Source: Dehalococcoidia bacterium (GTDB taxonomy: Bacteria > Chloroflexota > Dehalococcoidia > DSTF01 > JACRBR01). Taken from it: a stretch of 64,000 bases of DNA. The DNA is taken from positions 39,565-103,564 of the forward strand of contig JBBRPY010000004.1 of assembly GCA_038227375.1 (NCBI GenBank), in the 5' to 3' direction. The number at the start of each line of letters is the position of its first letter. Positions within the stretch are counted from its first letter, which is position 1. A program made the translations under genes and the position numbers. This document shows, piece by piece, positions 1-64,000 of this stretch. The notes beneath the pieces are model-generated. The model did not search any database. It was not told the DNA's origin and worked only from the letters and a program-made list of their open reading frames with translations.

Positions 1-756
<756 letters not shown>

Positions 757-782
757 TCTTAGTTCCTTGCTCAATGGGGAAT

Positions 783-806
783 GGAGACTAGAGATTGGAG
801 ATTGGG
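783..806 (+). repeat. heptanucleotide tandem array (GGAGACT AGAGATT GGAGATT GGG), left arm of cassette 1
   Basis: Period-7 repeat read directly from the sequence. It is complementary in composition to 1204-1235. Confidence 0.8.
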
Positions 807-838
807 TTCTCGGACTACGGTTGGCGAATTCGAGATCG

Positions 839-1188
839 CTAGTACTGGATCAGTCTCGTTAACTGCTTGCCAACTACTTCGTACTGCTCGATGAACTGCG
901 ATGCCTCCTCCTGCACAACGTAACCCGGCGCCGCGGCTGTTTTCAGATGGCCTTCCATTTCGTTTGAAGATCCGACTGAGATCGCGAGGAAGCTGCACAG
1001 CTCGCGGGGAGAACGTTGTCGGGCGTAGCCCTCCACGATGTTCGCAGCCACGGATTTGCAAGCGCGCCGCATCTGGCTGGCGAGATCATATTTCTCGTAA
1101 TCGGGAAACCCGAGGACCAACGAGTGGATTGGCTTCTGAAGGGCAACGCCCGTTTGTAGACTTCCAGATCTTCATAGCCGTGACCCAA
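839..1188 (-). pseudogene. four-helix-bundle protein (23S rRNA intervening-sequence protein / Avd-like family), disrupted by a 1-nt frameshift
   Basis: The N-terminus MGHGYEDLEVYKRALPF (ORF 943-1188, TTG start) continues in another frame as ..ALQKPIHSLVLGFPDYEKYDLASQMRRACKSVAANIVEGYARQ...SVGSSNEMEGHL (ORF 839-1120). It aligns with the intact paralog at 2315-2884. It could also be an assembly indel. Confidence 0.7.
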
Positions 1189-1203
1189 ATTCCGCTCGCG
1201 ATC

Positions 1204-1235
1204 CCCAGTCTCTCCAGTCTCTAATCTCTAATCTC
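1204..1235 (-). repeat. heptanucleotide tandem array (CCCAGTC TCTCCAG TCTCTAA TCTCTAA TCTC), right arm of cassette 1
   Basis: Period-7 repeat. It overlaps the stop codon (1228-1230) of the dehydrogenase at 1228-2409. Confidence 0.8.
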
Positions 1236-2409
1236 TTGGCAACCCCAACCCCCGCGTCGCGATGATGTTTCGCTGGATCTCCGACGTGCCGCCGGCAATC
1301 GTCGACGAGAGCGACGTCATGTAGCTGCTCTCGTAGCTCCCCTTCATCGGCGCCGCGTCGCCGTAGAGCTGGCCGTAGAGGCCCAGCACCTTCATGCCCG
1401 TGCGCGCGATCCGCTGGTTGAGCTCCGACGAGAAGAGCTTGGTCATCGAGGCCTCGTGGTTCGGGATCAGACCCTTCGCCTGCATCGTCACGACCCGGTA
1501 CGACATCATGCGCGAGACGTTCGCTTCGACGTAGCGGTCCGCCAGCTCGGTCCTGATCGACTGCATGTAGCCGCTCCGGCTAACGCCCGAGGCCTCCTGC
1601 TCCTTCGCGTACCTCACCAGCCGGTCGAGCTGCAGGCGAATGCCGACGGCGCTGCCGATGCTCGATCGCTCGAAGTCGAGCGTGGTGGTGCCGACGTACC
1701 AGCCGCGGTTCACCTCGCCCACGATGTTCTTCGCGGGCACGCGCACATCCTGGAAGAACACCTCGCTGAACATGTTCTGGTTCGCCAGATTGGTCAGCGG
1801 CCGCACCTCGACGCCCGGCGACTTCATGTCGAGCAGGAAGTAGCTGATGCCCTTGTGCTTCGGGGCATCAGCGTCGGTGCGCGCCATCATGAACATCCAA
1901 TGCGCGTACTGCGCGCCGGAGGTCCAGATCTTCTGGCCGTTGATTACGTAATCGTCGCCATCCTTCAGCGCGCGCGTCTGCAACGACGCGAGGTCCGAGC
2001 CCGAGCCTGGCTCGCTGAACCCCTGGCACCACTGCACATCGCCGGAGAGGATGCGGCTCAGGTGTTCCTTCTTCTGCTCCGGCGTGCCGTGCGTGATGAT
2101 CGTCGGGCCGACCATCGACACGCCCATGCCGCCGACCGGCGGCACGCGGTGCTCGGCGAACTCCTCATTCATGATGAACTGCTGCATAACGGAGAGGCTG
2201 GCGCCGCCGTACTCCTTCGGCCACGCCGGCGCGATCCACCCCTTGCCCGCCAGCTTCTCGCGCGTGTCCTTCAGGCGCTCGAAGGCGCCGCGATACATTC
2301 CGCGCTCAGCGAACTCACCGTCCTTCGCGCTCTGCGGCAGCTCCTTGTCGATGAACTCCCGCACCTCTGTGCGGAACGCTGCTTCGTCGGTGCTGTCTTT
2401 GAAATTCAT
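1228..2409 (-). CDS. acyl-CoA dehydrogenase family protein, paralog B
   Basis: 393-aa ORF with WIAPAWPKEYGGAS, CQGFSEPGSGSDLASLQTRALKDGDDYVINGQKIWTSGA and a C-terminal GGTSEIQRNIIA motif. AGGAGGA lies 7 nt upstream of the ATG. Confidence 0.93.
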   Translation of the reverse strand: MNFKDSTDEAAFRTEVREFIDKELPQSAKDGEFAERGMYRGAFERLKDTREKLAGKGWIAPAWPKEYGGASLSVMQQFIMNEEFAEHRVPPVGGMGVSMVGPTIITHGTPEQKKEHLSRILSGDVQWCQGFSEPGSGSDLASLQTRALKDGDDYVINGQKIWTSGAQYAHWMFMMARTDADAPKHKGISYFLLDMKSPGVEVRPLTNLANQNMFSEVFFQDVRVPAKNIVGEVNRGWYVGTTTLDFERSSIGSAVGIRLQLDRLVRYAKEQEASGVSRSGYMQSIRTELADRYVEANVSRMMSYRVVTMQAKGLIPNHEASMTKLFSSELNQRIARTGMKVLGLYGQLYGDAAPMKGSYESSYMTSLSSTIAGGTSEIQRNIIATRGLGLPRD

Positions 2410-2884
2410 GCGTCAGTTCCTCCTGGTCGTCGGTCGTCAGGGCGTCGTGCGCTGTCGTGTGATCGTCGGCATCGCGTGGGATCTTGGTGCGCCAGTGTTG
2501 CCACAATCGGAACACCTGCTTCGAGACGATCGCGTACTCGCTCTCAAACTGATCGTGCGTTGACTGAGAGAGGTATTCGAGCTCGCGCGCGACGTCGAGA
2601 TGCACCCGCACTTCGGTTGAAGAGCCGTAGGAGATACGCAGGTGCTTGCAGAACAATTTAGGCTCATCGCGAATGGCATACCCTTCCCCGATGTCCGCAG
2701 GAACGGACTTCGCCGCACGCCGAATCTGGCTGGCGAGATCAAACCGCTCGTAGTCCGGGAACGTCAGGACCAGCTCGTGGATCGGTTTCAGAAGGCCAAA
2801 CGCGCGCTTGTAGACGTCGAGATCCTTGTAGCCGAGTATCTCGATGATCTGCGCTGTCCCCGACGACCGGCGGCCGCCTACCAT
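2315..2884 (-). CDS. four-helix-bundle protein (23S rRNA intervening-sequence protein / Avd-like family)
   Basis: Contains YKDLDVYKRAFGLLKPIHELVLTFPDYERFDLASQIRRAAKSVPADIGEGY...SYGSSTEVRVHLDVAREL. The recognisable domain ends near 2490. The ORF then reads through the left repeat arm and overlaps the next gene by 95 nt, so the functional 3' end is uncertain. Confidence 0.75.
   Translation of the reverse strand: MVGGRRSSGTAQIIEILGYKDLDVYKRAFGLLKPIHELVLTFPDYERFDLASQIRRAAKSVPADIGEGYAIRDEPKLFCKHLRISYGSSTEVRVHLDVARELEYLSQSTHDQFESEYAIVSKQVFRLWQHWRTKIPRDADDHTTAHDALTTDDQEELTHEFQRQHRRSSVPHRGAGVHRQGAAAEREGR
2425..2447 (+). repeat. heptanucleotide array GGTCGTC x2 + AGGGCGTCG, left arm of cassette 2
   Basis: Read directly from the sequence. 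It abuts the Shine-Dalgarno site of the gene starting at 2409. Confidence 0.85.
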
Positions 2885-2958
2885 CCGTCCCCCACTTTAC
2901 TCAGAGCGAGCCACAGGTCCTCTACGGCGGCCGCTCCCGCTCGCATCGACAGCTGCTG

Positions 2959-2989
2959 CGACGTCCCTGACGACCGACGACCGACGACC
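2959..2989 (-). repeat. heptanucleotide array (CGACGTCCCT + GACGACC x3), right arm of cassette 2
   Basis: Reverse complement of the left arm plus one extra unit. It starts 10 nt downstream of the stop of the gene at 2999-4216. Confidence 0.85.
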
Positions 2990-2998
2990 ATCGTCCCC

Positions 2999-4216
2999 CT
3001 ATGCCCGCGGCATGCCCAGCCCCCGGCTCGCGATGATGTTCCGCTGGATTTCGCTCGTGCCGCCGCCGACAGTGCTGGTGGTAGCGTACAGGTAGGCGCT
3101 GGCGACGCGGCCGTTCGACGCCACGTACGGGCTCGCCTTCGTGAGCTGGCCGTAGGCGCCGAGCGTCCTCATCGCCGTCCCGGCGATCCGGATATCCAGT
3201 TCCGATGAGAAGAGCTTGGCGATCGACGACTCCTTGTTCGGCACGAGGCCGCGGTTCTGCATCGAGATCACCTGGTACGAGAGCATCGATTCGACCTCCG
3301 ACTCGATGGCGCGGTCGGCGATCTCGTGCCGCACCGCCTTCGCCTTCGAGATGAATCCCTGGCCGCGGTTGTCGCGCACGAATTTCGCGAGGTCGTTGAC
3401 CATCAGCCCGTGCGAGACGCTGGTGGCGATGCCGGAGCGCTCAAAATCGAGCGTGGTGGTGCCGACGTACCAGCCGCGGTTCTCCTCGCCGATCAGGTTG
3501 TCCTTGGGTACGCGCACGTTGTCGAAGAAGACCTCATTGAAGTCGTGGTTGTTCGCCATGTTCACTAACGGACGGACCGTGATCCCCGGCGACTTCATAT
3601 CGAGGATGAAGTAGCTGATGCCCTTGTGCTTCGACGCATCGGGGTCGGTGCGCGCAAGCAGGATCATGTAGTGCGCGACGTGCGCGCCCGAGGTCCAGAT
3701 CTTCTGCCCGTTTATGACGTAGTCGTCGCCGTCCTTCGTTGCGCGCGTCTGGATCGATGCGAGGTCCGACCCCGCGCCCGGCTCGCTGAAACCTTGGCAC
3801 CAGACGGCATCGCCCTTGACGATCGAAGGCAGGTACTTGCTCTTCTGCTCCTCGCTGCCATAGAGGATGATCGTCGGGCCGGCCCAGCCGGTCCCGATGC
3901 CGAAGTTGCCGCCCTTCGGAGCGCCGACGCGCGCCATCTCCTCGTTGAAGATGAACTGCTCCATCACGGTCATACCTGCGCCGCCGTACTCTTTCGGCCA
4001 GGCCGGGGCGATCCACCCCTTGACGGCGAGCTTCCGCACCCACGTGGCATTGGTCTTGCGATAGTCCTCCGGCGACATGCTGGTGTCGTCCCAGCCGCCA
4101 CCGCCGAACATGGCGCCGAAGCCCCTCCGCTTGATGCCGGGCGGGCACTCCGTCTCGATGAACGCGCGGACCTCGGCGCGAAATGCGGCCTCGGTGGATG
4201 TGTCGTGAAAATCCAT
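2999..4216 (-). CDS. acyl-CoA dehydrogenase family protein, paralog C
   Basis: 405-aa ORF with the same motifs as the two paralogs: WIAPAWPKEYGGAG, CQGFSEPGAGSDLASIQTRATKDGDDYVINGQKIWTSGA, GGTSEIQRNIIA. Confidence 0.93.
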   Translation of the reverse strand: MDFHDTSTEAAFRAEVRAFIETECPPGIKRRGFGAMFGGGGWDDTSMSPEDYRKTNATWVRKLAVKGWIAPAWPKEYGGAGMTVMEQFIFNEEMARVGAPKGGNFGIGTGWAGPTIILYGSEEQKSKYLPSIVKGDAVWCQGFSEPGAGSDLASIQTRATKDGDDYVINGQKIWTSGAHVAHYMILLARTDPDASKHKGISYFILDMKSPGITVRPLVNMANNHDFNEVFFDNVRVPKDNLIGEENRGWYVGTTTLDFERSGIATSVSHGLMVNDLAKFVRDNRGQGFISKAKAVRHEIADRAIESEVESMLSYQVISMQNRGLVPNKESSIAKLFSSELDIRIAGTAMRTLGAYGQLTKASPYVASNGRVASAYLYATTSTVGGGTSEIQRNIIASRGLGMPRA

Positions 4217-4320
4217 GTCTTACCTGTGTGCCGTCGCCGGTGCGGATGCGGATGCGGCGCCACGATCTTCCACAAGTCTCACGTGTACGTCAACTTCCGG
4301 ACGGGTCACGTGGTTCACCC

Positions 4321-4992
4321 TCATATCGCGCCCGCTGGTTCCCGCATCGGCTTCGCCTCGGGGTTGATGTAGCGCGGTCGCCCGCCCGGCTCCGCGCGTA
4401 CGGCATTCAGGTACACCCGCCCCCAGAGGTCGGCCCGCGCGCGGTCCATCTCGTCCTTCAGTCCCAGCATGTGCATCATGTCGAGCGTCATGCCGATGCC
4501 GAGGAACTGCCAGGCGACGAGCCGTGTGTTCACCTCCGCGCGGACGATGCCGCGCGCCTTGCCCTCGTCGAGCGTGTCGGCGACGAAGTCCACGAACGCC
4601 TCAAAATTGTCGCGAAGGGCGCCGCGGATGTCGGCGTCATCGACCTCGGACAGCGCGCGAAACTGCAGCTTCATGTTTGTCGCGTGGGATTCGAGGTGGT
4701 CGTAGTAGTAGACGCCGATCGCCCAGAGCGTCTCCATCGGGTCTTCGTAATCGACCGAGATCTCTTCCCAGATCTTCAGCAGGCGGGGCCCGGTCGCGCG
4801 AATCGCGGCGACGAAGAGCTCCTTTTTTCCTGAGAAGTGGCGGTAGAGCGCGGGTTCAGAAATGCCAGCCGCTTTCGCCAGGTCGGCGGTCCCGACGTGC
4901 GCATAGCTCTGCGACGCGAAGACATCGCGCGCGCTCTCGATGATCTGGCGCCTGCGCTTGGCCGCGGGAAGCCGTGCCGCTCTCTGGTGCAT
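4321..4992 (-). CDS. TetR/AcrR family transcriptional regulator
   Basis: N-terminal HTH region RRRQIIESARDVFASQSYAHVGTADLAKAAGISEPALYRHFSGKKELF. The ATG at 4992 is preferred over the GTG at 5028, which lies inside a palindrome. Confidence 0.85.
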   Translation of the reverse strand: MHQRAARLPAAKRRRQIIESARDVFASQSYAHVGTADLAKAAGISEPALYRHFSGKKELFVAAIRATGPRLLKIWEEISVDYEDPMETLWAIGVYYYDHLESHATNMKLQFRALSEVDDADIRGALRDNFEAFVDFVADTLDEGKARGIVRAEVNTRLVAWQFLGIGMTLDMMHMLGLKDEMDRARADLWGRVYLNAVRAEPGGRPRYINPEAKPMREPAGAI

Positions 4993-5011
4993 TACGTCCG
5001 CTCCGGAATGA

Positions 5012-5029
5012 AGTGAGTGAGCACTCACT
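5012..5029. promoter_or_regulatory. candidate TetR operator (8-bp inverted repeat AGTGAGTG-AG-CACTCACT)
   Basis: A perfect 8+8 palindrome lies 20 nt upstream of the tetR ATG. Its size and position are typical for autoregulated TetR genes. This is inference. Confidence 0.4.
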
Positions 5030-5098
5030 ACCGATGGGAAGAGGATAAGACAGATAGCTGGACGCCGTCAAGCGGCAAACCGCGGCCAACGGGCGAGC

Positions 5099-6184
5099 CT
5101 ACCCCACCTTCAACCGCCAGACGCCGGACTCGTTCGCGAAGACGAGCGTGCCGGAGGGATCGCGGGCGAGGTGCAGCGAGCAGCCATCCACGATCGGCAG
5201 CGGCGCGGTGGCCGGATGGTCGACGTCGACGAGCACCATCTGCCGCGAGACGACGCCGCAGACCGCGACCCGTCCGCCGCCGGACCACCCGCCGTAGGCG
5301 GACGGCACGACGGCGAGACCGGACGGAGCGATCGTGTCGTGGAACACCCGCAGGGGAGCGACATCGCCCGCGCGGGGAGCATCGGCCGGTGCGGGCGGCC
5401 AGCCGTAGTTCAACGCCGGCTTGATGTCGTTGACCTCGTCGTCGCCGTTCTCGCCGTTATCCGCGCCCAGCAGCCTCCCCTCAGGCGTCCAATCGAAGGC
5501 GAAGGTGTTCCGGATGCCGAGCGCCCAAACGCGCGGATCCGCCACGGTGGCGTCGCGGAACGGGTTGCCGGAGGACGGATCGCCGTTCGCGTCGATCCGG
5601 AGGACCTTCCCGAATGGCGAGCGCGCGTCTTGGGATTCGCCGAAGTTGTGGTTGTCGCCGATGTCCACGTACAGCGCCCCCTCCGGCCCGAAGCCGAGGG
5701 AGCCGGCGTTGTGGATGCCGTTCGATGGCACTTCAAGGATGGTCTTCGGATCGCTGAGGCCGCCGTTGGCGGCAATCGTGAGCGCGACGACGCGGCTCAC
5801 CGACGCTTCGCCGCCGTCGTGCCTGGCGTCGCCGGGGTCATCCTTCGGGACCGAGAGGTAGGCGAAGAGCTGCGTGCCGTCCGGCGAGATCGCCATGCTC
5901 TCGAGCCCGCTCTCGCCACCCGACGACACGGCGAAGTCCCAACGCTGCTTCCCTCCCGAAAACACGCGACCCGACTTCAGCTCGCCGTACCAGAGCGTGC
6001 CATCGGGAGCAAACACGAACGCCGCCGGCGTTTCGGCGCGGACGACGCGCTCGATGCTGAGTCGCACTCCCGGTGGCGACGCGAGGACGCGCGGTGTGTC
6101 CTGCGCCTTGGCGCCACCGCACGCCGCGGCGAGAAGAACTGCAATCCCAAGGAGCGCCGCGGTCAGCGACCGCGCGCCAAGCAT
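5099..6184 (-). CDS. PQQ-dependent sugar (glucose/sorbosone) dehydrogenase family lipoprotein
   Basis: Signal/lipobox MLGARSLTAALLGIAVLLAAACGG. Beta-propeller motifs GSLGFGPEGALYVDIGD, FGKVLRIDANG, VWALGIRNTFAFDW and DEVNDIKPALNYGWP. The start is taken at internal M41 of the ORF 5099-6304. Confidence 0.7.
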   Translation of the reverse strand: MLGARSLTAALLGIAVLLAAACGGAKAQDTPRVLASPPGVRLSIERVVRAETPAAFVFAPDGTLWYGELKSGRVFSGGKQRWDFAVSSGGESGLESMAISPDGTQLFAYLSVPKDDPGDARHDGGEASVSRVVALTIAANGGLSDPKTILEVPSNGIHNAGSLGFGPEGALYVDIGDNHNFGESQDARSPFGKVLRIDANGDPSSGNPFRDATVADPRVWALGIRNTFAFDWTPEGRLLGADNGENGDDEVNDIKPALNYGWPPAPADAPRAGDVAPLRVFHDTIAPSGLAVVPSAYGGWSGGGRVAVCGVVSRQMVLVDVDHPATAPLPIVDGCSLHLARDPSGTLVFANESGVWRLKVG

Positions 6185-6210
6185 CGGCGGGTACGCCGCG
6201 TCTGGCCTCG

Positions 6211-6681
6211 CTAGGATGCGCCGGCCATCTGCGCCATCGCTGCGGCAGCGCGCTTCTCCATCTCGTCCGCGGGCACGTCTTCGATGTGCGTCGCGATGCT
6301 CCACTCATGCCCAAACGGATCCTTCACGGTGCCGACGCGGTCGCCGTAGAACTTGTTCTCAATCGGGTGCACAACCGTGGCGCCCGCATCGACGGCGCGC
6401 GCGAACGCGCGCTCCGTGTCCGGCACGTAGACCATGAAGGAGCACGCCGAGCCTTGGAGCGCGAGCGGCGACCGGTCCGGCATGTCTGCGAGCATGAAGA
6501 CAGAATCACCGAGCTCGATCTCGGCGTGTCCCACCGTGCCATCGGGACCCGCCAGGCGCATCCGTTCCGTCGCGCCGAAGACGTCCTTATAGAAATCGAT
6601 CGCCTTCGCGGCGTCCTTGAAATAGAGGTACGCGGTGAGAGTGTGGTAGCCCTCGGGGGTCGTCTTCACGGATGGCGACAT
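6211..6681 (-). CDS. VOC (glyoxalase/bleomycin-resistance, PhnB-like) family protein
   Basis: 156-aa ORF with ..YLYFKDAAKAIDFYKDVFGA...GHAEIELGDSVFMLAD...FYGDRVGTVKDPFGHEWSIATH. Confidence 0.85.
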   Translation of the reverse strand: MSPSVKTTPEGYHTLTAYLYFKDAAKAIDFYKDVFGATERMRLAGPDGTVGHAEIELGDSVFMLADMPDRSPLALQGSACSFMVYVPDTERAFARAVDAGATVVHPIENKFYGDRVGTVKDPFGHEWSIATHIEDVPADEMEKRAAAAMAQMAGAS

Positions 6682-6860
6682 GGCACTGCTCCTTGTCCGA
6701 CGTGTTGCAGGGGATTCGTGCTTCGATTCTAGGCCGAACGGCTTCTCGCTTCAATACCCGGGGACGCCGGGGCCCGCGGACGCCCGCCCAAGTCGCACGT
6801 GCATTCCGGTTGAAGGGAGTAGTCACGATGAGCGCGCCGCCGCGAGCAACGAGACCGGAC

Positions 6861-7988
6861 TTATCCCGCGAAGTCCATCACGCAGTGCACGGTGACGCCG
6901 TCGGCGGGTGCGAAGAAGCAGCGGCCTCCAGCGCGGCGATACGCCGGGCTGAGGATCTCCTCGCGGTGGGCAGGGCTGTTCATCCACGCCTGCACCAGCG
7001 CGTCGGCCGACCAACCCTGCGTCCCCCAGGCCAAAATCTCGCCCAGCTGCACGGTGAAAGGGAACCCCGCCGCCTCGATCCGCGACACGAACGTGCTGCC
7101 GTCCGGACCGGTATGCGAGAACCAGCGGTTGTCGGAAAGCACCTTCGCGTAGCCGCTGGCGGCGTCGAGCAACCTGTTCTCGGCGATCACCGGCGCCAGT
7201 CCGGCCCGCACGCGCTCCTGGTTCACGAGGTCGCGGACCCGGCCGCTGTACACATCGTCATACCAACCGGCGGCAGACGTTACCGGCGGCGCCGGAGCGG
7301 GTGGCGGCGGTGGGGGCGACGGAGGTGGTGGAGGTGGTGGCGGGGCCGGCGGCGCCTGGGTGAGCGCCACGACTGGGGCAGCCGGTTCCGGAGGGGCCAG
7401 CGGCGGCGGCCCGGCCTGCTGCTGCGGCGCGCCAGGCAGCGCGCCCGCCGCGGCGAGCGCCTGCGCCGACTGCAGGATCTCGAGCAGCGACGGCTGCGTC
7501 GGCTGCGGGAGCGCGCCTGCCTTCGCGAGGGCGTCTGCCGCTCGCAGGATGTCGATCAGCGGCGGCTGGCTGGACGGCGCTTGCGGCGGCAACGCACCGG
7601 CCTTCGCGAGCGCGTCTGCCGCTCGCAGGATGTCGATCAGCGGCGGCTGGTTGGACGGCGCTTGCGGCGGCAACGCACCGGCCTTCACAAGCGCGTCGGC
7701 CGCCCGCAGGATGTCGATTAGCGGCGGCTGGCCGGACGGCGCTTGCGGCGGCAACGCGCCGGCCTTCGCGAGCGCATCTGCCGCTCGCAGGATCTCGATC
7801 AGCGGCGGATGCTCCGCGCTCATGGGCGCGGTGGGCTGGGCGAGATCGCCCGTGCGATCGGTTGCTTCTCCACCGCCGGAATCGGCGTGATAGGCGTAGG
7901 CAAGCCCGGCAGCCGCGGCGATCAGCGTGATCGCACCGGCGACAGCGGCGAGCATCTGCCAGCGGCCGGACGTGTGGCGTTCCTGCAT
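6861..7988 (-). CDS. membrane-anchored CAP/SCP (YkwD-like) domain protein with tandem 27-aa repeats and a poly-proline linker
   Basis: N-terminal TM segment LAAVAGAITLIAAAAGLAYAY. Four to five copies of PPLIDILRAADALAKAGALPPQAPS.Q, then a [15 protein letters not shown] linker. The C-terminal CAP-like region reads VNQERVRAGLAPV...NRWFSHTGPDGSTF...AWMNSPAHREEIL. Confidence 0.8.
   Translation of the reverse strand: MQERHTSGRWQMLAAVAGAITLIAAAAGLAYAYHADSGGGEATDRTGDLAQPTAPMSAEHPPLIEILRAADALAKAGALPPQAPSGQPPLIDILRAADALVKAGALPPQAPSNQPPLIDILRAADALAKAGALPPQAPSSQPPLIDILRAADALAKAGALPQPTQPSLLEILQSAQALAAAGALPGAPQQQAGPPPLAPPEPAAPVVALTQAPPAPPPPPPPPSPPPPPPAPAPPVTSAAGWYDDVYSGRVRDLVNQERVRAGLAPVIAENRLLDAASGYAKVLSDNRWFSHTGPDGSTFVSRIEAAGFPFTVQLGEILAWGTQGWSADALVQAWMNSPAHREEILSPAYRRAGGRCFFAPADGVTVHCVMDFAG
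7410..7808. repeat. 81-bp in-frame tandem repeat (4 good copies + 1 degenerate) inside the CAP-domain gene
   Basis: The marker TTGCGGCGGC recurs at 7581, 7662 and 7743, giving a period of 81 nt (27 aa). Confidence 0.9.
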
Positions 7989-8489
7989 GCGAGCGCTCCT
8001 CCCGACACCACATCCCCGGTGCCCCGCCGCGCGGTCGCGCGAACACGAGGGTGATGATGCGGCCGGAGCGGACGCGATCGTGAGAGCGCGAACCCTGACG
8101 GCATGCCACGGACGACGCCGAATGACGCGCGCCCTGACGCCTAGTGGCGCACCCTCGGTAGCTCGCGTGGAAGCGCCGACGCTCGCCCGTCCGCGAGCAC
8201 CAACGGTGCAACGAATGGAGGCGGCGAAGGCGGAGCGAACACGGGTGATGAGGGATCGTGAGAACGCCGAACGGACGACGTTGGATAGAGCCGTCGCCGA
8301 ACGCTACAGGCGGCGTTCCGTGCGGACAGAGTGACGAGCGAGGAGCGAGGACGCGCGGCAATTTCGCCCCGGAGAAGCTCCCCTTGCCACGCGGCGGAGG
8401 GGTGGTCGAAGACTCGTCGCGGAGAGGGATGGGGCCGTACGGGTGCGGCGCGGTGACTGTTTCGTGGAGCGCGGGCTAACTACGGCACG

Positions 8490-9236
8490 TCAGCTGCGGA
8501 AGATCGGCTCCGTCGTCGGCTGATCGCTGCCCGATGCCGGCTCTACCGTCACGGCGATCGGCGCGCTGCGGCTGGCATCGTAGGCGATGATCGCCGCCAC
8601 GTGGCCGGAAGCGTCGCCGTGCGCCAAACCGAGGCTGTCGGCGCGGCCCTTCTCGTTCAGCCGCCAGACCTGATACACCTTCGATGGGTCGAGCGGCGGG
8701 CGGTCGAAGAGCACGACGGCCTTGTCCTCGTTGGCGAAGCGGACGACGGTCGCGGCCGCTGCGCCTGCCGTCGAGGGGATCGCTTGCAGCGACGCTCGCG
8801 ACGCGAAGCGCTGCGCGTCGTCGTTGCCGCCGCCGGTGAGCAGCACGAGGTTCCACACCAGAAGGCCGGCCGCAAGCACGAACACGGCGGCAGCCGCGGC
8901 CCAGCCGTACGACGCAAATCGCGCGCGAGGCCGGATGCTGGCGCTGTCGCCCGCGCCGGTCCGCGCCGCCTGCTTGCGCTCGATGCTCCGAAACGCCGGC
9001 GCGCCTGCTTGCGGCTCACGCGCGACCGCGTCGAGCACGCGCGCTCGCAGGCCCGCCGGGGCGGCGGACACGCCTGCCAGCGCGGGCAGTTGCTCGGTCA
9101 GAGCGCGCAATTCCGCGGACGCGGTGGCGTGGGGTGCGCAGGCGCGGAGATGCGCGCGTACCTCGTCCGCCTCCGCGGGCGGCAGTGCATCGAGCGCGTA
9201 GGCGCCTAGCAGCGCTTCGGCTTCGTCGCAGTTCAT
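8490..9236 (-). CDS. anti-sigma factor (zf-HC2 N-terminus, RskA-like C-terminal domain)
   Basis: MNCDEAEALLGAYALDALPPAEADEVRAHLRAC, then a TM segment, then C-terminal VYQVWRLNEKG...IAVTVEPASGSDQPTTEPIF. Its ATG overlaps the sigma gene stop (ATGA). Confidence 0.8.
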   Translation of the reverse strand: MNCDEAEALLGAYALDALPPAEADEVRAHLRACAPHATASAELRALTEQLPALAGVSAAPAGLRARVLDAVAREPQAGAPAFRSIERKQAARTGAGDSASIRPRARFASYGWAAAAAVFVLAAGLLVWNLVLLTGGGNDDAQRFASRASLQAIPSTAGAAAATVVRFANEDKAVVLFDRPPLDPSKVYQVWRLNEKGRADSLGLAHGDASGHVAAIIAYDASRSAPIAVTVEPASGSDQPTTEPIFRS

Positions 9237-9760
9237 TCCGATCCCAACACCTTCGGCCGCAGATATTCGCGCATCTTGTCAAGCCCGATCCGCAGCCTGC
9301 TCTTCACCGTGCCCAGCGGCACGCCCATGCGTTCGGCGATCTCGACGTGCGTCAAACCCATGAAGTACGCCATTTCGATCGTCCGGCGCTGGTCATCGGG
9401 CACCAGATTCACCGCCGCGCGCACCGCCTCGGCATCCATCATCATCTCGGCCGCTTCTTCCGGCCGGCCGTACGTGGCGATGAACTCCTCCGGCCCTTCG
9501 GGGAGCGCGCGCTCGTTCCGGCCGCTCTTGCGCCGAATCGCATCGACCGACTTGTGGTGGACGATCGTCAGCAGCCATGACTTCACCTGTCCGCGCCCGG
9601 GGTCGAAGCGGCCGCACTGCTTCCAGACCGAGACGAACGCATCCTGCACCACATCTTCGGCCGTCGTGCCGTCGCTGGTGATGCGCAGCGCCAGCCCGTA
9701 GGCGACGCCGCTGTAGCGGTCGTAGAGGGCCGCGACCGCCTGTTGGTCGCCGCTCTGCAT
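9233..9760 (-). CDS. ECF-type RNA polymerase sigma-70 family factor
   Basis: Region 2 AEDVVQDAFVSVWKQ and region 4 QRRTIEMAYFMGLTHVEIAERMGVPLGTVKSRLRIGL. The start is uncertain. ATG 9760 is the minimal choice. CTG 9823 has a GGGAG site 6 nt upstream and would restore the usual N-terminus. Confidence 0.8.
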   Translation of the reverse strand: MQSGDQQAVAALYDRYSGVAYGLALRITSDGTTAEDVVQDAFVSVWKQCGRFDPGRGQVKSWLLTIVHHKSVDAIRRKSGRNERALPEGPEEFIATYGRPEEAAEMMMDAEAVRAAVNLVPDDQRRTIEMAYFMGLTHVEIAERMGVPLGTVKSRLRIGLDKMREYLRPKVLGSE

Positions 9761-10056
9761 CGAACGCAGCAGCCCGGCATCGTCCGTCTCTGCGTCTGTG
9801 GTTCGCGCGCCGTCCGTGTTCAGATCAGGCTCCCTGGCGGCTGCAATGTGGGGGTGAAGGTGACCGTCCGGCCTAATTCTATAACGCCGTTGACCAGATG
9901 TGAGGCGCGTCCTCTGGGGACGCCGACAGCTTCGGCTGCGGACGCTGCCGCGCGCGCTCGTCACGCAACCGCCGCACGCACGGCATCGCCTCTCGCCGGC
10001 ATCACAAACGAATGCGTCTGATTCTTTTCGACGCTGCGAAAGGGCATCGGGCGGAA

Positions 10057-11352
10057 TCACATCGCGGGCAGCCACGCTCCTGCGGTCCGCAGCGCCTGCT
10101 GCAGAGCCCCGACATCGATGTCCTGCACCGCAGTGCCGGCGCGCAGCGCATGGGTCGCCGCGATGCCGGCGGCTTCGCCCGTCGCGAACGCCGGCGGGAT
10201 CTCCTTGGTGGCGTGGTGGGCGCGGTGGTCGACGCTGATGCAGCGGCCGGCGACCAGCAGGTTCGACGAGCGCTTCGGCAGTAGGCTTCGATAGGGGATG
10301 TGGTAGAGCGCGCCGTACTTGGTCCAGTGGCCCGTGGTGGCGATGGTGTCCTCGAAGACGGTGCCTGCGTCTTCTCGCTTCAGCGTGTACGCGCCGTCAA
10401 GCCGCCGCGACTCTGTCACACCGAGTGTCAGCGCGACGTCGGTGAGGTACGCATCCTCGAAGCCGGGCGCGGCAGCGCGCAGGCGCGCCGCCTCCTCCAT
10501 CACCAGCCGGCGGCACTCGACCTCGGCGAAGCTCAGGTCATCCGGGTTGGTCGCGTCGATGCGGCGGGCGATGCGCTCGGCCGCGCCCCAGGGCAGCAGC
10601 ACCTGGCCGGGCATGACGGTCTTGAAGAAGAAGCCGTCGCCCCTGGATTGCGCCGCATCAACGTCACGTACGCCGGACATCCGGAACCAGAGCCAGGGAT
10701 GAATCTGTTCCTTCTCCGATGTCTCGCCCGCCATGTCGAAGACGTCGCCATCGCCCGTCGCGTCGATGACCTGCGACGCGCGGACCGCCTGTCGGCCTGC
10801 CTTCGACGTGAAGACGACGTGCGAGATGCGGCCAGCGGGTCTTCCGTGCGGGCGGTCTATCTCGTAGACAACGCCGCTCGCCCAGCGATGGTACATCAGG
10901 CGCACCTTCGCCTCGGCGACCCAGGTGTTTGCGACGAACTTGAACTCCTCCGGGTCGTAGGCGACGGAGTAGCGCACGCGGTGCGGCCCGGAACCCCAGA
11001 CGAGACCCCAGCGGCGATACTGTTCGATCAGCGCTTCGTCGCGGCTGCCCCACTGATCTGTCGGCGGGTAAAAGCAGGCGCCCCGCGCCTCCAGCCGCTC
11101 GACGAGCTCCTGACACTGGCCGGCAACCACCTGGCGACCATCGCCATCGTCGAGCGTCAGGAGCAAGACGATGAGGCCGCCGGACGCGAGGCCGCCGAGA
11201 TAGCCGTAGCGCTCGACAAGGATCACGTCCGCGCCCTGACGCGCCGCCGCGATCGCGGCCGATATACCGGCTGCACCGCCACCGACCACAAGCACATCGC
11301 AGGCGGCGATGACGGGCACTCGCTCTTGCGGGAGGGTGACATAGTCGGCCAT
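10057..11352 (-). CDS. FAD-dependent oxidoreductase
   Basis: N-terminal dinucleotide fold CDVLVVGGGAAGISAAIAAARQGADVILVERYGYLGGLASGG in a 431-aa ORF. Confidence 0.75.
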   Translation of the reverse strand: MADYVTLPQERVPVIAACDVLVVGGGAAGISAAIAAARQGADVILVERYGYLGGLASGGLIVLLLTLDDGDGRQVVAGQCQELVERLEARGACFYPPTDQWGSRDEALIEQYRRWGLVWGSGPHRVRYSVAYDPEEFKFVANTWVAEAKVRLMYHRWASGVVYEIDRPHGRPAGRISHVVFTSKAGRQAVRASQVIDATGDGDVFDMAGETSEKEQIHPWLWFRMSGVRDVDAAQSRGDGFFFKTVMPGQVLLPWGAAERIARRIDATNPDDLSFAEVECRRLVMEEAARLRAAAPGFEDAYLTDVALTLGVTESRRLDGAYTLKREDAGTVFEDTIATTGHWTKYGALYHIPYRSLLPKRSSNLLVAGRCISVDHRAHHATKEIPPAFATGEAAGIAATHALRAGTAVQDIDVGALQQALRTAGAWLPAM

Positions 11353-11402
11353 GCCGGGATGGTACCGCGCAAGCGGCCGGATTCCGCGCAGAGGCTCGGG
11401 GC

Positions 11403-11876
11403 TTAGTTTGCGGGTGTTGGTTCGGCCGGAGGGCCGCCCAGCGTGCCGGGCGCGTCGAGCTGCTCGAACAACTGGAAGAGGACGCCGCCCGAGGCCTTCG
11501 GGTGGATGAACATCTCCTTCCAGTCCCAGCTCACCCGCGGGCCGCCAAACGGCTCGATGCCGCGCTCTCGGCAGCCGTTGGCGGCGCGGTCAGCGTCGGC
11601 GACCTCCAGCGTTACATGGTGGAGGCCCGGCCCCCGCTCCCGCAGAAACTTGGCGATGAAACTGTCGTCCCCGATCGGCTCCAGGATCTCCCACTGCATC
11701 TGGCGCTGGCCATCGGCGCCCGGCACATCGAGGACGACGCCCGCAAACCCCGCCTCTTCGTTGCGGAAGCGGCCGGCCTCCTTCCAGCCGAAGAGTTCGG
11801 TGAAGAACGGCAGTTGATCGTCGATCTTCCAGACCGCCATGCTGACGTGATCGACGCGCTTCAGTCCGATCGCCAC
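11403..11876 (-). CDS. VOC family protein (methylmalonyl-CoA epimerase-like)
   Basis: Contains VDHVSMAVWKIDDQLPFFTELFGW...GLHHVTLEVADADRAANGCRERGIEPF. Confidence 0.65.
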   Translation of the reverse strand: MAIGLKRVDHVSMAVWKIDDQLPFFTELFGWKEAGRFRNEEAGFAGVVLDVPGADGQRQMQWEILEPIGDDSFIAKFLRERGPGLHHVTLEVADADRAANGCRERGIEPFGGPRVSWDWKEMFIHPKASGGVLFQLFEQLDAPGTLGGPPAEPTPAN

Positions 11877-12078
11877 AGTACCCCCTTCGATGCGCTCCCC
11901 GCAACGAGAGATGCGGCGGCGCGCGCGCTTGCCGTCCGCTCGTCACAGTGAAGCAGCTTTCGCGACGGAGGACATCTCCCGCTCGCGGGCATCGCTGCCG
12001 TCCTCGCGGTCGTAGGCAGTACAGGGCCGCAATCTATACTGGTGCCCGGCCGAGGGCCCATAGGAGACACACGCGATC

Positions 12079-13887
12079 ATGCATGCGCGCAGAGCCGTCC
12101 CCCTTGCCGCGCTGGCGCTGTTGCTGGCCGCCCTAGCGGCAGCGGGAGGCGTCTTCCTCTCTCGCCGGGGCGGTGGCACCAGCCCGGGCGGAAGCGGCGT
12201 GCCGTTCCATCTCGAGCGCCCCGCGGCCGCCTACGCCGACACTCAGATCTGCTCCGTCCTCAAGTTGGGTGGCAGCGAGGCGGGCGTTAGCGGTCAGGAC
12301 GGCGGCACCACCAACGTCGTCGACGGCCGGTCGTACTGGACCTTCGGCGACACCATCCTGCAGGGCGGTGGCGTGCTGCCGAACAACGTCGGCTTCAGCA
12401 CGGATACGAACCCCGACGACTGCATCGACATCACGCGCAAGGCAGACGCCTCCGGTACGGCGGCGCCCCTGCTGCAGAAACTCGATGATGAAGTAACGGT
12501 GTGGCCGGCGGCCGGGCAGGTATCCGTGCAGCCAGGCTCCGTCCATTTTCTGTTCGAGTCGGTGGCGAACGCCGATTCGAAGACGGGGCGCTACAATTTC
12601 CGGCGCATCGGGCTCGGCAAGTTCGACCCGGGTTCGATGAATGGCACGCGCGTGATCGCAAACCTAATCGACGCAGGCGCGTTCCCGGGGCATGCGTTCT
12701 CGCTCACGCCGGCGACCGACATGCTCGTCTCGGAGGGCTACGTCTACATCTACTTCGCGGTCGACTGGAATGCCCGCGTCGGGCGCGTGCCGGTCGCGTC
12801 GATCGAGGACAAGGCCGCCTATCGCTACTGGAACGGCTCGGACTGGGCTGCCGACGTCGCGCAATCGATCGACATTCTGCAAACGGCGGGCGGCCAGCAG
12901 GCCTTCAACGTCGACTACAATCCGTACCTCAAGAAGTGGACGGCGATGTACTCCACCAACACGCTGACCGCCGTCGCCATCGCCTACGCCGATGCGCCGG
13001 CAGGTCCCTTCACGGACGAGACGCTTCTCCTCGACTGCAAGGCGATCTTTCGAAACCCAACGCTGGCCTGGGCAAAGCGCCGGCGCCTCTTCCCGGCGGT
13101 CGCGCTCTCGTACCTGTGCTACCACGCGACGCAGCACCCGGAGTTCGACAAGAATGGGCGTCAGGCGCTGTACATCACCTACGGAAACACGGCATCGTAC
13201 ACGCTCTGGCTGCACAAGATCGTCCTCGCCGTGCCATTCGTGCAGTGGGATGATGTGGCGGGCCGCACCTCGTACGCGCGCGGCGGAAACGAGGTCGCGG
13301 CTGCCGCACGTCAGGGTGTGGCGTTTTACGCGCCGACCGAACCGGATGCCTCGCTCGCTCCCGTACACGACTGGCTCGATCCGACGTCCCGCGTGCACCG
13401 CTACGAAGTCGATCCGCCGGGGGGCGCCTACACCGACAACGGCGTCGCGTTTTACGCCGCGACGTCTCCGCAGCCCGGGCTGGAGCCGGTGACGAGATGG
13501 CAGTCGACCACCGACGAGAACCGCGTGGTGTACTCGACGTTCGACCTCGAGCAAGCCGGGTATACACGCGGTTCCGTGGGCTTTTACGCCGCTACGCTCG
13601 AAGGCCAGACCCCAGTCGACACCGAGCACGGCTACGTGTACTGGGTACACGAGCAGGGCGCGCAGGACTTCGGGTGCTGCAACCAGACGAACAATCCGAC
13701 CCGGCAGACGCAGGAACCTTCGCAGTCATTCACGCTATCGGTCGACCCGAACCCCAACGGCTACGAAGGCGTCGTCTGCTCTCCTGTTTGCGGCACTGGC
13801 GGCAAGGTGGTCTGGTCCGGCCCGGTCACGTTCTCGCCGAATCAGAAGGGTGGCAAGCTGACGCTGACGCCAAAGGGCCAGAAGTGA
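12079..13887 (+). CDS. secreted protein: DUF4185-like beta-propeller domain plus three C-terminal (V/G)(A/G)FYA repeats
   Basis: Signal peptide MHARRAVPLAALALLLAALAAAGG and the hallmark DGRSYWTFGDT. The repeats are GVAFYAPTEPDASLAPVHDWLD, GVAFYAATSPQPGLEPVTRWQS and SVGFYAATLEGQTPVD. Confidence 0.6.
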   Translation: MHARRAVPLAALALLLAALAAAGGVFLSRRGGGTSPGGSGVPFHLERPAAAYADTQICSVLKLGGSEAGVSGQDGGTTNVVDGRSYWTFGDTILQGGGVLPNNVGFSTDTNPDDCIDITRKADASGTAAPLLQKLDDEVTVWPAAGQVSVQPGSVHFLFESVANADSKTGRYNFRRIGLGKFDPGSMNGTRVIANLIDAGAFPGHAFSLTPATDMLVSEGYVYIYFAVDWNARVGRVPVASIEDKAAYRYWNGSDWAADVAQSIDILQTAGGQQAFNVDYNPYLKKWTAMYSTNTLTAVAIAYADAPAGPFTDETLLLDCKAIFRNPTLAWAKRRRLFPAVALSYLCYHATQHPEFDKNGRQALYITYGNTASYTLWLHKIVLAVPFVQWDDVAGRTSYARGGNEVAAAARQGVAFYAPTEPDASLAPVHDWLDPTSRVHRYEVDPPGGAYTDNGVAFYAATSPQPGLEPVTRWQSTTDENRVVYSTFDLEQAGYTRGSVGFYAATLEGQTPVDTEHGYVYWVHEQGAQDFGCCNQTNNPTRQTQEPSQSFTLSVDPNPNGYEGVVCSPVCGTGGKVVWSGPVTFSPNQKGGKLTLTPKGQK

Positions 13888-13912
13888 CCGGCGCGGTGCA
13901 ATCGCCGGGATC

Positions 13913-13948
13913 AAAGAGCGGGCGGATCGGTCCGCCGCGCTTGCTCTT
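13913..13948. terminator. hairpin between convergent genes (possible bidirectional terminator)
   Basis: Inner stem GGCGGA-tcgg-TCCGCC nested in an outer stem AAGAGC/GCTCTT. The U-tracts are weak. Confidence 0.3.
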
Positions 13949-13964
13949 CTGTGCGCCGTGCGTC

Positions 13965-16433
13965 TTATGAAGCGACGCTCATCGGCTCGCGCTCTTCCTC
14001 CGCGCGGCGTGGCGACTTCGAGAAGATGAAGTCGCTGTCGACGAAGTCGACCCGCGCGATATCGCCGTCGGCGAACTCGCCCGCAAGGATCTGTTTCGCG
14101 AGCGGGTTCTCGATCCGGCGCTGCACGGTGCGGCGCAGCGGCCGCGCGCCGTACTGGCGGTCGAAGCCTTCGCGCACCAGCGCTTGCTTCGCAGCCTCCG
14201 TCGCTTCGAAGTCCACCTGACGGTCGGCGAGCCGCTTGCGCACCTCGTTCAGCATCAGCTCGACGATGCGCTCCAGCTCCTTCTCGGTCAGCGGCTCGAA
14301 AATGACAATCTCGTCCACGCGGTTCAGGAACTCCGGCCGGAAGGCCTCCCGCAGCGCTTTCTCGATCGTCTCCTGGCGCACTTCCCGCTGGCCGTCGTCG
14401 GCGGCTCGGCTGGTGACGAACCCAAAGCGCCCCCTCGCATCAGAGCTGGTGCCGAGGTTCGACGTCATGATGATCACGGTGTTCCGGAAGTCCACCGTGC
14501 GCCCCTGGCCGTCGGTCAGCCGCCCGTCGTCCAGGATCTGGAGCAGCAGGTTGAAGAGGTCCGGGTGCGCCTTCTCGATCTCGTCGAACAGGATCACCCG
14601 ATATGGGCGCCGGCGGACGGCTTCCGTGAGCCCGCCACCCTCGTCGTAGCCGACATAGCCCGGCGGCGCGCCGACAATGCGCGACACCGTGTGCCGTTCC
14701 TGGTACTCCGACATGTCAAGCCGGATCATCGACTCTTCGTCATCGAACAGGTAGCCGGCCAGCGCGCGCGCCAGCTCGGTCTTGCCGACGCCCGTCGGTC
14801 CGAGGAAGATGAAGCTGCCGATCGGCCGCTTCGGGTCCTTCAGGCCGGAGCGTGCCCGGCGCAGCGCCTCGGACACGGCCTCGACGGCCTTGTCCTGGCC
14901 GATCACGCGCTCGTGCAGCGCCTCCTCCATGTGCAGCAGCTTCTCTGCTTCGCCCTCCATCATCCGGTGTACCGGGATGCCCGTCATCGTGGCGATCAGT
15001 TCGGCGATGTCGTGCTCGGTCACGGTCATGTCCGCCGTGTGCGTCTTCTCCCACTCATCCTTCGCTACGTCGTATTCGCTCTGCAGGCTCAGCACTTCCT
15101 GGCGGATGCGCGCTGCCGCCTCGTAGTCCTGGCGGCCGGCAGCGGCTTCGGTCTGGCGGCTCAGCTCGTCGAGCCGCTCTTTCAGCTCGCGCAGCTCCGG
15201 CGTCATCGATTGCTGCTCGATGACGTGCTTGCTCGCCGCCTCATCGATGAGGTCGATCGCCTTGTCGGGCAAAAACCGCTCGGTGAGATAGCGGTCGCCG
15301 AGCCGCGCGGCGGCGACCAGCGCGTCGTCGGAAATCTGCACCTTGTGATGCGCCTCGTACTTTGGGCGCAGGCCGCGTAGGATCTCGATCGTCTCGTCTG
15401 CGGTCGGTTCGTCCAGGAACACCGGCGAGAAGCGCCGCTCGAGGGCGGGGTCCTTCTCGATGTGCTTCCGATACTCATCGAGCGTCGTGGCGCCGATCAC
15501 CCGCAGCTCGCCGCGAGCGAGCGCCGGCTTCATCATCGTGCTGGCATCGATCGCCCCCTCAGCGGCGCCCGCGCCGACCACCTGATGCAGCTCATCGATG
15601 AAGACGATAATCTCGCCTTCGGCGCGGCGGATCTCATCCATCACCGACTTCAGGCGCTCTTCGAATTCCCCACGGAACTTCGAGCCCGCCACCATCGCGC
15701 CGATGTCGAGCGCCAGCACGCGCTTCTCCTTGATGTTCTCCGGCACGTCGCCGACGACGATCTTCTGCGCCAGCCCTTCGACCACGGCGGTCTTGCCGAC
15801 GCCGGCCTCGCCGATGATGACGGGGTTGTTCTTCGTCCGCCGGTTCAGGATCTGCATGACGCGCTTGATCTCCTGATCGCGGCCGATGACGGGGTCCAGC
15901 TTGCCGTCGCGGGCGTACTGCGTCAGGTCGTTGCTATACTTCTCTAGGGCGCCGTAGCGGCTCTCGGCATTGGGCGAATCGACGCGCGCGCTGCCCCGGA
16001 TCTCCTGCAGGGCCCGGTAGATCTTCTCCTTGTCGATGTTGAACTCGCGGAAGATGCGCGCGATGTCGCCCTCGCGCTCGTCGGCGATGGCAATCAGCAG
16101 GTGCTCGACGCCAACGTACTCATCCTTGAGCCGCTCGGACTCGGCGTTGGCGGTCTCCAGCATCTTGACGATACGCGGCGTCGTGTACACCTGCACCACG
16201 TCGTAGGCGAGCTTCGGCGCGCGGGCGAGCGTATCGGCGACGCGCCCGGTCAGCGCCCGGACGTCGATACCCATGCGGTCGAGGATCTGCCCGGCGAGCC
16301 CCTGCCGGTGCTGGAGCAGCGCGAGCAGCACGTGCTCCACATCCCACTGCGAATGCCGCTGCGTGCGGACCATCTCTTGTGAGGCCGCCAGCACTTCTTG
16401 CGCCTGCTGCGTAAATCGATCTTGTCTCATCAT
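13965..16433 (-). CDS. clpB: ATP-dependent chaperone ClpB
   Basis: 822 aa. Clp N-domain, two AAA+ modules ([15 protein letters not shown]; [15 protein letters not shown]) and a coiled-coil middle domain. Confidence 0.97.
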
Positions 16434-16488
16434 GCGCGTCTCTCCTGCGGCGTCCTACCCGTGACTTCGTGGCAATGGTCAACTGCGG

Positions 16489-16845
16489 CTACTCCCTCGC
16501 TGCCGGCAGCCGGCGGTCGCGCAGGCGCTGCACCTCGCGCTGTAGCCGTTCGTTCTCGGCTTCGGCGGCCTGCAGGCGTTCGCTCATGCGCAGCACCACT
16601 TCGGCGCCGGCGGGGTTCAGCCCCAGGTCGTTGATCAGCCGCTGCACCTGCCGCAGGCGCGCGACGTCGGCCCGCGAGTAGAGGCGGATGTTGCCCTGCG
16701 AGCGCTTTGGCTCGACGAGCCCGATGCGCTCGTACTGCCGCAACGTCTGCGCGTGCATGCCGGTCATCCGCGCCACGATGGAGATCACGTAACACGGCTC
16801 CTCGATGTCAAATGCGTCGTCCTGGTCCACGTCCGAGTGCCTCAT
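16489..16845 (-). CDS. hspR: MerR-family heat-shock repressor HspR
   Basis: YVISIVARMTGMHAQTLRQYERIGLVEPKRSQGNIRLYSRADVARLRQVQRL. It lies directly after dnaJ and before clpB. The start is taken at ATG 16845 (MRHSD) to avoid overlapping dnaJ. Confidence 0.85.
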   Translation of the reverse strand: MRHSDVDQDDAFDIEEPCYVISIVARMTGMHAQTLRQYERIGLVEPKRSQGNIRLYSRADVARLRQVQRLINDLGLNPAGAEVVLRMSERLQAAEAENERLQREVQRLRDRRLPAARE

Positions 16846-16855
16846 CTGATGTTGC

Positions 16856-17851
16856 CTACACGCCCGCGGCGTGCAGCTCCTCGAAGATCCGCCGCTGGTC
16901 CTCATCGAGTTCCGCCGGCAACTGCACCCGGACGCGCGCGTGCAGGTCGCCGCGGCCCTCCTTGCCGAGCCGCGGCATGCCAAGGCCGCTGAGCTTGAAC
17001 GCGCGCCCGTTCTGCGTCAGCTCCGGGATCTTCAGCATCACCTTGCCCGTAAGCGTCGGAACCTCCACCTCGCCGCCAAGCACCGCCACGGTGAGCGGCA
17101 CGTCGGCGTCTTCGCTGAGATCGTCGCCCTTGCGTTCGAAGCGCGGGTGCGGGCGAACCGAGATCGCAAGCAGGAGGTCGCCCTTCACGCCGCCGCCCAT
17201 GCCGGGCTGGCCCTCGTGCGCCATGCGTACCTTCGATCCGCTGGTCACGCCGGCCGGAATCTTCACTTCGAGTCGGCGGGGGCGCTGCAGCTCGCCGTAG
17301 CCGCCGCATGTGTGGCAGGTGGCGCCGGCGATCTCGCCTGTGCCGCCACACGTCGGGCAGGCTTCCAGGCCGGTCATTTCGAGCATGCGGGTCGTGCCGT
17401 GGAAGGCTTCTTCGAGCGTGATCTCGACGGGCTGCTGGACGTCGGCGCCGCGCCGCGACATCGTGCGCGTGCCGGCGCCGCCACGGCCAAACATGCTTCC
17501 GAAGATGCCACCCAGATCGCCGAGGTCGTTCAGGTCTTCGACGCGAAACTGGCCGCCGCCGCCGCGGCCGCCGTTCGCGCCGGCGAACCGCCCACCGCGC
17601 TCTCGCTGCGCCTCTTCGATCTGGTCCGCGTACTCCCAGCGGTCGCCGTACTTGTCGTACTTCTTGCGCTTGTCGGCGTCGGACAGCACCTCATACGCGC
17701 TGTTGATCTCTTTGAACCGGGCATCGCCGCTCTTGTCGCCCGGATTCACGTCCGGGTGATACTTGCGGGCGAGCTTCCGATAGGCGGAGCGGACCTCCTT
17801 CGCCGAGGCGTCGCGCTTCACCCCCAGGGTCGCATAGAGGTTCGTTGCCAT
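16856..17851 (-). CDS. dnaJ: molecular chaperone DnaJ (only two CxxCxGxG motifs)
   Basis: J domain YATLGVKRDASAKEVRSAYRKLARKYHPDVNPGD, a G/F-rich region, CPTCGGTG and CHTCGGYG, then the C-terminal substrate-binding domains. Confidence 0.93.
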   Translation of the reverse strand: MATNLYATLGVKRDASAKEVRSAYRKLARKYHPDVNPGDKSGDARFKEINSAYEVLSDADKRKKYDKYGDRWEYADQIEEAQRERGGRFAGANGGRGGGGQFRVEDLNDLGDLGGIFGSMFGRGGAGTRTMSRRGADVQQPVEITLEEAFHGTTRMLEMTGLEACPTCGGTGEIAGATCHTCGGYGELQRPRRLEVKIPAGVTSGSKVRMAHEGQPGMGGGVKGDLLLAISVRPHPRFERKGDDLSEDADVPLTVAVLGGEVEVPTLTGKVMLKIPELTQNGRAFKLSGLGMPRLGKEGRGDLHARVRVQLPAELDEDQRRIFEELHAAGV

Positions 17852-17857
17852 ACGCCG

Positions 17858-17886
17858 ATTGTATCTGAGCCGAGCGGTGATAGCAA
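17858..17886 (-). promoter_or_regulatory. candidate sigma-70 promoter of dnaJ-hspR-clpB giving a (near-)leaderless transcript
   Basis: On the minus strand: TTGCTA, 17 nt, TACAAT, then 6 nt to the dnaJ ATG. There is no Shine-Dalgarno site. Confidence 0.35.
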
Positions 17887-17965
17887 GTTAGCGGCCTGAT
17901 TGACCGCAATAACTCTGCTACGTATCATATCAAAGGTGTGGCACGAGTCGAGGCGGCCGCAACGC

Positions 17966-18358
17966 CTAAACCGGCGCCTTGATTCGCCACGGCGGATTCA
18001 GCCGGTTGTCGCCCGCCGAGTACAAGCGCAGCTCATGGCCGTCCGGGTCCCTCAGGCGCGCCTCGCGCCAGAGATAGAACATGTCCTGCGGGTCCTCCTC
18101 GAAGACGATGCCCTTGGACTTCAGACCGGCGACGGCGTCATCGAGCGCGTCGCATTCGAAGTACAGCGTCGTACCGTGAGGTGACACTTTGGAGTCGCCG
18201 GCCATCACCTCGACCGACAGCGTCGCGTCGCCCTCCGGGAGCATGAAGCGAGCGTAGCGCGCCGGCGAATCGACGATTTGTATCAGCCCCAACGTGAGAT
18301 AGAACACCTTTGACCGCTCCAGGTCGGCGACAGACAGGGTGATGTGGTTGAATCGCAT
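17966..18358 (-). CDS. VOC (glyoxalase) family protein
   Basis: Contains MRFNHITLSVADLERSKVFYLTLGL...LYFECDALDDAVAGLKSKGIVFEEDPQD...RLRDPDGHELRLY. Confidence 0.85.
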   Translation of the reverse strand: MRFNHITLSVADLERSKVFYLTLGLIQIVDSPARYARFMLPEGDATLSVEVMAGDSKVSPHGTTLYFECDALDDAVAGLKSKGIVFEEDPQDMFYLWREARLRDPDGHELRLYSAGDNRLNPPWRIKAPV

Positions 18359-18526
18359 TGGTGGCCTCCCGAGCCTCTGGCGTCGCGTCTCCGTCCATCA
18401 TCGCCCGAGCGGCCGCCTCGCGCACCCGCCTACGGATGTATCCGATCTCCGCCGTCTGGCGTATGGCGCGGCGTCGCTCGCGAGCTCGTCGCGCGGTGTG
18501 AGCGAAGAACGCAGGTGCGCTGCGCG

Positions 18527-19417
18527 CTATGCCGCGGGCGAAAGCACGGCCTCGCCACCGATCGGCCTGCCGGCCTCGACATCGGCGATAAAGGCGAACA
18601 GCGCCTGCTTCCAGAGCTGGGGCTGGTAATCCGGTGTGGCGTGGGCGGCGCCGCGAATCGTCACCAGCCGCGAGTTGGGGATGAGCGCGTGGTCGCGCAC
18701 GGCGCAGGGATAGAAGGCATCCCATTCACCGCAAGAGACCAGCGTCGGCGCTGCGATCGCCGGCGTCCGTGACGTGAGGTCGGGCCGAGCGCGCAGTGCC
18801 CGGTTCGCGGCGAGGTAGCCGGCCGCGGTCATCTGGTCGCGCTTGTTCCGCCAGTTCGTGTCGTCCTGCACCTCGAGCGAGGTGGCGGCGAGGTGAGCGT
18901 ATTTGTCGCCTTCCCGCCGGTAGCGGTTCTCGCGCTCGATCAGCCCGACCATGCCGTATTTCTCGACGACATGCGCCATCTGCTCGAAGGCCTTCGCGAG
19001 GAACTCCTCCGCGCCGATCGCCGCGGCATCGGCCCCGCCGCGGTTCCCTGCCGTCGTATCGCAGAGCAGGAGCGACGTCACGCGCTGCGGGAAGTCGCAG
19101 GCAAACTGCGCCGAGATCATGCCGCCCATCGATACGCCGCCGATGTGGGCGCGCCGCATCCCGACGGCATCCATCAGGCCCGCGAGGTCGGCGGCGAACT
19201 GCGGGACGGTGACGGTCGCGGGATCCGCGGGCATTCCCGTGCGGCCGTGGGCACGCACATCGTAGAGGAGCAGGTCAAACTGCGCGCGAAACTCATCGAT
19301 GACGCGCGGCCAGCCCGCGGTTGGACCCGCGAAACCGTGTGTCAGCACCAGCGTCGGCTTGTCGCCGCCGGAGCGCTCATACCAGATGTCGATGCCGTTG
19401 ACGTGGGCGCTCGGCAC
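18527..19417 (-). CDS. alpha/beta hydrolase
   Basis: Contains VNGIDIWYERSGGDKPTLVLTHGF, nucleophile elbow GVSMGG and C-terminal RGAAH. Confidence 0.85.
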   Translation of the reverse strand: MPSAHVNGIDIWYERSGGDKPTLVLTHGFAGPTAGWPRVIDEFRAQFDLLLYDVRAHGRTGMPADPATVTVPQFAADLAGLMDAVGMRRAHIGGVSMGGMISAQFACDFPQRVTSLLLCDTTAGNRGGADAAAIGAEEFLAKAFEQMAHVVEKYGMVGLIERENRYRREGDKYAHLAATSLEVQDDTNWRNKRDQMTAAGYLAANRALRARPDLTSRTPAIAAPTLVSCGEWDAFYPCAVRDHALIPNSRLVTIRGAAHATPDYQPQLWKQALFAFIADVEAGRPIGGEAVLSPAA

Positions 19418-19420
19418 GCC

Positions 19421-19756
19421 TCAGCCGCCGTGCGGCGGCCCGGATGCGCGCGGCGCCCGGGTGGCGCCGCCCCGGCGAGCCGCGGGGGCGTCGGGGGTGG
19501 ACGTGCCCCACAGTTCCGCGCGCCGGGGCGCCCGGATGTTCTGAGGAAAGACGCCATTGATAGCGGCGATGAGCAGCGTCAGGCCCGCCAGCGCGAGGAT
19601 CGCAAAGAAGAGCAACAGCCAGGCGGTGAACATGCCGCCGGCGATGCCAAGCGCCCCAGGCGCCGGCGTCGAGAGTAGCAGTAACCCGAGGACGAACCAT
19701 AGCCCCGTAAAGACAAATGAGGTGATCGCCGCACGGTAGCCGATGGCTCGAAGCAT
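19421..19756 (-). CDS. small integral membrane protein (hypothetical)
   Basis: MLRAIGYRAAITSFVFTGLWFVLGLLLLS...GGMFTAWLLLFFAILALAGLTLLIAAI has three hydrophobic segments. The start is taken at internal ATG 19756. Confidence 0.45.
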   Translation of the reverse strand: MLRAIGYRAAITSFVFTGLWFVLGLLLLSTPAPGALGIAGGMFTAWLLLFFAILALAGLTLLIAAINGVFPQNIRAPRRAELWGTSTPDAPAARRGGATRAPRASGPPHGG

Positions 19757-19782
19757 ACGGGGATCGTAGCACACGGTGGGCT

Positions 19783-19818
19783 GGATGTTGGAGGTTAGAT
19801 GTTGGATGTTGGAGGGTG
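19783..19818 (+). repeat. heptanucleotide tandem array GGATGTT GGAGGTT AGATGTT GGATGTT GGAGGGT
   Basis: Period-7 repeat read directly from the sequence. No inverted partner is seen nearby. Confidence 0.8.
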
Positions 19819-19925
19819 CGCAGCCCCCCTCGCCACGCGGGAAGAAGGGATCACCTGTGGCGTTGCGGCGTGGATGCGGACGTCGGCGGCATGTGTGATT
19901 TACAGTAACCGCTGCGGCCCGACCT

Positions 19926-19974
19926 CTCATCCCGGCCTCCGGCCATCCTTCTCCCGTGAAGTAGAAGGAATACG
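19926..19974 (+). repeat. dispersed hairpin element, copy 1 (CTCATCCCGGCCTYCGGCC.CCCTTCTCCC...GGGAGAAGG)
   Basis: CTCATCCCGGCCTCCGGCCATCCTTCTCCCGTGAAGTAGAAGGAATACG aligns with copies at 26395 and 29099. A degenerate inverted relative lies at 20006-20028. Confidence 0.8.
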
Positions 19975-20055
19975 TCGCATCAGCTCCCGCATCGAAGCAG
20001 ACTCGCCGCGGAGAGGGGTGAGGCCGGGCGTCAGCAAGACCTCAAGCGCACTGCG

Positions 20056-20556
20056 CTACCGATAGTTCCCGAACTGCAGGTCGACGTCGTAGTCCTGCCC
20101 GCGCAGCAGCGTCATCACTGCCTGCAGTTCATCGCGTGACGGTGAGGACACGCGCACGGCGTCGCCCTGGATCTGCGACTGGACCTTCTTCCACTTCTGG
20201 TCCTTGATCAGCTTGACGATCGCCCGGCAAGTGTCGGAAGAGATGCCTTGCTTCAGCTCGACCTCCTGCCGCACGGAGCCTGCTGCCGCCGGCTCCAGCT
20301 TTCCGCGATGCAGGTTCTTCGTCGGGACCTTGCGGCTGATCATGCGCTCCTGCAGCACCTGCCACATGGCGTTCAGATAGTACTCATCGGATGCCGACAA
20401 CGTCAGCTTTGCGGCCTTCCGGTCGTACTCGATCTCCGCCTTCTGGCCCTTGAAGTCGTACCGCTGGGCGATCTCCTTCTTTGTCTGGTTGACGGCGTTG
20501 TCGACCTCCTGCAGGTCGACACCGGAGGTGATGTCGAAGGATTCGGTGGTGGCCAT
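20056..20556 (-). CDS. yajQ: YajQ family (UPF0234) nucleotide-binding protein
   Basis: Contains MATTESFDITSGVDLQEVDNAVNQTKKEIAQRYDFKG...; 166 aa. Confidence 0.85.
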   Translation of the reverse strand: MATTESFDITSGVDLQEVDNAVNQTKKEIAQRYDFKGQKAEIEYDRKAAKLTLSASDEYYLNAMWQVLQERMISRKVPTKNLHRGKLEPAAAGSVRQEVELKQGISSDTCRAIVKLIKDQKWKKVQSQIQGDAVRVSSPSRDELQAVMTLLRGQDYDVDLQFGNYR

Positions 20557-20600
20557 GAAGTAGCTCCTGCAAGGCGATAGCGGCGACGGTCCGGTACGGC

Positions 20601-20635
20601 CTATAACCTATCACCTCCACCCTATAACCTCACCC
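20601..20635 (-). repeat. heptanucleotide tandem array CTATAAC CTATCAC CTCCACC CTATAAC CTCACCC
   Basis: Period-7 repeat ending 1 nt before the ATG at 20637. One of its units supplies a TATAAC -10-like hexamer. Confidence 0.75.
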
Positions 20636-20636
20636 C

Positions 20637-21758
20637 ATGGACATCGAAGCCGCGATCGTGGGTGGTGGCGCCGTCGGGTTGGCCGTAGCCGCCGAGCTCT
20701 CGCGCACGCGGCAGGTCGCCGTCATCGAGCGCCACGCCGGCTTCGGGCTGGAGACCAGCTCGCACAACAGCGGCGTCGTGCATGCCGGGATCTACTATCG
20801 CACCGGGTCCCTCAAGCACACACTCTGCCTGGAGGGCAACCGGCTGCTCTACGAGTGGTCGGCCGCGAACGGCGTGCGGACGCATCGCGGCGGCAAGCTG
20901 ATCATCGCCGTCGATGCCGGCGAGCTCGATGCGCTCGACGCGGTCGCGCGGCAGGCCGAAGCGAACGGCGTGCCCGAACTGCGCACGATCCGTGATGAGG
21001 CAGAGCTTCGCGCGCTGGAGCCGGCGGTGCGCTGCGTGGAGGCGCTCTGGTCGGGGTCGACGGGCGTCGTCGACCAATCGATGCTGATGGCGTCATACGC
21101 CGCGGCGGCGCAGGCGAACGGCGCCTGGATCGCCCTCAAGCACGCGCTGATCGCTGTCGAGCCGAAGGAGGGTGGATGCGCACTCACGCTGGCGGGGCCG
21201 GACGGCGACGAGACCACCGTGACCACGGAGCTATTGGTGAACTGCGCGGGCCTCGGTGCACCGGACGTGGCAGCGATGCTTGGATACCCGCTCGACGGAG
21301 ACGCCCGCACTCCCGTGCTCCGCCAGCGCGTGAACAAGGGGCGGTACTACGACATCGTTGCGCCGGAGAAGGCGCGCGCCCTGCGGCACCTCATCTATCC
21401 GGTGCCCGAGCACGCGAAGGGGGGCCTCGGCGTGCATGTCACGCTCGACATCGACGGCGGCGCCCACCTCGGGCCTGACACCGAGTGGCTCGATGAGGGC
21501 GCGCCGCTGGACTATCGCGCCGACGATCTACGGCGCGCCGACTTCCTCGCGGCGGCGCGGCGCTACCTGCCGTTTCTCGAGCTGGAGGACCTGGCGCCGG
21601 GGCAGGTCGGCTACCGGCCGAAGCTCCAGGCGCCGGGCGCCGAGCAAGCCGACTTCCTCATCTGGCGCGACGGCGCATACGTGCACCTCGGCGGCATCGA
21701 GTCGCCCGGCCTCACCGCCAGCCTCGCCATCGCGCGGCACGTCGCGGCGCTGCTGTGA
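20637..21758 (+). CDS. FAD-dependent oxidoreductase (L-2-hydroxyglutarate oxidase LhgO-like)
   Basis: Contains AIVGGGAVGLAVAAEL...ETSSHNSGVVHAGIYYRTGSLKHTLCLEGN; 373 aa. Confidence 0.75.
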   Translation: MDIEAAIVGGGAVGLAVAAELSRTRQVAVIERHAGFGLETSSHNSGVVHAGIYYRTGSLKHTLCLEGNRLLYEWSAANGVRTHRGGKLIIAVDAGELDALDAVARQAEANGVPELRTIRDEAELRALEPAVRCVEALWSGSTGVVDQSMLMASYAAAAQANGAWIALKHALIAVEPKEGGCALTLAGPDGDETTVTTELLVNCAGLGAPDVAAMLGYPLDGDARTPVLRQRVNKGRYYDIVAPEKARALRHLIYPVPEHAKGGLGVHVTLDIDGGAHLGPDTEWLDEGAPLDYRADDLRRADFLAAARRYLPFLELEDLAPGQVGYRPKLQAPGAEQADFLIWRDGAYVHLGGIESPGLTASLAIARHVAALL

Positions 21759-21928
21759 CGCGCGGCGCGCGGCCGGGCTGTTGTGACGGGCGGACACGTG
21801 CGCGTTCGCAGCCGTCAGCTCCCGACGCTGAGCGAGCAAGGCAACGGCGGTGACGCTCCTGTCGCTTCCGCACGCCGCCGCGTCGCACGATACTGCTCTC
21901 GTAGGACGAATCGTCCGTGGAGGTGGAG

Positions 21929-22678
21929 ATGACTTCAGACCAGCGGCCGGTCGCCGTCATTACGGGCGCGAGCAGCGGCATCGGCGCGGCGGCGGCGCGG
22001 CGGCTGAGCGCCGAGGGGTTCGCGCTCGTCATCGGCGCACGGCGGATGGACCGCCTGCGTGAGGTCGCCGAGCCGTTCGGCGCCACCGCGATCGAGCTCG
22101 ACGTGCGCGACCACGCCAGCGTCGAAGCATTCGCCGCGCAGGTGCCGCGATGCGACCTGCTCGTCAACAACGCGGGCGGCGCGCTGGGACTGGAGCCGCT
22201 GGCGCAGGCCGACGAAGCGCACTGGCGCGGGATGTGGGAGACGAATGTGCTGGGCTTGATGCTGGTGACGCGCGCGCTGCTGCCGAAGCTCGAGGCCTCG
22301 GGCAGCGGGCACATCATCAACATCGGCTCGATCGCCGGCTTCGAGACCTATCCGGGCGGCGCCGGCTACACCGGCGTCAAGCACGCCGTGCGGGCGATCT
22401 CCCGCACGCTGCGCATCGAACTGCTCGGCAAGCCGGTGCGCGTGACCGAGATCGACCCCGGCCTCGTCGAGACGGAATTCAGCGTCGTGCGATTCGACGG
22501 CGACGCCGAGCGCGCCGGCAAGGTGTACGAGGGCCTGACGCCACTGACGGCAGATGACATCGCGGACTGCATCGCCTGGGCAGTGACGCGGCCGCGCCAT
22601 GTGAACATCGACGAGCTGGTGGTGCGTCCCCTCGCCCAGGCGACGGCGACGCAGGTGTCGCGCGGCGCCGGGCTGTAG
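21929..22678 (+). CDS. SDR family oxidoreductase
   Basis: Contains TGASSGIGAAAARRL, NNAG and YTGVKHAV. GGAGGTGGAG lies just upstream of ATG 21929. Confidence 0.88.
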   Translation: MTSDQRPVAVITGASSGIGAAAARRLSAEGFALVIGARRMDRLREVAEPFGATAIELDVRDHASVEAFAAQVPRCDLLVNNAGGALGLEPLAQADEAHWRGMWETNVLGLMLVTRALLPKLEASGSGHIINIGSIAGFETYPGGAGYTGVKHAVRAISRTLRIELLGKPVRVTEIDPGLVETEFSVVRFDGDAERAGKVYEGLTPLTADDIADCIAWAVTRPRHVNIDELVVRPLAQATATQVSRGAGL

Positions 22679-22793
22679 CCGCGATCGTACCGCCTGCGCC
22701 TGGACGCGCGTTCCGCAGCTCTCTCTCTCGACCCGTCGTCACCGCTCGTGGAGGTGACCGGAAGGACAGCGTGACGGCGGGTGGGCCGATCCT

Positions 22794-22820
22794 CAGTGTC
22801 TTCTGTGCTTTCTGTGGATG
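22794..22820 (+). repeat. T/G-rich short-period array CAGTGTCTTCTGTGCTTTCTGTGGATG
   Basis: Same type as 24176-24206 and 53116-53182, in the same orientation. Confidence 0.7.
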
Positions 22821-22941
22821 AAGAAACGCGGCCTCACCCCTTCGACCCTCTCCACGCGCGGAGAGGGAAGCTCCGTCACGAATGCTCGCGTCGTCGGGAA
22901 CCGTCGTTCGTCCTGAGTGTTCGCTGCCGGGCGCGCCTTGC

Positions 22942-23388
22942 TTACTCGATGCGGAAGACCGGGTGCAGGGGGGCGATGCGGATGACGTCGGCGTCCGGCG
23001 ACTCGTGGGTGACGCCGTCGAAAAACCTGCCTGTCTCCATCTTCCAGAGCTTCAGGTAGGCGCGGAGCACCGGCGGCTTCTCGGCGTCCGGCAGCTCGGC
23101 GACCCGGAACTCCTCACGCTTCGACCCGAGCCGCAGCTCGCCGCCTCCGGAGACCCGGACGTTGCGCGCCCACTGCGTCTCGCCGCGTGGCGCCACGAGA
23201 TAGCGCCGGCCCTCAAGATGCAGCAGGTTGACGGGCGTCGTGCGCCATTCGCCGCTCGTCCGCCCACGCACCGCCAGCACACGCGACCCACGCAGGCTCA
23301 GGCCCATCCTGGTGAAGAATGCGACGGCCGGGTTCAGGAGATGCTTCGTCATGAAGTCGGGTTTGTCGTAGTGGACTGCGTCGGGCAT
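22942..23388 (-). CDS. deazaflavin (F420)-dependent nitroreductase family (DDN-like) protein
   Basis: Contains FMTKHLLNPAVAFFTRMG...RGRTSGEWRTTPVNLLHLEGRRYLVAPRGETQWARNVR. GGAGG lies upstream of ATG 23388. Confidence 0.7.
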   Translation of the reverse strand: MPDAVHYDKPDFMTKHLLNPAVAFFTRMGLSLRGSRVLAVRGRTSGEWRTTPVNLLHLEGRRYLVAPRGETQWARNVRVSGGGELRLGSKREEFRVAELPDAEKPPVLRAYLKLWKMETGRFFDGVTHESPDADVIRIAPLHPVFRIE

Positions 23389-23568
23389 CGCGGGGCCTCC
23401 TCTGAGCAAATGATCTGACCCGCGCGGGACAGCACGCCCATCGCGGCGTCCGCCGTCCGCGTCCCGCCGTCGTGCATGATACTGACCCGCGCGCCAGCGC
23501 GATCGGCTGGGTACGATGCGCAGACGCTGTCGCATCATTGCGGACGGCGTTCAGGCCGGAGGTGGCAG

Positions 23569-24126
23569 ATGGCACGCGTGCGGCTGAACGAGACGGCAGA
23601 CCTTCCCGAAGATCAGCGCTGGCTGTTCGAGCGCATGGAGCAGCGAGCGCCGATCCTCAACATCTTTCGGGCGCTGTCGCACAGCCCGGTCGCGCTGCGG
23701 CGGTTCATGAAACTGGGCTCGTATTTCCTCGAAGAGGGCAAGCTCGACCCCAAGTTGCGCGAGCTGGCGATCCTGCGGGTGGGATTCTTGTGCCGGGCGC
23801 CGTATGAATTTTCGCAGCACATCTCCTTTGGGCGGCGCGTCGGGCTGTCGGACGACCAGACCCGCGCCATCGGCACCATGGACGCCGCGCGGTTCGCGCC
23901 GCGCGAGCTCGCTGTGCTCGCCTACGCCGGAGAGCTCACGATCGATGCGCGCGCGTCGGACGCGACGTACGCCGCCGTCGCCTCCTTCCTCGACGAAGAA
24001 GGAATCGTGGAGTTAACGCTGCTCATCGCCTACTACAACATGGTCTCGCGGGCGCTCAACGCGCTCGAGGTGGACATCGACGCTCCCGCACAGCGAGCCC
24101 TCGCCGACATCGGCGTCACGCTATAG
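23569..24126 (+). CDS. carboxymuconolactone decarboxylase (AhpD-like) family protein
   Basis: Contains NIFRALSHSPVALRRFMKLGSYFLEEGKLDPKLRELAILRVGFLCRAPYEFSQH. GGAGG lies upstream of ATG 23569. Confidence 0.75.
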   Translation: MARVRLNETADLPEDQRWLFERMEQRAPILNIFRALSHSPVALRRFMKLGSYFLEEGKLDPKLRELAILRVGFLCRAPYEFSQHISFGRRVGLSDDQTRAIGTMDAARFAPRELAVLAYAGELTIDARASDATYAAVASFLDEEGIVELTLLIAYYNMVSRALNALEVDIDAPAQRALADIGVTL

Positions 24127-24175
24127 CCGCCCGGCCATGCGGTGAGCCGACCGTCAAGCGACCCGTGCGCTGCCG

Positions 24176-24206
24176 CCTTCTGTGTCTTCTGTGCATTCTG
24201 TGGACG
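24176..24206 (+). repeat. T/G-rich short-period array CCTTCTGTGTCTTCTGTGCATTCTGTGGACG
   Basis: Direct-orientation relative of 22794-22820. A short complementary CACAGCACAGAG follows at about 24222-24233. Confidence 0.7.
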
Positions 24207-24264
24207 AGAACCGTCGCCCCTCACAGCACAGAGCGAGCATGTTAGAATCTGAGGCCCGCGGCAT

Positions 24265-24356
24265 GGAGGGGTCGCATAGTGGCCTAGTGCGGGCGCCTGC
24301 TAAGCGCTTATCTCGGGAAACCGGGATCGAGGGTTCGAATCCCTCCCCCTCCGCCA
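24265..24356 (+). tRNA. tRNA-Ser (anticodon GCU), CCA encoded
   Basis: Manual cloverleaf. Acceptor GGAGGGG/CCCCTCC, D stem GCAT/GTGC, anticodon stem GGCGC/GCGCT with loop CTGCTAA. Long variable arm ATCTCGG-GAAA-CCGGGAT, T arm GAGGG-TTCGAAT-CCCTC, discriminator G, then CCA. Confidence 0.93.
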
Positions 24357-24383
24357 CGCCAGCGCCGGGCTACAGGCATCCGC

Positions 24384-24674
24384 ATGGGCATCATCTCCCG
24401 CATCGTCGACCGGATCATCGGACGCGACCCCGATGCGCCTACGCGCCTACCCTCTCCGGACGCGCTTGCGTTGCTGATGCGGCCGAACGGGGAGCCGGAA
24501 GCCGAGATGCTCCGCGGCATGCTCGAAGAGCAGGGGATCCGCTCGATGGTAAAGAATCGCGACGCTGCCAGCGCACGCGGCGGCATGGGCGGCGCCTGGG
24601 CGTACGAGCTGTGGGTCTTGCGGAGGGACCTGCTCCGCGCACGCGAGGTCGTCGGAGTCGATGACGCGCCGTAG
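24384..24674 (+). CDS. DUF2007-like small protein (putative signal-transducing protein fold)
   Basis: 96 aa, containing ..EPEAEMLRGMLEEQGIRSMVKNRD..AYELWVLRRDLLRAREVV. Confidence 0.5.
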   Translation: MGIISRIVDRIIGRDPDAPTRLPSPDALALLMRPNGEPEAEMLRGMLEEQGIRSMVKNRDAASARGGMGGAWAYELWVLRRDLLRAREVVGVDDAP

Positions 24675-24720
24675 CAATCACGTCGAAGACTCGCCGTGGA
24701 GAGAGGAGGCCCTTCCGCCG

Positions 24721-25362
24721 ATGGCAACTGCTGTTGACGAGCTGCACGAACTGAAGTCCGCGATCGAGACGCACTGCATCACGGTCTTGCCTGCGCCGGT
24801 GAAACTCAATTCGGGCGGGTACAGCAATTACTACTGCGACAGCAAGCTTGTCACGCTGCATCCGCGCTACGCGCGCCAGATCGGGAAGTTCATGGCGACG
24901 GCGATCATCGATTCCGACGCCGAAGCGATCGGCGGCCTCGCCACCGGCAGCATCCCGATCTCCAGCGCGACAGCCGCGGCGGCGCTTGATCTGGGTGTGG
25001 TGCTGCCGACGTTCTTCGGCCGGGCGGAGGCGAAGGACCACGGCCCTGCTTCGAAAGCGACGATCTCCGCCGCCGCTTCATCCGACGGCGCGCCGCTCAT
25101 ACAAGCGGGCCGCAAGGTGGCGATCGTCGAGGACGCGGTCACGCAGGGTGGGGCGGCGATGCAGGCGGTGGACCTCGCGCGCTCCGCGGGCTGCGAGGTC
25201 GTCCTCGTCTTCTGCCTGGTCGAGCGGCACGAAGGAGGCGGCGCGCGCTTTCGCGAGCGGGGCATCCCGTTCAAGCGCTTGTTCTACACGCTGGAAGACG
25301 GCTCCCTGCACATCGACGAGGAAGTCTTGCAGCGGACGGCCGCGGCGGCGTCCGCGACCTAG
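24721..25362 (+). CDS. phosphoribosyltransferase (orotate PRTase-like)
   Basis: Contains [20 protein letters not shown]...[12 protein letters not shown]... and the PRPP loop [14 protein letters not shown]. The start is taken at ATG 24721. Confidence 0.65.
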
Positions 25363-25468
25363 CCGGCCAACGCCACTCGCCTTCTGTACAGCCACGCCGC
25401 GCTCGCGAGCCTGGATTCGCTACACTGCACGCAATCCCCGTCGATCCCTTGTCCGGAGGAGGAATAAG

Positions 25469-26389
25469 ATGGTTGCGACAAACGACCGCATCGCCGCGAA
25501 CGGCGCTTCCGCAACGGGCACATGGGCCGTCAAGAAGGGCCTCGCTCAGATGCTGAAGGGCGGGGTCATCATGGACGTGGTCACGCCCGAGCAGGCGATG
25601 ATCGCGCAGGAAGCAGGGGCATGCGCCGTGATGGCGCTCGAGCGCGTCCCCTCCGACATCCGCAAGGACGGCGGCGTCGCGCGGATGTCCGACCCGGAGA
25701 TGATCAGCGGCATCATCGCCGTCGTCAGCATCCCCGTCATGGCGAAGGCCCGCATCGGCCACTTCGTCGAGGCGCAGGTGCTGGAGGCACTGGGTGTCGA
25801 CTACATTGACGAATCTGAGGTCCTGACGCCGGCCGATGAGGCGCATCACGTCAACAAGCACCCGTTCAAGGTGCCGTTCGTCTGCGGCTGCCGGAACCTC
25901 GGCGAGGCCCTGCGCCGGATTGGCGAGGGCGCGGCGATGATCCGCACGAAGGGCGAAGCCGGCACGGGCAACGTCGTCGAGGCCGTGCGCCACATGCGCC
26001 AGCTCTGGGACGACATCCGCCGCATCCAGAGCATGCCCGAGGACGAGCTCGCCGCCGAGGCGAAGAATCTCGGCGCCGCCTACGACCTCGTGAAGGACGT
26101 GCACGACCTCGGCAAGCTGCCGGTCGTCAACTTCGCCGCCGGCGGCATCGCAACACCGGCCGATGCGGCGCTGATGATGCAGCTCGGCGCCGAGGGCGTC
26201 TTCGTCGGTTCGGGCATCTTCAAGTCCGAGAATCCGGAGAAGATGGCGAAGGCCATCGTCAAGGCGACCACGCACTTCCGCGACGCCGCGATCATCGCCG
26301 AAGTGTCCCGTGGCACCGGCACCGCGATGCGCGGCCTGGAGATCGGCGCCATCCCGGAGAACGAGATCCTCTCCAAGCGCGGCTGGTAG
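25469..26389 (+). CDS. pdxS: pyridoxal 5'-phosphate synthase lyase subunit PdxS
   Basis: Contains [53 protein letters not shown]...[24 protein letters not shown] lies upstream of ATG 25469. Confidence 0.95.
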
Positions 26390-26394
26390 CGGCC

Positions 26395-26443
26395 CTCATC
26401 CCGGCCTTCGGCCACCCTTCTCCCACGAGGGGAGAACGGATCG
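26395..26443 (+). repeat. dispersed hairpin element, copy 2
   Basis: CTCATCCCGGCCTTCGGCCACCCTTCTCCCACGAGGGGAGAACGGATCG, starting 6 nt after the pdxS stop. Confidence 0.85.
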
Positions 26444-26596
26444 CTTCGACCAGCACGATGTCGATCTGGCCGATGGCGCGCGGTTGATTCGCGGCTTTTC
26501 CGCGGGCGCTCCTTTGCACATCGGGGGATCGCCTACGGCTGCGCTCCTGCCCTGGCTCGATACTCCATCGAAGCCAGATGAGCAGGAGCGTTCTCG

Positions 26597-27082
26597 ATGT
26601 CCGTGTGCGGCGTCCACTACCCGAAGCGGTCGATTTTCTCCCGGATGACACCGGCGCTCATCTTCGCCGCGCTGATCTCCATACTCGCACTCGCGTCGGT
26701 GCTCCGATTTTGGGAGCTGGGCGCGCGCACGTTCCAGGGAGACGAGACGGTCAGCTCGCTGATCGCGAATCAACTCGCGCGCGGCGGCGGTTATGAGCAG
26801 CTACCGGTGCTCCACGGCCCGATCCAGTACTTCGGGGCGGCGCTGGCGTTCCACGTGCTCGGCACAAACGACGCCTCGGCGCGGGCGCTGCCGGCGATGT
26901 TCGGCGTGCTCCTCGCGGCGATGCCCTTTTTGTTCACCCGGCAGATTGGGCGCTTGGGGGCCGTCGCCGCGGCGCTGATGCTCGCGACGTCGCCGACGAT
27001 CTTGTTCTACAGCCGCTTCGCCGGTCCGGATATCTATCTCGCGTGCTTCTCGCTCGCGACGGCGATCCTGATCTGGCGCTAA
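26597..27082 (+). CDS. GT-C-type membrane glycosyltransferase-like protein (ArnT/PMT/TIGR03663-like), N-terminal fragment ending at TAA 27080
   Basis: Contains RFWELGARTFQGDETVSSLIANQLARGGGYEQLPVLHGPIQYFG...ATSPTILFYSRFAGPDIY. The reading continues in the +1 frame (see 27117-29090). Confidence 0.6.
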   Translation: MSVCGVHYPKRSIFSRMTPALIFAALISILALASVLRFWELGARTFQGDETVSSLIANQLARGGGYEQLPVLHGPIQYFGAALAFHVLGTNDASARALPAMFGVLLAAMPFLFTRQIGRLGAVAAALMLATSPTILFYSRFAGPDIYLACFSLATAILIWR

Positions 27083-27116
27083 CTCCCGTCTCCCCGCGCG
27101 GGTCTATCTGTACCTG

Positions 27117-29090
27117 ATGTCAGCGACGCTGGCGTTTGCGCTCGCCACGAGCGAGATGGCGCTCGTCATAGTCCCGATCTTCGCCGTGTACCTGTACTAC
27201 CGCACGGGCCGCGAGCTGCTTGCTCAGGCAGCGGCGCCGGACTCCACGGATCCCGCCGCGCGGACGCACTACGAGGTGTTCGGTGTCGCTCCGGATGCGA
27301 ACGCGCGAGAGATCCGAGCTGCGCATCAGCGCCTGCTGGTTGCGAACGGTGCGGCGCTCGATCAGAACCTCCTGGCGGGCGCCGTGCGTACACTCTCCAG
27401 CCCTAGGCTGCGTCACGCCTACGACCGTCGGCTTGCGCGCGATCGCGCCGCCGCCGAGAGCGCAGCGCCGCCGCACGTTGGTTTGGGCACGCGCGTCCTG
27501 CTCTTCGCTGGCGCCGGCGCGATCGCCGCGCTCTGGCCCTTCGCCGGTAGCCTCCGCCGCAAGCTGCGACTCGTGCGGCTGCCGGATGCCGCATCGCCGC
27601 TCCTCGTCATCACGCTCCTGACCCTCCCCTTCTTCGGACCGCTCGTCGAGAAGCTGCCGTTCGTCGAAGACCGCGGGTTTGACGGCCAGTCGCCCGTGTA
27701 CACGCCCGGCAGCGCGCCCGTCGTGACGCCGGGAGGCGAGTTGCCGGTGATGCTGATCACGCTCGGCGTGCTCTTCGCCGCGGCGGCGGTCGTCGGCATC
27801 GCCTGGCGCTGGCACGTCTTCGTCATCTGCTGGGCGATGTTCTATGGCATCACGATCACGATGTTCACTGGCTTCTTCACGAATAGGGGCGGCGTCTGGA
27901 CCGGGCTCTGGGGCACGCTCGACTACTGGTGGCGGCCGGAAGCCAAACACGTCGATGGCCCGGCGTACTTCTACGCGATGACGCTGCCGGCGTACGAGAT
28001 CGTGCCGATCGCAGTGGCGGCTGCGGCGCTGGTCGCGCTGATGATCAGAAGCCCCTGGCGCGAGCGGGCGATTGTCGCCGCGGCTTGCCTGATGATCGCA
28101 GCGATCATTGGCGCGCCCGCATGGCTGCGGCCCGTCGCTGACCACCGGATGCTGCTGTTGCTGATCACCGGGGCGGGCGCGGTGCTGACTCTGCGTGTGC
28201 CGGATCTGACGAAGTTTCTGGCGTTCTGGGCGCTCGCCGCGTTCTTTGCGTTCAGCACTCTCGGCAGGAAGGACGCCGCTCTCGGCGTCCACATCGCGCT
28301 GCCGCTGGCGCTGCTGGCGGCAAAGCTCGTGGGCGACGCCGTGGCCTCGTTCGAGATGCCGCGCGTCGCGATGCCTGAGGCGAGCTGGCGGCGCCGGACG
28401 ATGCCGCGGGCGATCGCTCAGGGTGCGGTGCTTGCCGCATTCGGCGCCGCCGTTGTGTCTAGCGCGCGCTCCGGCGTCCTCGCGTCCTGGGGTCACGGGT
28501 CAGCGCCGCGGAACGTCGCCGCCCTCTCGACGGGCGATCATGGCGACGCACCGACCGAGCTGTTGCATCCGGACGACATCGCCCCTGACGTACAGGCAGT
28601 GCGCGCCGCAATCGCGCGGGCCGGCGCCGACTCGGGGCAGGGCGCCAACATCCCGATCGCGGTCGACACCTCGTACGACTTCGCGAAGGGATGGCTCTGG
28701 TACCTGCGTGACTATCCGAACCTGGCGATCGAGGACATGCGGCATGGGTACCAGGCGCCGCCTGGCGCCATCGTGCTCTTCGACAGCCGCAATCGCGCGA
28801 AGGTGCAGGTCTCGGACGCGTCGGTATCACTGGCCTTCGCGTCGAAGTGGAGCATCGGCGGCGGCGCCGAGCTGACGCGCGGAGAGGTTGCGTCGGACCT
28901 GACGAGCGGCGCTTGGTGGCGGCGCTGGTCGGGATACCTGCTCGATCACGAGGACGCCAGCACGCCCGAGGTGATGCAGGGCGTCGCATACTTCCCGGAC
29001 ACGCTGAGCGCGGCGCTCCCGCGCGGGCTCCAGTCTGAAGTGCTCGCGAGCAGCGTGCAGCCGCAACTGCAGGGCCCGCCGGCGCCGTAG
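27117..29090 (+). CDS. GT-C-type membrane protein, C-terminal fragment, with a J-domain-like cytoplasmic insert
   Basis: The frame is open back to 27072 (..ANSRLPARVYLYLMSATLAFALATSEMAL), matching the expected continuation of the upstream fragment. There are many TM segments. The insert reads HYEVFGVAPDANAREIRAAHQRLL...SPRLRHAYDRRL. Confidence 0.6.
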   Translation: MSATLAFALATSEMALVIVPIFAVYLYYRTGRELLAQAAAPDSTDPAARTHYEVFGVAPDANAREIRAAHQRLLVANGAALDQNLLAGAVRTLSSPRLRHAYDRRLARDRAAAESAAPPHVGLGTRVLLFAGAGAIAALWPFAGSLRRKLRLVRLPDAASPLLVITLLTLPFFGPLVEKLPFVEDRGFDGQSPVYTPGSAPVVTPGGELPVMLITLGVLFAAAAVVGIAWRWHVFVICWAMFYGITITMFTGFFTNRGGVWTGLWGTLDYWWRPEAKHVDGPAYFYAMTLPAYEIVPIAVAAAALVALMIRSPWRERAIVAAACLMIAAIIGAPAWLRPVADHRMLLLLITGAGAVLTLRVPDLTKFLAFWALAAFFAFSTLGRKDAALGVHIALPLALLAAKLVGDAVASFEMPRVAMPEASWRRRTMPRAIAQGAVLAAFGAAVVSSARSGVLASWGHGSAPRNVAALSTGDHGDAPTELLHPDDIAPDVQAVRAAIARAGADSGQGANIPIAVDTSYDFAKGWLWYLRDYPNLAIEDMRHGYQAPPGAIVLFDSRNRAKVQVSDASVSLAFASKWSIGGGAELTRGEVASDLTSGAWWRRWSGYLLDHEDASTPEVMQGVAYFPDTLSAALPRGLQSEVLASSVQPQLQGPPAP

Positions 29091-29098
29091 CTTGGGGG

Positions 29099-29146
29099 CT
29101 CATCCCGGCCTTCGGCTACCCTTCTCCCACAGGGGAGAAGGGATCG
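29099..29146 (+). repeat. dispersed hairpin element, copy 3
   Basis: CTCATCCCGGCCTTCGGCTACCCTTCTCCCACAGGGGAGAAGGGATCG, starting 9 nt after the stop at 29090. Confidence 0.85.
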
Positions 29147-29178
29147 AGTGCAGCAGCGCGGCGATCCGGAAGTCAAGG

Positions 29179-30384
29179 CTATGGCCGATGCAATCGATAG
29201 CGGCCGGTGGCCGCGGCGCAGGTGCGCACGGCGTCGGCGAGTGCGGTCGCGCGGCCGGTGCCGAAGAAGTCGACGTTGAGCGCGTTCAGCACGAGGCCGA
29301 ACGACATCTCACGCTCGGGGTCCGCGAAGCCGACCGATCCGCCGAAGCCGGGGTGCCCGAACGCCGTCGTCCGCGGACCGAAGGACCAGCCGGCAAGCCC
29401 GCCCGTCATGTAGCCGAGCGCCCAGCCGACCGGGATCACCAGCACGAGGTCGGGACGCAGCGTCTGCTGCGCCGACAGCGCCCGCACCGTCTGCTCCCGC
29501 ATCAGCCGGGTGCCGTCCAGCTCGCCGTATCCGGCGAGGCAGGCATACATGCGCGCGAGGTCGCGGGCGCTCATTGTTCCGTTCACGGCGGGGATCTCCG
29601 CGCGGCGGCCCGCAGGCGAGTTGAGCAGGTCGTTCTGGTTCCCGACGACGCCGAACCCGAGCGCCCGTCCGGGGATCGAGTCGACGACGCCGAGCGCCGT
29701 GCGCGCCTGTTCCATCTCCGGTGTGATCTCGATCGTGGATGTGAGCGTAGCGACATCGCCGTCGAGTGACTCAGGTGTGCCGATGTGCAACTGCGTGATG
29801 CCCAGCGGTGAGGCGACCTCCTCCTGAAAGAACCTGCCGAGCGAGCGCCCGTCGATGCGCCGCACGACCTCGCCGACGAGGAAACCGAAGGTGAGCGCGT
29901 GATACCCAGTCGCCGTGCCCGGGGCCCAGGCCGGGGCCATCGCCTCGAGCCCGTGAATCATCCGCTCCCAGTCGCAGAGTTCATCGACCGTGCTCATGCC
30001 CGGCGGCAGCGGCGCCATGCCGGCCTGATGCGTCAGCAGGTGATAAATCGTGATGCCGGATTTTCCGTTCGCGGCAAACTCCGGCCAGTACTTCGCGACC
30101 GGACCGTCGTACGCAGCGAGTCCGCGGTCGACAAGCAGGTGCATGCAGGTCGCCGTCAGGCCCTTGGTGGTCGAATACGCGACGGCGATCGTGTTCTCGC
30201 GCCAGGGTTCATTCGTCGCAGCGTCGGCGAGCCCACCCCAGAGGTCGACGACCTTGCGTCCGCGGTGATAGGCCGCGACGCCAGCGCCGATGTGCATCCT
30301 GGAGGCAAACTGCTGCTCCAGCACCGCTCGCACCGGCTCGTAGCCTGGTTCGACGCTGCCCTGCACCACACCCATCAAGTCCAC
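29179..30384 (-). CDS. serine hydrolase (beta-lactamase/esterase EstB-like family)
   Basis: S-x-x-K motif in AYSTTKGLTATCMHLL; 401 aa. Confidence 0.8.
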   Translation of the reverse strand: MDLMGVVQGSVEPGYEPVRAVLEQQFASRMHIGAGVAAYHRGRKVVDLWGGLADAATNEPWRENTIAVAYSTTKGLTATCMHLLVDRGLAAYDGPVAKYWPEFAANGKSGITIYHLLTHQAGMAPLPPGMSTVDELCDWERMIHGLEAMAPAWAPGTATGYHALTFGFLVGEVVRRIDGRSLGRFFQEEVASPLGITQLHIGTPESLDGDVATLTSTIEITPEMEQARTALGVVDSIPGRALGFGVVGNQNDLLNSPAGRRAEIPAVNGTMSARDLARMYACLAGYGELDGTRLMREQTVRALSAQQTLRPDLVLVIPVGWALGYMTGGLAGWSFGPRTTAFGHPGFGGSVGFADPEREMSFGLVLNALNVDFFGTGRATALADAVRTCAAATGRYRLHRP

Positions 30385-30551
30385 CCTTAGCTGATGCGGG
30401 CGGCATGCCCACTACGGTTCCCGCGACGGCGATTTCGTGGAAATACGATGATCATTGTCCGCGACGGAGGCGGCGAGTGGAAGCGCGAGACGGATGCTAT
30501 CGATGGTGGCTCGATGCGGGACGCGCGCGTCGTTGTGGAGACGCCGCCGGC

Positions 30552-32636
<2,085 letters not shown>

Positions 32637-32788
32637 GCGGTTCCAGTGCGCTGGTGGTGGTGTGGGTGCCTTCAGGATAGCAATTCCTGATCCCGCACCA
32701 GCCTCACCCGGCCTCACCCCCGGCCCCTCTCCACGGCGTGGAGAGCGGAGGTTGGCGGCGCGGTCTTTCGATGAGCGAGTGCGCTCCG

Positions 32789-33526
32789 CTACCGCCGGCG
32801 GATCGCAACCGGCACGACGCCGAACGTGCCGACGCCGACGAGCGCCAGCAGCAGGCTCAACCAGCCGAACCGCGGGCGGCCGGATGGAGCGGGCCCAGTC
32901 CCCGTCCCGGGTAGCTCGCGCGCCGCGCCCGTGCCTGCCGCCGGCCGAATCGGCGGACCAACGACGGCGGCGGTCGGCTCGCGCCCGGTCGTGATCGTCG
33001 GCTGGACCACGCCCGTGGTCACGGCGACGGGAGTGCTCGTCGCGGCAACGGCGGTCACGCTGCCGGTCGCCGTCCGTGTCGGGGCCACCGAGGCGGTCGC
33101 CGTGGGGCTCGCCGCCGCTGTGCTGCTCGCGGCGGCGGTGTTGGTCGGGGCAGCCGCGGCCTGCACGGTGATTGTGCCCGTCATTTGGGTCGGGTGGACC
33201 TCGCAGTGGAAGGGAAAGACGCCGGCCGCATCGAACGTGTGCGAATACGTCCCAGTCGCCTGCTGAGGGCTGCCGAGCGTCGTGCCGGTATCCGAGGTGA
33301 CCGTGTGTGGCGTGCTGTTCGGCGCGGCGGGCCAGTCCCATTGCACGGTATCGCCGGCGTTTACCGTGATCGTCGTCGGCATATAGAAGTTGTTGCCCAT
33401 CGTGATGTGTTGGGTGGCTGCCGCGGCGTGTGCGGGCGACGCCGGCGCCAGCGAAATCGCCGCCGATGCTAGCAGCAGTCCGCTGCCAATTGCCGCGATC
33501 ACGATGATGTTTCGCTTCGTGCGCAT
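32789..33526 (-). CDS. cupredoxin (plastocyanin/azurin-like type-1 copper protein) with C-terminal LPXTG sorting signal
   Basis: Signal peptide, then copper ligands in [10 protein letters not shown] and [14 protein letters not shown], then an Ala/Thr-rich linker. The C-terminus has ELPGTG, the hydrophobic segment [23 protein letters not shown] and RRR. Confidence 0.8.
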
Positions 33527-33658
33527 GGGTTCCTCCTACGGTGTCCATCGGTGATGCAACAGAGGTTACGCAAACACATACGAGCGGGCGCGCGCGCCGG
33601 ATTGTCGCCCCAGCAAGGCCGCCGATACAATTGCCCGGCGCGAAGCCGAGGAGGGTCG

Positions 33659-34528
33659 ATGCGGGTACGGAAGGCGGTGGTGCTGGCAGCCGGCTACGGC
33701 ACGCGGCTGCTTCCCGCGACGAAAGCGCAGCCGAAGGAGTCGCTTCCCCTCGTCGACAAGCCGATCATCCAGTACACGGTGGAGGAGGCGGCGGCGGCGG
33801 GCCTGACGCAGGTGATCATCGTCACCGCGGCGAGCAAGCGCGCCGTCGAGGACCACTTCGACCGCTCGCTCGAACTCGAGATGACGCTACGCGAGAAGGG
33901 CGACCTGACGCGGCTGGCGGAGATCCAGAAGATTAGCGACCTGGCGGACATTATGTACATCCGGCAGACCGAACAGAAGGGCATCGGCCACGCCGTGCTG
34001 CAGGCGAAGAGCGCCATCGGCAACGAGCCCTTCGCGCTGCTCTTCCCGGACGACGTGCTCGTCGCCGATGTGCCCGTGACGAAGCAGATGGTCGATGTGT
34101 TCGAGGCCCGCGGCGGCTCGGTGATCGCCGTGCAATCGATCCCGGACGACGAAGTGGAGAGCTACGGCATCGTCGGCGGCACGGACGTCGGCGGAAACGT
34201 CACGCGGGTGGATGCGCTCGTCGAGAAGCCCAGCCTGAAGGACGCGCCCTCGCGCCTCGGCATCGTCGGGCGCTATGTCCTGACGCCGGAGATCTTCGAT
34301 GTGCTGGAGCATACGGCCCCCGGCAAGGGCCGCGAAGTGCAGCTCACCGATGGGCTCGCGAGCCTGATGGCCACCCAGCCGGTGTTCGCCTACCAGTTCG
34401 CGGGCCGCCGCTACGACACCGGCCGGCCGCTCGGCCTGCTGACAGCGTCGATCGAGATCGGGCTCGCCCGCGACGACATTGGGCCGGGGCTGCGGCAGTT
34501 CCTCCGGACCCTCTCGCTGGAAGACTAG
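33659..34528 (+). CDS. galU: UTP-glucose-1-phosphate uridylyltransferase
   Basis: [44 protein letters not shown]...; GAGGAGGG lies upstream of ATG 33659. Confidence 0.92.
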
Positions 34529-34530
34529 CG

Positions 34531-35844
34531 ATGGCCGCCGGCAAGGTGATCGGCCGCATTCTCTCCCTCGGCTATCCGCTGCCCGGACCGCAAGTCGACA
34601 ACTACAGCTTCCTCAGCGCGCCGTCGTTCTTCGACTACGACGCGCTCGTCGTGGACCCGCGAGCGCTGTCGCTGCTCATTGAAGGCGTCGTCTCGGGCAC
34701 GGCGGAAGCAGCCACCTTTACGGATCTGCCCGTGCGGAATGCAGAGCCATCGGCCGAGGCGGCCGCGCTCTCGGACGTGCTGCTCCGACGGCGGGCCGAG
34801 ACAGCTCGGCTGCTGGCGAACGGCGGGGAGATCGTCTGCTTCGCGCATCCGGCCGCGCGTCACGAAGGCGTGGTGGGTGTGGAGCTGCTGGACGACTACT
34901 ACTGGCTCCCCGACGACCTGCGCAACGCCTGCCGTCCGCCGGCCCTGCTCGAAGGCGGAGGCACGCGCGGGAACGTCGTCGACTACCAGCACCCTCTCGC
35001 CTCGTTCGTCATCGGACAGCTCGCCAACATCACCTACCGTGCCTACTTCGACGAAGACCACCTCTCCGGCGCGCACGTGTTCGCGCGCAGCGGGGGCGGC
35101 GCCGCCATCGGTGTCGACATAGGCGGCGACGGCGGCGCCGTGATCATGCTGCCCGCCATGCGGCCGGCCGCTGGCGAGGCACGGTACGCGATGTCGGACG
35201 CCCTGCAGGCGGGCATTCGACATGCGCTGGGCGTGACCGCCGCGGGACGGGCGCCGCGCTGGCTCGCTTCGTATCCGCTCTCGGGGCTTGAAGAACGCGC
35301 GTCCGGCGTCGAGAGTGCTCGGGCCGCGCTCAGCGAAGCGCAGGCGCGCATGGACGAAGCCGGAGCCGCGCTAGACGAAGTCGAGCGGTACCAGCGCCTG
35401 TTGTGGCAAGAAGGCGCTGTGGGGCTGAACGAAATCGTCGTGGATGCGCTGCGGCTGATCGGGTTCGATGTCTACGCGCAGGACGCGAACGCGGTCGAGC
35501 TGCGCAGCGGCGACACGGCGATCTACGTCGAGATCGAAGCGAGCGAGCACCCGATCGACCTGGCCCCGCACTACCGGCTGCGACAGCGCATCGAGCAGGC
35601 GATCGAGCGGCGCGGCGTGGCGCCGCGCGGGCTCCTGATCGTGAACGGATGCCGGTTGCTGCCACCGTCGGAGCGGCAACACGAGGTGAGCAACGCGCTG
35701 CGCCTGGCGGCGGAGACGATGCGCTACGCCATCACACCGGCATCAATGCTCTTTGCCGCCGTGGCGGCAACACTTGCGGGCGACGCCGCGCCGGCGGAGG
35801 CCTACCGCTGCCGCATCGCGAGCGAAGACGGCCTGCTGGCTTAG
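34531..35844 (+). CDS. hypothetical protein (N-terminal alpha/beta-like domain, central coiled coil, C-terminal region with weak restriction-endonuclease-like pattern)
   Basis: 437-aa ORF whose ATG lies 2 nt after the galU stop. I recognise no family. The C-terminal pattern is LLWQEGAVGLNEIVVDALRLIGFDVYAQD...TAIYVEIEAS...RGLLIVNG. Confidence 0.6.
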   Translation: MAAGKVIGRILSLGYPLPGPQVDNYSFLSAPSFFDYDALVVDPRALSLLIEGVVSGTAEAATFTDLPVRNAEPSAEAAALSDVLLRRRAETARLLANGGEIVCFAHPAARHEGVVGVELLDDYYWLPDDLRNACRPPALLEGGGTRGNVVDYQHPLASFVIGQLANITYRAYFDEDHLSGAHVFARSGGGAAIGVDIGGDGGAVIMLPAMRPAAGEARYAMSDALQAGIRHALGVTAAGRAPRWLASYPLSGLEERASGVESARAALSEAQARMDEAGAALDEVERYQRLLWQEGAVGLNEIVVDALRLIGFDVYAQDANAVELRSGDTAIYVEIEASEHPIDLAPHYRLRQRIEQAIERRGVAPRGLLIVNGCRLLPPSERQHEVSNALRLAAETMRYAITPASMLFAAVAATLAGDAAPAEAYRCRIASEDGLLA

Positions 35845-35947
35845 CCGAGCTGCCGTCGCTGCTTGATCTCCGGTACGTCCGGCGGCATGCTCTCCCCACG
35901 TTGCCAGTGCAGTACGGCAGCGCAAAACGGGCGGAAGGTTGTGTTGT

Positions 35948-36730
35948 ATGTCCTCCAAGTGGGCACTGATCCTCGGCGCATCGAGCGGATTCGGCGCCGC
36001 TACCTCGATCGAGCTCGCGCGCGCCGGCTATGGCATCTTCGGCGTGCACTTCGACCTGCGATCGACGCTCCCGAACGCTGTCCGTGTGCAGGACGAAGTG
36101 AAGGCGGCGGGCCAGGAGGCGATCTTCTTCAACATCAACGCCGCCGATCCGGACAAGCGCGCGGCCGCGCTCGACAGCATAAGCGAGAAGCTCGACGCGG
36201 GATACGTCCACGTCCTGATGCATTCCCTCGCGTTCGGGACGCTGCTCCCGTTCGTCGCCGACGACCCGAAGGGACGGATCAGCCAGAAGCAGATGGACAT
36301 GACGCTCGACGTGATGGCTCACAGCCTCGTCTACTGGGCTCAGGACATGGCGACGCGCAAGCTCTTGGGCCAGAACAGCCGCATCTACGCGATGACCAGC
36401 TCCGGCTCGACGCGGGTGATCGCGACCTACGGCGCGGTGTCGGCGGCGAAGGCGGCGCTCGAATCGCACATCCGGCAGCTCGCGTTCGAGCTGGCGCCGA
36501 TGGGCGTCACGGCGAACGCCATCCGCGCCGGCGTCACGGACACGCCCGCCCTTCGCCGTATCCCAGGCGGCCCGGAACTGCACCAGCGGGCGATGGAGCG
36601 CAACCCGAGCGGCCGCTCGACCCGTCCGGAAGATGTAGCGAAGGCGATCACCGTCCTCTCGGACGAGCGGACCTACTGGATGACGGGGAACGTCATCGGC
36701 ATCGATGGCGGCGAAGAGCTGAGCGCATAG
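35948..36730 (+). CDS. SDR family oxidoreductase (enoyl-ACP-reductase-like)
   Basis: Contains ALILGASSGFGAATSIELARAG and YGAVSAAKAALESHIRQLAFELAP. GGAAGG lies 9 nt upstream of ATG 35948. Confidence 0.75.
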   Translation: MSSKWALILGASSGFGAATSIELARAGYGIFGVHFDLRSTLPNAVRVQDEVKAAGQEAIFFNINAADPDKRAAALDSISEKLDAGYVHVLMHSLAFGTLLPFVADDPKGRISQKQMDMTLDVMAHSLVYWAQDMATRKLLGQNSRIYAMTSSGSTRVIATYGAVSAAKAALESHIRQLAFELAPMGVTANAIRAGVTDTPALRRIPGGPELHQRAMERNPSGRSTRPEDVAKAITVLSDERTYWMTGNVIGIDGGEELSA

Positions 36731-36859
36731 ACCGCGGCCGGCGCGGTACCGACGCGGCCGCGCCATTGCACTCGAACGAGGCAGTTTCGCTCCCTTCCTC
36801 TCTGCATTTCGGTCTCCGCGGGCCGATGATCTCCTTGTACGGACCAGCAGATCGTCCGT

Positions 36860-37573
36860 GTGATGGAGCGTCGGCATATGTACGCGCAGCGGGGCGAACG
36901 CGGCGAGAGCATCCTCGAACTGGTCGGCTATCTGGCGCTTGGCGGCACGCTGGTGCTCGTTGCGGTGTACTTCTTCGTGTACGCGAAGGACCGCAAGCTC
37001 AACGCGCAGGAGCAGGCGTACGTGATCGCCGTCTCGACACAGCGCGCGGATGCCTACATCCGGGCGATCGCGACGCAGCAGGCGGAAGCGCCGCCGCCTG
37101 CGGCCGCCGTGGAGCCGCCGGCAACCCGCGGGGCTGAGGCGCCAGTGGCGGCCGTCCGGTACGCGGCGCCGCCGCCACCAGCGTCACCACCGCCGCTCGC
37201 ACCCGTCGCCGTACCGGCAACGGCCGTGCCGTATGTGCCACCGGCGCCGTATGTGCCACCGCCGCCACCACCACCGCCACCGCCACCCCGCACGAAGCCG
37301 CCGATGGCGACGTGCGTGGGCTTTCTCGTCGGATTGACCTCCGACGGCGCCGCCGCCTGCCAGCAGCTCGCCGGCGATGCCAGACTGGATGTCCGGGTGC
37401 GCAACTGCCTGGGCGACCTGATCGCCGGCAACGGCACGACGCCCGCCGGAAAGGCCGATTGTCTGAACGCGGCATTCGTGTACTCGGACCTGCTCAGCGA
37501 CTGCTTCCTCGGGCTGTCGGATCAGTCGCTGTTCGGCCGCACCGCCTGCCGCGGCTACTACGGCAGCCAGTAA
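36860..37573 (+). CDS. hypothetical membrane-anchored protein with poly-proline tract and Cys-rich C-terminal domain
   Basis: TM segment ILELVGYLALGGTLVLVAVYFFVY, then [22 protein letters not shown], then a C-terminal 90 aa with 6 Cys. Confidence 0.5.
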   Translation: MMERRHMYAQRGERGESILELVGYLALGGTLVLVAVYFFVYAKDRKLNAQEQAYVIAVSTQRADAYIRAIATQQAEAPPPAAAVEPPATRGAEAPVAAVRYAAPPPPASPPPLAPVAVPATAVPYVPPAPYVPPPPPPPPPPPRTKPPMATCVGFLVGLTSDGAAACQQLAGDARLDVRVRNCLGDLIAGNGTTPAGKADCLNAAFVYSDLLSDCFLGLSDQSLFGRTACRGYYGSQ

Positions 37574-37583
37574 CGCAATCCCG

Positions 37584-38987
37584 CTACGCCCGCGTTAGCG
37601 CAGCGATCTGATCGAGGTACAGCCGCGCCCCGTGTTCCTCGCAGAGCGCGGAGGCGCGTTCGAGATAGCCGTCGGCGCCAGCAGTCTCCCCGCGCCGGAC
37701 GGCGACGCGAGCGAGGCCCAGCAGACAGCGCGCGGCGTCGAGCGGACAGCGCTCGCGCTCGGCCCACGCGAGTCCTGTCGCGAATCGCTCCTGCGCCAGG
37801 TCCACCAGCTCCAGCCGGAGCGCGATGGCGCCTCGGGTGTCTCCATCGCCCCGCCCCTGCAGCGGCGCGTAGACGCTGCCGCCAGGGCGCTTCTCGTAGG
37901 CGTCGTGGACCTCCGACAGCAGATCGTCGCTGCCCAGCGTCGCAAGGCAATCGGACAGCACCGGCGCCTCCTGACAGAAGCTCTCTCCCTTTCGGGCGAC
38001 GTCCGCCCAGGCGATGAGCTCTTGCTGCGCGGCATCGAACCGCCCGGCGTGGAACAGCAGGCCGCAGGCGGCGGCGTGCGTCTGCGACACCGCCGTCAGC
38101 GCGCCGCCGCCGCGTTCGGGATCGACGAGCAGGGAGAGCGCGGCGGGTATGTCGCCGCGCAGCTCCGCCATCCACATGCGGTAGAGATCGGCGCGAAAGT
38201 CGCTGATTGCCGGCGTCTCGTGCAGAAGCGCCTCGCACCGCGCGAAGTCGCAGCGGGCGAAGGCCTCGCCCGCGAGGTCCATCAGCGCCAGCTGCTCTGG
38301 AAAGCGCAGATGCACCGACCGCGCGTAGTCGACCGCCTCGCGGGCGAGTGCGGCCCCGCGGTCGAGCAGGCCCGCCTGCAACACGCCGAACGCCGCGCCG
38401 CGCAGGACCTGCGCGGCGCCCTGATATTGACGCTGGATCACATGGAACTCGTGTGCCTTCCGCCACACCGAGATCGCCTCATCTACGCGACCGTCGTCGA
38501 ACGACGTCCAGGCGTCACGCTCCGTCTTGAACATGAGCACGTCTTCGAAGCCATGCTTCTCCGCAAGCGCGACCGCTTCGTCGACCTGCCACGACCGCAA
38601 CAGCAGCAGGGCGCGCAGATGCGGCGAGCCGTCGCCGAGGGCCTCGGTCGCCTCCTCCGCCATCGCGCGATGCCGCTCGGGCGGGCCCCAGATCCGCAGG
38701 ATCTCCAGCGTGGCGCGCGCCATGCCGGGGCCGTCGCCGCGCTCCCGGTACAGCGCGATGGCCCGTCGTAGCGTGCGCCACGCCATCCTCGTCCCGGACA
38801 TGTTCCAGTAGCAGCGGCCGAGCGCGGTCAGCAGGTCCGGCTCGCGCGCCGCCATGGCGGTGCCGGCGATCGCCGTCAGGCATGCTTCGTACGCCGCGGC
38901 GGCGTCATCCCAGAGCGTCGCTTCTTCCGCCCGCTCGGCGACGGCGAGCTGCTCGCTCGCTTTTGCGATCTCAGAGTCGCTTCCCAT
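37584..38987 (-). CDS. TPR-like repeat protein (hypothetical)
   Basis: Helical-repeat composition throughout (..ALGRCYWNMSGTRMAWRTLRRAIALYRERGD.. and so on). The start is taken at ATG 38987, preceded by GGAGG; the ORF track begins at TTG 39035. Confidence 0.55.
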   Translation of the reverse strand: MGSDSEIAKASEQLAVAERAEEATLWDDAAAAYEACLTAIAGTAMAAREPDLLTALGRCYWNMSGTRMAWRTLRRAIALYRERGDGPGMARATLEILRIWGPPERHRAMAEEATEALGDGSPHLRALLLLRSWQVDEAVALAEKHGFEDVLMFKTERDAWTSFDDGRVDEAISVWRKAHEFHVIQRQYQGAAQVLRGAAFGVLQAGLLDRGAALAREAVDYARSVHLRFPEQLALMDLAGEAFARCDFARCEALLHETPAISDFRADLYRMWMAELRGDIPAALSLLVDPERGGGALTAVSQTHAAACGLLFHAGRFDAAQQELIAWADVARKGESFCQEAPVLSDCLATLGSDDLLSEVHDAYEKRPGGSVYAPLQGRGDGDTRGAIALRLELVDLAQERFATGLAWAERERCPLDAARCLLGLARVAVRRGETAGADGYLERASALCEEHGARLYLDQIAALTRA

Positions 38988-39128
38988 CACCACCGCCTCC
39001 GCTCCCCGATGCTGTGCTTCCGAATGCTGAATCAATGTCTACGACGGGCGCAGCGGCGTGTCAACCGCCGCCGCACGCGCACGCCGGCTATGCGCGGTCT
39101 GAGGCTTGACCATCGCCACGCGGCCGAG

Positions 39129-39149
39129 TTAGTGTACATGTGACACTAA
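39129..39149. promoter_or_regulatory. 21-bp palindrome TTAGTGT-ACATGTG-ACACTAA upstream of nadB (candidate NAD-regulon operator, NrtR-like GT-N7-AC core)
   Basis: Perfect 7+7 inverted repeat 31 nt upstream of the nadB ATG, in an AT-richer patch. Confidence 0.4.
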
Positions 39150-39179
39150 GTCTAGGCGCGCGCAGGCGAAGGGCAGGGC

Positions 39180-40724
39180 ATGCAGCCTCGATTCGATTTC
39201 ATCATCGTCGGCTCCGGCATCGCCGGCCTCTACGCCGCGCTGCTCGCGCGCCGGCACGGCTCCGTCTGCGTGCTGACCAAGGGTGGCATCGACGAGTGCA
39301 ATACGAAGTACGCCCAGGGCGGCATCGCCGCGGCCGTCGGCGCCGACGATACTCCCGAGCTCCACCTCCAGGACACGATCGACGCCGGCGCCGGGCTCGT
39401 CGACGAAGAGGCGGCACGCATCCTCGTGGAAGCGGCGACCGACCGCATCCACGACCTCGTCGACTTCGGCGTGCCCTTCGACAGCGCCGACGGCGAGGTC
39501 GCCCTCGGCCGCGAAGCGGCGCACAGCCGCAGCCGCATCTTGCACGCGGGCGGCGACTCGACGGGCGCGCACATCGAGCTATCACTGAGCGGGCTGGCGC
39601 GCATGTCGCGGTTCACGATCAAGGAGCACGTCCAGGTCGAAGAGATTCTCATCGAACACGGCCGGGCGGTTGCGCTCGCCGCACTCGACACGCGCACGAA
39701 CATCAGCGAGCGCTTCGACGCAGGCGCGATCATCCTCGCCAGCGGTGGCTGCGGGCAGCTCTTCCGCGTCAGCACAAATCCGGACGTCGCGACGGGCGAC
39801 GGCGTCGCGCTCGCCTACCGCGCGGGCGCCGAGGTCCAGGACATGGAGTTCATCCAGTTTCACCCGACGGCGCTGCGCCTTCCCAGCGTGCCGATCTTCC
39901 TCATTTCGGAGGCGGTGCGCGGCGAGGGCGGCGTGCTCTTGAACACGGCCGGCGAGCGCTTCATGGCCGCGTACGACGCGAAGGCCGAGCTGGCGCCGCG
40001 CGACATCGTCGCGCGGGCGATCGTCAGCGAAATGCAGCGGACCGGGACGGACCGCGTGTACCTGGACATCACGCACCTGCCCGGCACGCGGATCACCGCG
40101 CGCTTCCCGCAGATCTATCGCTACTGTCTGGACCACGGCGTCGACATCACGAAGGAGCCGGTGCCGGTGTCGCCGGCGGCGCACTACATGATGGGCGGCG
40201 TGCGGACCAACACCTGGGGCGAGACGACCATCCGCGGCCTCTACGCCTGCGGTGAGGTTGCCTGCACCGGCGTCCACGGCGCGAACCGCCTGGCCAGCAA
40301 CTCGCTGCTCGAGACCGTGGTGTTCGCCAAGCGCATCGTCGAGCGCATCACCTCGAATGCCGGCGAGCCGCCACCGCCGGTGCCGGATGCGTCCGACCTC
40401 CCGCCGTGCGCGAACGAGCCGGGAGGCGCACCCGACCGCGCTTCGCTCCAGGCGCTAATGTGGGATAAGGTGGGCATCGTGCGCGACGGAGACGGCCTCG
40501 CGTCGGCGGCGCGGCAACTCGCTGCGTGGCGCTCGGCGCTTCCCGAAGCGAACGATCGCGCGTCGCACGAGGTGGCGAACATGGTGCTCGTCGGGCGGTT
40601 GATGGCAGAAGCGGCGCGGCAACGCGAGGAGAGCCGGGGCGCGCACTACCGCACGGACTTCCCGCTGGCGAGCGACGAGTGGCGACGCCACATCACCTTC
40701 CGGAAGAACGCGCCGGCGGGCTGA
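39180..40724 (+). CDS. nadB: L-aspartate oxidase
   Basis: Contains FDFIIVGSGIAGLYAALLA...TKYAQGGIAAA...HYMMGGVRTN...GLYACGEVACTGVHGANRLASNSLLE. Confidence 0.95.
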   Translation: MQPRFDFIIVGSGIAGLYAALLARRHGSVCVLTKGGIDECNTKYAQGGIAAAVGADDTPELHLQDTIDAGAGLVDEEAARILVEAATDRIHDLVDFGVPFDSADGEVALGREAAHSRSRILHAGGDSTGAHIELSLSGLARMSRFTIKEHVQVEEILIEHGRAVALAALDTRTNISERFDAGAIILASGGCGQLFRVSTNPDVATGDGVALAYRAGAEVQDMEFIQFHPTALRLPSVPIFLISEAVRGEGGVLLNTAGERFMAAYDAKAELAPRDIVARAIVSEMQRTGTDRVYLDITHLPGTRITARFPQIYRYCLDHGVDITKEPVPVSPAAHYMMGGVRTNTWGETTIRGLYACGEVACTGVHGANRLASNSLLETVVFAKRIVERITSNAGEPPPPVPDASDLPPCANEPGGAPDRASLQALMWDKVGIVRDGDGLASAARQLAAWRSALPEANDRASHEVANMVLVGRLMAEAARQREESRGAHYRTDFPLASDEWRRHITFRKNAPAG

Positions 40725-40764
40725 CCCGGCGCTGCGGTTCGATACCCCACCAACCGGAGTCGAC

Positions 40765-41637
40765 ATGGCTGACGCACTGGCGCCCATCGCTCCATACATC
40801 GTGCAGGAGGCCGTCCTCGCGGCACTAAGGGAGGATGGCGCCGGCGACGACATCACGACGCGCGCGATCGTGCGGCCGGACCAATGGGGCCACGGCGTCT
40901 TCGTCGCGAAGGAGCTGGGGGTGCTGGCCGGCCTGCCGGTCGCCGCGGCGGCGATGACGGCGCTGGACGAGACCGTCTCCTTCGACACGCTGGTCGCTGA
41001 GGGCGAGCGCGTCGCGCCGGGCAGCGAGCTGGCGGAGGTGGAGGGCCCGTTGGCGGCGATCCTCAATGCCGAGCGGGTGGCGTTGAATTTCCTCCAGCGC
41101 CTGTCGGGCATCGCCACGCTGACGCGCGAGTTCGTCGATGCGGTCGCGGGCACGGGCGCGCGCATCCTCGACACGCGGAAGACGACGCCGGGGCTGAGGC
41201 AGTTCGAGCGGTACGCCGTGCGCGCGGGCGGCGGCGGCAATCATCGCTTCAACCTCTCGACTGCGGTGCTGATCAAGGACAACCACATCGAGGCGGCGCG
41301 CCAGGCCGGCATCGGCGACGTCGCCGCTGTTGTCGCCGCGGCGCGCGCGGCAGCGCCGCACACCACCCGCATTGAGGTGGAGGTAACCGATGCGGAACAG
41401 CTCAAGGAAGCGATCGAAGCCCGTGCCGATGTTGTCCTGCTCGACAACATGAGCCCGGGCCAGATCCGAGACTGCGTGCAGATCGCCGCCGGGCACGTGC
41501 AGATCGAGGCTTCCGGCGGCGTCAGCCTCGAAAACGTGCGCGCGATCGCCGAGGCCGGCGTCGACTTCATCTCGGTCGGGCGGCTCACGCACTCCGCCCC
41601 GGCGCTGGACATCAGCCTCGAGATCAGCGGCCTCTGA
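40765..41637 (+). CDS. nadC: nicotinate-nucleotide diphosphorylase (carboxylating)
   Basis: Contains ..AERVALNFLQRLSGIATLT...ILDTRKTTPGLRQFERYAVRAGGG.NHRF.L..AVLIKDNH. Confidence 0.95.
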   Translation: MADALAPIAPYIVQEAVLAALREDGAGDDITTRAIVRPDQWGHGVFVAKELGVLAGLPVAAAAMTALDETVSFDTLVAEGERVAPGSELAEVEGPLAAILNAERVALNFLQRLSGIATLTREFVDAVAGTGARILDTRKTTPGLRQFERYAVRAGGGGNHRFNLSTAVLIKDNHIEAARQAGIGDVAAVVAAARAAAPHTTRIEVEVTDAEQLKEAIEARADVVLLDNMSPGQIRDCVQIAAGHVQIEASGGVSLENVRAIAEAGVDFISVGRLTHSAPALDISLEISGL

Positions 41638-42191
41638 TGTCGCAGATCGTCATCATCTCCGGACCGCCCGGCGCCGGAAAGAGCACCGTAGCCGAGTCCT
41701 TGTGCGGACGCTACGACCGGACGGTGCACCTGAAGACCGACGAGCTGTACGCATCGATCCGGATGGGGTACACGAAGCCGTGGCTGCCCGAATCGGACCG
41801 GCAGAATCGCATGGTGACGCGGGCGGCGGCGCGCGCGGCCGTGGCCTTCGCGCAGGAGCTGTACGCCGTGTTCGTCGACGGCGTCATCAGTCCGAGCTTG
41901 CTCGCGATCTACGTCGAGGAACTCCGTGAGGCGCACGTGCCGGTGCATCTCGCGGTGCTGCTCCCGTCACTTGAGGAGACGGTGCGACGCGGGGTCTCGC
42001 GAGAGGAGACGCTTCGCGTGCCGGAGGATAAACTGCGCGAGGCGCACCAGAGGTTCACAGCGTACGGCGCATCTAGTGGCGGATGCCTGATCGACAACTC
42101 CGCGCTCTCCGCAGACGAAACCGCGGATCGGATCATGGATGCCTGCGGGCGCGGCGACTGCCTCGTCTACCCGCCGGCGCCAGAAGATTAG
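41637..42191 (+). CDS. P-loop kinase/ATPase (AAA_33-like), translationally coupled to nadC
   Basis: [22 protein letters not shown] (Walker A); 184 aa. The start overlaps the nadC stop (TGATG). Confidence 0.65.
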
Positions 42192-42649
42192 TCCCGGGGC
42201 CGCCCGTCGCCGGCGCTGTCGAGGAAGATCGTCACCGGTCCGTCGTTCACCGACGCCACGCGCATCGCGGCGCCAAAGCGCCCGCATGCGACGCGAACGC
42301 CGAGATCGCGCAGCGATGATGCGAAGTGCTCGACGAGCGGCGCGGCCACATCGGGCGGCGCCGCGTCGGTGAAATTGGGGCGGCGGCCTCGCCTGGTGTC
42401 GGCGAGGAGGGTGAACTGCGAGACGACGAGCGCTTCGCCTCCGGTATCGAGCAGCGAGCGATGGAAGCGACCCTCGTCGTCGGCGAAGATGCGCAGTTCG
42501 GCGCACTTCCGCGCCATCGCCCGCGCGGTAGCGGCGTCGTCACCTTGGGCGATGCCGACGAAGAGCAGGAGGCCGGGCCCGATCGCGCCGGCTACGTCGT
42601 CGCCGACGGTCACCCGTGCGCTGGTCACGCGCTGCGCTACGACCTTCAC
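42188..42649 (-). CDS. dtd: D-aminoacyl-tRNA deacylase
   Basis: [15 protein letters not shown]...[13 protein letters not shown]...[20 protein letters not shown] (GTG start). Confidence 0.92.
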
Positions 42650-42655
42650 GCGGCG

Positions 42656-43030
42656 CTAGCTGGCCGCCGCCGTCTCGGTCGTCGTGGTGTGCTTCTTGGC
42701 CGCGGCGGTCTCCTTCTTGGCGGGAGCGGCGGGCTTGCCGTCCGCGCCGTCGGTGGACGAGGAGGAGCCGCTGTCGCCGCCCGCCGCATCACCGTTTGCC
42801 GACGCGGCGGCAGGGGTTGCGGGCGCGGCCTCCGCCGTCTCGCCGCTCTTGCCGCGGCTGTCGGTCTTGTAAAATCCGCCGCCCTTGAAGACGACGGGTG
42901 GCGCATACAGCACGCGCTGCGCCGCGAGCTTGCGGCAGAACTGGCACTTTTGCTTCGCCAGCGCGTCGAAGCCTTCGCGCTTTTCGTAGCGCTTGCCGCA
43001 ACTGGCGCAGAGATATTCGTAGGTCGGCAC
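42656..43030 (-). CDS. FmdB-family zinc-ribbon protein with low-complexity Ala/Thr/Lys tail
   Basis: MPTYEYLCASCGKRYEKREGF...QKCQFCRKL (CxxC...CxxC). GTG start with GGAGGG upstream. Confidence 0.8.
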   Translation of the reverse strand: MPTYEYLCASCGKRYEKREGFDALAKQKCQFCRKLAAQRVLYAPPVVFKGGGFYKTDSRGKSGETAEAAPATPAAASANGDAAGGDSGSSSSTDGADGKPAAPAKKETAAAKKHTTTTETAAAS

Positions 43031-43100
43031 TGATCACCCTCCGGGTACGCGGGACTGCCTAAAGTCTAGCGATTCAGTCAGGAATACGCCACGGGGACCT

Positions 43101-43868
43101 CTAGGGATCAGCAGGACGGTTCGGGTTGGCGGACTGCGGTCCGGCGTAGAGGTCGTCGTACTGCACGTCTGCCGACGCGGGCGCGTCCTGTACGTCGCGC
43201 CCATCGAGCCGCACGCCGATGCCAATGTCGACGCTGGTCCAGCGAGCGGGCACGTGCTGGAATCGATCCGCGAACGCCTGCCGCACCGGGTAGCTGAAGT
43301 AGGTCCAGCGGCCCAGAGCAGGCGGATTCCGGCTGAGGAAGACGTATTGCACGTCGGGCTCGAGGGATGGCTCGATCGCGGCGCCGATGACGAAGCGGAT
43401 CTCGTGCGCCGGCGCGCCGTTCCCGAAGTCGCCGCCGTGCACCGTGACCGTGAAGTAGACGTATTGGAACGTCGCGCGGGGCTGCCAGTCGGTGATCCGG
43501 TAGAACCCGGACACGAACTCCGGGAACTCCGCCGGCGCCGTGCCCTGCACCGACGAGACGGCGCGCGTGCCGCCCTCGCCGGTCGCGGCATCGAGCTTGA
43601 GTTCGGCGCTGCGGTCGCCGCCGTGTGGGCGGTCATCTGACAGCGAGACCGGCGGCGCATCGGACGGCGGGATGGTCGAGGGGATCCATGGCGGGCCGCC
43701 CTCTTCGAAGCCGGGGTTCACCAGGATGTTCGACGACGCTCCGGACTGCGTTGGCACGGGAGGGGGAGCGTCGAAGACGCCGCAGGCGGAGGTAGCAACG
43801 ACGAGACAGGCGGTGATGCCGCAAGACGCTAGCCATCGAACGCTGTCACCCCGCCGCGCCTTGATCAT
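43101..43868 (-). CDS. hypothetical lipoprotein
   Basis: MIKARRGDSVRWLASCGITACLVVATSACG (lipobox), then ILVNPGFEEGGPPW. I recognise no catalytic motif. Confidence 0.5.
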   Translation of the reverse strand: MIKARRGDSVRWLASCGITACLVVATSACGVFDAPPPVPTQSGASSNILVNPGFEEGGPPWIPSTIPPSDAPPVSLSDDRPHGGDRSAELKLDAATGEGGTRAVSSVQGTAPAEFPEFVSGFYRITDWQPRATFQYVYFTVTVHGGDFGNGAPAHEIRFVIGAAIEPSLEPDVQYVFLSRNPPALGRWTYFSYPVRQAFADRFQHVPARWTSVDIGIGVRLDGRDVQDAPASADVQYDDLYAGPQSANPNRPADP

Positions 43869-43969
43869 CCCGCTGTTAGTACACGCCCTCCTCAATGAAG
43901 GTCAAGCCGACGATACTTCATCCGGACGGGCGAAAGCCGCGGCGAGCGTCTCCACGTATAGTTGGTGAA

Positions 43970-44614
43970 ATGCATGATCCCGAGCCGCCGAGAGTGTCGC
44001 TTCTGGAACGGCCGATCGCGCGCGCCGCCATCGCCGCCGTCATCCTCGCGATCCTCGCGCTCGGCGTCGTTGCCCTCAACGCCACCAGAGGAGGCAGCGC
44101 GAAGCCGCAGGCGACGGCCGGCGAGCCGGAGGCGCCGCTGCGGGCGGCGACCACCGACGAAGCCGGCATCGGCCCGATCGGCGACAGCGCGCCGATCATC
44201 AACCGGCCCGCGCCCGACTTCGCGCTTCGCAGCAGCGACGGCAAGGTCATTCGGCTGAGCGACCTCCGCGGCAGCGTCGTCTGGGTGAACTTCTGGGCGA
44301 GCTGGTGTGTCCCCTGCAAGAAGGAACTGCCCGACATCCAGAAACTGTACGACGAGAAGCACGCCGCCGGCCTGGAAGTCCTCGCCGTGAACTATCAGGA
44401 GGACGCCGCCACCGCCAGCGGCTTCTTCTCCACCCGCTCGTTGACGCTGCCGCTGCTCCTCGACACGAGCGGGTCGGTGTACAACGCCTATCGCCTGCAG
44501 GGGCTGCCCGACAGCTTCTTCGTCGACCGCGACGGCAACGTATCGGGGCTGCAATTCGGGTTCCTGACGGAAGCAAAGATGCGCGAGCGTCTCGCTGCCG
44601 CGGGCCTGCCGTGA
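43970..44614 (+). CDS. TlpA/ResA-like thiol-disulfide oxidoreductase (membrane-anchored thioredoxin fold)
   Basis: TM anchor AAIAAVILAILALGVVAL and active site VWVNFWASWCVPCKKELP. The start is taken at ATG 43970. Confidence 0.82.
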   Translation: MHDPEPPRVSLLERPIARAAIAAVILAILALGVVALNATRGGSAKPQATAGEPEAPLRAATTDEAGIGPIGDSAPIINRPAPDFALRSSDGKVIRLSDLRGSVVWVNFWASWCVPCKKELPDIQKLYDEKHAAGLEVLAVNYQEDAATASGFFSTRSLTLPLLLDTSGSVYNAYRLQGLPDSFFVDRDGNVSGLQFGFLTEAKMRERLAAAGLP

Positions 44615-44622
44615 TTAGTCGC

Positions 44623-44664
44623 TGGTCATCGGTGAATGGCGATTTGGTGATTGGTGACTGGTTG
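44623..44664 (+). repeat. heptanucleotide tandem array TGGTCAT CGGTGAA TGGCGAT TTGGTGA TTGGTGA CTGGTTG
   Basis: Begins 9 nt after the stop at 44614. Same unit and orientation as 45168-45212. Confidence 0.8.
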
Positions 44665-44810
44665 CCGGGACGCCGCGAGAGCATCCCTTCGGATGTTCGT
44701 TGAGCAGTCGCAGCGCGCCATCGGGATCGTTGGTAACATCCAAGGCGCATGGCCACGGCGCGCAGCTCCCCTTGTCGAAACAACGGGGCTCATCACCAAA
44801 GAGAGGCAGC

Positions 44811-45164
44811 ATGGCGAATCAACAAGTCGGATCTCTCGACGCGCCGAATGAAGTTCTGAACATGGAGCACGGCAAGATCGATGTCGTCCACATCGCGGGC
44901 GGCGGTGTCGGCCGCGCTACGTTCCAGCCCGGCTGGAAGTGGTCGGAGCATGAGAAGCCGGTCGTCGGCGGCGGCGAGTACTGCGAAGCGCCGCACTTCG
45001 TCTACCTCGTTGGCGGGCAGCTCCACATCGTGATGTCGGACGGGAATGAGTTTGACCTGAAAGCGGGCGACGTCGCGACCATCCCCGCCGGCCATGATGG
45101 ATGGGTCGTCGGCGACAAGCCCGTGACGATGTTCGACTTCGGAGGAGTGGCGAAACCCTTCTAG
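44811..45164 (+). CDS. cupin domain protein
   Basis: MANQQVGSLDAPNEV...ATFQPGWKWSEHEKP...HFVYLVGGQLHIVMSDGNEFDLKAGDVATIPAGHDGWV. GAGAGG lies upstream of ATG 44811. Confidence 0.75.
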   Translation: MANQQVGSLDAPNEVLNMEHGKIDVVHIAGGGVGRATFQPGWKWSEHEKPVVGGGEYCEAPHFVYLVGGQLHIVMSDGNEFDLKAGDVATIPAGHDGWVVGDKPVTMFDFGGVAKPF

Positions 45165-45167
45165 ATG

Positions 45168-45212
45168 TCTGGTCAGTTGGTGATTGGTGTCTCGTGATTG
45201 TTCGGTTCGTTG
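45168..45212 (+). repeat. heptanucleotide tandem array (TGGTCAG TTGGTGA TTGGTGT CTCGTGA TTGTTCG GTTCGTT)
   Basis: Begins 4 nt after the cupin stop. Confidence 0.8.
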
Positions 45213-45306
45213 TCCGGCCTCATCGCCCATTCACGCGTGACCAAGGGGCTGGGACCGCTCGACACCGCGAGCTTCGCGCCGAAGCCGTGACGATCGCTGC
45301 ACTTGA

Positions 45307-45675
45307 TCAATTCGTCGTCGGGCGCATCATCGTGATGAAGCCGGCGTCGCCGATGCCGATGCGGAACTCGATATCCTTGAACTGCTCGAACCGGTACTCC
45401 TGCTGATAGCGCAGGCTGCCGGCGGAGCCGTAGACGCCAAAGGTCTGCGGAAATTGCGTGCGCTTGACCGGCAGCGTCTGCTCGGCGTCCGGCCCCAGGC
45501 GTATGCTCCGGCCATCCTGGAATCGCAGCTCCACCGGCGCCGCCGTGAGGTTCTTGAAGACGAGCCCGCGCTGGTTTCCAGCCACGCCACCGAAGATCAG
45601 CCACGCCACGAGCGCCGACATCGCGATGGCGAAGACGACCATGCCCCCGACGAGCGCGAGGCCCCCTCTAGGCAC
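45307..45675 (-). CDS. hypothetical membrane-anchored protein
   Basis: N-terminal TM segment LALVGGMVVFAIAMSALVAWLIFGG followed by an approximately 90-aa soluble domain. The start (GTG 45675 or ATG 45642) is uncertain. Confidence 0.45.
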   Translation of the reverse strand: MPRGGLALVGGMVVFAIAMSALVAWLIFGGVAGNQRGLVFKNLTAAPVELRFQDGRSIRLGPDAEQTLPVKRTQFPQTFGVYGSAGSLRYQQEYRFEQFKDIEFRIGIGDAGFITMMRPTTN

Positions 45676-45760
45676 GGGCGCCGGATTCGATCCGCATCAT
45701 CGCCGCGTACCCAACACTCGGACGCGTTGGGTGGCGACGGCTCTCGGCACGAACCGACCG

Positions 45761-45799
45761 CAAACAGCAGACGGCAAACAGCAAACAGTGAACATCAAC
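45761..45799 (-). repeat. heptanucleotide tandem array CAAACAG CAGACGG CAAACAG CAAACAG TGAACAT
   Basis: Period-7 repeat read directly from the sequence. It has no partner. Confidence 0.75.
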
Positions 45800-45949
45800 T
45801 TGAGCGTAGCGTGCGCGGATGCGAGGAGCGACAGGCGAGTCTGCGCTTACCGCCGATCGCAACCGGCAGTCGTCGGAACGGACGCGCGCGGTGTGGGTCA
45901 CGGCCGCGTCAAGGACCCGCGCACTGTTAGAGGCTGGTTAACAGGCCTT

Positions 45950-46146
45950 TAACAGGCGGCGTCTACCATGCAGGCGTAGGGCAAGACCGGCGTACAAACG
46001 ACCTCCTTGTACGCAAGGACTAGATGGCGAGGTCGGGGCGCTCATAACTGTAAGGCCACAGACTCAGCGCCCCGGCCCACCGCCTCCCAAGAGCACCAAC
46101 CGCGTCGATGAATCGCGAGGGTCCCCGCCCCTCGCGATTTCTTTTG
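45950..46146 (+). ncRNA. candidate structured small RNA ending at an intrinsic terminator (5' end not defined)
   Basis: The 500-nt gap has no credible ORF. It holds hairpins GCGTACAA-9nt-TTGTACGC (45990-46014) and GGTCGGGGCGCT-23nt-AGCGCCCCGGCC (46031-46077), then the terminator at 46112-46146. I recognise no known RNA family. Confidence 0.3.
46112..46146 (+). terminator. rho-independent terminator
   Basis: Perfect 10-bp stem ATCGCGAGGG/CCCTCGCGAT with a 7-nt loop, followed by TTCTTTTG. Confidence 0.7.
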
Positions 46147-46170
46147 CATCCGGACAGCATCGCCTAGAAT
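46143..46170 (+). promoter_or_regulatory. candidate promoter producing a leaderless mRNA for the hydrolase at 46176
   Basis: TTTGCA/TTGCAT, 15-16 nt, TAGAAT, then 5 nt to the ATG. There is no Shine-Dalgarno site. Confidence 0.35.
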
Positions 46171-46175
46171 CCTCC

Positions 46176-46961
46176 ATGCCATTCGCGCCGGTGCAGGGCA
46201 CGCAGATCTACTACGAGTCCCACGGCGACGGGCCCGCGGTTGTCTTCGCGCACGGCGCCGGCGGCAACCACCTGAGCTGGTGGCAGCAGATCCCGTTCTT
46301 CTCTCAGCGCTTCCGCTGCATCATCTTCGACCACCGGGCGTTCGGGCGCACCGCCGACGGGGAGGGCGAGGCCAAGCTCGGCCGCCGCGGCTTCCATGAC
46401 GACCTCCGCGACTTGCTGGACCATCTCGGCATCGAGCAGGCACGCATCGTCGCCCAGTCGATGGGCGGCCGGACCGCCGTCGGGTTCGCCCTGCGCAACC
46501 CCGGCCGCTGCACCGCGATGGTGCTGGCGGGGACGACCGGCGGCGCCGTCGACGATGAGATCCGCGAGATGCAGGCGGCCTACCGCGAGACCGACATCGG
46601 GCGCCTGCCGCTGCTCAAGCGAGCCGTCTCTCCGGAACTGAAGGAACGCGCACTCGACCTGGACTTTCTGTACCGGTCGATCGCTCGGCTGAACCCGCCG
46701 CGCGCGAGCGACTTTCTGGCGCCGATCGCCGGCTATCGTGGCAGCTCGGCCGAGCGGCTGGCGCACGCGGGCTTCCCGATCCTATTTCTGGTGGGCGAAC
46801 ACGACGCCATCACGCCGCCAGAGGTCATCGAGCGCTGCCACCGCGCCGTGCCAGGCTCCGCGTATGTGCGGATAGCGGACAGCGGACACTCTAGCTACTT
46901 CGAGCGCCCCGCCGAGTTCAATGCGGCGGTGATGGCGTTCCTGGAATCGACGCTGCCTTAG
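46176..46961 (+). CDS. alpha/beta hydrolase
   Basis: Contains VQGTQIYYESHGDGPAVVFAHGAGGN, nucleophile elbow AQSMGG and C-terminal DSGHS. Confidence 0.85.
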   Translation: MPFAPVQGTQIYYESHGDGPAVVFAHGAGGNHLSWWQQIPFFSQRFRCIIFDHRAFGRTADGEGEAKLGRRGFHDDLRDLLDHLGIEQARIVAQSMGGRTAVGFALRNPGRCTAMVLAGTTGGAVDDEIREMQAAYRETDIGRLPLLKRAVSPELKERALDLDFLYRSIARLNPPRASDFLAPIAGYRGSSAERLAHAGFPILFLVGEHDAITPPEVIERCHRAVPGSAYVRIADSGHSSYFERPAEFNAAVMAFLESTLP

Positions 46962-46984
46962 AGGCAGTCCCCGCGAAGACGAAG

Positions 46985-47332
46985 CTACCCGACGCCGAGC
47001 AACTCGACGTCGAAGGTGAGCTCCGCGTTCGGGGGGATCGCGCCCGGGGCGCCGCGGGCGCCGTAGCCGAGCTCCGACGGGATGATGAGCTGTCGCTTGC
47101 CGCCGACCTTCATGCTCGCGACGCCTTCGTCCCAGCCCTTGATGACTTGGCCGACGCCGATGACGAACTCGAACGGCTGCCCGCGGTCGACCGAGCTATC
47201 GAACTTCTTGCCGTCGGCGAGGCGGCCGGTGTAGTGCACCTTGACCTTCTTGCCGGTCGCCGGCGCGTCGCCTGCGCCGACCACCTCGTCGACGTACTTC
47301 AATCCGCTCGGAGTCGTGACCGGATCTGCCAT
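46985..47332 (-). CDS. FKBP-type peptidyl-prolyl cis-trans isomerase (cytoplasmic)
   Basis: Contains [60 protein letters not shown]. Confidence 0.95.
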
Positions 47333-47389
47333 GAAAGATGCTCCTCGTTCTTCGCCGTGTTGGCTACGTTGCTTCGCCGATACGGTGAC

Positions 47390-47989
47390 CTACGGAACGC
47401 TGATCAGCTCAACATCGAATATCAGCACTGAGTTGGCGGGAATCTTCGGCGGTCGCGCCTGCGGCCCGTAGGCGAGCGCGGCAGGGATGATCAGCCGCCG
47501 CTTGCCGCCGACCTTCATCGTCAGGATGCCTTCGTCCCAGCCCTTGATCACGGCGCCGGCGCCAAGCTTGAACGAGAACGGCTGGTTGCGGTCGCGCGAG
47601 CTGTCGAACTTCGTGCCGTCGGTCAGCCACCCGGTGTAGTGAACCGTGACGTTCTGGCCGTTCTGCGGGCTGGCGCCATCACCCACCTTCTCGTCGATGT
47701 ACCGCAGGCCGTCGGGCGTCGACTGGATCGGCGCCGACAGCGGCGGGATGCCGGGCGCGTTGCCATCGCTCTGCGCGGCAGGCGTCGATGATTGCGCCGC
47801 CGCGGGCGCCGATGGCTGCGCGTTCGGCGACGGTGAGCCGGCGGGCTTGACGCCGCCGGTGGCCGGCGTCGCTTGCGTTGAAGGCGTGTTCGACGTCCGG
47901 GTGGGCGTCTTGCTGGTGGAGCTGTCGCTGCCGCAGGCGGCGACGACCGCGGACAGGGCTAGCGCGGACGCGAGCATCAGGATCTTCAT
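47390..47989 (-). CDS. FKBP-type peptidyl-prolyl cis-trans isomerase lipoprotein
   Basis: Lipobox [20 protein letters not shown], a Ser/Thr/Pro/Ala linker, then the FKBP domain [39 protein letters not shown]. Confidence 0.93.
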
Positions 47990-48274
47990 GGTTGTCCTCC
48001 TCCGACAGCCGATATTGTGCTGGCTCCTGAGGCAGCGGGCAACTCTCCGGAAGCCGCATGGGTAGAATCGAACGCGAGACGCGGATGCTGGTCGCGCATC
48101 CAGCGCGGCCTCGCGGGGACAGCCGGACGGTGGCCAACCGCTGGGTCATCGCGACCGCGGCTCCATACGATTATATTCAACCGCCGCGGACGCGGCGGAT
48201 AGCTCGCCGCCGGCGGGTGTCCGCGGTCGATTCGCGCCGAGCGCGCATCGTGACGTGATGAAGGAGAGTGAACC

Positions 48275-49927
48275 ATGGCAGAGATCGACGGCGCGACGAT
48301 GATCGCGCGCAGCCTCAAGCAGCACGGCGTCGAGTACATGTTTGGCATCGTCGGCATTCCGGTGGTGCCGATCGCCTTCGCCGCCCAACGCGAAGGCATC
48401 AAGTACATCGGGATGCGGCACGAGCAGTCGGCATCGTACGCGGCTCAGGCCGTCGGCTATCTGACCGGGCGGCCGGGCGCCTGTCTGGCGGTGTCCGGAC
48501 CGGGCATGACGAACGCCATCTCGGGCATCGCGAACGCCTGGTCGAACCGCTGGCCGATGATCCTGCTTGGCGGCTCGTCCGATATCTCGCAGCACGGCAT
48601 GGGCGCGTTCCAGGAAGCGCCGCAGGTCGAAGCCGCGCGCCCGTGGTGCAAGCTCTCGGCGCAGGTCGACCGCATCGAACGCATCCCGTACTACATCGAA
48701 CAGGCCGTGCGCACGTCGATCTACGGCCGGCCCGGCCCGGTGTACCTCGACCTGCCCGGCGACATCATCAGCGGCAGAGTGGATGACGCCCTCGCGCCGC
48801 AACGGCCGCGCGTCCCCGATGCGCCCCGGCCGTACGCCGACCCGGCGTCGGTGGAGGCGGCACTGGCTGCGCTGAAGACGGCGGAACGACCACTGGTGAT
48901 CGTCGGCAAGGGCGCGGCGTACGCGGACGCGTCGGACGAGGTACGCGCGTTCATCGAGTCGACGCAGTTGCCGTTCCTGGCGTCGCCGATGGGCAAGGGC
49001 GTGCTGCCCGACGACCACCCGCTGTCGGTGGCGCCCGCCCGCTCGCACGTGCTGCAGAACGCCGACCTCGTCTTTCTGATGGGCGCGCGGCTCAACTGGA
49101 TCCTGCACTTCGGGCTGCCTCCGCGGTTCAATCCGGATGTCCGCGTCGTGCAAATGGACATCGCGGCCGAGGAGATTGGAACCAATGTCCCGGCCGAAGT
49201 TGCGCTCGTCGGCGATGCGCAAGCGGTCACCGCGCAGCTCAACGCCGCGCTCCGCGACCAGCCGTGGCAGTTCGCCGCGGAGAACATCTGGCGCACCGGC
49301 ATCGAGAAGAAGATCGAAGAGAACCGCCTCTCGACGCAGGCGATGCTCGACGACGACCGCGTGCCGATGGGCTACTATCGCGTGCTGCGGGACATCCGCG
49401 ACGCACTGCCGAAGGATGCGATGATCTGCAGCGAGGGCGCGAGCACGATGGACATCGGCCGCACGGTGCTCCCGAACTTCCTGCCGAAACACCGCCTCGA
49501 TGCTGGCAGCTTCGGGACGATGGGCGTCGGCTTGGCGTTCGCCATCGCCGCGCAGGCCGTGTACCCGGGCAAGCGCGTGGTGGCCGTTGAGGGCGACTCG
49601 GCGTTCGGGTTCAGCGGCATGGAGGTCGAGGTGGCGTGCCGCTATGGCATGCCGATCACCTTCATCATCCTCAACAACAACGGCATCGGAGGCGGCCCCA
49701 GCACGTTGGACCCGATGAAAGTGCTGCCCACGTCGTACGTCCCGAACGCGCGATACGAGAAGGTGATCGAGGCGTTCGGCGGCGACGGCTATTTCGTTGA
49801 GACGCCGGAGCAACTGAAGCCGGCGCTCGACGCCGCATTCGCCAGCGGCCGCCCGAACATCATCAACATCATGATCAGCGCGCAGTCGCGCCGCAAGCCG
49901 CAGCAGTTCGAGTGGCTGACGCGGTGA
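48275..49927 (+). CDS. thiamine-diphosphate enzyme of the oxalyl-CoA decarboxylase / 2-hydroxyacyl-CoA lyase family
   Basis: Contains GVEYMFGIVGIPVVPIAFAAQREGIKYIGMRHEQSASYAAQAVGYLTGRPGACLAVSGPGMTNA...GAFQEAPQVEAARP...GDSAFGFSGMEVE. No formyl-CoA transferase gene is adjacent. Confidence 0.85.
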   Translation: MAEIDGATMIARSLKQHGVEYMFGIVGIPVVPIAFAAQREGIKYIGMRHEQSASYAAQAVGYLTGRPGACLAVSGPGMTNAISGIANAWSNRWPMILLGGSSDISQHGMGAFQEAPQVEAARPWCKLSAQVDRIERIPYYIEQAVRTSIYGRPGPVYLDLPGDIISGRVDDALAPQRPRVPDAPRPYADPASVEAALAALKTAERPLVIVGKGAAYADASDEVRAFIESTQLPFLASPMGKGVLPDDHPLSVAPARSHVLQNADLVFLMGARLNWILHFGLPPRFNPDVRVVQMDIAAEEIGTNVPAEVALVGDAQAVTAQLNAALRDQPWQFAAENIWRTGIEKKIEENRLSTQAMLDDDRVPMGYYRVLRDIRDALPKDAMICSEGASTMDIGRTVLPNFLPKHRLDAGSFGTMGVGLAFAIAAQAVYPGKRVVAVEGDSAFGFSGMEVEVACRYGMPITFIILNNNGIGGGPSTLDPMKVLPTSYVPNARYEKVIEAFGGDGYFVETPEQLKPALDAAFASGRPNIINIMISAQSRRKPQQFEWLTR

Positions 49928-49942
49928 CCGGTTCGGGGTGGT

Positions 49943-50002
49943 GGTCGGTCGTCGGTCGTCGGTCGTCGGTCGTCGGTCGTCGGTCGTCGGTCGTCGGTCG
50001 TC
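49943..50002 (+). repeat. GGTCGTC x8 perfect heptanucleotide tandem array
   Basis: Units counted directly over 49947-50002, plus a partial unit at 49943-49946. Starts 16 nt after the stop at 49927. Confidence 0.95.
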
Positions 50003-50105
50003 GGGGATAGTACGTCCGCTCGACGCGGCAATCGCTGCGATGCCAGCGCGCGCGGCCCGATCGAAAGACGAACGGCGCAACGTTTAGGCATCGATGGAGG
50101 AGTGT

Positions 50106-50154
50106 CCCCCGACGACCGCCGACCGACGACCGAGGACAGACGACCCGACGAACC
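50106..50154 (-). repeat. imperfect GACGACC array (inverted partner of 49943-50002)
   Basis: CCCCC GACGACC GCCGACC GACGACC GAGGACA GACGACC CGACGAA CC. Ends 5 nt before the stop codon at 50159-50161 of the minus-strand gene. Confidence 0.85.
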
Positions 50155-50158
50155 GCCC

Positions 50159-50797
50159 CTAGAGTCTCTCCCCGAACTCCGCGAGCCGCTGCTCCAGGCG
50201 CCGCTGCTGGACCGAGAGCGTGAGGTCGCCGCGGGTCTTCTCGAGGATGCCGCGGACGCTGTCGGTGGTCCGGCGCAGGCCGCCCGTCATCGCGTCGGGA
50301 TAGTCGACCGTGACGAGCACCGAGTACATCTCGTCCATGTCGCCGAGCCACTGCTCGCACTGCTCGACATCGCCCGCACGCAAAGTGTCGAGCAGATGAC
50401 GGCGCAGCTCGCCGACCGCCTCGCCCATGCCGTTGAGGTACGCCGGCAACTCCACATCGAGCGCCTCGGGCGTCGGGAGCGGCCGCCCGGCGATCAGCCC
50501 GAGGGTGATCGAGGCCTCCGCGAACTCCTTCTGGGCATCGTGCACAAAGCCGGCGTGATAGATCGCGCCGTGCCCCGCCAGGCATTCCTTCGCCTTTGCC
50601 AGCTCGCCGCCCGCCTTGCCCGCCAGCTCCTCCGCGAGGACGAAATCGTTGCGGTGCACGGCGCGGATGGCGTTCGCCGAGAAGCGGATGGCCGTGCGGC
50701 AGAGCGGCAGCGCGGTCTCGCGGGCGGCGTTCTTCGACGCGAAGTCCGCGCCAGCGCGCTCCATGATCGCATCGAGCGCCCCGCTCAGCTCACTCAC
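50159..50797 (-). CDS. translin-family protein
   Basis: All-helical 212-aa ORF with ..HDAQKEFAEASI..YLNGMGEAVGELRR..VDYPDAMTGGLRRTTDSVRGILEKTRGDL. The assignment is from recalled family patterns, not a search. Confidence 0.55.
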   Translation of the reverse strand: MSELSGALDAIMERAGADFASKNAARETALPLCRTAIRFSANAIRAVHRNDFVLAEELAGKAGGELAKAKECLAGHGAIYHAGFVHDAQKEFAEASITLGLIAGRPLPTPEALDVELPAYLNGMGEAVGELRRHLLDTLRAGDVEQCEQWLGDMDEMYSVLVTVDYPDAMTGGLRRTTDSVRGILEKTRGDLTLSVQQRRLEQRLAEFGERL

Positions 50798-50875
50798 CGG
50801 GGGCCCCGCCCGTGCGCCCCGACGGGAGGACGGCCACCAGACTGAAACAGCGGAAGATGGCAGGTCCCCGCGGCC

Positions 50876-51208
50876 TCACAGGTCCTTCACCGCATCCGGC
50901 AGCTCGCCTTCGCGCGCGGCGTCGATCATCGTGCGGGCCTCGTCGGGAAGATCCATGCCGTAGTCGTCGAATTGCTTCTCGACCCAGCGGCCGATCTGCC
51001 GCGGGTCCTTGTAGTCCTCTGCGCGCTGCGGCATGCCGAGATCTTCCATGACGCGCTGGCCGCTCTTGTGATAGGCGAAGCGGCTGAGGGCGCGGGCCGT
51101 CGTGGCGCCGCAGTACTGGCAGGCGGGCGGCGCCTCGCGGTCGAGATTGCGGACGAAGGCGCTCGTGACGCGCTCGCACTTCCGGCATTTGTACTCGTAA
51201 ATGGGCAT
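50876..51208 (-). CDS. FmdB-family zinc-ribbon protein
   Basis: Contains MPIYEYKCRKCERVTSAFVRNLDREAPPACQYCGA. Confidence 0.8.
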   Translation of the reverse strand: MPIYEYKCRKCERVTSAFVRNLDREAPPACQYCGATTARALSRFAYHKSGQRVMEDLGMPQRAEDYKDPRQIGRWVEKQFDDYGMDLPDEARTMIDAAREGELPDAVKDL

Positions 51209-51298
51209 TGCGCAGTCAGTATAGCGATGGCCCCGGTTCGAGATGGCGCCGGCGTCCTGCCTGCGACGCGCATCGAGCAGGCGTCGGTGGGCGCGCCG

Positions 51299-51667
51299 TC
51301 AGAAGTCGTCGCCGTCGTCGAAGCCGCCGTCGCCTTCGGCCATCACCGACTCCGGGTCCTCGCCGCCTTCGATGCGGCCGACCATGTCGTCGAACTCCGG
51401 GCCAAGGTCCTCGCCCATCTCATCCTTCATCTGCCGCGCCCAGCGGGCGACAGCGCGCGGGTCCTGCTCGTCGATATCGTCCATGCCCCCGGCGCCGTCG
51501 GCGTCGAAGCGAGGGGCCGCGCCGTGCACCGCAAACTTCGACATCAGGCGGCTGATCTTCGCGCTGCCGCAATGCTCGCACCGCGGCTTCCCGGACGAGG
51601 CGACGTTTCGGACGAAGAGGGAGCTCCGGCGCTTGCAGGCGGCACAGCGATATTCGTAGATGGGCAT
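51299..51667 (-). CDS. FmdB-family zinc-ribbon protein with acidic C-terminal tail
   Basis: MPIYEYRCAACKRRSSLFVRNVASSGKPRCEHCGS, with an acidic tail ..EGDGGFDDGDDF. Confidence 0.8.
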   Translation of the reverse strand: MPIYEYRCAACKRRSSLFVRNVASSGKPRCEHCGSAKISRLMSKFAVHGAAPRFDADGAGGMDDIDEQDPRAVARWARQMKDEMGEDLGPEFDDMVGRIEGGEDPESVMAEGDGGFDDGDDF

Positions 51668-51861
51668 GCGGCATGGTACCGGCCCTCACCCTCTCCTACG
51701 GCGAGTCTTCGACCGCCCGTTCGGGCTCCCCTCTCCCACGACGCGAGGGGAACTCGGCGAAAGAGCATCCGTGACATTGGAACTGTGGGCGCAGCACGCC
51801 ATCGTCGCTAAGCTCCCTCGCGGGAGACGGTCGCGACTCCGCGGTGCGAGCGCGCCGTGGT

Positions 51862-52236
51862 CTACTGCGGCCGCACGGCGTCCTCGTAGTGGGTGACCTT
51901 GCGCAAGACGCCGGCACGGTCGAGCTCTACCGTCACGACGTCGATGCGCATCGGCATCTGCGCCAGCGCCGGGTGGCGCTCGATGTACCAGTCGGCGGCG
52001 AGCAGCACCTTTTTCGACTTGCGCGGGCCGACGGAGAGCGCCGCAAGGCCGCGATCGCCGCCTCGCCGCGTGCGCACTTCGACAAAGACCAGCATGCCGG
52101 CGTCTTCGGCGACGAGATCGAGTTCCGCCTCCGCGACGCGAAACTTCCGGTCGATGATCCGATAGCCCTTCGCCTCGAGATGCGCGGCCGCTACGCGCTC
52201 GCCGAAGTCGCCGAGGTGTTGCCGCTCATCAGGCAA
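51862..52236 (-). CDS. yraN: YraN family (UPF0102) endonuclease-like protein
   Basis: Contains LGDFGERVAAAHLEAKGYRIIDRKFRVAEAELDLVAEDAGMLVFVEVRTRR. TTG 52236 overlaps the rnhB stop (TTGCCTGA). The ORF-track start at 52296 would overlap rnhB by 68 nt. Confidence 0.8.
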   Translation of the reverse strand: MPDERQHLGDFGERVAAAHLEAKGYRIIDRKFRVAEAELDLVAEDAGMLVFVEVRTRRGGDRGLAALSVGPRKSKKVLLAADWYIERHPALAQMPMRIDVVTVELDRAGVLRKVTHYEDAVRPQ

Positions 52237-52939
52237 GCGCGGCTTCCAACTCGCGCTCGTCCATGTCGATGTCCGCCATCGCGCCATCGGGCGCATGGCC
52301 GACGGTTATGCCGCGGGCGGCGAGCGACGCGCGCACCGGCGCAAACCGGCGGCGGTGGATCTCGCAGGGGCCATGCTCATCCAGCGCCCGCAGATGCTCC
52401 GGCGTCGCGTAGCCGCGATGCTGGTTGAAGCCGTACGCCGGGAAGCGCAGGTGGTACTCCTCCATCGTCGCGTCGCGCGCGGTCTTCGCGATGATCGAGG
52501 CGGCCGCGATCGACGCGCACAGTGCGTCCCCGTGGATGATCGCGCGATGGCGGAAGTCCGGTAGAGAAATGGCGTCGATCAGCAGCATGTCCGGCCGGCA
52601 CGGCAGCGCCGCGACCGCGAGCCGCATGGCCAGCTTGCGCGCGGCCGTGAGGCCTAGCCGGTCGATCAGGCTGTGGGAGGCGGCGCCGATGCCCCAGGCG
52701 CAGTCGGCACGAATGGCGCTGCCGAGGCGGTCGCGCTCGGGCGCCGGCAGCATTTTGCTGTCGCGCAGCTCGGACCACCACGCGCGCGCGCGATTCGGTT
52801 CGAGAATGACAGCCCCGGCTACGACGGGACCGGCAAGGGGGCCGCAGCCGGCTTCATCGACGCCGGCGACATGTCGATAGCCTTTGCGCCAGGCAAGAAG
52901 TTCGGCGTTGATCGTGGGCACGGCGACGAATTGGCCCAT
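52229..52939 (-). CDS. rnhB: ribonuclease HII
   Basis: Contains VAGVDEAGCGPLAGPVVAGAVIL...DSKMLPAPERDRL...AASIIAKTARD...GYATPEH. The start is at ATG 52939 (aa 100 of the ORF 52229-53236). Confidence 0.92.
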   Translation of the reverse strand: MGQFVAVPTINAELLAWRKGYRHVAGVDEAGCGPLAGPVVAGAVILEPNRARAWWSELRDSKMLPAPERDRLGSAIRADCAWGIGAASHSLIDRLGLTAARKLAMRLAVAALPCRPDMLLIDAISLPDFRHRAIIHGDALCASIAAASIIAKTARDATMEEYHLRFPAYGFNQHRGYATPEHLRALDEHGPCEIHRRRFAPVRASLAARGITVGHAPDGAMADIDMDERELEAALA

Positions 52940-53021
52940 CCCGGCGATGCTATCACCGAAGTGAGAAGCTGTAAAGCGGTTATGTCTCAGAAACGAAGGC
53001 GAGCGCCGGCCGACACGGGGC

Positions 53022-53050
53022 AATCCACGGAGCACACAAAGAACACAGAA
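53022..53050 (-). repeat. C/A-rich short-period array AATCCACGGAGCACACAAAGAACACAGAA
   Basis: Its reverse complement TTCTGTGTTCTTTGTGTGCTCCGTGGATT resembles the end of 53116-53182 (..CTCTGCGTTCTCTGTGGATT). Confidence 0.7.
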
Positions 53051-53115
53051 ATGGGCGGGGTACGGGCAGCGTGCTGGGTTTCCCTCGATCTTACTTCTGT
53101 CACGAAGCGGATCGC

Positions 53116-53182
53116 TGGCTCTCTCCTCTGTGCCCTCTCGGTGGCTCTCTCCTCTGTGCCCTCTGCGTTCTCTGTGGATTCC
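53116..53182 (+). repeat. T/G/C short-period array with an internal 26-nt duplication (TGGCTCTCTCCTCTGTGCCCTC x2) ending CTGCGTTCTCTGTGGATTCC
   Basis: Read directly from the sequence. Same family as 22794-22820 and 24176-24206. Confidence 0.8.
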
Positions 53183-53276
53183 TTCTAAGATGCCTGGGTG
53201 AGCTTTGGCCTTCAAAACGCCATCGCCCGAACGCACAGTGAGCCGTCAGGCCTGGGCCTGAAGACGAGGAGACAGC

Positions 53277-53465
53277 ATGCCCATCGTCCGCATCGAGATG
53301 TTTCCCGGGAGGACCCACGCGCAGAAGCAGGAGCTGGCGCGTGCGATCACCGAGGCGGTGGCGAACATCGCGCACACGACGCCGGAAGCGACGATCGTCA
53401 TCTTCGAGGACGTCGAGCGGGACAACTGGGCGCAGGCCGGGAAGCTTGCGTCGGACGAAGACTAA
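53277..53465 (+). CDS. 4-oxalocrotonate tautomerase family protein
   Basis: MPIVRIEMFPGRTHAQKQELARAITEAV... (catalytic Pro-1); 62 aa. Confidence 0.88.
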   Translation: MPIVRIEMFPGRTHAQKQELARAITEAVANIAHTTPEATIVIFEDVERDNWAQAGKLASDED

Positions 53466-53642
53466 GGGTTCTGCCGATAGGAGCGGCCGTTGCCACCGCG
53501 GATACTCACGTTGGTCCGGTGATCCGTGACGCCGGACACCATCGCGCTCGGCATGCGGCCGCCGTGGGTGGAGGCGGCCCCAAATCATTACAGGGGGATT
53601 AAGCCTGTCAAGACGAGACGATCGGCCGCAGCGTGGCTGGCG

Positions 53643-53669
53643 TTAGATCAGGCGACGCTCTGTTATACT
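53643..53669 (+). promoter_or_regulatory. possible ftsH promoter
   Basis: TTAGAT, 15 nt, TATACT, about 50 nt upstream of ATG 53720. The spacer is shorter than optimal. Confidence 0.25.
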
Positions 53670-53719
53670 GATGGAACGCACCTCATCTCCCCATGCGGGG
53701 AAGAAGGCCAGGTAACCTC

Positions 53720-55714
<1,995 letters not shown>

Positions 55715-55860
55715 CGGCCGCGGCCGCGTCAGTGGCAATGAACTTGCGAGAGAAGCTCTGATTGTGGAGCCTCTCCTGATTGACGGCGCAGTGCTCACGC
55801 TCCGTACGTGCTGCAACCACGACGACGTCTACCGCAACCCGTAGCCTTACGCCGGATCCT

Positions 55861-57084
55861 TTACAGCAGATCGCCGGTCGCGCTGCGGGTGCTCTTCGTC
55901 TCCTTGAACGCGGCGATGACGTTGCGGGCGATCGTCTGCTGGTGCACCTCATCGGCGCCGTCGACCAGCCGCGCCGAGCGGGCGTTGCGCATCAGGCGCT
56001 CGAGCGGTGTGTCAGTCGAATAGCCAAGGGCGCCGTGCACCTGGATCGCCCGGTCGACGATGCGCCAGAGCGAATTCGCCACATGGTGCTTGGCGAATGA
56101 GACCTCCTGCTTGAACGGCAGGCCGTGCTCGATCTTGTAGGCGGCGTGCAGGACCATCAGCTTCGCCGCGTAGAGCTCCATCGCCGAATCCGCCATCATC
56201 CACTGGATCGCCTGCTTGTCGGCGAGCAGCGAACCGTGCGACTCGCGGTGCAGGGCGCGGTCGACCAGCATCTCCAGCGCCACCTCGGCCTGGCCGATCC
56301 AGCGCATGCAGTGCGCCAGGCGCGCCGGACCGAGGCGATATTGCCCCAGCAGGTGGCCATGCCCGCGCTGGCCCAGCATGTTTTCCGCCGGCACCCGCAG
56401 GTTGGTGATGCGGATCTCGCAGTGGTTCCCCTGCCCCGCCATCGTGTCGATGTCGCGCACGATCTCCCAGCCCTCCGCCGGCAGGTCCACAAGGAATGCC
56501 GAATTGCGCGCTTGCGGCGGGTCGGCGTCGGGGTCGGTCCGGGCGATCAGGATGGCGAAGCGCGCGCCTTTGGCGCCGGAGATGAACCACTTGTGGCCGT
56601 TGATCACCCAATCATCGCCATCCTTCACGGCCGAGGTCTGGATGCCGGTCGGGTCCGAGCCCGCGACTTCGGGCTCGGTCATCGCGAAGCATGAACGCGA
56701 GCGGCCCTCGGCGAGCGGGCGGAGGTAGCGCTCCTTCTGGTCGTCGTTCGCGTTGTGCAGCAGCGTGTGCATGTTGCCCTCATCGGGCGCCTGCGCGTTC
56801 AGGACATACGGCCCGATGCCGGTCCGACCCGCCTCCGCCGAAACGAAGGCCATCGCAACATTCCCGAGCCCCATGCCATCCCACTCTTTGGGCAGATGCG
56901 GGTTCCATAAGCCGAGCTCATGCGCGCGCCGCCGCAGGCCGCCGATCACCGAGATGTAGCCGTTGCGGTCTGCCTCGTTCTGCCGTAGGTTCTCCTCGGC
57001 GGGACGGACTTCCTCGTCCATGAACGTTCGGACGCGAAGACGGACATCTTCGACCTCGGGCGACAGCGTGAAGTCGATGGCCAT
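55861..57084 (-). CDS. acyl-CoA dehydrogenase
   Basis: MAIDFTLSPEVEDVRLRVRTFMDEE...CFAMTEPEVAGSDPTGIQTSAVKDGDDWVINGHKWFISGA. AAGGAGGA lies upstream of ATG 57084. Confidence 0.92.
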   Translation of the reverse strand: MAIDFTLSPEVEDVRLRVRTFMDEEVRPAEENLRQNEADRNGYISVIGGLRRRAHELGLWNPHLPKEWDGMGLGNVAMAFVSAEAGRTGIGPYVLNAQAPDEGNMHTLLHNANDDQKERYLRPLAEGRSRSCFAMTEPEVAGSDPTGIQTSAVKDGDDWVINGHKWFISGAKGARFAILIARTDPDADPPQARNSAFLVDLPAEGWEIVRDIDTMAGQGNHCEIRITNLRVPAENMLGQRGHGHLLGQYRLGPARLAHCMRWIGQAEVALEMLVDRALHRESHGSLLADKQAIQWMMADSAMELYAAKLMVLHAAYKIEHGLPFKQEVSFAKHHVANSLWRIVDRAIQVHGALGYSTDTPLERLMRNARSARLVDGADEVHQQTIARNVIAAFKETKSTRSATGDLL

Positions 57085-57267
57085 AGGGAATCCTCCTTGC
57101 ATTTGCGACGCAGGACGATCGCGCCGCTTGCGCCCGCCGCGTGGGGGAAATTGTAGTCTCGCGGCCCGCCTGCGTCACGCCGGATGAGACGCGCGTAGCA
57201 GAGCTTCCGCCACGGCGCCCGTAGCGGAGGTCGCCGCGGCGACCGTCACGACACCAGAAGGACCGAG

Positions 57268-58326
57268 ATGGCCGACCAGGTACCCGGCATTGACTTCAGA
57301 CGGCTGCTGCCGTGGTTTCGCGAGCACGTAGCGCCGGCAACGGAGCTGCGCGCAAGCGTCATCGGCCACGGGCGGTCGAACATCACCTACCGGCTTGTGT
57401 CCGAAACCGGCGCCGAGTGGGTGCTGCGCCGCCCGCCGCTCTCGCACGTGCTGCCGACCGCGCACGACATGAAGCGGGAGTACCGCGTGATCTCGGCGCT
57501 CGAGCAGACCGCCGTGCCGGTACCGCACGCCATCGCCCTCTGCGAGGACGTGGCCGTCAACGACGCCCCGTTCTACATCATGTCGTTCGTCGATGGCATG
57601 GTGCCGATCGACCCCGCCGCCGTCTCGGCGACGTACGACGAATCGACCCGCCGCCGCATGGGTGAGGAGCTGATTGACACGCTCGTGGCGTTTCACGCGG
57701 TCGATCCCGCGTCCGTCGGACTGGGCGATTTCGGCAAGCCGGAAGGGTTCATCGCCCGCCAGGTGAAGCGGTTTCACGAGCAGTTGGCGCGGTCAAAGGT
57801 GCGGGAGCTGCCTGAACTCGAAGAGCTGGGCCGGCGGCTGGCGAAGGCGATGCCGCGGGAATCGGCGCACACACTCGTCCACGGCGACTATCGGCTCGAC
57901 AACTGCGTGTACGACAGCGGCGGCCACATTGCTGCCGTGCTGGACTGGGAGATGGCGACGCTCGGCGATCCGCTCGCCGACCTGGGACTGCAGGTGATGT
58001 ACTGGCCCGAGCGGGGCCAGCCCGCGGCGGCGTCGGGCTCCGGCGTGGCCGCGGGCGCCGTGCTGACGCTGCCCGGCTTTCCGACGCGAGAAGAGGCGAT
58101 GCAGCGGTACGCCGCGAAGAGCGGGCGCGATCTCAGCAACCTGGACTTCTACGCCGCCCTCGCGTACTTCAAGCTCGCCGTCATCCTCGAAGGGATCAAC
58201 GCGCGCTTCCTCGAAGGGGGCACCGTCGGCGCCGGATTCGAGACGATGGCGCAGCAGGTGCTGGTCCTCACGCGGGCCGGCATCGCCGTCACCGATCAGT
58301 CGTCGATCGCCGCGCTCCGCGGCTAG
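57268..58326 (+). CDS. phosphotransferase (APH / ACAD10-11 N-terminal kinase-like) family protein
   Basis: Contains HGRSNITYRL, the catalytic loop LVHGDYRLDNCV and VLDWEMATLGDPLADL. Confidence 0.82.
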   Translation: MADQVPGIDFRRLLPWFREHVAPATELRASVIGHGRSNITYRLVSETGAEWVLRRPPLSHVLPTAHDMKREYRVISALEQTAVPVPHAIALCEDVAVNDAPFYIMSFVDGMVPIDPAAVSATYDESTRRRMGEELIDTLVAFHAVDPASVGLGDFGKPEGFIARQVKRFHEQLARSKVRELPELEELGRRLAKAMPRESAHTLVHGDYRLDNCVYDSGGHIAAVLDWEMATLGDPLADLGLQVMYWPERGQPAAASGSGVAAGAVLTLPGFPTREEAMQRYAAKSGRDLSNLDFYAALAYFKLAVILEGINARFLEGGTVGAGFETMAQQVLVLTRAGIAVTDQSSIAALRG

Positions 58327-58378
58327 GTCCCCCAAAGACGAGCGCCATCAGGACGCAATAGCAAAAAAGGAACTCCAC

Positions 58379-59227
58379 ATGAAGGACTTCAAGGGCAAGG
58401 TCGCCGTCGTGACCGGGGCAGCGAGCGGCATCGGGCGCGGGCTCGCCGACCGGTTCGCCGCCGAGGGCATGCGCGTCGTGCTGGCTGATGTCGAGCAGCC
58501 CGCGCTCGATCAGGCGGAGCGGGAGATGACGGCAGCCGGCGCCACCGTGCTCGCCGTGCGCACCGACGTCTCCCGGCTGGCGGACGTGGAGGCGCTGGCG
58601 CAGAAGACGCTCGACCGCTTCGGCGGCGTCCACATCCTCTGCAACAACGCAGGTGTCGGAGGACGCGGCGGCACCTGGGACTCGTCGCTACAGGACTGGG
58701 AGTGGGCGCTCGGCGTCAACCTCTGGGGCGTCATTCACGGCGTGCGGACCTTCGTGCCGATCATGCTCGAGAAGGGCGAAGAAGGGCACATCGTCAACAC
58801 CGCATCGGTCGCGGGGCTGGTCGCGGGCGCCGCCGTCCCCTCGTACACGACGAGCAAGTTCGCCGTCGTCGGATTCTCGGAGAGCCTGTACTACGAACTG
58901 GAGATGGCGTCCGCCGGCAAGATCAAGGTCTCCGTCCTCTGCCCGGCGATGACGAACACCCGCATCCTCGATTCCGGCCGCAACCATCCGTCCGGCGCCG
59001 CGCCCGGGCCGGCGGAGGGCACGCCGGAGCGGGCGATGCTCGACATGCTGAAGGACATCTTTCAGGGCGGCATGGCGCCCTCGCAGACGGCGCAGATCGT
59101 CTTCGACGCCATCGTCGAGGGGCGCTTCTACGTCCTCACCCATCCCGCGCACAACGCGGTGCTCCAGCGCAAGGGAGATGCGGTGGTGGCCGGCGGCCCG
59201 CCGCCAGTGCTGCAGCCCGGACCGTAG
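58379..59227 (+). CDS. SDR family oxidoreductase
   Basis: Contains VVTGAASGIGRGLA, NNAGV and YTTSKFAVVGFSE. Confidence 0.88.
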   Translation: MKDFKGKVAVVTGAASGIGRGLADRFAAEGMRVVLADVEQPALDQAEREMTAAGATVLAVRTDVSRLADVEALAQKTLDRFGGVHILCNNAGVGGRGGTWDSSLQDWEWALGVNLWGVIHGVRTFVPIMLEKGEEGHIVNTASVAGLVAGAAVPSYTTSKFAVVGFSESLYYELEMASAGKIKVSVLCPAMTNTRILDSGRNHPSGAAPGPAEGTPERAMLDMLKDIFQGGMAPSQTAQIVFDAIVEGRFYVLTHPAHNAVLQRKGDAVVAGGPPPVLQPGP

Positions 59228-59410
59228 AGGCCTTCGGGCCGCGAGCCTCCCAACGGGGGCGGCCAATATCCCGCCGGTTTGCTCGAACGCGCAACTTGAC
59301 GAAAAATGCAACCTCGCCGCACTTCCAAATGGCTTGCGGAGGTGCTATTCTAGCGTTCACTAAGTAACCGCGCGCCGGAACATAACCGGCATTGAAAGGA
59401 CAGGCAGGCG

Positions 59411-60649
59411 ATGGGCGAGGCAGTACAGGACTGGACGACCGACTACGACATCTTCGACCCGTCGTACAAGAAGGACCCGTTCCCCATGTGGGACCAGATC
59501 CGCGAGAAGTGCCCGGTCGCCACGACCGACCGCTGGGGCGGCTCCTTCATGCCGACACGCTACGAGGACCTCTTCAACATCGCGCGCGACATCCAGCACT
59601 TCTCCTCGCGCAACGTGCTGGTGACCGACTTCGGCGAGCCGATCGAGGTCGAAGGAGAGACCGTTGCGCCCGAGGTGAACACCGCCGCGCAGTACAACGG
59701 TGGCGCGCCGCCGATCACCTCGGACCCGCCGGTGCACACGTGGGCGCGGAAGCTGCTGCTGCCGCCGTTCACCGCGACCGCTGTCGCGAAGTGGGAGCCG
59801 GAGACGCGCAGACTCTGTGCCGAGCTGGTCGACGGCTTCCTCGCGAACGGCCGAGCCGACGGCGCCGCTGACTACGCCCAGCAGATCCCGCCGCGCGTGA
59901 TCGCCGACATGCTTGGCATCCCGAACGACATGGCCGGCACATTCACGGAATGGGTGCGCGGCTTCCTCGAGCTCGGCCTCACCGACCCCGAGCTGCGGCA
60001 ATCGTCCGCGATCAACATCTTCACCTACATGAACGAGCGCATCCAGGAGCGCAAGGCGAACCTGCAGGAGGACGACCTCCTCAGCTACCTGCTGACGGCC
60101 ACCGTCGACGGCGAGCCGGTGCCTGAGCCGCACGTGCTCGGCACCTGCTTCCTGCTGATGGTCGCCGGCATCGACACGACGTGGAGCTCGATCGGCTCCG
60201 CCATCTGGCACCTCGCACAGCACCCGAAGGACCGCGCGCGCCTGATCGCCGAGCCGGCGCTGATCGACAGCGCCGTTGAGGAGCTGCTGCGGGCGTACTC
60301 GCCGGTGACGATGGCCCGCTATGTCGCCGAAGACACCGTGTATAACGGCTGCCCGATGTCCGAGGGCGACAAGGTGCTGATGAACTTCCCGGCGGCGAAC
60401 CGCGACCCGAAGGTCTTCGACCGCCCGGATGAGGTGATCCTCGACCGCGAGAAGAACCCGCACATCGCGTTCGGCGTCGGCATCCACCGCTGCGCCGGCT
60501 CGAACCTCGCGCGGATGGAGATGAAGGTCGCGATCGAAGAGTGGCTGAAGCGCATTCCCGACTTCCGGCTGGAAGACCCGGACGCCGTCACGTGGGCGGG
60601 CGGCCAGGTGCGCGGCCCGCGGCTGATGCCGCTGGTGTGGCCATCATGA
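59411..60649 (+). CDS. cytochrome P450
   Basis: I-helix LLMVAGIDTTWS, EELLR, and the heme loop FGVGIHRCAGSNLARME. Confidence 0.95.
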   Translation: MGEAVQDWTTDYDIFDPSYKKDPFPMWDQIREKCPVATTDRWGGSFMPTRYEDLFNIARDIQHFSSRNVLVTDFGEPIEVEGETVAPEVNTAAQYNGGAPPITSDPPVHTWARKLLLPPFTATAVAKWEPETRRLCAELVDGFLANGRADGAADYAQQIPPRVIADMLGIPNDMAGTFTEWVRGFLELGLTDPELRQSSAINIFTYMNERIQERKANLQEDDLLSYLLTATVDGEPVPEPHVLGTCFLLMVAGIDTTWSSIGSAIWHLAQHPKDRARLIAEPALIDSAVEELLRAYSPVTMARYVAEDTVYNGCPMSEGDKVLMNFPAANRDPKVFDRPDEVILDREKNPHIAFGVGIHRCAGSNLARMEMKVAIEEWLKRIPDFRLEDPDAVTWAGGQVRGPRLMPLVWPS

Positions 60650-60849
60650 AGGTGCGGGTAGACAGCGAGAAGTGCCAGGGGCACAACCGGTGCTATGCGC
60701 TCGCGCCCGGCCTCTTCAAGGTCGACGAACTAGGCTACGCCACCCCGCGCGGCGACGGCACCGTCCCGCCCGAGCTGCGTGAGAAGGCGAAGATCGCCGT
60801 CGAGAACTGCCCCGAGCGCGCGATCGAGATCAGCGAGGAAGACGCGTAG
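60646..60849 (+). CDS. ferredoxin (small 3Fe-4S type), coupled to the P450
   Basis: MKVRVDSEKCQGHNRCYALAPGLFKVDE...IAVENCPERAIEI. The ATG overlaps the P450 stop (ATGA). Confidence 0.88.
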   Translation: MKVRVDSEKCQGHNRCYALAPGLFKVDELGYATPRGDGTVPPELREKAKIAVENCPERAIEISEEDA

Positions 60850-60987
60850 GCGCGTTGCAGTAGCGTTGTTTCCCCTGTGTGCCGGACGTCGTTTGCCTCC
60901 GTGACGTTCGTTGTCCGCGTGGGCGGCGTCGCCCGTCTTAACCGGGGCGCGGCCATCTTACAGGCGTGAGGGAGCATCCGTAGCGGA

Positions 60988-61356
60988 TCAAGTTCTCGTG
61001 GCCTGCCGAAGATGCGCAACCCATCGGTCTAAATTGCCCTGACCGTCGTAGAACTTTACTACCGTCCCGTCATTCAGGCGGAGCCGAATCCGCCGACCTC
61101 CGAAAATAAGGTCGAAGAGTGAGCCCTTGTCCACCGACGAAATTCGGTCAAGCCGTATCTCGCGCGATTGCCGGCGAAACGGCCAGATCGGTCCAGACTC
61201 GTACCACAACAGGCGCTGATTCGTGAGGCGGAGAGGACCCCAACGGCCTCCGCCAAATCCTCGGGCCATTGCCGCGCCACCCTCATAGGCGACCTCTTCG
61301 CCCTCAGCGAGTGCGAATTCCGATGACGCCGGGCGAGACCCAAAGAGGAACGCCAT
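60988..61356 (-). CDS. hypothetical protein with bacterial PH (GRAM-like) domain pattern
   Basis: MAFLFGSRPASSEFALAEGEEVAYEG...LRLTNQRLLWYESGPIWPFRRQSREIRLDRISSVDKG...RIRLRLNDGTVVKF. The start is taken at ATG 61356. It lies in a lower-GC patch. Confidence 0.5.
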   Translation of the reverse strand: MAFLFGSRPASSEFALAEGEEVAYEGGAAMARGFGGGRWGPLRLTNQRLLWYESGPIWPFRRQSREIRLDRISSVDKGSLFDLIFGGRRIRLRLNDGTVVKFYDGQGNLDRWVAHLRQATRT

Positions 61357-61559
61357 CGCTCTAGTAATCTTCACTCTGCTCCCTGACGGTAGCCAGGTAC
61401 AGTCGGCCGCAAAGGGCTTTGATCCTGCGCGCGTTATTGCCGTTCGAGAACCGACGGGTAATCTCCAGATAAGCCATCGGCTTGCTGCTTGTACATTTCG
61501 CACGGGCGGTGCCTGTTGCCCAGCGCTTCGGCAATTGCTTCGACATTCTTGCGGTTTGC

Positions 61560-61760
61560 TTACCGTCCTCGGCGATTCGATGCGAGGATCTTTGACGCGA
61601 ACCAGATACCGAGTAATGATTCGAGCGACACAATCCCTACTACCCAGGTGATCATGAAAGCGGACGTTCCGCCCCAAAATAGGCCCGAAAGTGTGGCGAT
61701 TGCGATGATGATGGCTACTGGGAAATATCGAAGCATGGTCACGCCACTAGTATCGGTCAT
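61560..61760 (-). CDS. small two-TM membrane protein (hypothetical)
   Basis: 66 aa: ..YFPVAIIIAIATLSGLFWGG..FMITWVVGIVSLESLLGIWFA.. . It lies in a lower-GC patch. Confidence 0.4.
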   Translation of the reverse strand: MTDTSGVTMLRYFPVAIIIAIATLSGLFWGGTSAFMITWVVGIVSLESLLGIWFASKILASNRRGR

Positions 61761-61925
61761 CTGAGGCCCGTCATGCGGGCCTCAGGGTTGTCACACCAAC
61801 GGTGCAGCCCTCGCCCCTAAGGAATGTTCCTTCTGCGGGAGACGTGCGACACTGTGTCCAGCCGGAAGGGGGCGCACGGCGCACCGTCGCGGCGGGGCTG
61901 CGGACAACGGATCGGAGAACCCCCG

Positions 61926-63167
61926 ATGGAACTCGCACCGGCGGCGGCGGGATTCTCCCCCGAACGCCTCGAGCGGATCACTCAGCATCTCAACGAGCAG
62001 TACATCGCGCCCGGCAAGATCGCCGGCTGCCAGGCGCTGGTCGCGCGCCGGGGGCACGTCGCGTACCACCGGTCGCTCGGCGAGATGGACCGCGAGCGCA
62101 AGCGGCCGATGGCGGACGACGCGATCTTCCGCATGTTCTCGATGACCAAGCCGATCACGTCGGTCGCGCTGATGACCCTGTACGAACAGGGCTACTTCCA
62201 GCTGAACGATGCGGTGCATCGCGTGATCCCGGAATGGCGCGACATGCGCGTCTACGTCTCCGGCGAGGGGGAGCAGATGGAAACGCGCGCGCCGGGGCGC
62301 CCGATGACGTTCCGCCACCTGTTGAGCCACCAGAGCGGACTCTCGTACGGTGGCGGCCTAGCGCAGCTCATCGGCGCCAACATGCCCATGCATCCCGCCG
62401 ACGCGGCCTACGTCGCCGCTGGCGCCCAGCGCAGGCGGGATGAGACGCTGCGGGGCTTCGTCGAGAAACTCGCGAGCGTGCCGCTTCGCTTCGATCCGGG
62501 CGACCACTGGATGTACTCGTACTCGACCGACGTCTGCGGCTACCTCGTCGAGGCGATCTCCGGAAAGCCATTCGACGCGTACCTCAAGGAAGTGATCTTC
62601 GACCCGCTCGGGATGGTCGACACTGCCTTTTCTGTCGCACCGGAGAAGAAGCAGCGGCTGGCCGCTGGCTACCGGCGCGCAGCCGACAAGTCGCTGCGAC
62701 TCATCGATGACCCGGAGACCAGCCCGTACCTGACGCGCCCGTCGTTCTTCTCCGGAGGCGGCGGCCTGACCAGCACCATGTCCGACTACCTGCGGTTCTG
62801 CGAGATGCTCCGTGGCGGTGGCGAGCTTGAGGGCAGCCGGATTCTCGGTCCGCGCACGCTGCGCATGATGACGCAGAATCATCTCACCGGCGGCGGCGAT
62901 CTCTCGCGGACGGCGATGGGGCCCTTCTCGGAGACGGCGTACGAGGGAGTGGGATTTGGCCTCGGGTTCGCGATGACGCTCGACAATGTGGCCGCCGGTT
63001 CGATTGGCGCCGGCGACTACTACTGGGGCGGCGCGGCGTCGACGATCTTCTGGATCGACCCGGCGGAGGACCTGATCGTCATCTTCATGACGCAGGTGCT
63101 GCCGTCGACGACGTTCAACTTCCGCGGCCAGCTCAAGAGCATCATCTACGCCGCTATGGTCGACTGA
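61926..63167 (+). CDS. serine hydrolase (beta-lactamase family)
   Basis: S-x-x-K motif in FRMFSMTKPITSVALMTL, and C-terminal YYWGGAASTIFWIDP. The start is at ATG 61926. Confidence 0.82.
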   Translation: MELAPAAAGFSPERLERITQHLNEQYIAPGKIAGCQALVARRGHVAYHRSLGEMDRERKRPMADDAIFRMFSMTKPITSVALMTLYEQGYFQLNDAVHRVIPEWRDMRVYVSGEGEQMETRAPGRPMTFRHLLSHQSGLSYGGGLAQLIGANMPMHPADAAYVAAGAQRRRDETLRGFVEKLASVPLRFDPGDHWMYSYSTDVCGYLVEAISGKPFDAYLKEVIFDPLGMVDTAFSVAPEKKQRLAAGYRRAADKSLRLIDDPETSPYLTRPSFFSGGGGLTSTMSDYLRFCEMLRGGGELEGSRILGPRTLRMMTQNHLTGGGDLSRTAMGPFSETAYEGVGFGLGFAMTLDNVAAGSIGAGDYYWGGAASTIFWIDPAEDLIVIFMTQVLPSTTFNFRGQLKSIIYAAMVD

Positions 63168-63195
63168 CCGGGACGATGCGGCCCCAAGGGCGAAG

Positions 63196-63221
63196 TGGTA
63201 CCCCCGACAGGGGTCGAACCC
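63196..63221 (-). other. tRNA 3'-end fragment (T-loop to CCA), putative attachment-site repeat
   Basis: The minus strand reads GGGTTCGACCCCTGTCGGGGGTACCA (T-loop TTCGACC, T-stem CCTGT, acceptor strand CGGGGGT, discriminator A, CCA). No matching 5' acceptor strand or anticodon arm lies upstream. Confidence 0.5.
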
Positions 63222-63403
63222 ACTTTACCTACACGAATTCGCGTTGGTTCGCGCCTGAGGAATTGATTCTGAAGGCGTCTTAGGAACGAGATCGCGGTGG
63301 CGATCGCCGAACTGAATAACTCGCTTAGGGCAGCGTGAGGCTCTCGGCGGACCTGGGAAGGGTCCGCGGAGGGCCTTTTTCGTTTGGAGCGGACGACGGA
63401 TCG

Positions 63404-64000
63404 ATGACGGAAGCATTTACCAGACACACGGCCGCGTTCCCGTGCGGCGTCTGCGACGGCCATGCGGGTCTGCCGCACGGCCGAGGCGTGCGCTGTGCGG
63501 GCTTCACGCTCGACCTCGTCATCTACTGCACGCGGGAAGAGTACGCAGGCAGTTTGCCGTTCGAGATGTCCGTTTCGCCTGGCGCTTACAAGCATGCTCG
63601 GTTCGGTCGCTGTGGTTGCGGGGCGTCGCACGGCTGGGGGTCTGGTGCTCGGGATCGTACGACACACGCGCGACCGCCGATCGCCTCGGTGGAGGATCGT
63701 GACGCTATCTATAGCTTCGCGCTGGGTCTCCTCCCGCTGCGCGAAAACGCACGACACGACCTGCGCCGACGCGGGCTCACCGACGAAATGATCGCGGACT
63801 GGCGGTTCCGCTCGATTCCGATGAAGGGCAAGGAGCACCAGGACTTCATGCGGTCGATGACAGAGCGGTTCGGAGAGGACGCCTTGCGGCTGTGTCCCGG
63901 CGTTACGGACAAGAACAAGCGGCTGACGTTTTGGGGCGGCGACGCCCGGCGCGACGGGTACATCGTCCCGTACATCAATGAGCACGCGCAGATCACGGGC
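63404..64000 (+). CDS. phage/plasmid-type replication protein N-terminus (zinc-binding Cys/His cluster plus primase-like linker), partial
   Basis: Not in the ORF track because there is no stop in the window. Manual translation gives MTEAFTRHTAAFPCGVCDGHAGLPHGRGVRCAGFT...HARFGRCGCGASHGW...DRDAIYSFALGLLPLRENARHDLRRRGLTDEMIADWRFRSIP...VPYINEHAQITG, open to the window end. The function is inferred from pattern only. Confidence 0.55.
   Translation, partial: MTEAFTRHTAAFPCGVCDGHAGLPHGRGVRCAGFTLDLVIYCTREEYAGSLPFEMSVSPGAYKHARFGRCGCGASHGWGSGARDRTTHARPPIASVEDRDAIYSFALGLLPLRENARHDLRRRGLTDEMIADWRFRSIPMKGKEHQDFMRSMTERFGEDALRLCPGVTDKNKRLTFWGGDARRDGYIVPYINEHAQITG

Follow-up and report, generated by a model that had tools for sequence, protein, structure and literature searches.

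Three acyl-CoA dehydrogenase genes (ACAD3, ACAD2 and ACAD1) open the window, the whole 64 000-nt stretch of DNA that was analysed, and are read in this order from its minus strand behind a TetR-like gene. The complete co-directional row consists of the TetR-like gene, ACAD3, cassette 2, ACAD2, cassette 1 and ACAD1, each cassette being a four-helix-bundle (4HB) gene placed between two arms of tandem heptamers (Table 1). Three acyl-CoA dehydrogenase domains are present in each of the ACADs, the mutual identity of which is 56-59%. No promoter-like or terminator-like site was found on the gene strand between the ACADs, so that a single polycistronic RNA is the simplest reading of how the row is transcribed. 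A scan of positions 600-3200 against Rfam returned no family, hence no rRNA at either cassette; PADLOC returned no defence-system match, and a sequence look-up gave no record of the exact ACAD2 sequence. The G+C content is 0.48-0.60 in the cassettes and 0.62-0.69 in their flanks. Only two copies of PF05635/TIGR02436 genes occur within the 64 kb, one in each cassette.

Table 1. Coordinates of the ACAD row, of the two cassettes and of a related hairpin in the window; arm sequences of the cassettes are those of the gene strand.
Feature	Position	Strand	Remarks
TetR-like gene	4321-5028	-	Upstream of ACAD3
ACAD3, acyl-CoA dehydrogenase upstream of cassette 2	2999..4216	-	Stop 2999-3001
Cassette 2, outer 5' arm (ATGGTCGTC GGTCGTC GGTCGTC AGGG...)	2956..2999	-	Starts 7 nt past ACAD3 stop (2999-3001)
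Cassette 2, diverged inner copy of 5' arm, including start codon	2849..2892	-	77% identical to 2956-2999
Cassette 2 cargo, intact 4HB domain (aa 20-130, ~2495-2830)	2315..2884	-	PF05635/TIGR02436
Cassette 2, 3' arm (CCCTGACGACCGACGACCA)	2424..2442	-	Followed by GGAGGAAC and ACAD2 ATG (2407-2409)
ACAD2, acyl-CoA dehydrogenase flanked by both cassettes	1228..2409	-	ATG 2407-2409; stop 1228-1230
Cassette 1, 5' arm (AGAGATT AGAGATT AGAGACT GGAGAGACT GGGG)	1203..1236	-	Sequence, repeat search, TRF, RNA fold
Cassette 1 cargo, 4HB (PF05635/TIGR02436) pseudogene	842..1188	-	Profile matches, ortholog alignment
Cassette 1, 3' arm (CCC AATCTCC AATCTCT AGTCTCC)	783..806	-	Sequence, repeat search, TRF, RNA fold
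ACAD1, downstream of cassette 1; N-terminal 252 aa, rest beyond window edge	1..756	-	ATG 754-756
ORF-less relative: (GGTCGTC)x9-GGGG, ~100 nt, CCCCC-(GACGACC)n	49938..50155	+	TRF, fold

On the forward strand, the left arm of cassette 1 (783-806) reads GGAGACTAGAGATTGGAGATTGGG and the right arm (1204-1235, within the full array 1203-1236) reads CCCAGTCTCTCCAGTCTCTAATCTCTAATCTC. The stop codon and the last codons of ACAD2 lie inside the 5' arm, and the array has recoded this end synonymously (AGA GAT TAG in the window versus CGG GAC TAG in relatives); the 3' arm is followed by a Shine-Dalgarno sequence and then by the ATG of ACAD1. Period-7 arrays were located by TRF at 782-805 and 1218-1236, and the repeat search gave arms of 22-23 nt with 83-86% complementarity, among them 784-805 paired with 1214-1235 (22 nt, 86%). 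This inverted-repeat score was equalled by one of 3000 equally spaced pairs of 60-nt boxes elsewhere in the window. The duplex energy of cassette 1 was unexceptional (173 of 1000 controls were as low), the stem being AU-rich and the background GC-rich.

The cargo of cassette 1 matches PF05635 (E = 2.5e-21) and TIGR02436 (E = 9e-23) and is split over two frames. Its lesions were placed by alignment against the intact 4HB gene of an orthologous cassette (78% protein identity), found at the ACAD2-ACAD1 junction of a metagenomic contig (L081). The change of frame corresponds to a deletion of one nucleotide at 1145-1146 (gene-strand TT, where L081 has TTT); a single homopolymer error of this kind could, taken alone, be an artefact. 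A TAG codon at 839-841 (from TGG) replaces the near-invariant Trp of the C-terminal LIQ(Y/F)WRS motif, and the start codon is TTG (1186-1188) in place of the ATG of L081. Because the homopolymer frameshift is accompanied by a stop codon in place of a conserved amino acid, a genuine pseudogene appears to be the better reading. In a preliminary description of this DNA, the cargo had been presented as a frameshifted paralog of the 2315-2884 product with an indel near 1145-1155, the right arm had been said to overlap the ACAD2 stop, and the two cassettes had been credited with the same architecture, homologous cargo and a position between ACAD genes. These statements were confirmed, the arm strings were exact and all the other sequence statements hold; the TTG start and the TAG codon had not been listed.

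Cassette 2 (2424-2999) is built like cassette 1. An 18-nt stretch of its outer 5' arm is perfectly complementary to 2425-2442, with pairing extended to ~30 bp, and weaker pairing of the 3' arm continues to ~2460. None of 3000 box pairs elsewhere in the window equalled its inverted-repeat score. The annotated 4HB ORF starts at an ATG (2882-2884) within the inner duplicate of the 5' arm, has no stop ahead of the 3' arm and runs into ACAD2 with an overlap of 95 nt; the cargo matches PF05635 (E = 2e-26) and TIGR02436 (E = 1e-23). Such duplications of the 5' arm are recurrent (cassette 2, L022/L024), and the outer copy retains the pairing in each case. In RNA folding, the arms close both cassettes in the MFE and centroid structures, with modest z-scores for the whole-cassette folds (-2.9 and -1.45). 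Heptamer arrays lacking a 4HB gene are also present in the window, once in direct orientation. The ORF-less element of Table 1 is built from the cassette 2 unit and folds into one long hairpin (-146 kcal/mol, z = -6.4).

The arrangement was then measured at 78 loci encoding 4HB relatives, taken from one-genome-per-species contigs (Chloroflexota, CPR groups, Syntrophomonadaceae and other Firmicutes, Alphaproteobacteria, Bacteroidota and others), over 160 nt on each side of the gene. The measures were the best local inverted-repeat score between the two flanks and the self-identity at lag 7, and positions in the same loci served as controls. The median inverted-repeat score was 19 (8 in the controls); 87% of the loci exceeded the control 95th percentile and 53% the control maximum. 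Self-identity was 0.75 at lag 7 versus 0.45-0.49 at lags 5, 6, 8 and 9, and 0.47 in the controls. A 4HB gene between inverted heptamer arrays is therefore the rule for the family and not a peculiarity of the window. The RNA duplex energy of 140-nt flanks did not separate the cassettes from the controls; whole-length duplexes form in GC-rich DNA.

Using Rfam, the cassette was found inside a 23S rRNA gene in ten of these loci (the classical intervening sequence, IVS), inside a 16S rRNA gene in one (L071) and, in one (L064), within the ribosomal spacer, flanked by tRNA-Ile and tRNA-Ala. Among called genes, further operon cassettes were found in the orders Pyr_redox, 4HB, amine oxidase; EutA-B-C, 4HB; and TetR-ACAD, 4HB, ACAD-ACAD, with tight spacers (15-81 nt) and co-directional neighbours. 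Plasmid copies from the cyanobacterium Nostoc also have such arms (L137, GGTGTGG GGTGTGG GGTGTAG ... CCTACACC CTACACC). All 22 cassettes of the ACAD-operon loci, the two window cassettes and all rRNA-embedded copies are in sense orientation to the host transcript.

A consensus for the repeat unit was derived by phasing 72 clearly periodic arms. The unit is a degenerate R-G-A-N-G-Y-Y with G at position 2 in 82% of the arms, and the median number of units per arm is 4.6 (interquartile range 4-5). Of the two arms, the purine-rich one on the sense strand is invariably the 5' arm (A.27, C.12, G.39, T.23). Both window units, AGAGATT and GGTCGTC, fit R-G-A/T-N-G/A-Y-Y, so that, to judge by their sequences, they are variants of one theme; the preliminary description had called the two sets of arms unrelated, which cannot be maintained. 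Its view that the arms are not fixed terminal repeats of the IS type was borne out, and pairing is cassette-specific (median score 19 for matched arms and 8, the background level, for arms from different loci). It had also considered that the arms might be generated locally. Against this, similar arms were found in 47-73% of the pairs with proteins >65% identical and in 0-1% of the pairs <55% identical, and the L081 cassette has the same GGAGACT/AGAGATT unit as cassette 1. The arms are thus inherited with the 4HB gene and evolve slowly. In 22 related pairs they differ at 9% of the aligned sites versus 24-60% at third codon positions (136 differences observed versus ~642 expected), a contrast in which local alignment of repeats flatters the similarity.

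Occupancy of the two junctions was compared in a metagenome scan with ACAD2, which gave 56 loci, ~20 of them with ACAD2 81-91% identical and with the order ACAD3-ACAD2-ACAD1. The ACAD3-ACAD2 junction holds an HB2-type cassette in the window and in L001/L002 and HB1-type cassettes with other arm units in L080, L087, L090 and L128; elsewhere it holds short hairpins or a bare spacer of 15-22 nt (L089, L093, L120). The ACAD2-ACAD1 junction holds a GGAGACT/AGAGATT cassette in the window and in L081, HB1-type cassettes with GCTGGTC or GGTGATT arms in L091, L105, L127 and L130, and HB2-type cassettes in L085 and L095. At the same junction, ORF-less hairpins composed of the two arms only were found in L090 (6-nt loop), L115, L100 and L080, and a plain spacer of 26-34 nt in L086, L089 and L114. 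Taken together, the junctions show a decay series, from the full cassette through an ORF-less stem-loop to nothing. Placement is exact, the cassettes extending from the host stop codon to the next Shine-Dalgarno sequence.

The AF2 model of the 4HB protein (pLDDT 88) gave 2GSC and 2RLD (five chains each) as the best fold matches, followed by Avd (4DWL/8UB7); the predicted fold is pentameric and Avd-like. Intact 4HB proteins are under strong purifying selection (dN/dS ~0.1 or less). Assignment of the protein as a HEPN-like RNase was dropped: the alignment contains no Rx4-6H motif and no HEPN structure is among the top fold matches.

The element at 783-1236 is probably, with a likelihood that we put at about 0.6, an S23p-type IVS that has settled in the spacer of an mRNA operon and would be cleaved by RNase III in the transcript. 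Its ORF belongs to the S23p/23S_rRNA_IVP family (PF05635, TIGR02436), its complementary termini close the element in a long stem, its G+C content is lower than that of the host and its distribution among close relatives is sporadic (occupied, hairpin-only and empty junctions). All of this is also found in the S23p-type IVSs of 23S rRNA (Leptospira, Coxiella, Brucella, Xanthomonas; PMC4990558), as are variable-copy tandem heptamers at the 5' end and an ORF that tends to decay while the RNA part persists. In Coxiella, the IVS carries an S23p ORF under decay, a 28-bp terminal inverted-repeat stem that RNase III cuts in mid-stem and tandem GACAGAT heptamers, the number of which varies among strains (PMC4990558). 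The setting differs: classical IVSs lie in helix 9, 25 or 45 of the 23S rRNA gene, whereas cassette 1 lies between two ACAD genes, the window cassettes occupying a protein-operon spacer (stop codon to Shine-Dalgarno sequence) with arms that overlap the host stop codon. RNase III excision is known for rRNA IVSs and serves as an analogy only for the window cassettes, the stem length of ~22-35 bp being one that would be compatible with it. The element at 783-1236 is a decaying copy of such an IVS-type element, at an early stage of the decay series; the hairpin at 49,938-50,155 represents a late stage.

According to this proposal, the two arms would pair in the polycistronic transcript and form a stem of ~22-35 bp (two or more helical turns) closing the whole cassette. 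RNase III would cut the arm stem as in rRNA IVSs, releasing the 4HB RNA and separating the flanking cistrons. Excision would keep the flanking RNAs functional, which would account for the tolerance of insertions by rRNA, tRNA spacers and intercistronic regions. Once the ORF had died, the stem would stay as an ORF-less intercistronic hairpin. Stem formation should limit translation of the 4HB gene as well, because its ribosome-binding region lies in or beside the 5' arm (median distance ~20 nt).

To test whether the arms are under constraint as an RNA helix of the sense strand, G.U and A.C mismatches were compared for asymmetry. Transition mismatches on the sense strand amounted to 154 G.U versus 155 A.C overall and 121 versus 137 outside rRNA, where the test gave no RNA-specific signal; the rRNA-embedded subset alone leans to G.U (33 versus 18). 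Symmetric mismatches are what DNA-level copying or correction would leave; they would not be left by long-term selection for helix formation in sense-strand RNA, and are evidence against a purely RNA-level constraint. The heptamer copy number also differs between orthologs. Because of the symmetric mismatches, the recoded ACAD2 end, the 5' arm duplications and the variable copy number, we suggest that the arms are kept alike by slippage and template-switch correction at the DNA level, and they may act as DNA too.

The strongest alternative takes up the same four observations, together with the polymorphic insertions and the presence of different lineages at one junction, and holds that the arms work as DNA. 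The cassette would then be a mobile element, either non-autonomous or driven by the 4HB protein, with hairpins or cruciforms in single-stranded DNA that either the 4HB pentamer or a recombinase would recognise; complementarity would be kept by template-switch ('quasipalindrome') correction plus slippage, and RNA processing would be incidental. We regard this as possible but unlikely. Neither in the window nor in the related operon loci does a transposase or recombinase accompany the cassette, no target-site duplication was visible when filled and empty junctions were compared, and to our knowledge the 4HB fold has no catalytic activity. The strictly sense orientation and the fixed polarity (G-rich arm 5') argue for a constraint at the transcript level. 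With regard to the tolerance of insertions, the DNA-level and IVS explanations are compatible; they differ on what the arms are for.

Less probable still is a domesticated host module, in which the stems would be REP-like intercistronic signals for processing or stability that set the expression ratios of the ACAD paralogs and the 4HB protein would be a host regulator. The exact position between stop codon and Shine-Dalgarno sequence, the conserved arms, the retention of ORF-less hairpins at the same ACAD junctions and the purifying selection on the protein would all suit such a role. Opposed to it are the presence of the same cassette, across phyla, in rRNA, tRNA spacers and unrelated operons, the empty spacers of 15-35 nt in close relatives with the same operon and the replacement of one 4HB lineage by another at a single junction.

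That the 4HB gene is an orphan Avd accessory gene of a diversity-generating retroelement (DGR) is very improbable. Fold and family are common to Avd and the 4HB protein (PMC10053308), both folds being pentameric four-helix bundles (Avd structures 4DWL and 8UB7), and PF05635 also detects Avd-like proteins. However, no reverse transcriptase stands beside the cassette in the window or in related loci, and the window cassettes have no adjacent target gene and no template repeat among the local repeats searched; their neighbours are ACAD genes, with TetR upstream. In sequence the window 4HB protein is much closer to 2GSC and 2RLD, the closest structures, which are non-DGR proteins.

Hardly any credence is left for chance repeats or for a unit of ACAD plus cassette that was simply duplicated in tandem, its arms then diverging by slippage. 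Although the two 4HB genes (56% identity) are about as diverged as the ACAD paralogs, neither the occupancy of the junctions nor the 4HB lineage is constant among the orthologous operons (HB1-type at ACAD3-ACAD2 in L080, HB2-type at ACAD2-ACAD1 in L085 and L095), and chance is excluded by the window and 78-locus controls. This junction turnover rules out simple tandem duplication.

REP/BIME palindromes and MITEs resemble the cassettes in being short intergenic inverted repeats in operons with ORF-less copies and polymorphic presence. The cassettes differ from them in that their arms are tandem heptamer arrays that vary between lineages, and in that they lack a conserved terminal sequence, have neither a RAYT nor a transposase nearby and show no evident target-site duplication; they do not have the attributes of an IS or MITE. 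The STRR repeats of cyanobacteria are heptameric simple-sequence repeats (SSRs). Over-represented heptameric SSRs are GGGAATC in Xanthomonas (70-75 inverted convergent pairs) and GGGGA(C/T)T in Nostoc; that work connected the arrays with no gene, 4HB genes included, and proposed G-quadruplexes for them (PMC4692102). The cassette arms belong with such repeats in that they are intergenic, G-rich tandem arrays of 7-nt units, mostly ~4 in number, that form convergent inverted pairs (often so in the SSRs), differ in length between relatives and would be transcribed, as the SSRs are. They are distinguished by units that are GG- rather than GGG-rich and by the fact that here, and likewise in the Nostoc plasmids, the arrays serve as the paired arms of a gene cassette.

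A more speculative extension, which we put forward only tentatively, is that the 4HB gene and its arms form a self-recognising, transcript-embedded mobile element that needs no transposase. As a working guess, the toroidal pentamer would bind the repeat arms of its own element, that is, its own 4-5 heptamers as RNA or single-stranded DNA, and protein and unit would co-evolve. Maintenance or spread might be driven in this way, possibly via an RNA intermediate as for Avd with reverse transcriptase. The heptamer excess in bacteria (Xanthomonas GGGAATC pairs, cyanobacterial STRR, ORF-less hairpins) would then be a footprint of the element family.

For 30 years, IVSs that carry an S23p ORF have been regarded as a curiosity of rRNA genes. 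What is known is the S23p-type IVS gene and the design of the arms; what is new is the context of an mRNA operon spacer, and the regularity of the heptamer arms across the family may have been under-appreciated. No description of non-rRNA 4HB cassettes with inverted heptamer arms was found in the literature searched, the coverage of which was incomplete, so that novelty is not thereby proven and curated family notes may say more. The preliminary description had not recognised the cassette as an rRNA intervening-sequence element of the S23p type outside rRNA.

If the IVS reading is correct, IVSs would be a general class of transcript-embedded cassettes found in mRNA-operon and tRNA spacers and in 16S and 23S rRNA, with a range covering Chloroflexota, Firmicutes, Proteobacteria, Cyanobacteria, Bacteroidota and CPR bacteria. 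The alleles of a single junction, found filled, reduced to a hairpin or empty, would be natural material for the study of element movement, and a concrete candidate explanation would be available for the over-represented heptameric tandem repeats of bacteria. For annotation, the reading would account for frameshifted 'four helix bundle protein' fragments. Translated arms would also explain the odd N- and C-terminal extensions of annotated proteins (MVVGRQS... and ...DDDS).

The 5' arm of a cassette, i.e. the G-rich heptamer array preceding the four-helix-bundle (4HB) gene on the gene strand, was found twice together with the start codon in two unrelated cassettes, namely cassette 2 of the window (2849-2892 and 2956-2999) and the cassette of L022 and L024 (loci retrieved for comparison), with the two copies separated by about 83-107 nt. 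In both cassettes it is the outer copy that has retained near-perfect pairing with the 3' arm, the sequence of the inner one having diverged.

In window 2315-2500, the 4HB ORF of cassette 2 has no stop codon ahead of the 3' arm, where its orthologs (for example that of L001) terminate; it runs through the arm and then through 95 nt of the acyl-CoA dehydrogenase gene ACAD2 in a different frame. In homologs, the arms were translated by gene callers, giving MVVGRQS... and ...DDDS tails. The final codons of ACAD2 (window 1228-1236) read AGA GAT TAG, which is one heptamer unit, compared with CGG GAC TAG or CGC GAT TAG in the orthologs. The repeat array seems to have extended into the coding end of ACAD2 with the protein left unchanged. 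The repeat period of the arms is not absolutely fixed, since the unit in L128 (537-973) is 8 nt rather than 7 nt (CCAACGTA / GGTACGTT).

Heptamer arrays of the window that do not enclose a 4HB gene are listed in the table below. The ORF-less inverted pair has a heptamer unit identical to that of cassette 2, lies between convergent genes, starts 10 nt past a stop codon and was folded into a single hairpin (-146 kcal/mol, z = -6.4). A minus-strand YajQ-like ORF is flanked by the G-rich and C-rich arrays, the complementarity of which is only partial. The GGTGATT-type arrays surround a ~117-aa ORF, lie immediately past two stop codons and are in direct, not inverted, orientation. Because of these arrays and the GCAAACA array, heptamer arrays in the source genome are not limited to 4HB genes. 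A tandem repeat with no relation to the cassettes is present at 7505-7808 (81-nt unit, 3.8 copies, 90% matches, TRF score 503).

Heptamer arrays of the window without a 4HB gene
Feature	Window position	Sequence
ORF-less inverted pair	49,938-50,155	(GGTCGTC)x9-GGGG, ~100 nt, then CCCCC-(GACGACC)n
G-rich heptamer array	19,780-19,816	GGATGTT/GGAGGTT x4.6, end GGAGGG
C-rich heptamer array	20,600-20,637	CCTATAACC...
GGTGATT-type arrays, then GCAAACA array further on	44,614-44,665, 45,166-45,205, 45,756-45,790	GGTGATT type; GCAAACA x4

Among the loci from other genomes, a 4HB cassette was located within a 16S rRNA gene (L071, 4001-4375; Rfam match of 1960 nt against the 1533-nt model) and, in another genome, in the rRNA spacer between tRNA-Ile and tRNA-Ala (L064, 4001-4348). 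The Nostoc punctiforme plasmid pNPUN01 (L137) carries an additional G-rich heptamer array (~985-1020) within the annotated 4HB ORF, in its 3' part, and another C-rich array ~150 nt beyond the cassette on its downstream side. In several isolate genomes (L023, L030 and L044) the cassette stands alone on a tiny contig of 500-627 nt, that of L023 being an rRNA intervening sequence; a repeat at which short-read assemblies break would be expected to give such contigs.

Follow-up and report, generated by a model that had tools for sequence, protein, structure and literature searches.

What is a gene of the 23S rRNA intervening-sequence (IVS) protein family doing between two acyl-CoA dehydrogenase (ACAD) cistrons, enclosed by inverted heptamer repeats? 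The question is raised by a 64,000-nucleotide stretch of DNA (hereafter the window), whose host is an uncultured Chloroflexota organism. The answer that we consider likely is that the segment 2410-2994 is an IVS-type cassette that is in decay and moves sporadically, that it is transcribed together with a TetR-controlled ACAD operon, and that its arms form a double-stranded RNA stem by which the insert is probably looped out and made available for excision by RNase III. The cassette is called J1 and its four-helix-bundle (4HB) gene 4HB1; the features concerned are the following.

4321..5028, (-) strand: TetR-family regulator heading the operon, kept in all orthologous loci
2999..4216, (-) strand: ACAD1, the upstream acyl-CoA dehydrogenase cistron
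2946..2994, (-) strand: 5' arm of J1, three GGTCGTC units at 2969-2989, plus AGGGACGTCGCAGCAGCTGTCG
2849..2892, (-) strand: degenerate extra copy of the J1 5' arm, with 77% identity to 2956-2999 and 83% complementarity to the 3' arm (-41 kcal/mol)
2315..2884, (-) strand: 4HB1, four-helix-bundle gene, 189 aa, domain at residues 20-123
2410..2458, (-) strand: 3' arm of J1, core GACGACC units at 2425-2447
1228..2409, (-) strand: ACAD2, the downstream acyl-CoA dehydrogenase cistron, ATG at 2409
1..756, (-) strand: ACAD3, third dehydrogenase cistron, continuing past the window edge

J1 is a promoterless PF05635 gene bracketed by two inverted tandem-heptamer arrays. No promoter-like site was detected on either strand between 700 and 3100; in the same interval there were no terminator-like sites on the operon strand and two on the plus strand, not above shuffles. 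The preliminary description had reported a near-perfect inverted pair of GGTCGTC arrays around the 4HB gene at the junction of two ACAD cistrons. The arms do lie where it placed them, with cores (2425-2442 and 2965-2982) complementary at 18 of 18 positions and an alternative register (2424-2438 and 2976-2990) complementary at 15 of 15. The surrounding geometry was also described correctly: the ACAD1 stop codon (2999-3001) is separated by 9 nt from the 5' arm, the AGGAGGA Shine-Dalgarno sequence of ACAD2 (2418-2424) abuts the 3' arm core and is overlapped by the outer end of the full arm, and the 4HB reading frame runs 95 nt into ACAD2. Two details required revision. The arms differ by an extra heptamer, as reported, but the reported mismatch is really a one-base indel (AGGG-CGTCG versus AGGGACGTCG); and pairing reaches further than claimed, to about 49 nt per side (2946-2994 and 2410-2458). 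Folding, the check that had been proposed for a stable terminal stem, predicts one of about 40 bp at -68.6 kcal/mol, versus -33 +/- 5 kcal/mol with a shuffled partner, and it is present in MFE and centroid structures alike. With at most one mismatch, the 14-mer GGTCGTCGGTCGTC was observed 13 times in the window versus 0.12 expected, at three sites: both J1 arms, plus another inverted pair far from them (49940-50151). TRF listed intergenic tandem arrays of at least three 7-nt units at 2425-2447, 2969-2989, 782-805, 1218-1236 and 49940-50004. The start codon of 4HB1 lies inside the degenerate arm copy. At gathering thresholds, an Rfam search of the whole window returned one tRNA only and no rRNA, and the J1 arms were covered by no described RNA family.

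Membership of 4HB1 in the 23S rRNA IVS protein family, proposed earlier on the look of its sequence, is borne out by profile scores of 92.6 bits for PF05635 (cut-off 33.8) and 83.5 bits for TIGR02436 (cut-off 24), and by a match to PDB 2GSC, the solved family member XCC0516 (E 5e-13, residues 20-113). A single-sequence AlphaFold model (pLDDT 62, spurious strands) did not reach the quality that a fold search requires. The C-terminal ~50 aa of 4HB1 are read-through of the 3' arm plus the 95 nt of ACAD2. This missing stop codon had been presented as part of the arrangement; it is real, but the orthologous cassette at locus L008, with the same GGTCGTC arms, keeps a stop codon ahead of its 3' arm. 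The extension into ACAD2 results from loss of the ancestral stop codon, and both the 189-aa length of the ORF and its overlap with ACAD2 are therefore artefactual. Judged by this comparison, read-through of the arm is a derived state, a lineage-specific accident and not a design feature.

The next junction of the same operon, J2, also carries inverted arrays, with a repeat unit unlike that of J1, around a second gene of the family.

1202..1236, (-) strand: J2 5' arm, units AGAGATT / AGAGACT / GGAGAGACTGGGGA
842..1185, (-) strand: 4HB2, second PF05635 gene, frameshifted, apparently by loss of 1 nt from the CCC run at ~1141-1143
776..806, (-) strand: J2 3' arm, CCCAATCT CCAATCT CTAGTCT CCATTCCCC, directly upstream of the ACAD3 ribosome-binding site

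The J2 arms form a predicted duplex of 39 bp (-48.3 kcal/mol vs -27 +/- 5), and 4HB2 scores 89.8 bits with PF05635 and 85.5 bits with TIGR02436. The first unit of the J2 5' arm covers the very end of ACAD2, its last two amino-acid codons plus the stop, and the ACAD2 Arg codon within this arm is AGA here versus CGC or CGG in all orthologues. Both 4HB ORFs are passengers in the ACAD operon, outside fatty-acid metabolism. The third site of the 14-mer, 47 kb from J1 and between convergent genes, is a hairpin of 56 bp (-101 kcal/mol, z -6.4).

49940..50151, (+) strand: ORF-less GGTCGTC hairpin, nine GGTCGTC units, 104-nt spacer, six degenerate GACGACC units

Other arrays in the window were rejected as cassettes: those around a YajQ-like gene (19782/20600) showed merely background complementarity, and those around a cupin-like ORF are direct, not inverted, repeats. 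The idea that heptamer arrays supply stop codons in three frames was also rejected, because GGTCGTC and GAGGTCG arrays contain none.

Ten orthologous ACAD operons were compared junction by junction. There were no exact-protein matches to ACAD1 and the 4HB of the window, and orthologues were reached via homologues. Across them the junctions were empty (12-30 nt) or held an ORF-less hairpin, a full cassette, a pseudogene or a remnant. The J1 junction measures 589 nt here versus 28 nt at locus L093, while the J2 junction is 18-24 nt at L092 and L094; solo arrays also occur, as does a 105-nt remnant retaining the 3' end of the gene. Three of the eight cassettes in these operons are pseudogenes with their arms kept. 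Since junctions are empty, filled or decayed depending on the relative, the cassette is best described as an insertion that comes and goes, in agreement with the earlier suggestion that it is possibly mobile and that empty junctions should be sought in relatives. Where related genomes have a cassette at the same junction, the copies are often orthologues, at 72-95% nucleotide identity, so movement is rare and the junction pattern partly reflects loss rather than gain. Comparison of empty with filled junctions at J1-J4 revealed no flanking direct repeat of the kind left by target-site duplication, and no transposase or recombinase was found associated with the cassette.

The arrangement is not special to this locus and is instead the normal setting of the whole 4HB family. 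Two independent samples of 4HB loci from many phyla (75 genome loci and 66 metagenome loci, the latter gathered with a different query) were scored for flank complementarity above the 95th percentile of shifted controls, and 125 of the 141 loci exceeded this threshold. In the genome sample 66 of 75 loci did so (median score 38 vs 18), and arms paired across loci scored at background level (18); an arm thus finds its match only within its own cassette. A concordant period of 7 was seen at 44 of 67 genome loci and of 8 at 11 of 67, with none among 162 controls. The metagenome sample gave 59 of 66 loci above threshold, with period 7 in 51 of 54 and a purine-rich 5' arm in 51 of 54. The sampled 4HB relatives, in rRNA genes and protein-coding operons of many phyla, thus nearly all have this architecture, each with its own unit, and the 4HB gene normally sits in the loop of an inverted-tandem-repeat hairpin, whether in an rRNA helix or between ordinary operon cistrons. 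It had been asked whether such arrays flank unrelated genes as often; complementary pairs were found around a 4HB gene (88) or around almost nothing (45, ORF-less), and the same frame also encloses a GxxExxY PD-(D/E)XK-like protein at L063 and a GIY-YIG-like ORF at L084. The cassette interior has lower GC than its flanks in all 63 loci compared. The gene upstream of the cassette is co-oriented at 37 loci and opposite at 6 (p = 2e-6), a median of 5 nt separates the stop codon from the arm, and arm type and protein similarity co-vary. Cassettes embedded in mRNA occur in unrelated operons, including cas6-4HB-cas4 on pANA02 of Anabaena sp. 90, with a copy on pNPUN01 of Nostoc punctiforme and a candidate at alr0549 of Nostoc PCC 7120; a 4HB cassette lies in cmr3-cmr2 (PMC3936711). 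Reported "associations" between cas operons and 23S_rRNA_IVP genes probably reflect such insertions and not functional partnerships. Searches of viral contigs with the patterns used found no 4HB relatives.

The same inverted tandem-heptamer arms enclose family members within 23S or 16S genes (L040, L044, L056, L090 and others), and an unannotated helix-45 IVS of Azospirillum lipoferum 4B is among these rRNA-borne cassettes. The stem of the Coxiella IVS is 28 bp long and contains tandem GACAGAT repeats; it is cut in vitro by RNase III, and the RNA ends have been mapped (PMC4990558). The geometry of J1 is therefore that of real rRNA intervening sequences, as had been proposed. Those with an S23p/23S_rRNA_IVP ORF (Leptospira, Coxiella burnetii, Brucella, CPR) share with J1 the protein family, a length of ~430-600 nt and terminal inverted repeats of tandem heptamers, and they resemble the cassette in their sporadic distribution and in ORFs that are often in decay. 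One protein query retrieved both rRNA-borne and operon-borne copies, with like arm architecture. The two differ in position and host transcript: an rRNA IVS sits at the tip of an rRNA helix, whereas J1 lies outside any rRNA gene, in an mRNA, where it follows a stop codon and precedes the ribosome-binding site of the gene behind it. Cleaved rRNA halves are held together by the ribosome, whereas in an mRNA nothing would do so.

How such an insert might be accommodated in an operon can be outlined from these parallels. Excision by RNase III has been demonstrated for the Coxiella rRNA IVS; for J1 we infer both this processing and the mode of movement. The cassette would be transcribed by read-through from the upstream gene, since it is co-oriented with that gene, usually starts no more than ~5 nt past its stop codon and has no detected promoter or terminator. 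In the transcript the arms would pair into the ~40-bp stem and loop out the insert, which would bring the ACAD1 stop codon to within ~30 nt or less of the ACAD2 ribosome-binding site. By analogy with Coxiella and other rRNA IVSs, where this was shown experimentally, the stem would be a substrate for RNase III, whose cut would release the 4HB RNA and leave the operon transcript in two pieces; excision would make the insertion as tolerable in mRNA as it is in rRNA. A tandem-repeat stem can pair in several registers and would remain functional when slippage adds or removes units. The 4HB protein is related to the nucleic-acid-associated pentamers Avd and XCC0516, and most likely serves propagation of the element and not the host.

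It is unlikely, although not negligibly so, that the cassette is instead a DNA-level mobile element (a MITE or small transposon), with arrays that serve as terminal inverted repeats or hairpins and that a trans-acting enzyme or the cargo protein recognises in DNA form, and with an incidental RNA stem. Mismatches within arms bear on this: G:T pairs numbered 124 and A:C pairs 151, with no G:T excess and no RNA-specific signal in the strand test. Because G:T does not exceed A:C, the imperfections of the arms do not bear the mark of selection for an RNA helix in the sense strand, and a DNA-level role or an origin of the arms by copying fits at least as well; taken as a test of G-U wobble, the count speaks neither for nor against an RNA helix. 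Mismatch types were counted after RNAduplex, run over the whole 280-nt GC-rich flanks, had produced giant meaningless duplexes with no strand signal. A DNA element would also accord with the nuclease-like cargo at L063 and L084, with the many ORF-less hairpins and with arm types that follow protein similarity, as element subfamilies should. However, neither transposase nor target-site duplication was found, and a unit sequence that changes between cassettes sits uneasily with a single sequence-specific enzyme. That the arm 5' of the gene is strictly the purine-rich one argues for a constraint that is strand-specific and acts on the transcript, and in rRNA genes RNA-level excision is required and has been demonstrated (PMC4990558).

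That the host has domesticated the module, so that the stem is an intercistronic processing or stability signal tuning the ratios of ACAD paralogues and the 4HB protein a repeat-binding regulator, seems to us quite improbable. Arms outlast decay of the ORF, the base of the stem contacts the Shine-Dalgarno sequence of the downstream gene, and intergenic regions with heptamer repeats are reported to be unusually stable between Xanthomonas species (PMC4692102), all of which a regulatory role would explain. It would not explain erratic occupancy among close relatives with fully empty junctions common, the frequent pseudogenes, an interior GC always under that of the host, or the cassettes in rRNA and in unrelated operons (cas6-cas4; cmr3-cmr2, PMC3936711). 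Nor is there any realistic prospect that a genome rich in intergenic heptamer microsatellites merely placed two of them by chance around a 4HB gene. The window does contain solitary, non-complementary heptamer arrays (19782, 20600, 44623, 45165, 45756), but the shifted and cross-locus controls refute this reading: arms exceed controls at 125 of 141 independent loci, those of different loci do not match, and complementary pairs surround a 4HB gene or almost nothing. The excess of the 14-mer over its expected count is likewise at odds with chance.

Among known mobile sequences, Correia/NEMIS, REP/BIME and other miniature elements are small, non-autonomous intergenic inserts that are co-transcribed with operons and have inverted ends that fold in mRNA, and RNase III cleavage has been reported for Correia elements. 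In contrast to the IVS-type cassette, Correia and REP-type elements have ends of fixed sequence, lack tandem-repeat arms and are usually ORF-less, and Correia elements have a defined target duplication. The Avd accessory proteins of diversity-generating retroelements belong to a related four-helix-bundle fold family (PMC10053308). J1 is not such a retroelement: its 565-nt cassette has no reverse transcriptase, template or variable repeat, nor room for them, and both its neighbours are ACADs.

A wider reading, tentative and on balance doubtful, would place J1 in a phylum-spanning mobile class in which a small cargo gene, usually for an Avd-like 4HB protein and sometimes for a GxxExxY or GIY-YIG nuclease-like one, sits in an inverted-tandem-repeat hairpin. 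Such elements would colonise the ends of rRNA and mRNA genes, be made harmless by RNA excision and be the source of the STRR/'G4' heptanucleotide excess. Their arms would be complementary because one was copied from the other, for example by fold-back priming on an excised intermediate, possibly by a reverse transcriptase of the host that the Avd-like protein recruits. Any mechanism would have to keep the two arrays complementary even though each copy has a different unit.

Intervening sequences have hitherto been regarded as an oddity of rRNA genes, and PF05635 genes occur in thousands of genomes without a known role. The cassettes join these two puzzles to a third, the bacterial excess of heptanucleotide repeats that has been blamed on polymerase slippage. 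Excision by RNase III, if true, would neutralise insertion into mRNA, and cultured hosts of cassettes include Anabaena sp. 90, Nostoc punctiforme and Azospirillum lipoferum 4B. There are separate descriptions of heptamer repeats, of rRNA IVSs and of cas loci that contain 4HB genes, but none of the full texts searched connects the three; the link between the 4HB gene and inverted heptamer arms seems not to have been described previously. Heptamer repeats of the GGGAATC and GGGGA(C/T)T types are known from Xanthomonas and Nostoc, with ~70 convergent pairs in each of two Xanthomonas genomes (PMC4692102). These and the cyanobacterial STRR heptamers are, like the arms, tandem 7-nt units in intergenic and intercistronic spacers. 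They have been described as microsatellites or G-quadruplex motifs, with an origin ascribed to polymerase slippage, and the papers found on STRR-like repeats mention no cargo gene, rRNA IVS or hairpin element. The STRR-like unit types AGGATTC/AGGAATC and AGGGGAT form arms of 4HB cassettes in the metagenome sample, and 4HB copies on cyanobacterial plasmids are flanked by STRR-type arrays.

The 4HB gene between ACAD1 and ACAD2 (junction J1), the first two acyl-CoA dehydrogenase genes of the operon, lies in a cassette between inverted tandem-repeat arms, named 5′ and 3′ relative to the gene:

3001-2999, minus strand: ACAD1 stop codon, then 9 nt to the 5′ arm
5′ arm, minus strand: three GGTCGTC units and AGGGACGTCG, then about 60 nt to the ORF start
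ATG at 2884, minus strand: 4HB1 ORF, 189 codons
2447-2425, minus strand: 3′ arm, CGACGCCCT and two GACGACC units, then AGGAGGA
ATG at 2409, minus strand: ACAD2 start, 8 nt past AGGAGGA

The 4HB1 product clearly belongs to PF05635 and TIGR02436, in agreement with its earlier assignment to the 23S rRNA intervening sequence (IVS) protein family, and matches the solved protein XCC0516. A repeat finder showed the arm core (2425-2442 and 2965-2982) to be complementary at 18/18 positions, with a second register of 15/15, and the 14-mer GGTCGTCGGTCGTC occurs 13 times in the window (allowing at most one mismatch) versus 0.12 expected. Folded alone, the flanks pair over about 40 bp at −68.6 kcal/mol, versus −33 ± 5 with a shuffled partner, and the stable terminal stem that the preliminary description had anticipated is predicted in both the MFE and centroid folds of the full 611-nt transcript. 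That description was right except on two points: what it took for a mismatch between the arms is a 1-nt indel, and their pairing reaches inward by about 20 nt more than it stated. The observation is real and statistically secure, and it applies far more widely than the preliminary description could show.

Inverted heptamer arrays, of a different unit, also bracket a second 4HB gene at the next junction of the operon (ACAD2/ACAD3; J2):

1236-1202: J2 5′ arm, AGAGATT / AGAGACT / GGAGAGACTGGGGA
842-1185: 4HB2, second PF05635 gene, frameshifted by the apparent loss of 1 nt from a CCC run
806-776: J2 3′ arm, CCCAATCT CCAATCT CTAGTCT CC

These arms pair over 39 bp (−48.3 kcal/mol, versus −27 ± 5 with a shuffled partner). 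The ACAD operon is interrupted by two selfish IVS-type cassettes, one apparently intact and the other frameshifted.

The association of arms with the gene extends across the 4HB family, which comprises 8304 cluster representatives (50% identity) at E ≤ 1e-3. Six aligned Chloroflexota 4HB proteins, used as query, retrieved 79 loci from species-representative genomes of phyla including Chloroflexota, Patescibacteria, Acidobacteriota, Proteobacteria, Bacteroidota, Planctomycetota, and Omnitrophota. For each gene, a 280-nt upstream flank was aligned with the reverse-complemented 310-nt downstream flank; almost every locus had inverted tandem-repeat arms, with a unit particular to each. The median flank score was 38, versus 18 both for shifted controls of identical geometry within the same loci and for the 5′ arm of one locus paired with the 3′ arm of another; 66 of 75 loci exceeded the 95th percentile of the shifted controls (Mann-Whitney p ~1e-38). 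A period common to both arms (n = 67) was 7 in 44 loci, 8 in 11 (mostly Acidobacteriota), and 9 in one, versus a shared period in 0 of 162 control pairs, and the 5′ arm was 72% purine. Metagenome loci retrieved with cyanobacterial plasmid copies and an Azospirillum rRNA copy replicated this pattern (59/66 beyond controls; period 7 in 51/54; purine-rich 5′ arm in 51/54). Unrelated genes are enclosed less often than 4HB genes, contrary to the refuting condition set in the preliminary description: among complementary array pairs in 1.16 Mb of fetched sequence, 88 enclose a 4HB gene, 45 a spacer of <250 nt, and 31 other content, mostly GC-rich noise or arms belonging to adjacent cassettes. Locus pairs with compatible arms had a median protein identity of 61%, versus 41% for other pairs, as joint descent of arms and gene would predict. 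Two 4HB genes, from a Roizmanbacteria genome (L054) and a MAG labelled Gammaproteobacteria (L059; GC 0.34), were 96% identical with identical arms, which suggests mis-binning or recent transfer.

Several fetched 4HB loci sit within rRNA genes, in sense orientation, and have an architecture identical to that of the window cassette:

L040, L041, L042, L075 and L044: 23S helix-45 region
L056: 23S helix-25 region
L025 10001-10363, L035 10001-10393 and L043 8122-8478: within or beside 16S of CPR bacteria, heptamer arms
L090 1436-1904: Azospirillum lipoferum 4B plasmid AZO_p2, helix-45 of the 23S rRNA gene, intact 4HB ORF

The last of these, the top plasmid match, is an unannotated ORF replacing the helix-45 hairpin; the PLSDB gene table, which leaves out RNA genes and any CDS without a protein accession, has no feature there. 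The rRNA operon of L040 also carries ORF-less array hairpins at 7932-8466 and 12150-12374. Inverted heptamer arms (e.g., GGACAGA / GGACGGA) are common to all of these rRNA-borne copies. The Coxiella burnetii IVS has a 28-bp terminal stem, cut by RNase III in vitro with mapped ends, GACAGAT tandem repeats of strain-variable copy number at its 5′ end, and an apparently decaying S23p ORF (PMC4990558). Since the rRNA copies and the Coxiella IVS share this arm design, the window cassette is the same kind of element in another host transcript. It is built like an rRNA IVS and would work like one, but lacks the defining criterion of residence in an rRNA gene; it is a variant of the rRNA IVS, set apart by its mRNA host.

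Ten related operons (TetR-ACAD1-ACAD2-ACAD3-ACAD4-ACAD5; ACAD1 ~81-86% identical to that of the window, where measured) showed turnover of these cassettes, including the empty junctions in relatives that the preliminary description had called for. L008 was taken as the same operon from gene order and sequence.

State of each junction in the window and related operons
J1 empty: L093 (28 nt), L092 (54 nt), L094 (65 nt)
J1 ORF-less array hairpin: L091 (95 nt)
J1 solo array: L007
J1 remnant: L004
J1 full cassette: window, L008, L001 (with in-frame stop)
J2 empty: L094 (18 nt), L092 (24 nt)
J2 remnant: L001 (105 nt; gene's last codons and 3′ arm retained)
J2 cassette or degenerate cassette: window, L007, L091
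J3 empty: 12-32 nt in three genomes
J3 spacer, listed as empty by length alone: L091 (43 nt), L094 (81 nt)
J3 filled: L004, L007, and L024 if its near-identical cassette and arms occupy the same junction
J4 ORF-less hairpins: L092, L093 (opposite polarity in L093)

Judged by sequence, the J1 cassettes of the window and L008 are orthologous, with GGTCGTC arms in both and 72% nucleotide identity versus a 60-70% paralogue background. In L008 the gene ends at a stop codon of its own ahead of the 3′ arm, so that a 23-nt indel accounts for the read-through and the 95-nt overlap seen in the window. Three of eight cassettes in these ACAD operons are pseudogenes with retained arms, and the GC content of the cassette interior was below that of the flanks in 63/63 loci. 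No target-site duplication was visible at the cassettes of the compared operons. L007 additionally carries a DarT-family gene (PF14487; 11909-13105) between ACAD4 and ACAD5, with gaps of a few nt.

The J2 unit varies by genome, and the opposite arm is altered to match:

Window: 5′ arm TGGAGAY, 3′ arm RTCTCCA
L007: 5′ arm TGGTGAY, 3′ arm RTCACCA
L091: 5′ arm TGGTGTY, 3′ arm RACACCA

Each substitution affects every unit of an arm, with the matching change throughout the opposite arm. At 67% nucleotide identity, the three cassettes may be related subfamilies, their orthology being uncertain. In the window, the first J2 unit enters the end of ACAD2 (1228-1236, last two codons), where the arginine codon is AGA versus CGC/CGG in all orthologues, direct evidence of a synonymous rewriting of a host codon by homogenisation within the array.

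By analogy with the rRNA elements, the cassette would be co-transcribed with the ACAD operon, its arms would form a stem in the mRNA, and RNase III would cleave this stem and so neutralise the insertion. Arms that pair as RNA could be expected to tolerate G:T mismatches, yet G:T and T:G mismatches within arms (124) were not in excess of A:C and C:A (151). On this result, the arms may function at the DNA level, or their complementarity may be renewed by copying of one arm from the other; the latter would also account for the concerted arm changes. The purine-rich polarity relative to the 4HB gene is constant despite fast unit turnover, which argues for a strand-specific constraint, hence one at the transcript or single-strand level.

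Cassettes outside rRNA follow rules of context. The nearest upstream gene was co-oriented with 4HB at 37 loci and opposite at 6 (p = 2e-6), its stop codon a median of 5 nt from the arm (range −7 to 34); the downstream gene was co-oriented at 30 and convergent at 16. Strictly intercistronic cassettes, as in the window, numbered 21. In 700-3100, no sigma-70-like promoter was detected on either strand, and two terminator-like sites lay on the plus strand rather than the operon strand, no more than shuffles give; both are weak evidence. In cultured cyanobacteria, a cassette lies between cas6 and cas4 (Anabaena sp. 90), and one family member has been placed between cmr3 and cmr2 (PMC3936711); such cas-operon cassettes probably explain the earlier "CRISPR-associated" label of the family. 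The 5′ array of the Anabaena sp. 90 pANA02 cassette (L089) exceeds 25 units. At 1899-1962 of L089, the annotated cas4 start lies upstream of the 3′ heptamer arm, making the annotated Cas4 N-terminus array-encoded, and is probably mis-called.

What has been reported as tandem heptanucleotide repeats in cyanobacteria and Xanthomonas are these arms, down to convergent pairs and units of exactly the types AGGAATC and AGGGGAT, with no connection drawn to a cargo gene or IVS (PMC4692102); both unit types also occur in arms of the metagenome cassettes. A full-text literature search, with most subscription journals outside its scope, found no paper linking the 4HB family, rRNA IVS, and heptamer repeats. 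Their unity as one phenomenon appears to be undescribed so far and is directly testable in cultured strains.

Array hairpins also occur with other content. In L063, a GxxExxY protein gene (TIGR04256, E 5e-31; 12235-12712) replaces 4HB inside inverted period-9 arrays (TGTTTCGTG / CACGAAACA, score 67), and GxxExxY is a second cargo family in a 4HB-type hairpin. A small GIY-YIG-like ORF (weak profile match) lies in L084 (4081-4919) between heptamer arrays of weak complementarity, whose score of 24 is at the threshold of detection; GIY-YIG ORFs were noted in non-intron insertions of Candidate Phyla Radiation (CPR) rRNA in a survey (PMC11270868). Elsewhere in the window are:

49940-50151: ORF-less hairpin between convergent genes, nine GGTCGTC units, 104-nt spacer, six degenerate GACGACC units
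19782-19813, 20600-20635, 44623-44662, 45165-45210 and 45756-45788: solitary or decayed heptamer arrays, direct or weakly complementary

The hairpin shares its unit with the J1 cassette, 47 kb distant, and may terminate transcription in both directions. The solitary or decayed arrays probably remain from former cassettes. A YajQ-like gene has one on either side, a pair with complementarity at background only; two direct TGGTGAT arrays lie around a cupin-like ORF, and there is also a GCAAACA array. A tandem repeat of 81 nt lies at 7505-7808 (3.8 copies, 90% identity; TRF output).
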